This document shows positions 1-64,000 of a DNA stretch of 64,000 nucleotides, piece by piece (the first letter of the stretch is position 1; every line of letters starts with the position of its first letter). The notes under the pieces are model-generated. The model was not told the DNA's origin. It searched no databases and worked only from the letters and a program-made list of their open reading frames with translations. Both the position numbers and the translations under genes were made by a program. This DNA is from Giardia intestinalis (lineage: Eukaryota), in assembly GCA_000002435.2 (NCBI GenBank), contig CM018790.1; one strand, given 5' to 3'.

Positions 1-1418
1 AGGAGTCAGGCTGACGGCAAGCTTGTTGGTAAATAAGTCAGTGAGCAATTGGCTGAACGTGGCGCTCTCCTGCAGCTTATTGAGTTGTTCAGCACTAAGG
101 TGCATGTTGGAGAACTCAGGTAAGCGCATTCGTGAATGAATGACATTATACGTCTTTTCTGCAAGTAGCGTAAACATAGCTTGGAGAGATGGCAGGTTGT
201 GCCCAAGTGCTTCGGGAAGTGTTTCTCGAAAGAGCTTTTCAAAGAAGTTAGAGAGGCTAAGGAAAACTGCACTTAATGACACTGATGGTTTGGCATCCTT
301 GTTAGCAGAGTTGAGAATGGCGGTAAGAACCGCAGGTACGGCACTGATGCTGGAGTGTACTCTAGCGTCGGCAGTAAGAGAAGCTTCAAGTGTCAAAAAG
401 AGCTGTCTACGCTCCTCTTCAGTGTCTGTCTCCAGAACACGCTCTGCGATCATCTGATACAAGCGCTCAGAGCCACTGGGATGAATTAGTGCTGAAAGTA
501 GGGCCGCACGTAGTTCATCGGCTGTTAAATTGTCATCTGGATCTGGCGAATACTCTAGTGGAATGTACTCAATGAGAAACTCAAAGACATTTTCATCTGC
601 ATCATCGTGAAGCTGAGACAAGGTCTCTTCACTGATAGAGAAACTGTAGTGGTGGAGTGATAGCCCGCATACCTCGTTCAGAGTGGGGCAGAGACACTCG
701 TTGATGAGTAAAATAGCGAAGTGCAAGTACTCAATGAGTGTTCGCAGAATGGCAACAAGCTTTGCTACTAGGAAGATTATCGCCCCGCTTCGTTCTCCAC
801 GAAAAGCTAAGGTCAGCGTTTTCAGTAATTCAGTGCCTGCCTTATAGCCATCGACAAGATCTACTACCGTTTTAGACGTGCCACTCGATCTGGAAGATGA
901 TAGCTCTCCTCTCGTTTCCAGCCAATCAAGGAGCAGGGTGCATATGTTCTTCTTAGCCAAAACTTTTGAGTACGTGATGCGTGGACTAAGCTTGAGAAGT
1001 TTGTTCATGTATCTCCGCATAAGAGATACTTCAGCAAAAGACTGGTCGCTCAAAAAAGCCTCACGAGCTAGAGGAAGAAGATGCTCTGCCACAGCTCCTG
1101 CTTCTAAGAGTGACGAGCACCGAGATATACTAAACTCTGCTAGGGCTGTCTGGATTTCTGCATCCAGCAAGGGCTTACTTTTGGAAATTGCTAGACTGAC
1201 CAGTTCGACAATACGGCATGACTGTGCATCCTTATAGTTCTTCCCAGTGTTCTCTGCGATCTTAATGAAGGCAAGAAGGCATTCTTTTGTGGCGAACGAT
1301 ACCTGCGAACGAATGTCATCCAGCGCCTCCTCGGATGAGATGAGGTTTGTGTAGCTTGTGATCAACCGCTTGAGATCTTCATCGATATCAGGAGGGACAG
1401 CAGAGCCCCTAGCAGTCA
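1..1418 (-). CDS. Hypothetical protein, 5' part of gene (N-terminal ~472 aa; ORF runs off the window start)
   Basis: Manual reverse-complement translation from ATG at 1416-1418 (MTARGSAVPPDIDEDLKRL...) gives an open frame with no stop to position 1. Not in the ORF track because it is truncated. AT-rich initiator shared with the divergent gene at 1438. Predicted all-helical, no recognisable family. Confidence 0.5.
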
Positions 1419-1437
1419 TTGGAATTTAACGATTTTT

Positions 1438-2283
1438 ATGGGCTTGCTTGGTCCACAAATGCCAACTTCTTTTCGACTGGGCACACTTTGCGAAGACTTC
1501 ACCTCTGTCTCGCAGACCGCCCCTAAAATACTAAATTTAGTTCTAATGCCTCAGACCCCAGAGCTCATAATAGAAGAAATTGACATAGAGCGAGAGTACA
1601 AAGACGAGATAACGTCACTGCAGTCTGCCCTTGACCTGGAACGACGCACAAACGCACGTCTACTACAACGCATCGCAGAGCTCGAAAACGAGCTTCTGAT
1701 GGCCCGGTTGCCAAAGGCATGTGAGCAGTGCAAGATTTACTGTCAACTCCTTGATGAGCTACAGAAGAAGTCTGAGCGGCGCGACCAGGAGCTTGCTGCA
1801 GAGGCCTCGCAGCATCCAGTTCCAAGCGGGCCTGCACGCGCAGTGTACAGTGCTATTCAGCCGCTCCCAGCTCACGCAATAACATGCGAAGAGATAGAGC
1901 CACTTCTCTTGACTCTTAGCAAGCAAAGCCCTCGCAACCAGATACACGGATCAGGCGGCACTCCTCGTCGGCAAACCCCTAGAAACAGGCGCTCTCCACG
2001 GTCTCGGTCGGGATCAGCCACCAGGACCAGAACACCAAAGTCCCGATCAGGGTCTACAAAGATTGGGCCTCGAAGCGGTAGCACTCAAGGAGGTTCGGAG
2101 CAAAATAAAAGCAAGCGGTCACCAGGCAACAAAAGAAGCTCACAGGGAATGCGGAGCGCCAAAATAGTTTCGCAGATACCAGATCACCCCTCAGGAAAGA
2201 AACGCAGCACCTCCAAGCCTTCCAACCCACGCAACTCCCAATCCAGCGTAGCAGGAGCACGGCCGGTTAGATTTGGATTCTAG
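1438..2283 (+). CDS. Hypothetical protein: N-terminal coiled coil, C-terminal Arg/Ser-rich (SR-like) basic tail
   Basis: 281-aa ORF with ATG start. Coiled-coil heptads (LQSALDLERRTNARLLQRIAELENELL). Tail RRQTPRNRRSPRSRSGSATRTRTPKSRSGS. An alternative start at internal Met (MPQTPELI, ~1546) is possible. Confidence 0.5.
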   Translation: MGLLGPQMPTSFRLGTLCEDFTSVSQTAPKILNLVLMPQTPELIIEEIDIEREYKDEITSLQSALDLERRTNARLLQRIAELENELLMARLPKACEQCKIYCQLLDELQKKSERRDQELAAEASQHPVPSGPARAVYSAIQPLPAHAITCEEIEPLLLTLSKQSPRNQIHGSGGTPRRQTPRNRRSPRSRSGSATRTRTPKSRSGSTKIGPRSGSTQGGSEQNKSKRSPGNKRSSQGMRSAKIVSQIPDHPSGKKRSTSKPSNPRNSQSSVAGARPVRFGF

Positions 2284-2309
2284 CTGCATGAAAGCTCGCC
2301 GTGCACTGC

Positions 2310-3428
2310 CTATTTCTTTTCCCCTTTCTTTCCCTTTTTCTTTTTCTGGACGCTAATGTTGGCTTCTTCGCCTGAGAGAAGCGCAAGTAAATTCGTGTAG
2401 CCTGCGTCCGCAGCGAAGTCAACAGCCTTGAACCCCTGCTTGTTACGGATGTGGCCCTCCTTGTCTAAGAGAAGCTCACAAATGTCGCGATTGCCCACAG
2501 ATGCAGCCCACATCAGAGCGCAGCTGTTATCCGCTGGACAAACCATCCCTGCCTCGTATGGAGCCAGCAATTTAGCAATATCATACGCTCCGTGTCTGGC
2601 AGCGCTCATCAGGGCTGTCCAGCCGTCCATTTTTGTCAATTTGGCTTCGTGGGGTACAAGGACTGCCGCAGCATCGAGGTGTTTCTCCTCAACCGCCCCC
2701 ATCAAGGCGGTCCAGCCTGCAAGCGTCTTGAGTCCCTTCTCAGATGGAGCTAGGAGCTTCACGATATTTGTGAAGCCATTCCCTGCAGCAATCATGAGTG
2801 CAGTGACCCCTGATCGAGTTTGGATCCCGGCCTCCGACTTCATAAGAATCTTGACGGCGTCCTCAATCCCGTTTTCTGCAGCCGTCATAAGAGCCGTCCA
2901 GCCATCTCGGCGCCTAGAGCCCGCCTCCCGGGGCGCTAGGATCCTAACAATCTCCACGTTGCCATTCTGCACCGCTTCCATGAGGGCCGTGTTTCCATTT
3001 TTTTGCTGTAGGCCCGCCTCCTTGCCCACGAGTAGCGAGACACAGTCTGCATGACCAAGATGAGCAGCCAGCATCAAGGCAGTGACACCGTTTGGCAGCG
3101 CCATCGTAGCTTCAGAATTCAGGAGGGTCTTCACGGTTCTGACATCGTTCATGATTGTGGCTCGCATGAGGGCGGTGAAGATGTACTGACCTTTAGAGGT
3201 CAGGATGTCATAGATTGCATTAGTCCTTTCCACATTATGCACTACAGCGATGCCAGCGCCCGCCTCCTTCGAGTGGAACCCCTCCTTGTCCATAAAAAAG
3301 TACTGGTTCAACTCCGGCTCTGTGGGAGGCTGTACCTCCATTCCAGTCCGTGGGTCCACCAATCGTTGATTGGTTATATAACAAGAGTTTGGAAGCGCGG
3401 GAGCGTTAGCAATGGGCTGCAGATTCAT
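2310..3428 (-). CDS. Ankyrin-repeat protein (Giardia protein 21.1-like), Lys-rich C-terminus
   Basis: Repeated 33-aa ankyrin units (GNTALMEAVQNGNVEIVRILAP..., DGWTALMTAAENGIEDAVKIL..., GWTALMSAARHGAYDIAKLL). The track start at 3431 is TTG, so the start is moved to ATG at 3426-3428, which is preceded by AT-rich sequence. Confidence 0.8.
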   Translation of the reverse strand: MNLQPIANAPALPNSCYITNQRLVDPRTGMEVQPPTEPELNQYFFMDKEGFHSKEAGAGIAVVHNVERTNAIYDILTSKGQYIFTALMRATIMNDVRTVKTLLNSEATMALPNGVTALMLAAHLGHADCVSLLVGKEAGLQQKNGNTALMEAVQNGNVEIVRILAPREAGSRRRDGWTALMTAAENGIEDAVKILMKSEAGIQTRSGVTALMIAAGNGFTNIVKLLAPSEKGLKTLAGWTALMGAVEEKHLDAAAVLVPHEAKLTKMDGWTALMSAARHGAYDIAKLLAPYEAGMVCPADNSCALMWAASVGNRDICELLLDKEGHIRNKQGFKAVDFAADAGYTNLLALLSGEEANISVQKKKKGKKGEKK

Positions 3429-3464
3429 CAATAAATTTTAGCGGAAATTTAGTAGCGCAGCCTT

Positions 3465-3941
3465 CTACTCTGACTTGAGCATTCGGTCGTAGAATGCGAA
3501 TCCTTCTGAAAAGTAATACAGATAGTTATCAATATTGTACCCGTTTGTAGCCATGAAGAATTTTGAGTTCCGAAGCCTCTCGAGCTTTGCAATCTCCAAC
3601 TGCTTGGGAATCCGTTCTATGCGCCGCTTTGTTGCTGCCTGTATGCCAGATTGAGTTGGAAGCACGGAAAGGATGTGCCGATCTGTGAGACGGAGCATCC
3701 TAGGCTTCCCGGGGACTAAGTAGAAGGCGGTAATATCCCTAGCAATGGAGTTAACTATCTGCTTAATCATTCCACTGAAGAATTCGTTGATCTCCCGCAC
3801 CTTTTGAGAATCACTTCCAGCGGGGTCCTTGGCGATTAGAAGGCCGTTTTCCTGCAAGTATGTAACAGCGTCAAATAAAAAACCAGACAACGCATGATTC
3901 CCTGCCCCGGTACTAACCCCCGCAGGGTTCAACGGAGCCAT
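3465..3941 (-). CDS. Hypothetical protein (158 aa)
   Basis: ORF 3465..3983. The internal Met (MAPLNPAGV) at 3939-3941 is preceded by a typical AT-rich initiator (cttttaaaaagtttcagaATG), so I take it as the start. No recognisable domain. Confidence 0.45.
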   Translation of the reverse strand: MAPLNPAGVSTGAGNHALSGFLFDAVTYLQENGLLIAKDPAGSDSQKVREINEFFSGMIKQIVNSIARDITAFYLVPGKPRMLRLTDRHILSVLPTQSGIQAATKRRIERIPKQLEIAKLERLRNSKFFMATNGYNIDNYLYYFSEGFAFYDRMLKSE

Positions 3942-4074
3942 TCTGAAACTTTTTAAAAGGACAGTACATAGAAGAGACTGCATAGAGAAGACTTCGTTTA
4001 CAAGGCATTTAGTTGGACAGAAAGTAGCCAGCGACGATGGTTGGATCGGCTCAGCGCATCAGACGGGGATTAGA

Positions 4075-4650
4075 TTAAAGGTACTTGGAGAGCCACTTAA
4101 AACCGTCCGTGTAGCCAAACCTATTTATTACGCTGCAAGGAAAGACTTCAAGAGGCCTCTGATCACTGCGAAGCTTGGATCCGCCCTTTCCGGTGAGCAG
4201 ATGCTGAATACCGAAACTTTGGACCATGGTCTCCATGGACACGGCTGTCTGGATATCAACCTTGTTGCTCAGGATGAGAATAGGGGTTGTCGCCAGGTCG
4301 TGGTTGTCGAGGAGCTCTTGGAGGGTGCGTCGGCTCTCTTCAAATCGCGATGGATCTGCGGAGTCAACGAGGAAGACTATCCCGTCGCTGTTGGTGACAT
4401 ATTGCTCCCAGAGTTGTCTTGCTACCTCGTGGCCACCGAGATCGAAGGTCTTGAACCTGATGGAGCCCATGACTAGCTCCTGTGATGTCGGCTGTTGGGT
4501 AGGGGCCACTGTAGTAGTGGCAGAGTTCTTGAGCATAGCTAGAAGTGTAGACTTCCCGGCGTTGTCAAGCCCCACAAACACTATCGTGGCCTTCTTCTTA
4601 TAGAGCCCAAGAAAAGACAGTGCCGACTTGAACCAGTCACCAAAGCCCAT
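4075..4650 (-). CDS. SAR1: Sar1 small GTPase (COPII coat recruitment)
   Basis: 191 aa with a Sar1-specific N-terminus (MGFGDWFKSALSFLGLYKKKATIVFVGLDNAGKSTLL), switch/G3 DLGGH, G4 NKVD and Sar1-like length. ATG at 4648-4650. Confidence 0.9.
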   Translation of the reverse strand: MGFGDWFKSALSFLGLYKKKATIVFVGLDNAGKSTLLAMLKNSATTTVAPTQQPTSQELVMGSIRFKTFDLGGHEVARQLWEQYVTNSDGIVFLVDSADPSRFEESRRTLQELLDNHDLATTPILILSNKVDIQTAVSMETMVQSFGIQHLLTGKGGSKLRSDQRPLEVFPCSVINRFGYTDGFKWLSKYL

Positions 4651-4667
4651 ACTTTTTAAAAGTCTAA
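4651..4667. promoter_or_regulatory. 17-bp AT-rich bidirectional initiator between the divergent SAR1 (-) and DDB1/CPSF160-like (+) genes
   Basis: actttttaaaagtctaa lies between ATG 4650 (-) and ATG 4668 (+). It matches the A/T-rich Giardia initiator-type core promoter. Confidence 0.5.
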
Positions 4668-7600
4668 ATGAGCGAAACGCTCCTGACTATCAACACGGTC
4701 CTATCGTCAGGCGCTGTGATAGCTTCGTTCAGAGGGCGGTATTCTGCTGGTGCATCTACTGACGAGCTGCTAATCGTCAGGTCCAACTGTTTTCAAATCT
4801 ATGGAGTAGAGTGTACAAAGTCCGCAGATGCAGCAGGGACCCCCATGGAGGTGTTCCGGCCACTACTAACGGTAGACCTAATCGTTTCTATCGATAGAGC
4901 ATGCCACATTCCAGCGATTTCCTTTGCGAATCAAACGTTTTCACAGGATTTACTTCTCCTTGTCTCTAGCACTTTGCACATCAGCTTATATGGATTTTAT
5001 GGTAATAGTCAGGCGCTTAATTACGTGGAGCTGTTAAATCTCAACCTCGCATTCTATCTGGCCACAGAAGGCCGCATCCCCCTCCCCATACCTAAGAAAT
5101 ACACCATGTCACTGGCGGCTGTTTCGGTGGTACCGACTATGAGTGCTTTAATTTGCTTTTCATACAGAGATTCCCCAACCATCGCGGGCCAGCTAGTGTT
5201 CATTTACTTATTCAACAGCGCCCTCGGGAGCAATTCGTCGTTGAAAAAGAACGCCCACAAGGCAGATGAGCATATCCACGCAAGCATCATTCTCCCAAAT
5301 AAGAACACGGAGACAAGCCAGGTCATAGATGTGAAGCAAGTATGCTTTCTAGAGTCACCTCCTCTTTACGAGCGCTCGGGGGAAACTATGCTCCCAGTCT
5401 TATGTGTCAATGGAAACAGCGACATCTGCTCATTTGAGATATGCCGTGAGTCATTTTTCTCCAGCCCGCAACTACATGGAATTGAATCGCGTATTAATCT
5501 GATAAAACAGGGAATTAAGCTCATGGATGGTCCGTTTTACATGCGTGACCTACCGTTTGGGTCGGTTTTGTGTCCTGTACACTTTTATATAGAGTCACCG
5601 GATGCACTAATGATGTACTTTCCTCTTGCAGTGGCTACCTGCGATTCGTTCAGCCTTGTTCTCAAAATGCGTGACTCCTACAGCATATCGTTTAGAACTG
5701 CAAATCAGCAGACTTTTAAGTCCCTTCATCCACAGGCAGTACCTCTAAATGTCACACAGATAGAAAACAGCCACATTTTTCTGATAGCTTTTGATGATGG
5801 CAACCTTTGCTATGTCTATCTTGACGTTGGACAGCTGTTCATGGTTGCAACTGACAAGAATGAGGAAGACATCAGCAGCACACTGACCACCACGGAGACC
5901 ATATACAGTAACGGTGTAGTAACGCATGCATTGCGTGCCAGGATTTTCACCACAGGCGTGTTTACGTGGCCTAACTACGGGAAGGAGGGCAAGATGTTCC
6001 GGCTCCCTTCATCTATTCATCTGGCATGTATACGGAAACGCCGCTACGGCTTGGTCAGGTCTCGCGGCAGCTCAGGTAAAGCAACATTAAGCCTACTGGA
6101 GGATGCTGCCTTTGCTACTGCGGCGGCACAGCAAGACCAGGGCACGTCTCCAGGATACTTCCAATCGGAGGAGAGCATTAGGCAGGATATGGCATCCGAC
6201 GAGGTCCTCATTTTCCTTGGGAGTCAGACACTCGACAGTACAATTACACGAGTGCAGCTATCAAATCTGTGCAAGGCCCATAACCTTAATGTCGAATGTG
6301 GAAAGGCCGGAAAGCAGCTGTTTGAAACACCCAAGCACGAATCTCTCTACCAGCTAGATCTCATCAACCAGCAGCTGATTCAGGGCGTCGGAGCCGTCCA
6401 AGATTTGTCTCATATCGAGAGCGGGCTTATTTTGACTGCTAGCTCACATGGACGAGACGGCAATCTTGCCTTGATGGAAAAGGGGATGCTCATTAGAAAC
6501 ATGGGAGACGCGAAGTTGCCGAATATGAGCATCGCCAATCTCTTCTTCTACCACTGTCCAGTTGACGCGCAATACTACATCGTTCTGGTTTCAAAGGCAG
6601 GTGATATCTCCATTTATCAAATAAAGCTTGCCAGCAGTTGCATGCACGGAAACCTCCAGAGGCAGAGCCAGCACAAAACTCGAAAACTATCGCAGCTCTC
6701 CGTCACATCGACCAAATCCATTCTAGGGCTTCTTCAAACAACCACTGGCTCCAGCCTACCAAGAGATATAGAGAACCATAGCCTAGTGGACTTTGTTCAC
6801 GTGCCAGATTCGCGAACAATATCTTCTCTGGCTGAAATTGATTTTGAAACCATCAGACAGAAGCACCCCGACTTCGGGATTTTGCTGTCGATGAGTACGC
6901 TCTCTATAGATACGAATAGGCGCATTACTATACGCTTATATAGAGGCGGCGTTTGCGTGGATAATTCAATTCTTTACAAGTTTAGCTCCACAGTCCTCAG
7001 CGGCAGGATCTACAAGGAGTACATTGTCGCTAGCGGTGCAGACAAGAGCATGTTCATAATGAGGGTCAGAACAGATACGCAACCATCCACTGCTCTTGTG
7101 ATGCTCAACAAGTACACGGACGTTCACGTCGCCACGGTGTCCATGGACACCTTAGATGCATCCAGGAACGTATATGCAGCCTTCTTTGGCATGCAGAACA
7201 AAACCATTTTGATATACGCTTTCGATAATTGTAACATGGAAGTTACATCTCTTAGTCCCATTAAAGTGCCGATAGTGCCGTTTAGCGTCTTGCTACTTTT
7301 GTCTGACACACTGGGAAAGGCTCACGAATCGCCAAACGTTGACGTGCTAGAAGGAAAGCTGGTGTTTTCTGGACTAGATGGGTATATCGGCATAATACCC
7401 TTTGAGGTCAGCCAAAAGAAATCCAAGCGAGCCTATACATACACATTAAGCACCTCCAAAATCAATTCAACCACGATCCTGAAGAGTCGTGAGGGGAAAA
7501 TCCCCCTTCAGCTCTATCATGTAATGGACTCGTCCAGTTCTTTTATGGTCCGCGGCTCGCACCTCTTCTACGCCACAATTAGGAAAGAGATTGACCTTAC

Positions 7601-10073
7601 AATTACCAAGCCAAAAGGCACAGATGACGTCAGCTGGCGTATCAACGTCATTCGCATGGTTACAAGGCCCTTGAGAACTATGGTGATGGTTGTTCCGCTC
7701 CCCGTAGAACTGCAAAGGCTGATCTTCAACCATATTGAATGCAATCTGATAACTCCGTACCAATGTTGCATCGAAGCATGCGACGAAATGACGCGTGCTT
7801 CTGTCTATGGCATGACGACCCGCACAGCCAACCGATGCACGGATCTGCAAGCGCAAACTCTAAATACCCTCTTCCTTGTGCTCCTGAATGGACAGCTAGA
7901 GATGAACTCACGCTTCAACACGATACACACGCCGCTGGGGGCATCTGCGGAAGTGCTCCATGGAGACGGACAATGGGGCGAAGGAATAGCCGTCAATCCC
8001 ACGTTCGGATACCACACCGTCCATCGCACATGCCATAAGTCGAGCAAAATCGCTAGCTCAGAGGCGTCTGAAGACCACAAGACTGAGCACAGCGACATAG
8101 GAAAGCAAACGTCAGATGCAGATACGAATGCCACCACTGCTCTTCCATGGTCACGGTATGTGGCCATTCTTCTGCCAACAACAGAGATGCAGATGTCAAT
8201 TATCAGATACTTGCTGCGCAGAACACCTTTACAGATAGAACATGATGCCATCTTGGATCAGAGAAACCACTTCGCGCTGCACACAGAGCAATATCTGAGC
8301 AAATCGCAGTTACGATTCATTAATAGATCGAACTTTACCGTAACCAACAAGATAATCCTTGGAACGGGGCTGATCTGTGTGACGTTCAAGACATTCTCAC
8401 TGAACGGAACAATATACTTAGTGGCTAGTTTGTTTGCAGGAATAGATATTAGCCTTCTACAGGCGGACATAAGCCCGGAAATAGGGGCTGGTGCAGAAAA
8501 GGACATTTCCTCTAATATAATTCGTGAGAAGACAACCATCAATGTCAACGCAATAGAGTCCGACATAACGAGCATAGATACACCCACACTACCGACGCAC
8601 GATCACACCATGCTGAGCTCATTTCCAGGTCCCGACCCCGTAGATGCAGAGGTGATAAGTAACAACAAGATCAGGCCACAAGGCATGTTTCCAAGGCTAG
8701 TATTCTGGGTGGTCCATGAGAACATGCATTATCAATGCGTTGGAATTCTTCCTCTCCCAAGTATCTGTAATTCCATCATAATAGATAAGAACTCAAGTAC
8801 AGAGTTCTGCACAACGCTGGTCTGTGTCGTTGGTAACAGTTTGACACGCTACTTTGTCCATGCCACTCCCGAGCTTCCTGTCGAATCCGCCAGGTCCGTT
8901 AGTCTTTCCACTAAAGACCAAAATCCCATGAAAAGCATGCCTCTAATTACTCTAGAAAATGCTGCAACATATGCCAGCGAACAAGCGAGCAATGTGGACG
9001 TCGATACTCTGTCGTCTGCATATCCCGAACTACTCAACACTGAAAAGCAGTCTCTCTTTTTCAGAATTCCTAGTCAGTTGATGGGGCGGCATGAGGGTAA
9101 AGATGGTGGCGAAGAAGAGGTTGCTACGTGTCTCTCGGGGGCGCAGGAGCAGTTATTAGGGTATGAATTCAGGGCAAGATCCATGAAGCATGATCACGAT
9201 CCCATCTCCACTATCTCAGCAGATGACGTTAACATGATTTTCACTGTACCACGGTCAAAGTATGAGCTAAACGTTACAACGGCAAACTCCGTCCCCCTTG
9301 TGGATAAATTTGATGCTTCGACGATAGTAATGCTCGATAACGATGACAGAACGGCCTCCGTTGCATGTGTTATCAATAGCGGAATTATATCTCTGTACGA
9401 TTTTAAGCTGAATTTGCTGTATTATGACGAAAAGGGCATATGTGCAGATGTGAAAATAGTGTGCGGAATTTCGTCCTCAATTGCAGGGGCGCGCTTTAAG
9501 TCCCCCAATTGTTTCACGTTTATTGCTATAACTCGTGAAAACATGGTGCATTTTGTAGTAGCCAACTTAGAGGACGCATTTTCGCAGGTGCGCAGCATGG
9601 ATTCAATAGCCGTGCTATCCCACGATACTGAGCTGAAGATCAACAACATAGAATCCAACGCCTCTGCTGTATTATCCACTCCGGAAAAGACGTCAAGAGT
9701 GACCATACTTGCCTCCTATCCGTCAAGGCATAACATCACATGTGTCCACAGCTATATGAACGACTTAGTGCACATGGGGACAGACTCAGGTGCAGTTGTC
9801 TCCATCAAGGCAAATGCTACGCAGCTCCTGGCTGCATTGCAGAATAAAATGATTTCGGTGATAGCAGAGAAGTTCAATCTATCGGGAACTGCTTTCGATC
9901 CTGGGCATCTTAAGAAGCTCTCCAACCGAGCAAAGGAGTGCAAGATTATAGACGCGGATTTTCTGAGCCAGTTTTTAACGTTGAACACTGAGCTCCAGGG
10001 AACGATAGCGCGGAGCCTTAATATGACTGTGGAAGACATTGAGGAAGCCCTTACGGAGATCTATTATCTCTAG
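4668..10073 (+). CDS. Large beta-propeller protein of the DDB1/CPSF160/SF3b130 (CPSF_A) family, divergent (1801 aa)
   Basis: The C-terminus (LLAALQNKMISVIAEKF...IIDADFLSQFLTLNTELQGTIARSLNMTVEDIEEALTEIYYL) matches the conserved DDB1/CPSF160 C-terminal helix pattern (LLxxxQNxL ... FIDGDLIExFLxL ... EDLxxxVEELxR). The N-terminus (LLIVRSNCFQIYGVE ... DLLLLVSSTLHISLY) fits the family's first propeller blades. Size is compatible with three propellers plus insertions. Confidence 0.45.
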   Translation: MSETLLTINTVLSSGAVIASFRGRYSAGASTDELLIVRSNCFQIYGVECTKSADAAGTPMEVFRPLLTVDLIVSIDRACHIPAISFANQTFSQDLLLLVSSTLHISLYGFYGNSQALNYVELLNLNLAFYLATEGRIPLPIPKKYTMSLAAVSVVPTMSALICFSYRDSPTIAGQLVFIYLFNSALGSNSSLKKNAHKADEHIHASIILPNKNTETSQVIDVKQVCFLESPPLYERSGETMLPVLCVNGNSDICSFEICRESFFSSPQLHGIESRINLIKQGIKLMDGPFYMRDLPFGSVLCPVHFYIESPDALMMYFPLAVATCDSFSLVLKMRDSYSISFRTANQQTFKSLHPQAVPLNVTQIENSHIFLIAFDDGNLCYVYLDVGQLFMVATDKNEEDISSTLTTTETIYSNGVVTHALRARIFTTGVFTWPNYGKEGKMFRLPSSIHLACIRKRRYGLVRSRGSSGKATLSLLEDAAFATAAAQQDQGTSPGYFQSEESIRQDMASDEVLIFLGSQTLDSTITRVQLSNLCKAHNLNVECGKAGKQLFETPKHESLYQLDLINQQLIQGVGAVQDLSHIESGLILTASSHGRDGNLALMEKGMLIRNMGDAKLPNMSIANLFFYHCPVDAQYYIVLVSKAGDISIYQIKLASSCMHGNLQRQSQHKTRKLSQLSVTSTKSILGLLQTTTGSSLPRDIENHSLVDFVHVPDSRTISSLAEIDFETIRQKHPDFGILLSMSTLSIDTNRRITIRLYRGGVCVDNSILYKFSSTVLSGRIYKEYIVASGADKSMFIMRVRTDTQPSTALVMLNKYTDVHVATVSMDTLDASRNVYAAFFGMQNKTILIYAFDNCNMEVTSLSPIKVPIVPFSVLLLLSDTLGKAHESPNVDVLEGKLVFSGLDGYIGIIPFEVSQKKSKRAYTYTLSTSKINSTTILKSREGKIPLQLYHVMDSSSSFMVRGSHLFYATIRKEIDLTITKPKGTDDVSWRINVIRMVTRPLRTMVMVVPLPVELQRLIFNHIECNLITPYQCCIEACDEMTRASVYGMTTRTANRCTDLQAQTLNTLFLVLLNGQLEMNSRFNTIHTPLGASAEVLHGDGQWGEGIAVNPTFGYHTVHRTCHKSSKIASSEASEDHKTEHSDIGKQTSDADTNATTALPWSRYVAILLPTTEMQMSIIRYLLRRTPLQIEHDAILDQRNHFALHTEQYLSKSQLRFINRSNFTVTNKIILGTGLICVTFKTFSLNGTIYLVASLFAGIDISLLQADISPEIGAGAEKDISSNIIREKTTINVNAIESDITSIDTPTLPTHDHTMLSSFPGPDPVDAEVISNNKIRPQGMFPRLVFWVVHENMHYQCVGILPLPSICNSIIIDKNSSTEFCTTLVCVVGNSLTRYFVHATPELPVESARSVSLSTKDQNPMKSMPLITLENAATYASEQASNVDVDTLSSAYPELLNTEKQSLFFRIPSQLMGRHEGKDGGEEEVATCLSGAQEQLLGYEFRARSMKHDHDPISTISADDVNMIFTVPRSKYELNVTTANSVPLVDKFDASTIVMLDNDDRTASVACVINSGIISLYDFKLNLLYYDEKGICADVKIVCGISSSIAGARFKSPNCFTFIAITRENMVHFVVANLEDAFSQVRSMDSIAVLSHDTELKINNIESNASAVLSTPEKTSRVTILASYPSRHNITCVHSYMNDLVHMGTDSGAVVSIKANATQLLAALQNKMISVIAEKFNLSGTAFDPGHLKKLSNRAKECKIIDADFLSQFLTLNTELQGTIARSLNMTVEDIEEALTEIYYL

Positions 10074-10081
10074 ATCTGTTT

Positions 10082-10765
10082 ATGGATTACTGGCGCGTCT
10101 TTCCCTGGTTTTTGAGTTTTTATATGGAAAGACGACTGGAAGCGTTGGAGACAAAGATATCGGCCTTGGCACGGTTTGTGGGGGTTCCTGACGATTATGA
10201 CGTGCTGCACATTCTCGCAATAGCATATAAATGCGGCTTCACCCGGCCACTGGCTGTACGGACACCTGAAGACTACTATAACCAAGAGCTCAGCGCGCGT
10301 CCGACCATGCTTGGTTATTGTCGAAGTACAGCGAATCTATGCAAGAGTATAGTGTTAGAGAACACCAAGGCTCCACGGAACGCAGCCGATCCCCTGTTTT
10401 CTCGCTATTACCTTATAGTAGTTCAGTACATCCGTAAGTTCTCGAGCTCGAAGTTTCATAGTGCTATGCGTCGTCTTGCTAAGGAAAGCACCGATACGTA
10501 TCTAAAGTCACTGACAAAGAATGACTATACTTGGAGATTTTGTGAGGAAGACGAGGCTGTTGCTCTTACCGGCGCGCCCCACAATGGCATGGGGCCAATA
10601 GGTACATCTATGAACATTCCGCTTGTCCTAGATGCAAACATTCTGCAGACGGTAGATAACATGTGGGTTGGCGGAATGCATCCCCTTGTCAAGTTACGTG
10701 TCTGCTGCGCAGAGTTCAAGAATCTATTGATGCCCTTAGTGCTTGACTGTACAGATAGTCTTTGA
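10082..10765 (+). CDS. Hypothetical protein (227 aa)
   Basis: ATG-initiated ORF 8 nt after the upstream stop. No recognisable motif. Confidence 0.4.
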   Translation: MDYWRVFPWFLSFYMERRLEALETKISALARFVGVPDDYDVLHILAIAYKCGFTRPLAVRTPEDYYNQELSARPTMLGYCRSTANLCKSIVLENTKAPRNAADPLFSRYYLIVVQYIRKFSSSKFHSAMRRLAKESTDTYLKSLTKNDYTWRFCEEDEAVALTGAPHNGMGPIGTSMNIPLVLDANILQTVDNMWVGGMHPLVKLRVCCAEFKNLLMPLVLDCTDSL

Positions 10766-10786
10766 ATCTATTAGTGAGAGTGAATC

Positions 10787-13042
10787 ATGGACATCTCCCT
10801 TGATTACGAACTAAAAACAGGTTTTGCGGTTGAAACCGTAATGCGCACTCTACAATATCCAGAAGAGCGGATAAATTGGCTTGAGGAGCACAAAGCCATC
10901 AATAGTGAGTTGGGAGATGAGCTTCGCGCATTCGCAGCGGTTATCGGATTGGATGGACCAGCGCAAATGTACGGTTTTACGAACGACGCCCGCGTTCGTA
11001 GCGCGTCCATAACAAGCCCAATCCGCAGTGCATACGCAGAAATGCGGGAAAACAGTGGCAAAATTAAGGAGATAGTTTGCGAGAATAATGCAAAACGGCC
11101 ATCAAGTCCAAGCTTGGTAGTGACAGACCCATTGACAAATGCTCTTCAGATCGCGCTTGCACAAGCAAAAGTCAGAAGCGACCACGAAGTCTCCAAGTAC
11201 TCGCGGAGAATCCAGGCTCTTGATACAATGAGCGAAAACGTTATTGGAGCGACAATGCTTCCATTGTCCGTCGTTCCCGATGTTCTGATCGATGGCACAA
11301 TGTATACCGTTCCGATTAGTACAGAAGAGCCGTCCGTCGTGGCGGCCTTGGCCCACGCCGCTAAGATTTTCCGTATAGGTAAGGGAGTACGGACACTTGG
11401 GCCAATCAATCCATTCATCCTCGGCCAGCTTATTTTCATGCTGATCGATGGGCAGTGGAAGCACCCAATGAATCTGTCCGAACTCGAAAGCCTCCTATCA
11501 CGATCGCTGGCAACACACCTTCCCAATTCACGTAACTACGGCAAGGGAATCGTCTCTTGCTACCTACGAAAGCTCAATGACTACATATTATTAGAGATAG
11601 GGCTTGATCCCGGAGAAGCTATGGGTGCAAACATGATTAATGGATTCATGGAGGCAATAGCACCAGATGTAGAGCGCTATCTCACGAAGTTTGGTCATGT
11701 GGAGCGGTTGACATCCATTCTTTCTAACTCTGGAGCTGGACGGGAGTACGAAGCAATCGCAAAGATAACTGTGGAAGATTACGCCATGGCGAAGAATATC
11801 CCCATGAAGAAGGCCGAAGACATCCTGCGACGTATAGAGGCCCTCAGCCAGCTTGCAGAGATGGACACCAATAGAAGGATAACTCATAATAAGGGGGTGC
11901 TGAACGGTATCATTGGGGTTGCCCTCGCATGTGGACAAGACACACGTGCCATTGATGTTGCGAACTGCCAGCTCGGCCACACGAAGCCCTTGGTCACCCA
12001 CAGGTTCAACAGCAAGGAGTTGTTTCTTCGACTTACCGCAAGAATCTCGGCACCGGTCGGGGTCATAGGAGGATCATCCAAATTATTCTGGGGACTCTCC
12101 ATTCTTGGCCAGGCTCAGGAGAATCGAATTAGTAGCGGCTCCCTGGGTCGCATTTTGGCTGCCGTCGGGCTTCTGCAAAACTTTGCTGCTTTACAAGCTC
12201 TAGTGACAAATGGGATACAACACGGCCATATGAAGCTTCATAATAGGAAACTAGTGACACGAGAAACGCCAACGCCGGCATCAGCATCAAGCTCTATTTC
12301 AGCCTCATTGCAGGCCGTTAGCATAGAACCTAAAACTACTCCACCCAAGGTGACCACTCCATTCATGGACAGTCAAGATAGAGATAAAAACAAATTGAAT
12401 ACAGCGCTGAATGAGTCCCTCAAGAGGATAGAGGACATTATTTCTCACATCAACTACACGCCAGAAGAGCCTAACTACGAAGCCAAGATGATGTTAACTA
12501 ATGGGGAATCAGATCTGTACAGGTACTTTTCTCCCGCTAAGCTGAGCCCTGTGAGGAACCTCCAGCAACCGTCATTGCGAATGCAAAGTCCGAAACGGCA
12601 ATCGTATGCATTAGAAAAGTTAGCCTCCCAGACACTGTTAGATAGGGTGCGCACCCGGTCCCCAATCCTTTCTCAATCTATCAGCTCTGACAGCCCATTT
12701 GGCGCCGCTAGCACTCATCAACCTACAGTTCTCTCAACACTAGCAAAAGGATTAGGTCAGTCTGCGTCCACTTATAACGGTGGCCAATCTGCAGACTTGT
12801 TCGGTTCAGGACACGGTAAGCCGGCGTCTTCATCTACACTCACCAGGCAGATGTCCTACAGCCCAAACAGACTCAATAGCTTTAGTGTAGTCAGTGACCG
12901 CACAACGTCGCCGGTAAAGAGCCTGGAGATGGAGCACTGGGAAGGGAACTCCGGGGCGAGAAATGAACTTAGCACCAGCAAGAGGCCCTACAATATAGTC
13001 TCTCCGAGTAATTTAAAGCATAATTCTTGGAGAAACTCTTAG
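10787..13042 (+). CDS. HMGR: HMG-CoA reductase (soluble catalytic core) with a ~270-aa Ser/Thr-rich low-complexity C-terminal extension
   Basis: Catalytic motifs present: ENVIG (MSENVIGATMLPL), DAMGMNM-type (EAMGANMINGF), the HNKG...GQD region (HNKGVLNGIIGVALACGQDTRAIDVANC), a GTVGG-type loop (SAPVGVIGGSS) and the C-terminal NGIQHGHMKLHNRK (compare LAAGHLVKSHMIHNR). There is no N-terminal transmembrane domain. Confidence 0.85.
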   Translation: MDISLDYELKTGFAVETVMRTLQYPEERINWLEEHKAINSELGDELRAFAAVIGLDGPAQMYGFTNDARVRSASITSPIRSAYAEMRENSGKIKEIVCENNAKRPSSPSLVVTDPLTNALQIALAQAKVRSDHEVSKYSRRIQALDTMSENVIGATMLPLSVVPDVLIDGTMYTVPISTEEPSVVAALAHAAKIFRIGKGVRTLGPINPFILGQLIFMLIDGQWKHPMNLSELESLLSRSLATHLPNSRNYGKGIVSCYLRKLNDYILLEIGLDPGEAMGANMINGFMEAIAPDVERYLTKFGHVERLTSILSNSGAGREYEAIAKITVEDYAMAKNIPMKKAEDILRRIEALSQLAEMDTNRRITHNKGVLNGIIGVALACGQDTRAIDVANCQLGHTKPLVTHRFNSKELFLRLTARISAPVGVIGGSSKLFWGLSILGQAQENRISSGSLGRILAAVGLLQNFAALQALVTNGIQHGHMKLHNRKLVTRETPTPASASSSISASLQAVSIEPKTTPPKVTTPFMDSQDRDKNKLNTALNESLKRIEDIISHINYTPEEPNYEAKMMLTNGESDLYRYFSPAKLSPVRNLQQPSLRMQSPKRQSYALEKLASQTLLDRVRTRSPILSQSISSDSPFGAASTHQPTVLSTLAKGLGQSASTYNGGQSADLFGSGHGKPASSSTLTRQMSYSPNRLNSFSVVSDRTTSPVKSLEMEHWEGNSGARNELSTSKRPYNIVSPSNLKHNSWRNS

Positions 13043-13642
13043 CTAAATTAGTTAGTCAGTCTTGTATCTACAATTTGTTGACAGGCAGGACCTTGATACA
13101 ACATTTTGTAAATGGTATGTCTGTCCTTAGCTCCTTAGGGATTTCTGAAATCTAAAAAAATTTGGTGGGCAAAATTTTCAATCATCCGTGGCATCCCTGA
13201 AGATCATTATGAAAACACTACAACATAATCTACGACATATGTGAACACACTGATAGATGGTCTGTTTCTTGGGCAGTATAACGCCCTGCACAATCTCAGA
13301 CTTACCCTACTTCCAGGTCTGGGCTAATTCTGACATCAGTTTTGGCTTGTAGCTGGTACTTTGATGACTTCTGGGGAAGCACTGCATATGGTTCACAGAC
13401 ACTCACAGGCGGTGTAAACAAGTATGTGATTAAAATGGATCCACTACAAGCGCTTACCAGGGAAGCCTTTAGGTGAGCAGCTGCACTAGAAAAGCTACAC
13501 TAGAAAATTTTTGGTTCACTTTAGTTCCTAGTTCCCGGAGAGGTTGCGAAGGGTGCAAATAAGGGCATGTACTAATGAATTCCCGCAGCCATAGTTACGA
13601 AGTTCCTAGCACCGAAACTCACGGACAGAGAGTGCCAACTGG

Positions 13643-14581
13643 ATGAGCGCATGCAAGAAGTCTGGGAAGCCCCGCTGTTCGGCCATCAAAGAGCAATCTG
13701 CCCCGCGATCTAAGATACGGTCCAAATCATCGTCTAAGCTGCCAGCTAAGCCGGCGAGAGATACGATTAAGAAGTCGCCAAAAGCAAAAGCGCTCTCGGT
13801 GGCGCAGCCCACAGGTCGGAAGTGGACTCTGCAGGAGGAAATACGTCTCTTAGCACTCTTCATCGCGGTTGGACCCGATTGGTTCAAAATTTCTGAGCAC
13901 CTTGACAATCGTCAACCAAGCACGATAAAGTGCAAGTTAAACAATATGCTCAGGTATGCGTTGATGGGGGCGAGTGATCGTATCGATGACGTGGGAAGAT
14001 TCACAAAGCATATAGCAAACGAAATTAAGTCCAAAAACTACACCCTTCTTCAGTACCATTCGCAGCACCTTTCCAAGCTACCCTTAGAAAAAATAGAGCC
14101 CTTTCTTCGTAGAGAGCTCAATATCATATTGCCTCAGTTAGAGTCGCAGGCAAAAAGAGAGCATGTTGATAGTTGTATACTAACAAATAAGAGCGAACAG
14201 AAGACTACGTATCTTCAACCTTTACCTTTTTCAGCGCCGCAGCAGCTCCAGCCGATGCTGGTAAGTGACTATAGCGATGCTCCAACGCCCCAGCCTCCCT
14301 ACTCTTCCTGGTTTAATAACGTATTCCCATATCCTTCTTCTTGCTCCGATTCTCTTGTGCAGTGGAAGCCTCTTCCCTGCGATTCAAGAGGCTCGTGTCA
14401 GCTCTCCCTATCAGAGAGCTCATTCAGGCTCTTCCCACCGGGCCTGGAGGCACCACCTCTACTTCATCCGATAGCCTCATCCAGCAATGCCCACAGCACG
14501 CCAGTGTCTGCCTTGCCCTCACTAGATCCCCCCTATAATAACGAAATCTGCGGGTACTCACTTAGGGTCCCGATTAATTAA
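13643..14581 (+). CDS. Myb/SANT-domain protein (single repeat), basic N-terminus
   Basis: RKWTLQEEIRLLALFIAVGPDWFKISEHLDNRQPSTIKCKLNNMLRY fits the Myb/SANT consensus (W..EE..L......G..W..I......R....C). Lys/Arg/Ser-rich N-terminal tail and Pro/Ser-rich C-terminus. The start is not preceded by AT-rich sequence, so the exact 5' end is uncertain. Confidence 0.55.
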   Translation: MSACKKSGKPRCSAIKEQSAPRSKIRSKSSSKLPAKPARDTIKKSPKAKALSVAQPTGRKWTLQEEIRLLALFIAVGPDWFKISEHLDNRQPSTIKCKLNNMLRYALMGASDRIDDVGRFTKHIANEIKSKNYTLLQYHSQHLSKLPLEKIEPFLRRELNIILPQLESQAKREHVDSCILTNKSEQKTTYLQPLPFSAPQQLQPMLVSDYSDAPTPQPPYSSWFNNVFPYPSSCSDSLVQWKPLPCDSRGSCQLSLSESSFRLFPPGLEAPPLLHPIASSSNAHSTPVSALPSLDPPYNNEICGYSLRVPIN

Positions 14582-14720
14582 GAGTCCTCAGCCTGTCAGA
14601 CATGCAGTATCCATTTGCTCGTCCTTGTTTATTTGTCCTCCTTTCCCAAATTGTACCTTTTCAGTCCATTTTTTTGGCCGCTTAACATAATTTCCTTCTT
14701 CTGCGAGCCGCTGTGTCGCA

Positions 14721-15116
14721 ATGGACAATGTCCCGGATCGGTACAAAACACTCATACCAGACCGCCGGAGCGCAGAGCTCTTGGAGGTGTACAAAGTCGG
14801 CACTGCGAACGCTCTGGAGTTCCAGATACCTTACCAGGACTATACCATCGGTCACATTCTTCGCAAGGAGCTCCTTTCCATGCCTCAAGTGACGTTCGCA
14901 GGGATGAAGACACCCCATCCGTTGGAGTCCAAGATCGTCATCCGTCTTCAGACGAACCCGTCGGGGTTTCTGTCTGACACAATCCAGGCCACGCCCGAGA
15001 ACTGCTTCCAGAGCGCCCTTACAAAGATAACAGAGTCTATGGAGCTGATAAAGAAAACCTTTATGGCTGCTGTGGACGACTATAGTATCATGCACACCCA
15101 CCCAGGGTCCATCTAA
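14721..15116 (+). CDS. DNA-directed RNA polymerase small subunit, RPB11/AC19 (RpoL) family
   Basis: 131 aa. MDNVPDRYKTLI ... DYTIGHILRKELLSMPQVTFAGMKTPHPLESKIVIRLQT matches the Rpb11/Rpc19 dimerisation fold (PDRFELF... DHTLGNLIRAELL ... YKVEHPF ... RIQT). Confidence 0.65.
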   Translation: MDNVPDRYKTLIPDRRSAELLEVYKVGTANALEFQIPYQDYTIGHILRKELLSMPQVTFAGMKTPHPLESKIVIRLQTNPSGFLSDTIQATPENCFQSALTKITESMELIKKTFMAAVDDYSIMHTHPGSI

Positions 15117-15228
15117 AACACGGCCCCCACCCCACACGCCCAGTCACCAGAAGCCCAACGCTCAAAGCTCAAAGCTCAACGATCAGTGGGGGCGAAAAGA
15201 AAGTAAAAGAGGCTTTATACATTTACGC

Positions 15229-16764
15229 TCAAGGTTGGTTTGATTCACCCTTCAGGATTTTATACCTGGTGTGAACCTCCTTGATAATCCTGTCTATGTC
15301 TAGAAGAAAGCGGTATTTATTGAGCATGTTGGTCATAGGTACAGAGTGATTAGTATATAAAAGTTTCAGAAGAGAGTCATAGGTGCATGCCCCGTGCATA
15401 GCAACGCCCTTGTAGTAAGTTTTAAAAGACAACTGAATGTCCGAATACCATGTGTCCAGCTTCTTCAGTGTTTCCTTCTGCTTGACTAGGTCGATGCACT
15501 CTCCGGTGCTTTGCTTGAAAATATAAGTTGAGGGATCACAGCCTCTGTTCCCAGCGAAGATGCAGGATTTTCTGAAGCCCAAGATGATGGTGATATCGTC
15601 TGCATATAGGTCTTCCTCTGCGACCTTCTTCATAATGATGTGACTGAGTTCGGACGCGATTAGACAAGGGTTTATGTTATCTATGTTGCCCGTTTCCACA
15701 TAGCTGGACACGTTACGCTGAATAACTGCATGAACTTCTTCGTTGCTAAGGACTGCCCACACTCCATCGGAGCCCAGAATTACATAGTCGACAGGGTCAC
15801 ACATGCTGTTTCCAATCGTCCCTGTTCGCAGGTCATAGAATACAGAGGGGTTCTTCAGTGGCCGGGGGTTGCTGTCATTGGAATGAGGTACACTGCGGGC
15901 AGAGGTCATAGCCAGCTCTGCTGATACGCTCCCCGCAGAGAGCGTGTCCCTGAGGTCGTCATCAGACATCACTATCTTCTTCCGAAAAATGTCCGGGTTA
16001 GCTACCATTGCCTTCCCCTTGCTAAATGTGTTTCCCAACGTCCTAGTGAGCATAAAGCTCCACCAGTGCAGACATGTCTCCGGGAAAAGCCGATTCTGTG
16101 ATATGGTTGCCCCTGCCATTCGGCACCTACTGATCTCTCGGGCGTTGTGGGAGGCACAGTGGTCTATTGACATGGGCTCCACCACCCCGACTGCAGCTGA
16201 CCCTTCAAAGTAGAGGGGCTCTATTCCCCGCATTGCATTGAGTTTGCTTACCTTCACCGTTCCCTTCTCCTGCTCACACTTCTTGACCGTCTCGGATATC
16301 TGGCCGGGGGTGTTCAGCATCGATTGGTAGATATTTAGACTTCCCACACAGGCACGTGAATCGCCCGTATTGATGAAGTAAAGGTCGTTGTTGAGCTCTA
16401 GGCACATGATTACTGTGCTTCCGGACCTAGACGAGTTACCCGGCGGGTCATAGTCCGCATATCGTGCGTCTGCGTTGAGCATGGCGTTGCAGAGAGTGGT
16501 AGCGATGATGACTGACTGGTTTGCATTGAGAGGGGCTTGCTTCAAGGCAGTAGAGACAGCCTTTGCAAGCATGGTAGGCAGGTACTCAGACCCGTACATA
16601 GATGCAAAGTCTGCCAGGCCGTGCCCGTCATAAACGCCAACCACAGTAAAAAACCGCTCCGAATCCTTGAAAAAATCGAGTGAGCGGCAGTCCTGGCCCT
16701 TTGAATTATGGAAGATGGACGATCCCCAGAAGAACGCCGAGTTCTGTGCAGAGAAAAAGGCCAT
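15229..16764 (-). CDS. Protein phosphatase 2C (PPM family)
   Basis: PP2C motif 1 (FFTVVGVYDGHGLADFAS) and the C-terminal metal-binding motif (ILGSDGVWAVLSNEEV). The track start is TTG, so the start is moved to ATG at 16762-16764 (MAFFSAQ...) with AT-rich sequence upstream. Confidence 0.8.
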   Translation of the reverse strand: MAFFSAQNSAFFWGSSIFHNSKGQDCRSLDFFKDSERFFTVVGVYDGHGLADFASMYGSEYLPTMLAKAVSTALKQAPLNANQSVIIATTLCNAMLNADARYADYDPPGNSSRSGSTVIMCLELNNDLYFINTGDSRACVGSLNIYQSMLNTPGQISETVKKCEQEKGTVKVSKLNAMRGIEPLYFEGSAAVGVVEPMSIDHCASHNAREISRCRMAGATISQNRLFPETCLHWWSFMLTRTLGNTFSKGKAMVANPDIFRKKIVMSDDDLRDTLSAGSVSAELAMTSARSVPHSNDSNPRPLKNPSVFYDLRTGTIGNSMCDPVDYVILGSDGVWAVLSNEEVHAVIQRNVSSYVETGNIDNINPCLIASELSHIIMKKVAEEDLYADDITIILGFRKSCIFAGNRGCDPSTYIFKQSTGECIDLVKQKETLKKLDTWYSDIQLSFKTYYKGVAMHGACTYDSLLKLLYTNHSVPMTNMLNKYRFLLDIDRIIKEVHTRYKILKGESNQP

Positions 16765-16887
16765 TTTACGCTCAGACAAAATCTAATTACGTCTGCAGTT
16801 TTTTTAATGGACTGGAAGTTAAAGGGGAAGGTGGTGACGGGACGTTTACACAGCTTTTAGACAATCTTCTTGAAAATTCCCAACAAA

Positions 16888-18177
16888 CTACTGTAACTCC
16901 TTCTTCACTGTGAAGCTTTCTATCATGGTGGTGTCGACTTTATCTCTTCTTTCCGCATGCTCCTTAATAAGTCCCTGCAGAATGCCTATGAGTGTCGCTT
17001 TGACTTCCCCTGTCAAAAGCTTGCCTGCTTTATAGTCTGCCTTCAATTTTTCCAACTCTGCATCGTCTTTCATGAAGACTTCAAGGTATCGAACACTCAC
17101 GTCCACACTAAGGTCTGCCCCGAAGGCACGGTGTTCCTCTTCTGTGTCCCTGCCGCCTGAAAATGCGTACCTATTGATCTTATTTTTGATCTGTGCGGGG
17201 GTGTCCGTCAAATAGATAGCACTATTTGGGTCCGAGGCGCTCATCTTAGTGCCACTTCCCTGGAGACCAGGCAAGAACTTCCCTAGCAAGTACGCATTTT
17301 TAGGGTGCCCCATACGCGGGGCCAGGTCGCGAGCCAATCGAAAGTAAGGGTCCTGCTCGATACCGGAGGCGATAAGGCACATGGCCTTCTGGTACCTTTT
17401 GCTGTCAGGGAACAGTTCTTCAACAACATGCACAGGAGAAAGGACAGCGTCCTTTTTGGGTGTCTTCTTGGATGCCTTTTTGGTGCTCACTGCATCTGCT
17501 GCATCCTCGTTACCAGTGCCGACAGGGAGGGGTACTCTCGTAAAAGGAAGGCCATCAAAGTAGGTGCTGTATACAGGTAGCATCTGTTTCGGGGGGAACG
17601 CTGCATATCCTACGTTTGCGTCGTTACTGAAGCCAAAGGAGGCACGCAGCTGACTGATAGGGAGCATGCGGTCGACGAGGCAAGAGAATCTATACCTGTT
17701 TTTGAGGCTCAAGTACTGCGAATTGATAAAAATAAACGTCTTATCCGGATCAAAGCCGCATGCAATAATGTCCTTGATGTTTTCCCTGGTATAGCTATCT
17801 ACCTCTGCATAAGAAAGGCTTCTATTTCTGAGGAACTTTTCGTCGTCCGTGATCTGTATAACTACGTAACACTTGAATGCATCCTGGAGGTACTTGGTGA
17901 AAATGAAGGGTAGAAGGTGTCCAAGGTGCAGAGCCCCCGATGAAGGGCCGCGACCCGTATATATGTAAATGGGATGTCCCTTTTCGTAGTAGCTGAGGAA
18001 CTCTTCAAAGTCCCTGTGGGCGTAGAACAAACCACGACGGAGCATGGGATGAGCCTTGGTGCCCGTGACAGTCTCGAACCTCTTCAGAAGATCATCCGTA
18101 ATTGGCGCAGCGCCAAATCTAGTGATAATATCCTCATAAGCAACCGCTGCTGCCTCAGCCGTGGCGTCCGTCTCCAT
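16888..18177 (-). CDS. WARS: Tryptophanyl-tRNA synthetase, cytoplasmic type
   Basis: Near-collinear with eukaryotic TrpRS: YTGRGPSSGALHLGHLLPFIFTKYLQD (HIGH-type), CLIASGIEQDPYFRLARDLAPRMGHPK, KMSASDPNSAIYLTDTPAQIKNKINRYAFSGGRDTEEEHRAFGAD. ATG at 18175-18177. Confidence 0.95.
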   Translation of the reverse strand: METDATAEAAAVAYEDIITRFGAAPITDDLLKRFETVTGTKAHPMLRRGLFYAHRDFEEFLSYYEKGHPIYIYTGRGPSSGALHLGHLLPFIFTKYLQDAFKCYVVIQITDDEKFLRNRSLSYAEVDSYTRENIKDIIACGFDPDKTFIFINSQYLSLKNRYRFSCLVDRMLPISQLRASFGFSNDANVGYAAFPPKQMLPVYSTYFDGLPFTRVPLPVGTGNEDAADAVSTKKASKKTPKKDAVLSPVHVVEELFPDSKRYQKAMCLIASGIEQDPYFRLARDLAPRMGHPKNAYLLGKFLPGLQGSGTKMSASDPNSAIYLTDTPAQIKNKINRYAFSGGRDTEEEHRAFGADLSVDVSVRYLEVFMKDDAELEKLKADYKAGKLLTGEVKATLIGILQGLIKEHAERRDKVDTTMIESFTVKKELQ

Positions 18178-18242
18178 CTCTGCAAGGCAGGGAAAAATTA
18201 AAAAAAACTCCCCAACATTTTTTGGTTCTTAGACCCTCCATC
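18178..18242. promoter_or_regulatory. 65-bp bidirectional promoter spacer with central A-tract (ggaaaaattaaaaaaaac) between TrpRS (-) and the 259-aa gene (+)
   Basis: Divergent ATGs at 18177 (-) and 18243 (+). The A/T tract is centred between them. Confidence 0.45.
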
Positions 18243-19001
18243 ATGCTCACCGTGCCACTGACGTTTCCCCTTGACTATCTCTACCCGGGAGAGACGTCAC
18301 ACAATGCTGCATCAGTAACCAAGCTCATGCATCGGCTGATGCAGCTGGCAAATACCCCCATTACAGAGGAAAACAAAACGTTTCTTCTAGAATGCGCTAA
18401 GGACATGCAGGCACACAGCGTAGCATATAGAGTAGCACCTCACATAGAATACCTCAACTTCCTAACGCGGCACGTCCCCAAGACCTCAGAGCAGACAGAG
18501 ATCTTGGAGATTTTCTCTTCTTTATACTTGGCTCAAAGGCGCATTGGGGACCACATAAATATTCCGCAGCACTTTCACAAGGAAGACCCCGCCCTGTCTC
18601 AGGCTACGAAGGATGCGATATCTAACTTGTGTAAGACAGCTGATGGCCTCGCGATAATGCTTGCTAAGACACCGGAGATGCAGCAAAGGATTGCTGACCT
18701 GGAGAGGCTTGGGAAAAACACCTGCAAGGAGAGCATACTGGCGGAGATGGAGTGTCAAAAGGCAATCCTGGAGTCTGTTGCACAAGCGAAAGCAGCCTTG
18801 AACGAGGCCTTCGAAAGCCTTCGTGCCGAGTACCGAACAAAAAAAGATGAGCTAATGGTTGCGTATAAAGAGAAGCTTGACAATGTGGTCAGCGGACAGC
18901 GGGCCTTGTTTATGGATGCTCAGGATGTCCAGGACACCGCAGAGTCTGAGAACAATGAAACAGATGAGTGTGGAGCTGAAGATCCTTCTGTGGATGCATA
19001 G
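18243..19001 (+). CDS. Hypothetical coiled-coil protein with acidic C-terminus
   Basis: The track start at 18222 is TTG; the first ATG is 18243 (MLTVPLTFP...). C-terminal coiled coil (AEMECQKAILESVAQAKAALNEAFESLRAEYRTKKDELMVAYKEKL). Divergent from the TrpRS gene across a 65-bp AT-rich spacer. Confidence 0.5.
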   Translation: MLTVPLTFPLDYLYPGETSHNAASVTKLMHRLMQLANTPITEENKTFLLECAKDMQAHSVAYRVAPHIEYLNFLTRHVPKTSEQTEILEIFSSLYLAQRRIGDHINIPQHFHKEDPALSQATKDAISNLCKTADGLAIMLAKTPEMQQRIADLERLGKNTCKESILAEMECQKAILESVAQAKAALNEAFESLRAEYRTKKDELMVAYKEKLDNVVSGQRALFMDAQDVQDTAESENNETDECGAEDPSVDA

Positions 19002-19093
19002 GTGTAACAGATATAAAAGATGTAAATTACTTTCCTTTAATCTTTCCTTTAATCTAAACCTTAATCTGAGGCTTATCTGAGGCCTGGAAAAAA

Positions 19094-22000
19094 ATGAAAG
19101 GCCTAAATGTTGAGATTAACTCCATGGTAACACCGTCGTACGCAGTTAAGGTTGCGCCGACAGTCTTCCTACAGCATATAGTTTTGGATAAAAGCTTGTT
19201 GGCGGGCCATATGCTTCATGGCTTTTACCCCGACTTGCATATTATATTCAAATTAATGACACCGCCAGACACACTCTTAGCTCCTCCAATGAACTCTTCA
19301 ATCCAGAGTACTATTATTTGCAAGAAAACACAACTCACATACGTTTGGAACTCCCAGCAGCTCACCTTCCCCATTTCGATCTCCAACCTGCCACAAGCAG
19401 CACACTTCCACATTAGTATCTATGTACATGGTGTCCTTTTAGGTTCTACAGAGTTCCCCCTTTATAATGAGCACTTTGCCCTACGATGCATGATGCACAC
19501 ATGCCTTATCAAGCCCATAGCCTACACAGATGACCAGATTAGCGAGGAGCTTCCACCGATAGAGCTTTCGTTTGAGCTGGCGCTCCCTCATTCTGAGGAC
19601 AGGACAAGAACCATTGCTAATACTGTCTGCTACGCGCCAGAAGGCCTCTTTCGGAAGACTTCAATGGGGTCTATTACTACCACTGCCGATGCTCATCTCG
19701 CCACAGCCAAGAGCCCTGCGCACGTCTCGCTTCTGGAGATGAATGCGCTCCTGTCCTCCTCTATTACAACTGATATGGATCTTGCTCTTGCACACAAGGT
19801 TATAGAGCACTACTACCGCGTTGCCATGAAAGAGGCCCTTTACCTCAACAAGCCCCACATTCAGAAGCAGTTGACTGCAAGCCTATTCAACCAAGAAGCC
19901 ATTGCTGTCTCAAATTATGCCGCGATAACGGTCCAAAACTATATACCATGCATGCAGTTTTACGATTGTGAGCAAGTGCTTGCAAAGTTCACAGCAGATC
20001 AGGAAGCCGGGGCCTTCTCTCGTCTGGCTGTTGCACTCAAGACCGCCACGGAGAAACCTCTCTCGGACGTGGATCTCTTTGGGCTCAAGAGTGCAACATC
20101 CACATACACTAATGCAGAGACTCTTTCTCATCTACGGAACATAATAGCACGCTCCTTCAATAAGTACCAAGCCGATCCCACACCCACTTCTTCCCAAAAT
20201 GATGACACTTCCCCTAGCCAGGATTCATCCTACACACTCACACACAATGTGCGGGCAGCTACAAGTATTGATGAGATCAAGCTCGACCAGTTTAACCCAA
20301 CAGATTACGCTTTGGCTCTAAACTACAAGATCTCTTCTAAATGCAAGGTGCGCGACCAGAACGAGCATATCTTGTCAGCAATCGCACCACAGTACGATGC
20401 AGATCCGTCGACATTGGTCCCAGACAATGCCAGCGCTGGAAAATTGGCGAAACTATGCGACGTTCTATTTACTCACCAACTAAGGAGTCAGGACAAAGAC
20501 TTAATTTGGAAGTATAGATATTACATGCGTAAGTATCCCAGAGGACTGATAAAGGTTATAAGTTCCATACCACAGAGCTATAGGAACGTGTTGATAAGGC
20601 AGCGTTCAGTCAAGGACAAAGGCCAGGACAGCGGTCAAAATTTTGGCGATTCTATTGATGAATCTACTAATCAGGACCTTCGACACATTGTGGGAGAGCT
20701 CAAAACCCTTCTATACACGTGGAATGATCCTGCAATCGATCAGCTTCTTCTCCTTCTCTCACAAGAGTACTCTCTGTATAATTTGAACACTAACGTGATA
20801 CGTGAGTATGCTATCAATAAGCTTAACCAGTTTGCAGACTCTGTGCTACTCCAGTTTTTGCTGGAGTTGACGTTCAAAATAGATCTTGACGAAAGCCTCT
20901 GCATTGTCGACCTATTTAATTATAAAGAATTGTACCAGTCCATTGAGGACCAGATGATTGATCAGCAGGAAACGTTAGCACGAGAGAAGAAGAAGCGCCT
21001 AGAAACTGCCGAGCAAGACCTTCTCAATATAACACCCATCATAGAAACTAAATCGTTACCTTTCAAGGGGACAAAGAAGAATGCGCTTCAATCAAAATCG
21101 ATTTTGTCGGGGATGAGTGCTTCTCCGGCAGAATTTTTTGATCTGCGGGGATCCAAGGACCCAATTGTGGACCCCAAAACAAGCAAAACAAGCATAGCAA
21201 GCATCCCTGTTGCTGGTAACACATTTAGCAGCTCATCTAAGCTTTCGATAAAGTCCTTTACGCACCACTCCTTTTCAGTGGAGATTCCGACTCAAAGCTA
21301 TGGTCGCAGTCAGGTTATGCCGAAGTCTACGCTTCAGAAAGCAACCATACTGAACGAAGAGGAGGTGTCCTCGTTCTGTGAAGCAAGGTTTGGCAATATG
21401 GCAGATTTGCAATTCGATACAATGGACATGTCATACACTGACTCATCTGACGAGGCGCCCACCATTCTCCTCAGAAGTGCTGACGATCACACAACAAGTG
21501 ACGACACGAAGGGTACCATTGGGGAGCACTCCCAAACTTCTGGAAGGGAAGAGTCTGCACTGGTGCACAATCCTGCAGAGCCTCAGAGGTATCTCACATT
21601 TAAAAACCTTTCAGATATGTTGATAGCCAGAGCTATCTCAGCGCCATACACATTCTATCTGTTTTATTTTTATGTAGATTTATGGTATAGCAATTCGATT
21701 AGACAACAGGATGAGAATGCACAGAGAAAGCTGCTGGCATGCAGAGATGGTTATTATGCTATCATGAAGGAGAAGGACCCAGAGTTTTACTCCTGTCTAC
21801 GCTCCACAATCTTATTCTCTCAGCAACTTATTAACATTTCAAAGAAATCTTCAGAACTAGGCTCTGTTAGGCATGCAGACCAGGAGAAAATGATCAAGAA
21901 GATGATTCAGGATGGCACTCTTCTCACAGCCCTAGAGCGTAAGCAGAACTCGGACCCGAGTATGGATGATGAGCACAGTGACCCTAGACTTGATAGCGAC

Positions 22001-24010
22001 AAACTCGGAGTCATCTTCCCATTTGTCATGCTTAAGAACCATCAGACCACCGCTAGTGACGATGCCTTCGTTACAGCAATTAATCTGCGCAGGCCCATGC
22101 GCCACAGACGGATAGAGTCCCTCAATGCAGCCAGCTTCTCAACCGAGTTTAATATTTTTGTGACCGAAACGGAGAATAGCAACCCATCAACCGTTGTTCA
22201 GTCATCACCCAAGAAGCTCTGTTCAGACGCTGTTACCGATGCTTCTGGAACATCGTCCATACCACAGTTCTCCGTGTCTCCACTGCAAGAAGAAGGAGAC
22301 ACTAAGGCAGTCAAGAATGACGTGGAGAAGAAGCCTGGAAACGTCCTGGTCGTAGATAAGAACGAGACCTATGCAGACTTCCACAAAAAGTTTGTCCACA
22401 TATGCGGCATAAACCCAGATAATGTTAAGGTAATGACCTCTGCAAAGCGTCCCATCCTGTACCACCTTATCCAGGCAGAAACGGGGAAGGAAATCCCTGT
22501 ACTGCTTAAGATTAACGACGATGTGCGACTAGACATGCTCTACGTCCACTTGTTCTCTCTTATGGATAGCTACATGCAGACGCACAACTTAGACATGAAG
22601 TTCACCATATACTCCTGTTTCGCCCTGTCACCATCTATCGGATTCATAGAGTGCATCTTACCATCAGAATCCCAAGACGACATATACAAGAAGAAGGAAC
22701 TGGGAACAATTACTGACTACTTCAACGCCATGCTCTGCAAATACAGAAGCCAAGTTTCTCCATCTGTCCTCTCGCAGGCCCTGGTGAAGCTACCCTCCCT
22801 ACTCTCGGAAATATCTGCAAAACTGCTGGCCGACGAATCGCTGTGTCTCAGCAGTCTTATAAGTGAGTCTATTCTGGATGGAAAACTACCTCCACAATCA
22901 CCCTACGCCTTTTCCGAATTTAGTGACAAAACAATTCCGTCTGTTGCGGGCAAAGGATCTCTTCCGTTTGGAGAGGAGTCATACCAAATGGTTAAGAAGA
23001 GAACCCGGCCATCAAACCTCTCTTCCACCAGCGTACATATACCAAACATGTCCACGTCTATGGACGATCTTATGGGAGGCATAAGGAGCACAAAGGGTGC
23101 CCACAAAAGCGTCTTTAGTGATGACGGTGTGGAGAAGCGACAAGAGAACTCTCGTGGACACTCAAGGCATGTCTCAACTTCAGACTGCTCCTATGGAGGG
23201 TCAGAAGCCAAGGGCAGTGGAGACAAGGGATCAGAGACTATAGAATCTGACAAGGTGATGAGTGCAGGGGCAACACCGTCGATCCAAAGTCGCCACACCC
23301 GAGGGGTACCATCAAACCTGTCTCTACAAATAGGAAATCGTCCGTTGACACAGGACATCGTTCAGAAGTGGTTAGTGGAGCAATTGACCGTCAAGGGCAT
23401 AGAGTCCTTACCCCAGAAGGTGTACGCAATAATTGGCTCAGTGATTGACAAGGTGTATAGATTCAACGGTCCCTTAAATTGCATGAATGATATCACAGCA
23501 GAAGCTCAAATGTCAAATTTTGTCAAGTCCACCGCCGCATACAGTGTTGCAACATATTTATTGAGAGCGGGAGACAGACATGGGGAGAACCTCCTCATTC
23601 GCCCAGACGGGAGGATGTTCCACATAGACTTTGGCTGGTGCTTTGGGAAAGATCCCAAGCTTATGGCTCCGAAGATGAAGGTCTCCAAGGACTTGGTCAA
23701 GGCCATGGGCGGAGAGGGAAGCGCAGATTTTGAGAGTTATCTCAATTATGTAGCTGAAATCTTCTGTATGTTGAGACAAGATGTGTACATCATAATATCA
23801 TTACTGTACATACTTCAGGGCGGGGGAATGGCCTATCTCGATGAAGCAGCCCAGTCACACTTTTACGTCATCGAAGACAACTATCAGCTTTCGCTTGAAA
23901 GGGACGCAGCAATCTATTACATACTAGATGTGGTGAAGGCCTCCATGAAGGCGATCATGGGGCAGTTCATCGACGCCTTCCACAGGTTCACCCAGGGCTT
24001 TAAGAAATAG
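19094..24010 (+). CDS. VPS34: Phosphatidylinositol 3-kinase, class III (Vps34-like), with large low-complexity insertions (1638 aa)
   Basis: Catalytic-domain motifs: ILKINDDVRLDMLYVHLFSLMD (Vps34 [22 protein letters not shown]), LLRAGDRHGENLLIRPDGRMFHIDFGWCFGKDPKLMAPKMKVSKDLVKAMGG (Vps34 GVGDRHLDNLLL..G.LFHIDFGYILGRDPKP.PPPMKL.KEMVEGMGG). About 230 aa, largely Ser-rich, separate the ATP-binding stretch from the catalytic loop. Confidence 0.8.
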   Translation: MKGLNVEINSMVTPSYAVKVAPTVFLQHIVLDKSLLAGHMLHGFYPDLHIIFKLMTPPDTLLAPPMNSSIQSTIICKKTQLTYVWNSQQLTFPISISNLPQAAHFHISIYVHGVLLGSTEFPLYNEHFALRCMMHTCLIKPIAYTDDQISEELPPIELSFELALPHSEDRTRTIANTVCYAPEGLFRKTSMGSITTTADAHLATAKSPAHVSLLEMNALLSSSITTDMDLALAHKVIEHYYRVAMKEALYLNKPHIQKQLTASLFNQEAIAVSNYAAITVQNYIPCMQFYDCEQVLAKFTADQEAGAFSRLAVALKTATEKPLSDVDLFGLKSATSTYTNAETLSHLRNIIARSFNKYQADPTPTSSQNDDTSPSQDSSYTLTHNVRAATSIDEIKLDQFNPTDYALALNYKISSKCKVRDQNEHILSAIAPQYDADPSTLVPDNASAGKLAKLCDVLFTHQLRSQDKDLIWKYRYYMRKYPRGLIKVISSIPQSYRNVLIRQRSVKDKGQDSGQNFGDSIDESTNQDLRHIVGELKTLLYTWNDPAIDQLLLLLSQEYSLYNLNTNVIREYAINKLNQFADSVLLQFLLELTFKIDLDESLCIVDLFNYKELYQSIEDQMIDQQETLAREKKKRLETAEQDLLNITPIIETKSLPFKGTKKNALQSKSILSGMSASPAEFFDLRGSKDPIVDPKTSKTSIASIPVAGNTFSSSSKLSIKSFTHHSFSVEIPTQSYGRSQVMPKSTLQKATILNEEEVSSFCEARFGNMADLQFDTMDMSYTDSSDEAPTILLRSADDHTTSDDTKGTIGEHSQTSGREESALVHNPAEPQRYLTFKNLSDMLIARAISAPYTFYLFYFYVDLWYSNSIRQQDENAQRKLLACRDGYYAIMKEKDPEFYSCLRSTILFSQQLINISKKSSELGSVRHADQEKMIKKMIQDGTLLTALERKQNSDPSMDDEHSDPRLDSDKLGVIFPFVMLKNHQTTASDDAFVTAINLRRPMRHRRIESLNAASFSTEFNIFVTETENSNPSTVVQSSPKKLCSDAVTDASGTSSIPQFSVSPLQEEGDTKAVKNDVEKKPGNVLVVDKNETYADFHKKFVHICGINPDNVKVMTSAKRPILYHLIQAETGKEIPVLLKINDDVRLDMLYVHLFSLMDSYMQTHNLDMKFTIYSCFALSPSIGFIECILPSESQDDIYKKKELGTITDYFNAMLCKYRSQVSPSVLSQALVKLPSLLSEISAKLLADESLCLSSLISESILDGKLPPQSPYAFSEFSDKTIPSVAGKGSLPFGEESYQMVKKRTRPSNLSSTSVHIPNMSTSMDDLMGGIRSTKGAHKSVFSDDGVEKRQENSRGHSRHVSTSDCSYGGSEAKGSGDKGSETIESDKVMSAGATPSIQSRHTRGVPSNLSLQIGNRPLTQDIVQKWLVEQLTVKGIESLPQKVYAIIGSVIDKVYRFNGPLNCMNDITAEAQMSNFVKSTAAYSVATYLLRAGDRHGENLLIRPDGRMFHIDFGWCFGKDPKLMAPKMKVSKDLVKAMGGEGSADFESYLNYVAEIFCMLRQDVYIIISLLYILQGGGMAYLDEAAQSHFYVIEDNYQLSLERDAAIYYILDVVKASMKAIMGQFIDAFHRFTQGFKK

Positions 24011-24173
24011 ACGAGGATTTGTAAAATAAACTATTTTAAATTCAATTCTGTAAAATAAATTTTTTATTTTTTGACTCTAGGCTGAAGCTGCCAAGGTGCG
24101 TGATCCCTCGGTGATGCCTTGAGTGTTGCTTCACCAAAGAACAACCACACGGCACAGCCGAATCTCTCATTTT

Positions 24174-27100
24174 TTAAACTTTCTCGGATCCTTTGGGGTC
24201 TGTCAGCCCCTCTGATGCCTTCGCTAAGGACACTGCTGACTCTATGAGCTCTGCGCACGCAGGGAAGTTGTAAGTGCGGGCCCACTCGGCTGCTGTTTTC
24301 CGTGCAAAGGTTCTTGTGTATGCTTCTTGCGTAAGCTCTAAGAGAATTCTCACGCACTCTTCGTGACCCCCAGTCGCTGCAAAGTGTAGGGCTGTAAATC
24401 CACGCTGAAGGGAACTCAGAGCTGTCACGCAGAGCCCGCCCTCAAGTGGCGCCAGCGCCTCCACCGCACGCGCTTGCCCGCTTCTTGCTGCCAGCATCAA
24501 CGCGGTTTCGCCGTCTACAGTGGTAAGTCTCGCCTCTGCAGTCTTGAGGAGCTCTACCCCCTCTGTATTGCCGCTTGCTACTGCCCACATTAAAGCCGTC
24601 CAACCCTTTTGCGTTTGCTTCTGAAGACACGTCGAAAAGTGTGGGCTGGTGATAACCTCATTCATGCCGTACTGCGCTGCGTACATAAGGGCAGTTTGGC
24701 CAGTCTTGTCTGCCAGATCAGATTCCTTCCCAAGGAGAACTTGGGCCGCCTCTTTGTTGCCGCAGAGGATAGCGTATACTAGAGCAGTGTATCCGTTCTT
24801 GTCTTGCTTCCCTGCGCAATCCATGTATGGCTCGATATTCTTGTGTGTGGCAGCGGCTACCATCAGATGGGACACCCTGTCAAGAGGTAGGTACCGCTCC
24901 TCACGTTCGATCAGCTGCATGGATATATCTGCCATGCCGTTAGTTAACGATGCATACAGAGCGTAGTGTCCAGACGGAGATATTAGTCCGGCATTCCACG
25001 GCAGTAGTAGCTGTGCAATGTTCTTCTGCTTCTTCTCTATGGCCGCATAGAACGGATATTTGCCTTGCTTATTCAGGATTTTGGCTTCGTACTGGCACAA
25101 CACCGCACACCCTTCTTCATAGCAGTTGTCTATTGCCATAAAGAGTGCACTCTTTCCGTTCCTTTTATTTTTCAGTCCACAAAAGTATGGAGCTAAGAGC
25201 TCAATGGTAGCTATATCCCGCACGAGAACAGCTGTCATAAGCGGTGTGTTGCCTTTGTTGTCATATATGTCGCCCCTATCGATTTCGTACCGTGACAATG
25301 CCTCTGCAGCCACTGTGTTTCTCACAGCGATCGCCAAATATAAGGGTGATTTTCCAGATGCCGTGCTTATGGTTCTCTCCTTGATGTACAGAGCACTCAG
25401 GGTGCTTTCACAACACCCCTGTGCCTGTATATATAGGTGAAGGGCTGTCAAGCAGTCTTTATCTACGGCAGCAAGGATCTTGTGCTGAAGATAGCAGTCG
25501 TGAGGGAAGCGACACTGCTTTCTTGACATAGTTGTGCCGGCATCCTCCAGGGTCATCTCGATGAGGCGTTCCATTTTAAAATGGCAGGAATACATAAGTG
25601 CGGTCCATCCTCTACCATCCTTGACTCCCAGATACTCTGGCTTGAATAGCAGTTCTGCGATCTTTTCGTTTCCAGCCTGGCACGCAATCATGAATGAGGT
25701 GTGCCCGCGCCTGTCAGTGATGTGACTCTCCTTAGAGATCAGCTTGGTAGACACAGGGTTCAGCTTTTTGTTAAATACTGAATAGTGCAAAGCGCAATGC
25801 CCAGACACATCCACAGCTCCGGCCTCTCGCTCGATCAGGGCGTTTGCAAGTTTGATGTTGCCACACTGGATGGCATGCATCAATGCCGTCCGACCCTGTG
25901 TATCGGTAATACCCGACTCCTTGACCAGGTGCTCTAGGATCTTACAAGAAATCAGAGGCTCTTTGCTACAGTGCATGAGCGCAGTCTCTCCACTTATGGT
26001 TCTAAGGTACAGCTCCTTCCCTACGAGAAGCTTTGTTAAGTTGATATTATTGTATTGAGCACAATACATTAAGGCCGTCTTGCCGTTTTTATCCCTCATT
26101 CCAGCCTGGGCATCCACGAGCGCGTATAATTCGCTAGTGAAAATGTCTGTGTAGAAGCTTTTGCAGTCTAGGCTCAGTTCAGGGCTCTGAATATCGACCT
26201 CATCTGCTTCACAGTTAATACGTTTTACACCTCGCATCTTGCGGCTAGAATAAACAGCATACTTCATAAGAGGCGTTCGTTCTAGGGTATCTCGAGGAAC
26301 AGGAGTGTTACCATTAATGTAATTAAGGATTTGTTCCGATGCGCACACTCGTTGTATTAGTTGCAGCTCTGTAAGCTCTTCCTGGGTCTCCTTATCAACG
26401 TACAGGAGACCGCATTCATACCTATAAAGCAGCTTGACTTGCTCTATATTCCCGCACATGCACGCATGTATTAAGGCCGTCTTTCCCTCCTTATCACGCA
26501 GACTGACTTCGCTCTGCAATAGTAGCTGAGTGCAGCGCAGACCCTCTGTGGTCTCCGGGCTCCTGCTAAGGTGCATTAGGGCTGTGCGTCCGTCGTCATC
26601 AATGATTCCCACCTCCGATCTATAAAGGGCGCAGGTGAGCGCATAGTTGGCATTCATGCATGCGTTCATCATGCGCGTTCTCTGTCCTGGGAGTCTCTTC
26701 GGATATGGATGCGTGGCCAGAATCTGCACTATTTCCTCGTCGTTTAGCTCTATAGCATAGTCAATCGGGAATATACCCCTACTATCAACTACGTCAGACT
26801 CTCCAGGAGCCAAGATTGACACGATATCCTGCAGTATTTTGTGACGCTCATCCAATCCCAACTCCTTCCAAAGGTCTGGCGAAGATTTCAGACAAGTCAG
26901 ACAACTCTTTAAAAGCCTCAGCAGCGCTGTGTTTCCATTCTTGTCGCGATGCTTAATCTCATGAGGTGCGAGCATTTTTACAATTGCCGTATGACCACGG
27001 TCGGCTGCCAACATGAGGGCTGACGTGCCATCTGTTAGATATGCATTCTTCTGATCTATAAAGTGTGGGACCCAGGCAGATGCGTTATACACTGCCGCGA

Positions 27101-28472
27101 GCATCAAACACGTGTGGCCACTAATCAGCTTTCTGTCGGCATGGGGCAGCAACAGACTCAAATCTGGTAGATCCTCCGGTTTATGAGAGATTGTGAGCAC
27201 AAGAGGGGTAATACCGGATGCCTTATACTTGTGCGCCTCCTTCTCCTTCAGCATGGAAAACAACTCTAGATTGCCTGATGCCAATGCATAGCAAGATGCA
27301 CATCCACCATTGCTATCAATGTATGAATTTTCGTAGTCAATGAGGAATCCAACGACGCGTTGATTGCGAGCTGAAGAAGAAGCACAGCCTTCAGATGTCA
27401 CAGTGGCGAGAGAATATTCGCGAGGGGATGGGTAGAGTGAGCCGACTGGTTGACTCGCTAGATGAATCAGCGATGTGCGTCCCACTCTATCTACACGGCC
27501 AGCAAAGTGTAGAAGATAGAGCGTGTTCTCGCTGAACCAGCTATCTCCTGCCAGCATAGATTCAATAAGTGGGCAAAGGAAGTACTTCGATGTGTCTAGT
27601 TTTTGTGTGTAGCTTTGTTTGATGGGCTCCATGAGCTTGTGGATATTCGGGGTATTCAGCAGTGCTTCTGCCGTCATAATGACATTGAATGAAGGGGAGT
27701 TCATTAACGCAAGAACATACTTGAGTGTTGGTATACAGAGGGAGGCGTTTGCCGATGCTTCTAGAGATGATTTGGCTGGTCTCGACGTCGCCCGCCGAAC
27801 GGACAAGGAGATCTCTGTGGAAAATCGTATCATGTTTACCGGAGTCCTTGCACGCATAGCTGACTTGATAGCTCTTTTCTCGGTAGGAACACTACCTAGT
27901 GCATTGTCTCTGTCCAACGTGTCAGACCCATCCTGCTCTGCCCCCAGCCGACAACGCCGAGTGACAAGGGCATTATGTTCCACTAGATCATTGACGCATG
28001 CATGTAGACCCATCAATTGGTCCAATAGGCTTTTATCGAGATGCAGAGTCGAGACGCTGATCGCATGGGGAATGGAGATCTGGACCATCCCATTCTCTAG
28101 GAGGAGTACGGACTGTTGAGAAATCAGCTGGATGGTCGAGATCTTATTGAGCTCGAGATGCTGGATTGCATGGAGAAGGCAATAGAAAATGCGCCAGAGA
28201 AGCTCCTCGGCAATCTCCATGTGTTGTATTCGGTATTCTGTCACCAGATCGCTGAGTAAAATAGAACCTTTTGGCCTGTAGTAATGGATAAAGCAGTGCT
28301 GCTCGCGCTTCATTATTTTGTGGGGCCGCAGGATGTACGGGGATCCTAGCTGCAGAAGTGGTGCCATGTACTCGCTCATGCATGTCGCAGTTCCATTCTC
28401 TCCAAAGGCTTCTCGCAAGTCGATGACTGGCTCAATAATTAAAACCTCCTCTTCAAATCCGAAGTGTTCCAT
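24174..28472 (-). CDS. Large ankyrin-repeat protein (protein 21.1-like, 1432 aa) with a degenerate kinase-like N-terminal segment
   Basis: More than 20 ankyrin units through the body (GRTALMHAIQCGNIKLANALIEREAG, GKTALMYCAQYNNINLTKLL, GFTALHFAATGGHEECVRILLE ...). N-terminal ~140 aa (YRPKGSILLSDLVTEYRIQHMEIAEELLWRIFYCLLHAIQHLELNKISTIQLISQQSVLLLENGMVQI) resembles a kinase C-lobe lacking the HRD and DFG residues. ATG at 28470-28472 with AT-rich sequence upstream. Confidence 0.75.
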   Translation of the reverse strand: MEHFGFEEEVLIIEPVIDLREAFGENGTATCMSEYMAPLLQLGSPYILRPHKIMKREQHCFIHYYRPKGSILLSDLVTEYRIQHMEIAEELLWRIFYCLLHAIQHLELNKISTIQLISQQSVLLLENGMVQISIPHAISVSTLHLDKSLLDQLMGLHACVNDLVEHNALVTRRCRLGAEQDGSDTLDRDNALGSVPTEKRAIKSAMRARTPVNMIRFSTEISLSVRRATSRPAKSSLEASANASLCIPTLKYVLALMNSPSFNVIMTAEALLNTPNIHKLMEPIKQSYTQKLDTSKYFLCPLIESMLAGDSWFSENTLYLLHFAGRVDRVGRTSLIHLASQPVGSLYPSPREYSLATVTSEGCASSSARNQRVVGFLIDYENSYIDSNGGCASCYALASGNLELFSMLKEKEAHKYKASGITPLVLTISHKPEDLPDLSLLLPHADRKLISGHTCLMLAAVYNASAWVPHFIDQKNAYLTDGTSALMLAADRGHTAIVKMLAPHEIKHRDKNGNTALLRLLKSCLTCLKSSPDLWKELGLDERHKILQDIVSILAPGESDVVDSRGIFPIDYAIELNDEEIVQILATHPYPKRLPGQRTRMMNACMNANYALTCALYRSEVGIIDDDGRTALMHLSRSPETTEGLRCTQLLLQSEVSLRDKEGKTALIHACMCGNIEQVKLLYRYECGLLYVDKETQEELTELQLIQRVCASEQILNYINGNTPVPRDTLERTPLMKYAVYSSRKMRGVKRINCEADEVDIQSPELSLDCKSFYTDIFTSELYALVDAQAGMRDKNGKTALMYCAQYNNINLTKLLVGKELYLRTISGETALMHCSKEPLISCKILEHLVKESGITDTQGRTALMHAIQCGNIKLANALIEREAGAVDVSGHCALHYSVFNKKLNPVSTKLISKESHITDRRGHTSFMIACQAGNEKIAELLFKPEYLGVKDGRGWTALMYSCHFKMERLIEMTLEDAGTTMSRKQCRFPHDCYLQHKILAAVDKDCLTALHLYIQAQGCCESTLSALYIKERTISTASGKSPLYLAIAVRNTVAAEALSRYEIDRGDIYDNKGNTPLMTAVLVRDIATIELLAPYFCGLKNKRNGKSALFMAIDNCYEEGCAVLCQYEAKILNKQGKYPFYAAIEKKQKNIAQLLLPWNAGLISPSGHYALYASLTNGMADISMQLIEREERYLPLDRVSHLMVAAATHKNIEPYMDCAGKQDKNGYTALVYAILCGNKEAAQVLLGKESDLADKTGQTALMYAAQYGMNEVITSPHFSTCLQKQTQKGWTALMWAVASGNTEGVELLKTAEARLTTVDGETALMLAARSGQARAVEALAPLEGGLCVTALSSLQRGFTALHFAATGGHEECVRILLELTQEAYTRTFARKTAAEWARTYNFPACAELIESAVSLAKASEGLTDPKGSEKV

Positions 28473-28523
28473 TTTTATTTACTAGATGATTATTAAGTAA
28501 TTACTGATTGATTGCGTCAATGC

Positions 28524-37744: not shown

Positions 37745-40700
37745 CTATTTGCCTACACCATATGGAACACCCCCTGGCACTCCCGGACCTATTCCAGCGA
37801 CTCCTGGCCGGGACACACCAACAGCAAATGGGGTATACCCCCCTGCGTAAGTAGTGGAAGGAGGCGGCAGCCCTACAGATGGCCGACCACTTGTGGAGAT
37901 AGATCGCTGGGATCCGATCATATCTGTAGATCCAATCAAGGAGCCTGTGGCGGAGCCACCGAGTGATGCCGCAGAGGAGATCATGGCTGGATAAGTCTTC
38001 GGAACCGATGGATTAGATACCGATCGTGAATAACTTGGAACTGCACCCGCAGAGCCAGCAAACCCTAGCCCTGCGCCCAGTCCGTGAAGGTATGATTGAG
38101 CCCCCGGCCCAAGAGGTGGCATCCCACCCACAAGGCCACCCACTGCATTGGGCACAGTGATGTTAGATCCTCCAGTAGAAACAAGTGTACTGGGAACATT
38201 GTATCCCATCGTGCGGGGTACTGACGGAGCGCTTGGAGGCCCACCAATAGTTGGCTTGTAGGTTGCAGAAGCACCGATTGAGAAGTCTGTTCGACCTGGG
38301 TACACCATCCCGGTACCAGAAGGCGTTGTTGCCAGTGTACTATGGCTGCTTTGTGATGTGCCAGAGCCACCGTATCGCATAGAAGCTGTTGTAGAAGGAT
38401 ACATAAGGGTTGTTTGCGGTGAAGAGGGTCTCTGGCTCTGGGCGCGATCTACAGAAGGGTACGTGGAGCCTGCGGTGGAATGCAGTCCTTGATGGATACC
38501 TCCAAACGATCCTACAGATGCGCTTCGCGTGGCAGAGACCGTTGTGGCAAGGTCTCGGTTCTCTATTTGGGCCTTTTGCAGCTCTATATCTAGCTGCATC
38601 TTCTCACGTTCCATAAGTTCTGTCTTTCGCCGCTCGTCGTCGATTTCAGCTTTAAGGCTAGTCATTTCAGTGCGCAGGTGCTTCATCTCCTCATGATCGT
38701 ACTGATATTTGATACCGGCTTTTAGTAATGCACATATTTCCTCTACATCCCTCTCATGGGGGACGTTGACTTGAGCCACCGCATTGAGTGGTGCGGAGTC
38801 GTATGGGCTAGTGCCTGCTATGCGTTCTTCCATGATCATAGAAGGCTCATCATCTAGCAAGAAGCTGCTTTCAGAGGCACGCCCGGCTTTCGATATTAGA
38901 TTGAAGCCCAGATCGGGGCTAAAGACGTTGTACTTGATTTTTCCTTCGGAGCTTTCTGCTATCTTCTCGTATGGCATAGCCAGCGAGATGATCTTTCTCT
39001 TGAATATGCTGAGTATTTTCGTCATTTTGACGAGTCTTGTTTCGTTCTCTGTGGTCACTGCCAGTTTTGTTTTCAGTTCGGAAAGCTGCTTCTCGGCCTC
39101 TGTTTTGTCTATGTAATACCTCTTAATCTCCTCCAATGCTTCTTTGTACCGAGCATCTGCTGCGGTCAGCTGATCTTTATATCTGGTGACCTCGGCACTG
39201 GCGGTTGTCTCCACGGTCGAGAGCTGCTGCTGCATTCGGGTGGTCATGAGCTGATCGTACTCGGATCGGAGTGTCTGCTCCATGGTGGTGTATTGCATTT
39301 CGACTTCACGGAGGCGTGCCGTTAAATCGCAGACTTCCTTTTTATATTGATCGTTTAAGGCATTGTATTCTGCCTTACGCTCACTAAGCGCTTCCTCTAG
39401 ACGAGATACCTCCTTCATGAGACCCTCAGTTGTCGCCCGCCCCTCGGCCGCGGTTGCTTTTGCCTCCATAAGATCCCTTGTCGCATTTGTAGCCTCGTGC
39501 TTCTTGCTTTCTGCATCTTTGCTATATTGTATGAGGCTTGTGTGTGCTTCGTTTAACAGATCTGTCAAATTGCCTATCTCCTGCTCGGCCATAACAAGCT
39601 TTGCGGTCAGCTCACTGCATTTCTTGTCCAGCATGATGTTATTCTCACTCAAGATATTGTACTCCTCTGTGAGGATAGTAAGGTCACTAACAGCACGCTG
39701 TTGTGTAGCCGTGGCGTCTGCTCGATCCTTATTGGCGTTGCTGTAAGCCTCCTTGGCACCGTCTAGCTCCTCTGCCAGCTCTTCCTTTTGCCTCTTAAGC
39801 TTCTCGCATTGTTCCAGAACGCCCTTCCACTCTGTTTCCAGGCGCATCTTCTCTATCTTCAGCTCGCTGTAATTTATTTCTGATGTCTCGTATTTCTTAC
39901 GCAGCTCGTCACATTTCCCAGTGAGTTCTTGGATATCCTTTTCGTACTTGGCCCTTTCCTGATTGTAATTTGTAATGGTAGCGTTTGCTTCTCTGAGCTT
40001 AGACTCTGTGTCTTTCAGGCGTGCACCCATTGTATTGGCCAGTGTGACGAGCTCACGATTACGGTCAATGGCTTCCTTCGCATCTTGTGCTGAAGATACC
40101 GCACTAGAGGTCTGACGATTGAGCTCGTTGACTGCCTTTGCCAAATCTGTTTTCAGTTCACCAATATTTGCCTCCTTCGCCTGAATGATTGTGACAAGCT
40201 TCTTGTTATCTGCACGCAACTCCAACATCTTTCCTTCTAGGTCCTGCTTCTCCGTCAATAGATGACTTACTTGCTGCTTGGACTCCTCTAGTATCTTGTC
40301 CATGGTTGCAACCCTCTGTGCTTCAAGCGCAGAAGCCGCATAACCATCCTTCACACTCAGCATTTCTTTGTGAGCATCGTGGAGCTGATTTTTGCACTTT
40401 TCGAGCTGCTCTTGAGACTCACGGAAGTCTGTGTCTTTTCGTTTCACCTGCTCTTGCAATGAAAGGATTTCCTTGTCCTTGAGATCTATCATTTGACGGA
40501 ATTGATTGTTCTCCTTGTCGACGTTGAGAGTAAGTGTGCTCAGTTGACTAACCGCCTTTGGCACAATATAGTCGTTCTTTGTCGCATCCTCTAATATATG
40601 TGCTAACGACTCTAGCAATGGAAGAAGATCTGCATTTGTCGGAGATATTTGCTGCATTATAGCCACAAGCTTCTTCGAGAACTCGTCGTCTATGAATCCA

Positions 40701-42475
40701 TCCGGTATTTCGACGTTATCGATCATCAGGATCTTCTTCATCAGTAGCTCTGCTGTCTGCATACCAAGATGCTCCTTCATCTTCTCCTTACTGCCCCAGA
40801 GGGTCATCGATAGAAGGGACTGAACGATGGAAAGCATGTTGATGCCCATCTGCTGCATAAATGTCGCCTCGCTGAGAGGAGATGATGTCAAAGAAGAGGA
40901 GCGCTTACTTCTAATACTATCGATACAACCCTCAACTCCGTGTCGAAGAGAAACCACAAGAGCACCTATCTTTTGAAGCTCTTTCAGCGTTGCCGTTGCA
41001 TCATTAGAAATTAACTGATTTGAAGAGATCATCTCTGGTAGAGCAGCAGGCTCTGCTATATGGATGTCGAAGTTAAGTTCTTCTCTCCCCGAGTACTGTT
41101 GCAGCAGGCCAAGCGTTTCATAGAGGACCTCAACGACGCTCGCCGTACGCGTGTGGGGGAACATTACATTATCTGCATACCACTGCCTACTTCCTTGGTT
41201 ACCAGCTACTTTGAGCTCGAAAATACTGTCCTTGATGGATGAAGTATAGTCTGTCAGAGTCTGATCAAATGTACGCTTGAGGATGCTGCTCTCCTCTATC
41301 TTCTCTCTTTGATAGCTTTCAAAGGCAACCTTTATATTCATGTATTCGTTCAGTTGGCTGCTCAGTGCGTGGTTATCATCCTGAAGTTGGCGCATGTGTC
41401 CTTTCAACACAGATAGCTCCTGAGCTCTCTGATTTAATGATGCTCTTGCGCGAGTGATAGCATTATCTACAGCTATATTGAGTTTGTAAACGCACGTTGC
41501 AAGCGAGTCGGTGTCGTTTATGTTCATACTAGGGTCTGAAACTGTATCTGAAATGCGATCGACGTCCATGCGATCAGAGTCTATCTGCTTGAAGAGGTTA
41601 CACTTCGCAACCACTTCCGCAAGAATAGTCATGAGCTGTTGCGAATCCGTGTCCACAATGGGGTTGGGCTGTATGGTCGATCCAAGCATGTTTGGTAAGC
41701 CCTGGACAGGAGAGTAGATGCTGTCGATGTTACTAGTGTCTCTATCCCTCCGTAGTGCGTGTGCAGTCGTGTGAATGGAGGGCTTTGGGATTGTGTAATA
41801 CCCCTCTGAACCCAAGCCGAGGACACCCTCTCCACTAATGGCGCGCTGGACATCTGCCCGGAGGCGAGATATATCTATGGTGTGGGTCTGCTCGTTAGCT
41901 GCTGCCTCTAGGCCCTGCAATATTTTTCTGATATCAGCTTTAGTACGCGCATAGTCTATCTTCAGTGCTGGATCGTTATCCTGCAGCTGCACTTCGAGCT
42001 CGTGTGCCATAATTGTGACCTCCTTCGTTTTCTCCACGAGGCGTTCATACCTCGTCATCAGAAGATTGCACAGCTCTGTCTTGTCTCCGACTGTAGTACC
42101 AATCTTGTGGTGCAAATCCTGCACAAGAGTGTCATAGTTGCGTAGCTCCACAGCAAGCTGCGCTACGAAGTCTGGTCGCGAAGTGTAGGCACCTTGCTGG
42201 TTCTTTTCGCATGCTGCACGCCGATAGATCTTGCAGCGCCGATAAAGGTGCACAGAAAGTGAGCGGAGATACTCTGGATTGTTGGGTGCTTCAAGAACTG
42301 CCCGAATGCTGGTGTCTGCCGTCTCAAAAAGGGGATCCTGCTTGAGAAAGGCCAACTGGGCAAACGCTTCCAGATCATCTATTTCTGGGTCCATCCCGAT
42401 GTGCACTTCAGGAGCATTTATCTGAGAATCGCTCAGATGCGAGTAGGCGAAGCTTCTGCGACCTTGGTCGGCCAT
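37745..42475 (-). CDS. Long coiled-coil protein (1576 aa) with ~330-aa Gly/Ser/Pro/Thr-rich C-terminal domain
   Basis: Roughly residues 600-1250 are near-continuous heptad coiled coil (SMC/myosin-tail-like, e.g. KLREANATITNYNQERAKYEKDIQELTGKCDELRKKYETSE). The C-terminus is low complexity and ends ...GGYTPFAVGVSRPGVAGIGPGVPGGVPYGVGK. ATG at 42473-42475 with AT-rich sequence upstream. Confidence 0.7.
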   Translation of the reverse strand: MADQGRRSFAYSHLSDSQINAPEVHIGMDPEIDDLEAFAQLAFLKQDPLFETADTSIRAVLEAPNNPEYLRSLSVHLYRRCKIYRRAACEKNQQGAYTSRPDFVAQLAVELRNYDTLVQDLHHKIGTTVGDKTELCNLLMTRYERLVEKTKEVTIMAHELEVQLQDNDPALKIDYARTKADIRKILQGLEAAANEQTHTIDISRLRADVQRAISGEGVLGLGSEGYYTIPKPSIHTTAHALRRDRDTSNIDSIYSPVQGLPNMLGSTIQPNPIVDTDSQQLMTILAEVVAKCNLFKQIDSDRMDVDRISDTVSDPSMNINDTDSLATCVYKLNIAVDNAITRARASLNQRAQELSVLKGHMRQLQDDNHALSSQLNEYMNIKVAFESYQREKIEESSILKRTFDQTLTDYTSSIKDSIFELKVAGNQGSRQWYADNVMFPHTRTASVVEVLYETLGLLQQYSGREELNFDIHIAEPAALPEMISSNQLISNDATATLKELQKIGALVVSLRHGVEGCIDSIRSKRSSSLTSSPLSEATFMQQMGINMLSIVQSLLSMTLWGSKEKMKEHLGMQTAELLMKKILMIDNVEIPDGFIDDEFSKKLVAIMQQISPTNADLLPLLESLAHILEDATKNDYIVPKAVSQLSTLTLNVDKENNQFRQMIDLKDKEILSLQEQVKRKDTDFRESQEQLEKCKNQLHDAHKEMLSVKDGYAASALEAQRVATMDKILEESKQQVSHLLTEKQDLEGKMLELRADNKKLVTIIQAKEANIGELKTDLAKAVNELNRQTSSAVSSAQDAKEAIDRNRELVTLANTMGARLKDTESKLREANATITNYNQERAKYEKDIQELTGKCDELRKKYETSEINYSELKIEKMRLETEWKGVLEQCEKLKRQKEELAEELDGAKEAYSNANKDRADATATQQRAVSDLTILTEEYNILSENNIMLDKKCSELTAKLVMAEQEIGNLTDLLNEAHTSLIQYSKDAESKKHEATNATRDLMEAKATAAEGRATTEGLMKEVSRLEEALSERKAEYNALNDQYKKEVCDLTARLREVEMQYTTMEQTLRSEYDQLMTTRMQQQLSTVETTASAEVTRYKDQLTAADARYKEALEEIKRYYIDKTEAEKQLSELKTKLAVTTENETRLVKMTKILSIFKRKIISLAMPYEKIAESSEGKIKYNVFSPDLGFNLISKAGRASESSFLLDDEPSMIMEERIAGTSPYDSAPLNAVAQVNVPHERDVEEICALLKAGIKYQYDHEEMKHLRTEMTSLKAEIDDERRKTELMEREKMQLDIELQKAQIENRDLATTVSATRSASVGSFGGIHQGLHSTAGSTYPSVDRAQSQRPSSPQTTLMYPSTTASMRYGGSGTSQSSHSTLATTPSGTGMVYPGRTDFSIGASATYKPTIGGPPSAPSVPRTMGYNVPSTLVSTGGSNITVPNAVGGLVGGMPPLGPGAQSYLHGLGAGLGFAGSAGAVPSYSRSVSNPSVPKTYPAMISSAASLGGSATGSLIGSTDMIGSQRSISTSGRPSVGLPPPSTTYAGGYTPFAVGVSRPGVAGIGPGVPGGVPYGVGK

Positions 42476-42618
42476 TAAGAGTGAAAATTTTACTCTAAGA
42501 AACTAAGAAATTCCCTATTTTGGACATTTTGGACAACTTTCATAGATTATTGCAAACACGCATGAAATATTTATGATAAATTTACAAAAATAGGGAAAAT
42601 AAGTACAGAAGATCCGGG

Positions 42619-45615
42619 TCAGGAGGACTGGGCGAGGGATTGCACGAATTGAAAATCATCAGTGCTGACGCAGTAGTGGGTGCAGCTGCTTCCGTCTGCT
42701 GCGTGCAGATTACACTCTTGTTTATAAAGTATCTGAATACAATCCCGGTGGCTGTATTGGATTGCAAGCATCAGTGCAGTGATACCCTCTGGTGTCTGCA
42801 TGCCGCTCTCTTTGTCGCACAGGATTCTGACCACGGCAGTTTGACCTCGCTGGGCAGCCACCATCAGAGCCGTGCAACCGACCTTGTCGACACACTTTGC
42901 CTCATAGTCAGCTAGAACAGCAACCGACTCGGCTGCTCCGTGTTCTGCGGCAATTATCATGGCTGTGGCTCCGGTGTACCTGTCCCGGCGCATCCCTGCT
43001 TCCTTTGGGGCCAAAAGCCTGACAACCTCGCTCTGATTATTTAGTGCTGCGTACATCAGGGCTGTCCATTGGTCTTCAGACATTTTCCCAGCCTCGTAGT
43101 CCAACAAGAGCTGCACAGTCTCTACGTGCCCCTTTTGACTTGCATACATGAGGGCAGTCACCGTGTTGCGTGCCGGTATCCCCGCCTCCTTTGATAATAG
43201 TAGCTTCACTATCTCGTGATAATTAGAGCGCGCGGCAAGAAGGAGGGCGGAGTGGCCCTTGAGGTGGAATAGACCTGCTTCTTTTGGGGCCAGGATTCGC
43301 GCAGCCTCCAAAAAACCACTATTGGCCGCAAGCAGCAAAGCAGTCGTACCGTCGTCTTTCTGCATACCAGCCTCATAAGGTTCCAAAAGCTCGACAACGG
43401 AGGCGTGTCCTTTCTGAGCCGCCATCATCAGCGCAGTCCATCCGCCCTGCTTGACTCGCTTTGCCTGGAACAAGAGCTTTCTCACTAGGCCTATGTTTCC
43501 GTGGCTGGCAGCATTCATAAGCGGCGTCTGAATTCCCTGCTTAAGGAGCTTCCCCTCAGCCTCAATGAGGCGCGTAGCTATTCCTTCATTGTTATGGAAG
43601 GTTGCCAGTATTAGCGCTGTTATCCCGTTATCCCGCTGATGCCCTGCCTCAATGTCTAGAAGCCCCTCTGCAACAGAAAAATTCTTGGCCTCCAAAGCCA
43701 GCATCAGAGCGGTAGCTCCAGCTTGCTTTCCAGATTGGACGGACATGCCACCCTCTAGTGGGGCTAGTATCTTAAGTACGTCTATGTGTCCTTTGGTAAT
43801 GGGGCTTTGTTGGGCGAGGATCATTAGGGCGGTAAAACCTTCGTTGTTGTAGCACTTCAATTGGCTCATAGCCGTCTTGACTCCAGCAACGTCACCGTTC
43901 TTTGCTGCTTCCATGAGGGTCGTAACTCCATTGTCATCGACAAGCAGCTGTTGCCGAGATGAGCTCCCAACGGACTGACGTGGAGAGGCATTTGATGCGA
44001 GGACGGACGAAGCAGATAGCTCATGTGTTAGTGCTGGAACATGCTCAACAGACGCTCTGAGCGCTATGTCTTGCGGGGATATTGGAGATTGCGTTTGTAC
44101 GCGCGATGCAACAATAAAGTGTGGCGAATGTGTAGATGCCTCTTGCTGCTCCTTTTCGCCTGAGAGACTGCTACGACCAGTAGGAGCATTCGCTCGAGCA
44201 GTTCTGAATGACTTTTGGTCCACTTCCCACGTCGAGGGTGCACCAAGCGCCTGCATTTGTTGGGGCTTGTGCGGCGTTGTATTTCTATTCCGGCTAGTAC
44301 GGCTGGAGATGCTTCGAACAGATTGCATCAATGAGGTAACAATTGGCTCGATAGATGGCCGCGCTAATTGTCTCTGTTGAATGGGGAACCATACATAAAT
44401 TTCCTTATCGCACGTGGATTTCTGAGCTCCTGGCATCCCACCGGCACGCAACTCATCGATTGTTTTTCTAGCAAGATCCAGCGCAGCTTCTAGACTCTTA
44501 ATTTTTTGTTCATATTCCATATTCAATCGGTCCTTATCTGATCGTGTACCTAATATATTTCGCTGCAATTGCGCAAATAGATTAGTTCCTTCTCTAAATG
44601 ATTCAGACATTGCATCTGAGTAACGCTTCAGCTCTAGTTGAGTTTGCCTCACTGATTCCCTGACCTTCTTGAGCTCATCTACTACTAAATCCCAAGCAAT
44701 ACTACGGGCAGCGCTCTGTTCTACGAGAACAGTTATAACTTTGACAAGGTCTTCTGGAGAGGCAATGGAAGTGGGGGTGATAGTGTATGGTAATTTGCTC
44801 AGTTCCAACTGGATTTGCCTGAGTATGGAGCCCAGGGCACAGTCCGTTGTTTGCTGGCGTGCATATTCATCTGCAATTGTGGACTTGAGCTTGTCCTCCT
44901 GCTCTTCAAAGTATGCTATCTTCTCCTGAAGCTTCTGTATGGTCTGCTCCTGCTCTCTATTGACTGCTATTATCCTGTCGAGATCGTTATTGATCATCTC
45001 CACGCACTCGTCATTGATGCTCGCACTGAGGCTTACGGAGGCAGAGTTGGTTTGACTAACAGGAGCACCTCTGCTTCCAGCTTCAGTCTTGAGATAAGAA
45101 CGCATCTCCACATTGTTAGTGACAGTCAGGGAGTAGTAGTATGCTGTTTGTATCTGCTTGGGAGTGAACTTATCGGACTCAATGAGAATTTGCAGGTTAC
45201 GTTGCTTGGAGCCCAAAATTGCATACTCAAGCGCTGTCTTCCAATAAACGTCGTTTTCATTACCGAGATACGCAAGAAGCATTGTAACAAACACAGTATC
45301 GCAATCAGAGGCGGCTAGCATTAAGGCTGTCCGGCCATCAGATGTCGTTAAATCATATTCAAGTGGTGCCAGGCATTTCGCTACAGAGTAGTTCTGCGCC
45401 TGTACAGCCAGTAAAAGGGCCGTGGTGTTCGTTACTATCCTGGATTCAGCCTCCAACAAAAACGTGACAACGTCTAGCCGCCCGTACTTTGCTGCGCACA
45501 TGAGCGCAGTCATCTCTTGCTTGTTTTTCTGGCCCTTCATCATCTGGAAATTTTGCTTGATGAACTCGAGATCCCCCCGCTTGGCAGCTTTAAACCACTG
45601 CAGAGAGTCACCCAT
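42619..45615 (-). CDS. Ankyrin-repeat protein (protein 21.1-like) with central coiled coil (999 aa)
   Basis: Ankyrin units at both ends (EMTALMCAAKYGRLDVVTFLL ...; GWTALMMAAQKGHASVVELLEPYEAG; GCTALMVAAQRGQTAVVRIL) and a central coiled coil (EQEQTIQKLQEKIAYFEEQEDKLKSTIADE). Starting at track position 45753 would overlap the upstream gene by 120 nt. The Met at 45613-45615 (MGDSLQWFKAAKRGDLEFI) has the initiator aaaatctaaaattaATG and leaves a 17-nt spacer. Confidence 0.75.
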   Translation of the reverse strand: MGDSLQWFKAAKRGDLEFIKQNFQMMKGQKNKQEMTALMCAAKYGRLDVVTFLLEAESRIVTNTTALLLAVQAQNYSVAKCLAPLEYDLTTSDGRTALMLAASDCDTVFVTMLLAYLGNENDVYWKTALEYAILGSKQRNLQILIESDKFTPKQIQTAYYYSLTVTNNVEMRSYLKTEAGSRGAPVSQTNSASVSLSASINDECVEMINNDLDRIIAVNREQEQTIQKLQEKIAYFEEQEDKLKSTIADEYARQQTTDCALGSILRQIQLELSKLPYTITPTSIASPEDLVKVITVLVEQSAARSIAWDLVVDELKKVRESVRQTQLELKRYSDAMSESFREGTNLFAQLQRNILGTRSDKDRLNMEYEQKIKSLEAALDLARKTIDELRAGGMPGAQKSTCDKEIYVWFPIQQRQLARPSIEPIVTSLMQSVRSISSRTSRNRNTTPHKPQQMQALGAPSTWEVDQKSFRTARANAPTGRSSLSGEKEQQEASTHSPHFIVASRVQTQSPISPQDIALRASVEHVPALTHELSASSVLASNASPRQSVGSSSRQQLLVDDNGVTTLMEAAKNGDVAGVKTAMSQLKCYNNEGFTALMILAQQSPITKGHIDVLKILAPLEGGMSVQSGKQAGATALMLALEAKNFSVAEGLLDIEAGHQRDNGITALILATFHNNEGIATRLIEAEGKLLKQGIQTPLMNAASHGNIGLVRKLLFQAKRVKQGGWTALMMAAQKGHASVVELLEPYEAGMQKDDGTTALLLAANSGFLEAARILAPKEAGLFHLKGHSALLLAARSNYHEIVKLLLSKEAGIPARNTVTALMYASQKGHVETVQLLLDYEAGKMSEDQWTALMYAALNNQSEVVRLLAPKEAGMRRDRYTGATAMIIAAEHGAAESVAVLADYEAKCVDKVGCTALMVAAQRGQTAVVRILCDKESGMQTPEGITALMLAIQYSHRDCIQILYKQECNLHAADGSSCTHYCVSTDDFQFVQSLAQSS

Positions 45616-45632
45616 TAATTTTAGATTTTCGG

Positions 45633-48600
45633 TTACATTCTTGTCATAGAGCCAACTTTCGCTGTCAGGGGACGGATGTTGACGACAATATCTTTTTCGA
45701 TAGTGCTGGGCAGACGCAATTTTCCGGCGCTGCTGACACGAAATCCGCGGCACGGTATGAACCGTTCTGCCTCGTCACGAAGAGTCCCACGAACATCATA
45801 CGGATCCTTAATGATGCGGTCCGGTGATTGAACTGCAAGGGGCTTGGCCATGATAGAAATCGGCTCTAGGCCTAGATCAGCCTTTTGTAGAAGCAAAGAT
45901 GCGCCGGAGTCATCTGCTTCGTTATCTGCGGCCACAGCTGTAATCTTGGAGATAGACTCGCGTGCAGAAGATGCTATGGCACTCCGAGGTCTCTTTGAGA
46001 GAAGGGATTTGGAGGCAGCCGGGCTTGTAACTATGGAGCTGGTAACAGATTGGCGGCCATATCTATCGCGAGTTGTTTGCTTCGGTGTGTTTACCGATGC
46101 CTTACGTGTTATGCTTATCACCATATTTCTTGTGGCCGGAGAAGGAACTGCTACTACCATGTCGTCAACTGATCTGAAGAGAGCCGAGCCACCATAATAA
46201 GGACGAGCATCACCATGTGAGCTGCTTGCTAAAAGCTCCTGATTCTGGCGACCAATCCGTACATCTGCCACCTTCATCAATTTGCCTGGTCGTGATGTTC
46301 CCGAGTCTGGCCTTCCAGGAAGTGTCTCAGATAGCTTCCTAGTAGAAACAGGTGTAACACGCATGGAGGAGGAAGCGTCATTGGTTGTCTTCAGCGCAAC
46401 AGGACGTTCAGGATGAAGGGTACGTGTCCTTATTCTTGCACTGCTCCCTATGCGTACCATTTGTGCTTCATAAGTAGCCTTGGAGGACAATAACCGAGGT
46501 TGCTGGTTTGTCGTGCCGCCAAACCCAGATGATATGAACGTACTGCCCCTCGGATTGCCCACTGCTCGAATTGCTTGAGGCTCTGACACATCACTGATAG
46601 CACTACAACTATTTTGTGGCTCTACAAATCCACTGATTGATTCGCTAAGGGGCTCACTCTGCACCGCTGAAGGGACTCTGCTTGCTTTCTGCTTAGGTTT
46701 TTCTAGAAGCAGAGAGGCCTTTTCAAGCTTCTCATTGTACCTAGAAGTATTCCGTGGCAACAGATTATCCCGAGAAGATTCTAGTCTTGCTTTGCTGTAC
46801 CCGAGCTTGGCTAAGTTTTCGGCTGTTGTGCTATTAACAGATGTAATTTGTTCGACTAGCTTTGAAATGGCAGCAGATCTTATCCGAGTTGGACGACTTG
46901 CCATTTTAGAAGTTGTCGATTGCACAGCTGATGCACTGAGCATGGATCCATGAGAGTGTTTAGACTCTAGGTTGTGTGCCGACTCCGATAGTGCTGTCTT
47001 TCCTCTAGATACCGACAAGTGATCTGCTCTTGATGGTGTACCACTGAAGGAGGTGTAGAGCTCTATGTTAGAACTCTTCATGCTACTCTTCTCTGGGGTC
47101 TGGACCACGTCCAGTTGATCTAGCGTGCCTGATTTGTCCAAGTCTTGCGTTAACAACAGAGATTTGGTGCAGCTTGCTACGTGATTAAACTGATCCTTGA
47201 CGGCTTCAAATTGGATTGGAAGGGTGCCATTAGTACATAATTGTCTAGATGCAGAAATGTCGGTAACAATAGAGTGGTTGAGTGCAGATAAGCCTAAGCT
47301 ATTATTGTCCTGGTCTGCCCTAAAAGTGTAAGATATGGAGGTTGAGGAAAGAAATTGTCTGGGTGTGAACCTCTCAAACTTGTTGTAAGGTTTCTGTTTT
47401 TTCTGCTGGGAATCGGATTTCGTGGATTGAGACACCGCAGACGTAGCTAATGCACTTGTGTAACTGCCAGTACGTTTGTGACCTTGTTCTGTACTGGCAA
47501 CAGAGGATCCTTGGCCGGCAAACATGCGCCAGTTCCAGCTTACTGCCTTATCCAGTTGTCTACACTCATTGGAAGCAGTCTCATATCTCTCTTCATTATC
47601 ATCGAGTACCGTGTCTGCCCATTTCACCTCCGATCCTTTGCCCTCACGTGAGTTATTCTCTATGGCCTTTTCTTCTTGGGACCTTCCACTCATGGAGCAG
47701 GTCTTTCTAGGGACGGTGGGATAGCTATCAAGATGCACGCTTCTTTTTTGTGCTGCGTCTATTGTGAGCTTCTTGTAGTTTGCTAAGATGACATCTTTCT
47801 CTCCCGTTGGGTCTATCCCCAATTCACCTTCTTCTAATATGGGGAAATTTGCATCCAGCTCGTAATCGTCCAAAACCATCTTTGCTTCATAATCGACTGG
47901 CAGTTCTGACAGCTGATCTTTATTCACTGATGCCTGCAAGCTGGTATTGAGCCTTTTGGCTTCTTTGAGAAGCTTATCAATGTGAGCAAGTTCCTTGATC
48001 TCTGATGGCTTGGTGCTCAGCTCTAACTCTCGATACGAATCAAGCATATGATAATTTGCATGTGTGGCTAAGTTGATGCTACTATGTACATCCTCATATA
48101 ACTCTGGGTGTTCTAAATCTATTACATGAACGACTGTTTGTCGGGGCTCAAGGGGGTACAATGGGCTTTCAGGATGGCTGATGTCAACGCATGGCTTTTG
48201 GGTGTCACTGCGTGAAACAGCAACCCGCTCCACGCCTTTCAGTGCCGCCATATCTGTTAAATTTGATGAGTCATCAGAACCGTGAACCTTAGGGCATTGA
48301 GCATGCTCAATCATAGTACTGAAGTCACCTGGTCGCGGAGTCTCTTGTCGTGAATACAGGGTTTCCATGGTTGGCGTCGCCGCCCGATCATCAGTTTTAT
48401 CAGTATCTATTTCTATATAATTGGCAAGAGTGTCGGACTCATCAGCTGGGAGCCTGGGCTTTTTGTTCATGGCAGCCGCAATGGCTTCGTCGAGGCGCTT
48501 TTGAAGGGGTATCACGGCAGTGTCTATAAAAGTCTGCGGTGGTAGATCTTCGAAATCCGCAGGAATATTCAACGATGAGCGAGGCTTGGCCGCCAGAGCA

Positions 48601-51326
48601 GAAAGAGACGCTTGCTGAGAAAGCTCTTGCTTGACTGTTTCTCTAAAGTCGTGCATACGTTCATACAGGCTTTGATCTCTTGACGTCCTGTCTGTATTAG
48701 AGGTCCGTCGTGCTGAGCTATCCTTCTGTCCGCTTCCTCTCCGCAATACGATTTTGTCACGCTGGCTTAAGTCATCACTGTACATGCTGGGCTCTCCAGC
48801 CAGTGATCCCAACAGATCCGCCGACTGTTCAAGGTGCTTTACCATGTCCATGCGAGGAATCACGAGCGATGTCTCCAAATCACTCCGTTGCAGCTGAGAA
48901 TTGATAAGACACGAGATGCTCTGCACATTGCTGGACTCTTCTGGTAGATCAACGACATCCTCCATGTCTTCCTTCTTGCCGGAGTACTCTAAACTGCCGT
49001 GTATGGGATATGCATCTAGTTGAGAACATTGCGGCGGAGTTGGATGCGCAAGCGTCTGGAGCCTCTCTTCTATGTCCTGGACATTTCTAACGTTCTGCTC
49101 TGCAGGCGCTATGGCCTCCGAAGATTCGTCAAGGAGCTGCTCTGCTGGTTGCTTCTGAAGATGCTGGTTAGTAGTGTATGGTACAGTAGCCTTGACAGTC
49201 ATCAACGGAGCAGAGTTTTCAGTAGAGAACGAGCTTTTATCTATGGCGAACCCGCTATAAACCTTCTTTAAGTCCACAATATGCTCTGAGATAGAGGTAG
49301 CTTTAATGTCTCTCTCACCCAGTTCCTTGTTCCTGCTGGCAATGGCACGCTGGTAAGAAGTAATGACTGATCCCTTAAATCCCTGGCGTTCGGGGACTAT
49401 AACCCTACGATCTAATCTGCTAACGGAATCAGTAACAGTGTCCAGTTGCTCGCTGTGGCAAATATCAGAAGCTGATCTAACCAGTTCCCTCACTGCACCC
49501 AGGTTATCAGTTTGAGGAGTGGGTACAGGACGCCCTGTTGAATGAGGCGTTCGCCAGATACGTCTTACTTCTATTGGGCCTTCGCTAATATCAAGAGTTG
49601 AATGACTAGCAGCGACATGCGTTGTCCGTGGCTGAAATGATGCGGGAAATTTCTTATCACTGTGCAATATTTGGCGAAAGTTGGACTCTTCAGAAACTGT
49701 AATTGCAGGTGCAGGTGCATTTCTCTGATCTTGGGATTGAACCTTAGAACGGGGTTTTTGATGAGGCTTAGACCTGGTAGCGCTTCGGGAAGCTGAAAGT
49801 TTTGTAAGGCTTGCGTTGAGGCTGCTTTCTATGGCAGATGATTGCGTACTGTGTTGAGAGCATATGGTTTCGAAGATTTCTTCGTCTAGTATAACCTCAC
49901 CGTGATCCTCTGCTGTGTCGTTTGCAAGAGTAGACATGGACACATTCTGACTCTGCTTATCAAGACGAGCTTCTGTTGAAACACGAGAAGGTGTCTTTTT
50001 CTTCCCAATAACTGCATAGATATTTCCCTCTGAGTCAATGCTTAATTCATCCGTTGTGGAGGTCAAGCGTTCTGACTTAGCATGGGAATAGCTGGAATCC
50101 CTGGAGCCTGTAGCAGAGCTGTATTTCTTCTCAAGAGCATCGTTATTACAGGGCACATAAGCGTGGTGTGTCACTGGCATCAAGGAAGGAGCAGTATGAG
50201 TCTTTGAATGGATTGAATTGCCGGTTGGATCATCGTCTGACTTGAGAGCAACCATATCCACATGCACAGTATCATGTTGCGATGGCTCCTGGTCTAGCAT
50301 AGTTTTGGATTCCGGTTTAACTATATTCTCGTCTTGCTGGATGGCTGAAGCGGCCACGGTATCAGTGAAGGGTTGAACACTTAAATTCATTGGTTGTTCG
50401 CAACTAATAGTGACAGGATGATGTCCTTGAGTAATGCTGTTATATGTATCGCCAAAGCAACACCTACTTTGTGTCCAGTTGGTTGTAAATTCATGAAGCC
50501 TGTCTTGAAGGTCTCGCACACTAGTGATACTTGTTCGACGCATGGATGCTGGCCTGGAAGTTGTTTTGCCGTGCTGGATGGGAAGGCTTGTGTTGTGTGG
50601 AGAAAGAAGCCCGCGGGTTGGTATGGAATGCGCAGAGGCAGGCCGCCTGCGCCTATATCTAGAAAGTACATCCTCAGTCATGCCGTGGGTTGCTGCCTCC
50701 AGGTCCATGCCCCTGTTGATGAAGTTAATGGACTCATTGAGCTCTTTCTGGGCCTTTTCATTGCTGAATAGACTGAAGTCGACCCTCATATTAGAGTCTA
50801 ACAAGTCGCGCTGGGCCTCTGGAAGAAGCTCATAGAAATTGTTGTTTCGCAACAGCTGCATGTCTCTAATAGTATACTTTCCCATGGTATTGTCAAGTCC
50901 GGTGCCAGCGCTTACTGGTCGCTTTCGCACCAAGTGCTCTAGCCTCCGGTACGTTTCACTTGACTTGTCGTTGACGCCGTCCTTGAGAAGGAGCTGCCCA
51001 TCCTTATCTATTAGAGATGCTCGTATGAACTTTAGGTCATCAACCATCGTCTCTGTGTCTAGAGTGTTTTGATCTGCATCCCCCATCTCCTTGTAGTCGT
51101 TTCTGGAAGAGCCTAGGGGCTTTGCTGATCCAGGCCGCTTGACTAATGTTCCTGGATGTGCGTTGCTGGAGCGGGATATCATTGCATTGCGTTGCAGGTT
51201 GACCTGGCTCAGCAGAGAACTATGCATAAACTGTGATGCTTCTGCTTCGGTCAAAAAGTCCCCTTGGTAGTACACGTGTATATTGCTCAACATGTTTGGA
51301 GAGGGGATAAGGTGCTGGGATCGCAT
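45633..51326 (-). CDS. Very large Ser-rich low-complexity protein (~1897 aa)
   Basis: Uninterrupted 5.7-kb ORF. The track start at 51353 is TTG; the first ATG is 51324-51326. Composition S/T/R/D-rich with no recognisable domain. Both the length and a start-codon context shared with the downstream gene argue that it is real. Confidence 0.55.
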   Translation of the reverse strand: MRSQHLIPSPNMLSNIHVYYQGDFLTEAEASQFMHSSLLSQVNLQRNAMISRSSNAHPGTLVKRPGSAKPLGSSRNDYKEMGDADQNTLDTETMVDDLKFIRASLIDKDGQLLLKDGVNDKSSETYRRLEHLVRKRPVSAGTGLDNTMGKYTIRDMQLLRNNNFYELLPEAQRDLLDSNMRVDFSLFSNEKAQKELNESINFINRGMDLEAATHGMTEDVLSRYRRRRPASAHSIPTRGLLSPHNTSLPIQHGKTTSRPASMRRTSITSVRDLQDRLHEFTTNWTQSRCCFGDTYNSITQGHHPVTISCEQPMNLSVQPFTDTVAASAIQQDENIVKPESKTMLDQEPSQHDTVHVDMVALKSDDDPTGNSIHSKTHTAPSLMPVTHHAYVPCNNDALEKKYSSATGSRDSSYSHAKSERLTSTTDELSIDSEGNIYAVIGKKKTPSRVSTEARLDKQSQNVSMSTLANDTAEDHGEVILDEEIFETICSQHSTQSSAIESSLNASLTKLSASRSATRSKPHQKPRSKVQSQDQRNAPAPAITVSEESNFRQILHSDKKFPASFQPRTTHVAASHSTLDISEGPIEVRRIWRTPHSTGRPVPTPQTDNLGAVRELVRSASDICHSEQLDTVTDSVSRLDRRVIVPERQGFKGSVITSYQRAIASRNKELGERDIKATSISEHIVDLKKVYSGFAIDKSSFSTENSAPLMTVKATVPYTTNQHLQKQPAEQLLDESSEAIAPAEQNVRNVQDIEERLQTLAHPTPPQCSQLDAYPIHGSLEYSGKKEDMEDVVDLPEESSNVQSISCLINSQLQRSDLETSLVIPRMDMVKHLEQSADLLGSLAGEPSMYSDDLSQRDKIVLRRGSGQKDSSARRTSNTDRTSRDQSLYERMHDFRETVKQELSQQASLSALAAKPRSSLNIPADFEDLPPQTFIDTAVIPLQKRLDEAIAAAMNKKPRLPADESDTLANYIEIDTDKTDDRAATPTMETLYSRQETPRPGDFSTMIEHAQCPKVHGSDDSSNLTDMAALKGVERVAVSRSDTQKPCVDISHPESPLYPLEPRQTVVHVIDLEHPELYEDVHSSINLATHANYHMLDSYRELELSTKPSEIKELAHIDKLLKEAKRLNTSLQASVNKDQLSELPVDYEAKMVLDDYELDANFPILEEGELGIDPTGEKDVILANYKKLTIDAAQKRSVHLDSYPTVPRKTCSMSGRSQEEKAIENNSREGKGSEVKWADTVLDDNEERYETASNECRQLDKAVSWNWRMFAGQGSSVASTEQGHKRTGSYTSALATSAVSQSTKSDSQQKKQKPYNKFERFTPRQFLSSTSISYTFRADQDNNSLGLSALNHSIVTDISASRQLCTNGTLPIQFEAVKDQFNHVASCTKSLLLTQDLDKSGTLDQLDVVQTPEKSSMKSSNIELYTSFSGTPSRADHLSVSRGKTALSESAHNLESKHSHGSMLSASAVQSTTSKMASRPTRIRSAAISKLVEQITSVNSTTAENLAKLGYSKARLESSRDNLLPRNTSRYNEKLEKASLLLEKPKQKASRVPSAVQSEPLSESISGFVEPQNSCSAISDVSEPQAIRAVGNPRGSTFISSGFGGTTNQQPRLLSSKATYEAQMVRIGSSARIRTRTLHPERPVALKTTNDASSSMRVTPVSTRKLSETLPGRPDSGTSRPGKLMKVADVRIGRQNQELLASSSHGDARPYYGGSALFRSVDDMVVAVPSPATRNMVISITRKASVNTPKQTTRDRYGRQSVTSSIVTSPAASKSLLSKRPRSAIASSARESISKITAVAADNEADDSGASLLLQKADLGLEPISIMAKPLAVQSPDRIIKDPYDVRGTLRDEAERFIPCRGFRVSSAGKLRLPSTIEKDIVVNIRPLTAKVGSMTRM

Positions 51327-51844
51327 CAAGGAGGAATTTCGATGATCTAGCAATTTTTGAGTGATGATTCACTTCGCCGTCGGCTGGCTCCAGCGCTATG
51401 CTACCGGGCCTCCACATGCAGGCCTGGCCCAGGAGTCACACGAATGAGCTCACTGCTGGCCATGTTCAGAGCCAGAAGAGCCGGTGCTTGACTTCGAGGC
51501 CATCATTTGTAGGGAGAGGATCTGCCCCTGCATGCTTTCTTCCACCCACCCTCAGCTGGTGTGGTGGCATACCATTTGCATATGCACAGGGTGCTTGCAG
51601 AAGAGAAGGCGTCAGAGAAAAATGGCCCGACTGCGTACTGGGCCTCTTTTGGTCTCTATTCACAAGGGATCACAGGCAGGAAGTATAGGTCAGTTGCTAC
51701 GCATCCACTCGCGTACGTTATAGCACGATTCCAGTCGCAGAGGAAGACCTGCAATATTCACACTAGCTTCACCGTAACGGTGCAGTGCATAGAATGTAGT
51801 TGGGAAACTTGTGTTATCCACACTTGTATTTGATTGCGGAGTCA

Positions 51845-52531
51845 ATGTTTGCAGGGCTTATCTTCGCAAGCCTCGTTCTGCAGTTGGCTGCGGCGACACG
51901 GCCAGCAGAAAGGAGCAGATCTGACACCCCGTGCACGGAGTCGGGGAACGACACGTGCCAGACGTGCAGCGGAAGCGGCAGCAATGAGATCTGCCTCACG
52001 TGTAAGAACAACGATCACTTCCTGACGACAAACAAGAAGGGCTGCAAAGCCGCCTGCGACGCGACGGGGGAGATAGAGACCCCGGGCGCTAACCCGAAGG
52101 CCTGCAAGTGCGACGACGCCAGCGGGTACCAGCTCCAGGGCGACGGGACGTGCGCCAAGGGGCAGGACACCCCGTGCACGGAGTCGGGGAACGACACGTG
52201 CCAGACGTGCAGCGGAAGCGGCAGCAATGAGATCTGCCTCACGTGTAAGAACAACGATCACTTCCTGACGACAAACAAGAAGGGCTGCAAAGCCGCCTGC
52301 GACGCGACGGGGGAGATAGAGACCCCGGGCGCTAACCCGAAGGCCTGCAAGTGCGACGACGCCAGCGGGTACCAGCTCCAGGGCGACGGGACGTGCGCAG
52401 TTTCTAACACAAACAAGAGTAGCGGCCTTTCTACCGGTGCCATCGCAGGCATCGCTGTGGCCGCTGTTATTGTCGTGGGGGGCCTCGTCGGATTCCTTTG
52501 CTGGTGGTTCCTCTGCCGCGGTAAGGCGTAG
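51845..52531 (+). CDS. VSP: Variant-specific surface protein (VSP)-like cysteine-rich protein with internal 81-aa tandem duplication
   Basis: Signal peptide MFAGLIFASLVLQLAAA. CXXC-rich ectodomain (TCQTCSGSGSNEICLTCKNNDHF, CKAACD, CKCDD), a C-terminal TM helix (IAGIAVAAVIVVGGLVGFLCWWFL) and the invariant pentapeptide CRGKA immediately before the stop. The track start is TTG, so ATG at 51845 is used. AGTAAAC lies 21 nt after the stop. Confidence 0.85.
   Translation: MFAGLIFASLVLQLAAATRPAERSRSDTPCTESGNDTCQTCSGSGSNEICLTCKNNDHFLTTNKKGCKAACDATGEIETPGANPKACKCDDASGYQLQGDGTCAKGQDTPCTESGNDTCQTCSGSGSNEICLTCKNNDHFLTTNKKGCKAACDATGEIETPGANPKACKCDDASGYQLQGDGTCAVSNTNKSSGLSTGAIAGIAVAAVIVVGGLVGFLCWWFLCRGKA
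51924..52398 (+). repeat. Perfect tandem duplication inside the VSP gene (2 copies, 243-bp period; 232 bp identical per copy)
   Basis: 51924-52155 and 52167-52398 are base-for-base identical (acaccccgtgcacggagtcggggaacgacacgtgccagacgtgcagcgg...gggcgacgggacgtgcgc). The period is a multiple of 3, so the 81-aa Cys-rich module is repeated in frame. Confidence 0.95.
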
Positions 52532-52551
52532 ACTCAGCTGTGTACTTAGGT

Positions 52552-52558
52552 AGTAAAC
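52552..52558 (+). promoter_or_regulatory. Putative polyadenylation signal AGTAAAC (Giardia AGTRAAY class) 21 nt after the VSP stop
   Basis: Matches the published Giardia poly(A) signal consensus. Position fits the very short 3' UTRs of this organism. Confidence 0.5.
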
Positions 52559-52826
52559 GCGTTCACGTGCTGCGTCGCGGACCCAGGAGCCCTTATCAGT
52601 ATTACCGTTTGCTCATTGGCGCTGTTGAGTTATTTTGGTCCGCCTCTATGTCAGATGTGGCCAAGAAAGAACAGATGCTCTTCGCCTCGTAAAGCAGTCA
52701 CCAATGCAATATGCATGATACAGTAGCAAGGACGGGCTTATATTCACAATAATACGTAGTAAGCAGTGGGCGGTATTACTTGCCAGCATTTTCTTTCGTT
52801 GAGTAAATCTTCGTTCAACTTCAAAA

Positions 52827-54530
52827 ATGGATCCCAGTTACTCCAGTTATTCCACTTATTCCAGCTACTCCAGCTACTCTAGCTATTCCTATAGCTTTGT
52901 AGATGATCAGGATGACTATCCAAATCCGGTGACTACAGCCACTCAGCCCTTTCATGTTGCATCGTCTCCTCAAGCGCATTACATTGCTCCAGCGCCTGAG
53001 AGTCCCAAGAGGGAAGACAAGAAGACATCCCCGCTTGCTGAGAAATTGTCGCCAAAACAGAAGAGGACTAGCCCTGGTAAGAGTGGATTTGAGTTCGATA
53101 CTAACTCTCTCAATTTCTTCTCAGCCCAAACGGCGGCGGCCGTTTCTGCGGCTGTTTCTGCAGCGATAAATCACCAGATCAACCAGAATATACTATTAGC
53201 ACCTTCAACATCGGCAGTAGCGCAGCCTCCCCCGATCTTGTCGCAACAGGCCTCTGTCGACACAGCCCCTGACACAGCTCACCAAGAACAATCATTACCA
53301 GATGCTGCTCAGCCGCCCACCACCGTCGATTCCGGGGAGAAGGCAGTGGACACATACACTATCTATTCCCCAAATCGCGCTAAGAATGCAACGTCAGAAG
53401 ACTTCGTACTTATTTCACCAGCGCAGTCGCGCCACGTCCTACGTCAGGCAGCTAAAGAGCAATCATCACCATCTGAAAACTCAATTGAGAAGACAAACCT
53501 CGCTTTGGCAGAGTTGAAAGATAAGTATATGTCGCTTTCCGCCGAATTCAGAGACTACAAGCTCAAGAAGGAGAGTGAAATTAAGGATCTGATGGCACAT
53601 GAAGCAGAGTTGCGGCAAGAGGCCCGTATTTATCAACGTGATCTACAAAAGTTAGAAAAGGATTATGCTTCAGTGATAGCAAAATTGGCCGACAAAGAAG
53701 ACAAGATTGTAGAGCTGAAGGGTGCCCTGAAGAAACTGGAGAGTACGCTCCAGCAAAAACCCCCTTTTGACATGGCTCCATCTAGAGAACAACCCACTCA
53801 GCAAGGATACAATAGAAAAGAAGTGTCTCAGCAGAAGGAAAACTATTCTCCCCCCGTGGCCCAATCCGCTGCAGTGCCTTACAAGCCAGTTGATAGCATA
53901 AGCAAAATTTTCGGTCCCACTTATGCTGAGAGTAACCCGGTAGATTCAGTCAAGCACAACCCGGCTGGTAAGGAGCCAGACCACACATTAGAACCAAAAG
54001 CATCTCATCATCCTCCAGATCCTCCCCTGGCTACTTCCAACGATGTTCCGATCATGTCCTTTGAGGAATTCCTGAGGCAACGAGCACGCAATGCTGCAAT
54101 AGAAGAGCTACAGCAGCGCGACACACAGGCCAAGAGGGCCATGGATGCCAAGATAGCTTCTCTGCAGGAACAGCTAGGATCTCTACTTACTGACGCGCAA
54201 CCCGATCATGCTACTGCACAACCTGAGGCGACATTTAGTGAAGGCGGAGAGAAGGCGTCTCACACCAAGACGACTTTCACGCTAGAGGATGTGGACAAGA
54301 CAGATCCTAATTACAAGCTGCTACAGACCATGGAGACAGACTACACAGCTATGTGTCAGCAGTTGATGCTTAATCGTGATGAGCTAGCTAATCTTGAAAA
54401 CCGCAGTGGAAAGCGCACACACAAAGAAATGATGCGCATGCGGTTTCTTGAGGCGCAGATAAGCAAACTGGATAGCGAGGCAAACCAGCTCCGCTCCAGG
54501 CTGCGAGCATTGGCCAAAGCTAAAAATTGA
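52827..54530 (+). CDS. Hypothetical protein with N-terminal (SY)n repeat and C-terminal coiled coil (567 aa)
   Basis: caaaaATG initiator. N-terminus MDPSYSSYSTYSSYSSYSSYSYSF is encoded by an imperfect agctactcc repeat. C-terminal heptads (KDLMAHEAELRQEARIYQRDLQKLEKDYASVIAKLADKEDKIVELKGALKKLE). Confidence 0.55.
   Translation: MDPSYSSYSTYSSYSSYSSYSYSFVDDQDDYPNPVTTATQPFHVASSPQAHYIAPAPESPKREDKKTSPLAEKLSPKQKRTSPGKSGFEFDTNSLNFFSAQTAAAVSAAVSAAINHQINQNILLAPSTSAVAQPPPILSQQASVDTAPDTAHQEQSLPDAAQPPTTVDSGEKAVDTYTIYSPNRAKNATSEDFVLISPAQSRHVLRQAAKEQSSPSENSIEKTNLALAELKDKYMSLSAEFRDYKLKKESEIKDLMAHEAELRQEARIYQRDLQKLEKDYASVIAKLADKEDKIVELKGALKKLESTLQQKPPFDMAPSREQPTQQGYNRKEVSQQKENYSPPVAQSAAVPYKPVDSISKIFGPTYAESNPVDSVKHNPAGKEPDHTLEPKASHHPPDPPLATSNDVPIMSFEEFLRQRARNAAIEELQQRDTQAKRAMDAKIASLQEQLGSLLTDAQPDHATAQPEATFSEGGEKASHTKTTFTLEDVDKTDPNYKLLQTMETDYTAMCQQLMLNRDELANLENRSGKRTHKEMMRMRFLEAQISKLDSEANQLRSRLRALAKAKN
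52839..52898 (+). repeat. Imperfect 9-nt (agctactcc) coding microsatellite giving the (SYS)n N-terminus
   Basis: gttactccagttattccacttattccagctactccagctactctagctattcctatagc. Confidence 0.7.
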
Positions 54531-54531
54531 G

Positions 54532-55851
54532 ATGAGCTCCCAGGATGGCGTTACCACCGACAATCAAAATACTCTGACACTATCAACTCATCACATCACT
54601 CACGCACATGATCATGCTGACATTGCCTTGACTCGATACCAATCGTTTGTCGATATGTTAGACCACCCGATGAACTATCAGTCCGTGAACCCCGGCTCCT
54701 ACTCGGGCTATCATCATCGACAGATGCAGTTTATGGCTGTGAAGATGATGCGGAGCCAACAGGAAAGAGAGCGAAACGTTCAACGGAAACTTGGAATAGG
54801 CATAGAGCTGCTCACTGACGTGGATTTGGCAGCTATTCAAGGTTTTCAGAAGGAAGCCAGAGAGGCGATGCTGGATTACAAGAGGCAGCTCGATTCTCGG
54901 CCCGCATTTACGTCCGAATATTTTCCAGAGGTACCGGCAGGATGGAGCGGCAACTCCAAGCAGCCAGATAGAGTTGTAGTCTCTGCAGATTGTGTAGAAA
55001 AGCGAGCAGATGCACAGTCATCCGTTGTGCTGACCAAAACTATCGAGGCTCGGCCCTTTCAGCGGCAAGACCCATCTTATCTGAACAGTGCGGAGCGAAA
55101 GCTTCTCGCAAAAAAGCAAGCAGAGCATAACGCAGCACAGGCGGCACAAGACGCGAACCAGTCTAAGAACAAGAAGCCTCCCCAGTCTGCTCCAAAAGAC
55201 ACTTTAAAGCAAGTGACCCTCTCCCCTGATGAACGAATCTCTGAGGAACCAGAGCCCCTTGTGCGAGACACTTCTGGCTTCACGCCCACGCCACAGTCTC
55301 TTATTGTGCAGAGAATGGATAATTTGCAACGATTGCGTAACGCAGTGAATATAGTTGTCATGCGGAACAGGGCACAAAGAGCTTTGCGCCAGATACAAAG
55401 TGCTTACGCAGAATTTCTGCCCATATATCTGCGCAATAATCAGCAACTTCGGGATAAATCGGCAATCTCTTCTACCTCTCAGCAGAGACGGCTTGTGGGG
55501 CTGACACTGGAAAAGAAATGCCCAGAAAATGTCGCACAAGCATACCACGAGCTTCTTTCATTAGTTGATAGACACAGCAATCAAGCTGAGGGCCAAAACG
55601 ACACAGAGCATCCTGTCTTGACCTTTAACACATGCTTAACGTTTCGCCCACCCCCAATGACAGTTCTGTCTTCAGTTTCGTTGGCGAACACTGACAAGTC
55701 TGATTTGCAAATGGGTCCTTCTATGAGTAGAAGTATTCCAGAACTACTTTTCTATCGTTTTAGTTCCACAAAAGGATGTAATGACAAGCTCCACGTAGAT
55801 GGAAAGGCAGTAAGAGAAGAACAGATCTCTATCATCCTCGACTTCATCTAA
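54532..55851 (+). CDS. Hypothetical protein (439 aa)
   Basis: ATG 1 nt after the upstream gene's TGA (gctaaaaatTGAgATGagc). The upstream gene's AT-rich 3' end doubles as the initiator. No recognisable domain. Confidence 0.5.
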   Translation: MSSQDGVTTDNQNTLTLSTHHITHAHDHADIALTRYQSFVDMLDHPMNYQSVNPGSYSGYHHRQMQFMAVKMMRSQQERERNVQRKLGIGIELLTDVDLAAIQGFQKEAREAMLDYKRQLDSRPAFTSEYFPEVPAGWSGNSKQPDRVVVSADCVEKRADAQSSVVLTKTIEARPFQRQDPSYLNSAERKLLAKKQAEHNAAQAAQDANQSKNKKPPQSAPKDTLKQVTLSPDERISEEPEPLVRDTSGFTPTPQSLIVQRMDNLQRLRNAVNIVVMRNRAQRALRQIQSAYAEFLPIYLRNNQQLRDKSAISSTSQQRRLVGLTLEKKCPENVAQAYHELLSLVDRHSNQAEGQNDTEHPVLTFNTCLTFRPPPMTVLSSVSLANTDKSDLQMGPSMSRSIPELLFYRFSSTKGCNDKLHVDGKAVREEQISIILDFI

Positions 55852-56014
55852 CACCTGTGGATCTTCGCGGGACACCCCTGCAGGCTCACAATCCGTGTCT
55901 CCAAGCGTTTACTCGGTTCAAGCAAGAAGAGGTTGTCCACCCACAGCGCAAGCCGCGGGATAGTGAACTATATTGTATCTCACTGAAGAGCCAGCGTCTA
56001 AGAGCAAGCAAGGA

Positions 56015-56959
56015 TCACAGCTTCTTTTCCGGCAGAGCAACCCCGCCAAGGATGGCCTTGTTCGACTCCTTTTTGTCATTAGATGGATCCTCCATTCCTA
56101 GCAATTTTGTCTTCTGCAGAGTTGGGTCGTCGGCAGGGGCCTTATCGTCACTATCGGAGTTTTCGGCAACATCGTCCATCGGGTTCTTCTCCTGCTGGAG
56201 CCCAGATGTCGCATTGCCCTTTGCATTTATTGTCTTGCCAAGGATGTCCGCAACATCCTTCACAGAGGAGAGCGCAAATGTATTTAGAGTAGACATCGGA
56301 GAGCAGAGGTAGGCCTCCCGAAGCGCTGCATCCTCGTACTTCGCAGTAATATAGTTCCTGTAGCGACTATAATGCTGTTGAGACACCACAAGGTCGTACT
56401 TCACGAGCTTTAGGAAGGAGTGTTCTGCCCTGGCCAGCACGTTCTGCGGTATGTTCACAACCCTTGCATAGTCCTTGAGAGAATAATGGAAGTCATCGTA
56501 CATCTTCTGCACTGTGATGAGGCACATGACGGTGACCAGCAGCCAGTTCTGCCGGGTAACAACTATGCCGCTCGCATCAACGATTCTGTCGAGATAGACC
56601 AGGGCGCCGACCAGAGCCTCGTTGCGCATGCGTGTCCTGTATGCAAAGTTGTGGACAAACTTCTTAATGCGTGCCTGCACAATGTCAAGAGTTGTCTGCG
56701 TAAACTCTGCCGTGTTCGCGGTCAGAGAAAGCTCCGGGTCCGGCATCATGAAGAAGGATATCATCTTTGGGCAGCGGTACTGTGGCTGGTTCGGGTGGAT
56801 CGATCTGAGATACTGCTCGTTCTGCTGGATAACGCGCGCAAAGATGACTGCGACTGCGTCGACTGTTTTGTTTGGATGGGGAGACGTCGGCGAGTCGAGG
56901 GGGAGCATGTAGTTGTTCTTATGGTTTGGGATGTCGAAGTTGAGCGCCGGAACAGCCAT
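56015..56959 (-). CDS. PHO80-like (P/U-type) cyclin
   Basis: The cyclin-box region (FAYRTRMRNEALVGALVYLDRIVDASGIVVTRQNWLLVTVMCLITVQKMYDDFHYSLKDYARVVNIPQNVLARAEHSFLKLVKYDLVV) follows the PHO80-family pattern (LDRI... NWHRLLLTAI.VA.K...D..Y.N..WA.V.GI...ELN.LE..FL..L.F.L). ATG at 56957-56959 with AT-rich sequence upstream. Confidence 0.6.
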   Translation of the reverse strand: MAVPALNFDIPNHKNNYMLPLDSPTSPHPNKTVDAVAVIFARVIQQNEQYLRSIHPNQPQYRCPKMISFFMMPDPELSLTANTAEFTQTTLDIVQARIKKFVHNFAYRTRMRNEALVGALVYLDRIVDASGIVVTRQNWLLVTVMCLITVQKMYDDFHYSLKDYARVVNIPQNVLARAEHSFLKLVKYDLVVSQQHYSRYRNYITAKYEDAALREAYLCSPMSTLNTFALSSVKDVADILGKTINAKGNATSGLQQEKNPMDDVAENSDSDDKAPADDPTLQKTKLLGMEDPSNDKKESNKAILGGVALPEKKL

Positions 56960-57140
56960 GGATGTCTCACGATACCTTGCTGGAGTAAATTTTATCTTTT
57001 AAGCTGGCAAATTTCTCTAAAGTTTATAAAGTTTCGGTGGGATCTTTTAAGATTTCATGTCTTATGACAATCTTTCATTTCATTATAACACATAAAAATC
57101 TCACTCGTCTTCAGTTACCTGCTTTTATCCCAGTGGCGCC

Positions 57141-64000: not shown

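Follow-up and report, generated by a model that had tools for sequence, protein, structure and literature searches.

A window of 64 kb of Giardia intestinalis DNA, the whole stretch that was analysed, contains an open reading frame (ORF) whose 228-residue product is 100% identical to a protein of strain WB (KAE8302436.1, XP_001703858.1, UniRef100_A8C0R2) named 'VSP', for variant-specific surface protein. The next ORF downstream, at 52827–54530, is identical to GL50803_0011328 of G. intestinalis WB clone C6, on a chromosome of 1,539,535 bp. The product matches the Pfam VSP family, PF03302, over residues 110–228 with 65.1 bits against a gathering score of 31.4 (E = 7.3e-18); a further Pfam match, to a dsRNA-binding domain, covers 25 residues at 20.8 bits, below the 27-bit cutoff, and was rejected as noise. 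Adam et al. 2010 list the ORF in their supplementary catalogue (PMC2996952) as vsp266, or GL50803_15400, a complete member of clade III with the initiator (Inr) CAATGTT, 228 aa, 23.3 kDa, 22 Cys and 4 CXXC motifs. The values computed for the window ORF, 228 aa, 23.27 kDa, 22 Cys and 4 CXXC, agree with that entry. Matching to the catalogue uses a fingerprint of length, mass, Cys count, CXXC count and Inr, and because four other genes were correctly identified by the same means (P0016 as vsp128, P0024 as vsp51, P0002 as vsp97 and P0018 as vsp46) we regard it as reliable. The locus is a known, already annotated and ordinary VSP gene of the reference strain WB, belonging to the tandem-repeat subclass of VSPs.

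The features of the gene are collected in Table 1. Residues 1–15 of the leader have a Kyte-Doolittle value of 2.14, and an AlphaFold2 model places a helix at residues 3–17; in the 2020 annotation the name VSP was retained only for SignalP-positive genes (PMC7000408). Module 1 comprises residues 27–104 and is followed by Lys-Gly-Gln (105–107) and by module 2, of the same sequence, at 108–185. The transmembrane (TM) helix falls at about residues 196–225 (nucleotides 52430–52519) as judged from the hydropathy peak, and at 200–225 in the model. The protein ends in GFLCWWFLCRGKA, which with the stop codon occupies 52490–52531, the CRGKA motif itself lying at 52514–52528. This motif occurs once across all frames of the window, making this the sole CRGKA-encoding ORF, and the C-terminal group that contains vsp266 also includes vsp34, vsp46, vsp97, vsp128 and vsp156. 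Past the stop, ACTTAGGTAGTAAAC begins after about 12–13 nt, and its 14–15-mer follows the stop codon in all seven of the other VSP loci compared. The AGTAAAC within it, 20 nt after the stop at 52552–52558, is the only plus-strand copy in the 64 kb. The first-pass annotation had called this a VSP gene with a single C-terminal TM segment, a CRGKA tail and AGTAAAC beyond the stop. All of this is borne out, the tail and TM segment by sequence, hydropathy and the modelled helix, and the family assignment by the Pfam match above cutoff, the complete identity to an annotated WB VSP and the family motifs at the start codon and 3' end. On the minus strand a 139-aa ORF (51842–52261) spans the repeat and is itself internally repeated owing to the duplication; we rejected it as a by-product of GC-rich (62%), repeated coding sequence, and it is most likely no gene.

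Table 1. Features of GL50803_15400 (vsp266) and its flanking spacers, in nucleotide positions of the 64-kb window (AF2, AlphaFold2; TRF, Tandem Repeats Finder)
Feature	Position	Strand	Detail or basis
Coding sequence, VSP GL50803_15400 (vsp266)	51845–52531	+	ATG 51845, TAG 52529–52531; 228 aa
Candidate initiator element CAatgTT (PyAatgTT) around start codon	51843–51849	+	Sequence; consensus and vsp266 entry in PMC2996952
Leader, residues 1–26: hydrophobic, signal-peptide-like, plus short charged segment	51845–51922	+	Hydropathy, AF2
Repeat block 1, 233 nt; 78-aa module DTPC...GDGTCA, 10 Cys, 2 CXXC	51923–52155	+	
10-nt linker CAAGGGGCAG; completes Ala, encodes Lys-Gly-Gln	52156–52165	+	String comparison
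Repeat block 2, 233 nt, identical to block 1	52166–52398	+	TRF, direct comparison
Conserved VSP 3' domain: stalk VSNTNKSSGLSTG, TM helix, CRGKA, stop	52399–52531	+	Pfam, hydropathy, AF2
Extended VSP polyadenylation signal ACTTAGGTAGTAAAC, contains AGTAAAC	52544–52558	+	Common to other VSP loci
Upstream non-coding spacer	51327–51844	.	518 nt to first ATG of divergent 1897-aa ORF
Downstream spacer	52532–52826	.	295 nt to GL50803_11328

Cysteine makes up 9.6% of the protein, and the density of CXXC motifs is 5.8 per kb. For the VSP family the published mean is 12.6 per kb, with a range of 3.6–18.6 (PMC2996952), and GL50803_15400 is at the low end of that range. The ectodomain, described in the first pass as CXXC-rich, is indeed Cys-rich and carries its four CXXC motifs, but for a VSP it is CXXC-poor. 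The AlphaFold2 model, built from a family alignment of 52 sequences, has a mean pLDDT of 77.8, with values of 85–93 in the modules, and predicts short β-hairpins within each module, between the leader and TM helices. When searched against the PDB with Foldseek it gave weak matches to EGF-like and furin-like proteins, namely Pfs25, R-spondin and EGFR; the lowest E value was 7e-4, and on the query none exceeded a TM-score of 0.19. Like the modelled modules, Pfs25, R-spondin Fu1–Fu2 and EGFR domains II and IV consist of small disulfide-knotted β-hairpin units in series. As the only PDB matches to the model, and weak ones, they indicate a resemblance of fold type, and we claim no membership; the predicted structure fits a stack of small disulfide-bonded modules, nothing more specific.

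The modules correspond to a tandem duplication in the DNA. Tandem Repeats Finder reports an array at 51923–52398 with period 243, 2.0 copies, 100% matches, no indels and a score of 952, the sole array in the window to score at least 100. Direct string comparison resolves it into two identical 233-nt blocks parted by a 10-nt linker, 476 nt in total; the array therefore amounts to 1.96 units and not to two full units of 243 nt. The perfect 243-bp tandem repeat of the first-pass annotation thus stands in its period and its complete identity, but the blocks measure 233 nt where 232 had been given, and the second unit is incomplete. A chance origin of 233 identical bases is out of the question. The repeat is in frame (243 nt, or 81 codons) and sits between the leader and the conserved 3' end, so that with its period of 243, 1.96 copies and 100% identity the gene falls among the tandem-repeat VSPs, defined by in-frame units of about 105–516 bp in at least two copies. 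In WB there are 30 of these, with units of 105–516 bp in 2 to more than 20 copies (PMC2996952); in the same table vsp266 carries no tandem-repeat flag. Such repeats have long been documented in VSPs, having been described since the 1990s, and their copy number varies between alleles (PMC2996952).

The linker, CAAGGGGCAG, differs both from the 10 nt that precede block 1 (GAGCAGATCT) and from the 10 nt that follow block 2 (AGTTTCTAAC). The present flanks cannot have supplied it, which excludes that today's single-copy sequence was simply duplicated in one step; what happened first can only be inferred. Together with the Asp that follows, the linker (AKGQ-D) is placed where related small VSPs have KKQS-D, either between a module remnant and a module or before the stalk, which suggests that it may be an old element of the stalk or of the stretch between modules. 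The block-linker-block junction was absent from the JGI metagenome contigs scanned for it.

The best database match to the protein is a shorter form of it. This match, P0001, has 147 residues and is exactly the GL50803_15400 protein minus one module and the linker. It is encoded on one contig only (L001, from Logan run SRR10662879), positions 1–1057 of which are 100% identical to window 51099–52155; the contig then runs into the stalk as if from block 2. Some 39 nt past the repeat it switches to the 3' end of a VSP with synonymous differences and then to an unrelated flank, its identity to the window stopping near 52437. By BLAST this 3' flank has no match among the loci compared, where only VSP-internal similarity was seen. 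The flank, part of the stretch 1058–1764 of the contig, is GC-rich and lacks long ORFs. L001 may be a chimeric short-read contig, or it may be a real variant or recombinant locus in another line or isolate.

A second trace of the one-module form comes from the 2010 catalogue, where vsp34 is entered with 147 aa, 15.0 kDa, 12 Cys, 2 CXXC, CAATGTT and no gene number, on a large contig (PMC2996952). P0001, for which we compute 147 aa, 15.01 kDa, 12 Cys and 2 CXXC, has the same fingerprint, a match of descriptors only, and vsp34 and vsp266 share one identical-C-terminus group. By this fingerprint the one-module form is very probably the vsp34 of the 2007 assembly. High vsp numbers denote small contigs (PMC2996952), and both forms were probably present in the 2007 assembly, that with one module on a large contig and that with two on a small one. 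Both forms in one assembly are the usual signature of two haplotypes, and this hints at heterogeneity between one and two copies. The one-module form is the exact product expected from recombination between two perfect blocks, and since the linker cannot be derived from the present flanks, contraction from two modules to one is the more parsimonious direction.

The gene stands among spacers that are long for this DNA. Between ATG-started ORFs of at least 120 aa there are 28 gaps in the window, with a median of 102 nt, and the two spacers that flank GL50803_15400 rank third and fifth largest. Taken to a mechanical TTG start of the minus-strand ORF instead of its first ATG, the upstream gap is 491 nt, and the flanks of about 490 and 295 bp noted in the first pass are accurate on that count. 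Gene-poor surroundings and long flanks are a known trait of VSP loci (PMC7000408, PMC2996952). Other long stretches lacking a long ATG-started ORF are found at 13043–13642 (600 nt) and at 36202–37744, where gaps of 831 and 334 nt surround a 125-aa ORF. The gene had also been placed alone between housekeeping genes. Alone it is, as the only CRGKA ORF of the window, but its neighbours are conserved hypotheticals; no Pfam domain was matched in the flanking ORFs, and the 'housekeeping' label is therefore not established. The start of GL50803_11328 (52834–52889) holds an imperfect 9-bp/27-bp tandem repeat (79–86% matches) that encodes the Ser/Tyr-rich run SYSSYSTYSSYSSYSSYSYS. No Rfam family was found in 50500–53500 at E values up to 0.1.

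Isolate DH (A2) and other contigs of assemblage A keep the order of genes downstream, and the downstream spacer is 93–100% conserved in the other assemblage-A contigs. The slot upstream of the GL50803_11328 orthologue, syntenic to about 52000–52531 of the window, is occupied in DH (L005:2–466, AHGT01000078.1) and in an ENA metagenome contig (L006:1–429, k141_105576) by a different, larger VSP with an unrelated ectodomain. At the DNA level it resembles the window only from 52421 onward, a position within the conserved 3' domain and about 16 nt from the point where L001 departs, and because these breakpoints lie so close together we take the start of the conserved 3' domain to be a point of exchange or of assembly confusion. 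Both the DH and the ENA contig end inside their VSP; among other short-read contigs, L002 starts inside the 3' domain (52492), and L007 and L009 start just after the gene. The exact neighbour protein is found on 143 contigs, and the VSP was called on one Logan contig only, which fits a locus that breaks assemblies. The earlier statement that such loci are accessory and assembly-prone is borne out by these broken contigs and by the different VSP in DH and the metagenome.

Of the ten top-scoring relatives, seven are small VSPs of 127–171 aa, each having a single homologous module. P0002 (185 aa) and P0003 (212 aa) also have one module and owe their extra length to an N-terminal extension, and the remaining one, P0004 (260 aa), has two modules. 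P0002 (WB GL50803_10562) and P0003 (L003:5451–6089, DH) are both annotated from an upstream ATG, which adds 37–67 spurious residues before the CAatgTT (37 in WB), and the DH copy ends in CRGEA, not CRGKA. GL50803_10562 (vsp97; XP_001706456.1) is the closest WB paralogue, with a similar leader, an identical C-terminus and 67% local identity; it differs in having one module and in lying at another locus, its DH orthologue having other neighbours. In the protein database search no orthologue exceeded about 71% identity outside the cluster formed by WB and P0001, and GL50803_15400 is therefore lineage-specific. Three of the NCBI Giardia duodenalis entries (P0008, P0009 and P0011) are clear small VSPs, with Pfam VSP matches and CRGKA, under the source names 'ATPase involved in DNA repair/chromosome segregation' and 'Permease', which look like annotation errors in draft Giardia assemblies. 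A 159-aa protein from an ENA contig, P0005, has a leader of a different type, MLNKFALVVLILQLARAERHAAAQ, and has in common with GL50803_15400 (residues 65–90 and 146–171) an uninterrupted 27-residue stretch, NKKGCKAACDATGEIETPGANPKACKC, the rest of the module being much less similar. This mosaic pattern is suggestive of recombination between VSP genes.

Two or three identical modules occur in five relatives: P0016/vsp128 and P0024/vsp51 in WB, the latter with three copies, P0015 in DH, and P0004 and P0014 on ENA contigs. At the DNA level the duplication is 225 bp in 2.2 copies in the DH gene and 264 bp in 2.1 copies in an ENA contig gene, both at 100% identity, although consensus calling could account for some of this perfection where the assembly is from short reads (L010, L011); in vsp128 and vsp51 of WB the duplications are identical at the protein level. 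Modules are 96–100% identical within a gene, the residual differences arising only from where the module ends were cut, and 26–62% identical between repeat-bearing genes. Because five genes with different periods and boundaries all have undiverged copies, frequent gain, loss and homogenisation is to be favoured over five coincident recent events. The first-pass reading of a recent duplication or ongoing homogenisation is reasonable, and the base-perfect duplications in homologous small VSPs lend it support. Together these patterns suggest recurrent unequal recombination behind the module duplications of small VSPs, in agreement with the variation known for vspA6 and vspC5.

The closest parallels in WB are vsp128 (GL50803_112207; KAE8304928.1) and vsp51 (GL50803_112693), which like GL50803_15400 belong to clade III and to the same size class and have two or three identical modules. 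Both share its arrangement of a leader followed by identical Cys-rich modules of about 70 aa, and in vsp128 the C-terminal block NTNKSSGLSTGAIAGIAVAAVIVVGGLVGFLCWWFLCRGKA is identical as well. The modules of the two genes are, however, only 28–31% identical to those of GL50803_15400, with periods of 216 and 207 compared with 243, and both are flagged for tandem repeats by Adam et al. 2010 (TR216 x2 for vsp128, TR207 for vsp51), whereas vsp266 is not. VspA6 (CRP170, vsp67) and vspC5 (vsp90) also have in-frame tandem repeats, flanked by the leader and the conserved 3' end. Alleles of both genes differ in the number of repeats, and the repeats of vspA6 are immunodominant (PMC2996952). In contrast to the 1.96 copies of a 243-bp unit in GL50803_15400, where the unit is a whole structural module, these genes repeat a unit of 195 bp or 105 bp at least 20 times, and their proteins are far larger.

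Is the duplication genuine, or could the true gene be the one-module, 147-aa form and the second block an artefact of assembly? Such an artefact would account for the one-module form in a single Logan short-read contig, and probably also for vsp34 on a large contig of 2007 when the 228-aa vsp266 was on a small, unplaced one. The identical 228-aa two-module protein is, however, accessioned in both WB annotations, that of 2007 (XP_001703858.1) and that of 2020 (KAE8302436.1), and an artefact is unlikely because the second of these releases rests on a de novo assembly of PacBio long reads (PMC7000408). The array itself makes it very unlikely, since at 476 nt it is shorter than a single Sanger or PacBio read and contains a unique linker; assemblers tend to collapse repeats, not to make them with a unique 10-nt sequence in between. 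We consider an artefact highly improbable.

A different doubt concerns what the two-module gene encodes. The weak structural matches to EGF-like and furin-like proteins (Pfs25, R-spondin, EGFR) might point to another kind of cysteine-rich membrane protein, an HCMP or some other EGF/furin-like repeat protein. It is the CRGKA tail that separates VSPs from other cysteine-rich families, HCMP included (PMC7000408), and GL50803_15400 has this tail, whereas an HCMP is a type I Cys-rich membrane protein that lacks it; with a VSP-type TM segment, the VSP 3' UTR motif and the Pfam VSP match above threshold all found as well, the probability that the protein is not a VSP is close to nil. Less extreme, though still improbable, is the proposal that GL50803_15400 is a silent or decaying member of the family which never appears on the surface, being a functional pseudogene or a recombination cassette. 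For a VSP the protein has an unusually small size and few CXXC motifs, searching the literature for GL50803_15400 brought up nothing pertinent and no mention of its expression, and Adam et al. 2010 (PMC2996952) propose that the only role of some vsp genes is that of recombination cassettes. That cassette proposal, however, concerned Inr-less downstream genes of linear arrays, and GL50803_15400 is solitary and has an Inr, the CAatgTT initiator linked by the same authors to efficient expression (PMC2996952). Its ORF is intact, with a leader, a poly(A) signal and a long upstream spacer, and expressible vsp genes typically have an extended upstream non-coding region (PMC2996952). The 2020 annotation, which requires a SignalP-positive leader, calls the gene VSP and not pseudo-VSP (PMC7000408).

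We conclude that GL50803_15400 is in all likelihood a small clade-III VSP, a type I protein of two modules whose number has been shaped by unequal recombination or slippage. The encoded protein begins with a leader; then come the two identical modules, each of 78 aa and disulfide-rich, with Lys-Gly-Gln between them, and after these a short stalk, the TM helix and CRGKA. From what is known of the family, this 23-kDa protein would coat the trophozoite when it is the sole member expressed. The module duplication would have arisen by homologous (unequal) recombination or by replication slippage between module copies, and the same process could keep the copies identical and could delete one of them, giving the 147-aa single-module form. 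By analogy with other VSPs, gain or loss of a module would change the valency and size of the exposed antigen, the gene itself remaining the same.

The significance of these observations lies mostly in curation, the gene being already annotated and variable tandem-repeat VSPs having been known since the 1990s. What is added is limited to two points: the repeat was left unflagged in the 2010 table, and a one-module counterpart probably exists. GL50803_15400 belongs in the count of repeat-bearing VSPs, of which the 2010 catalogue has 30 without flagging it, and the vsp34/vsp266 pair may be a simple case of heterogeneity in module number within the reference strain. Assemblies from short reads break here at the short repeat and the conserved 3' end, and this matters when VSP repertoires are compared across isolates. 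More tentatively, and with the balance of probability against it at present, WB or close A1 lines may carry both the one-module and the two-module GL50803_15400, with small VSPs of clade III gaining and losing modules too fast for the copies to diverge. If so, such a module 'accordion' would change antigen valency independently of VSP switching.
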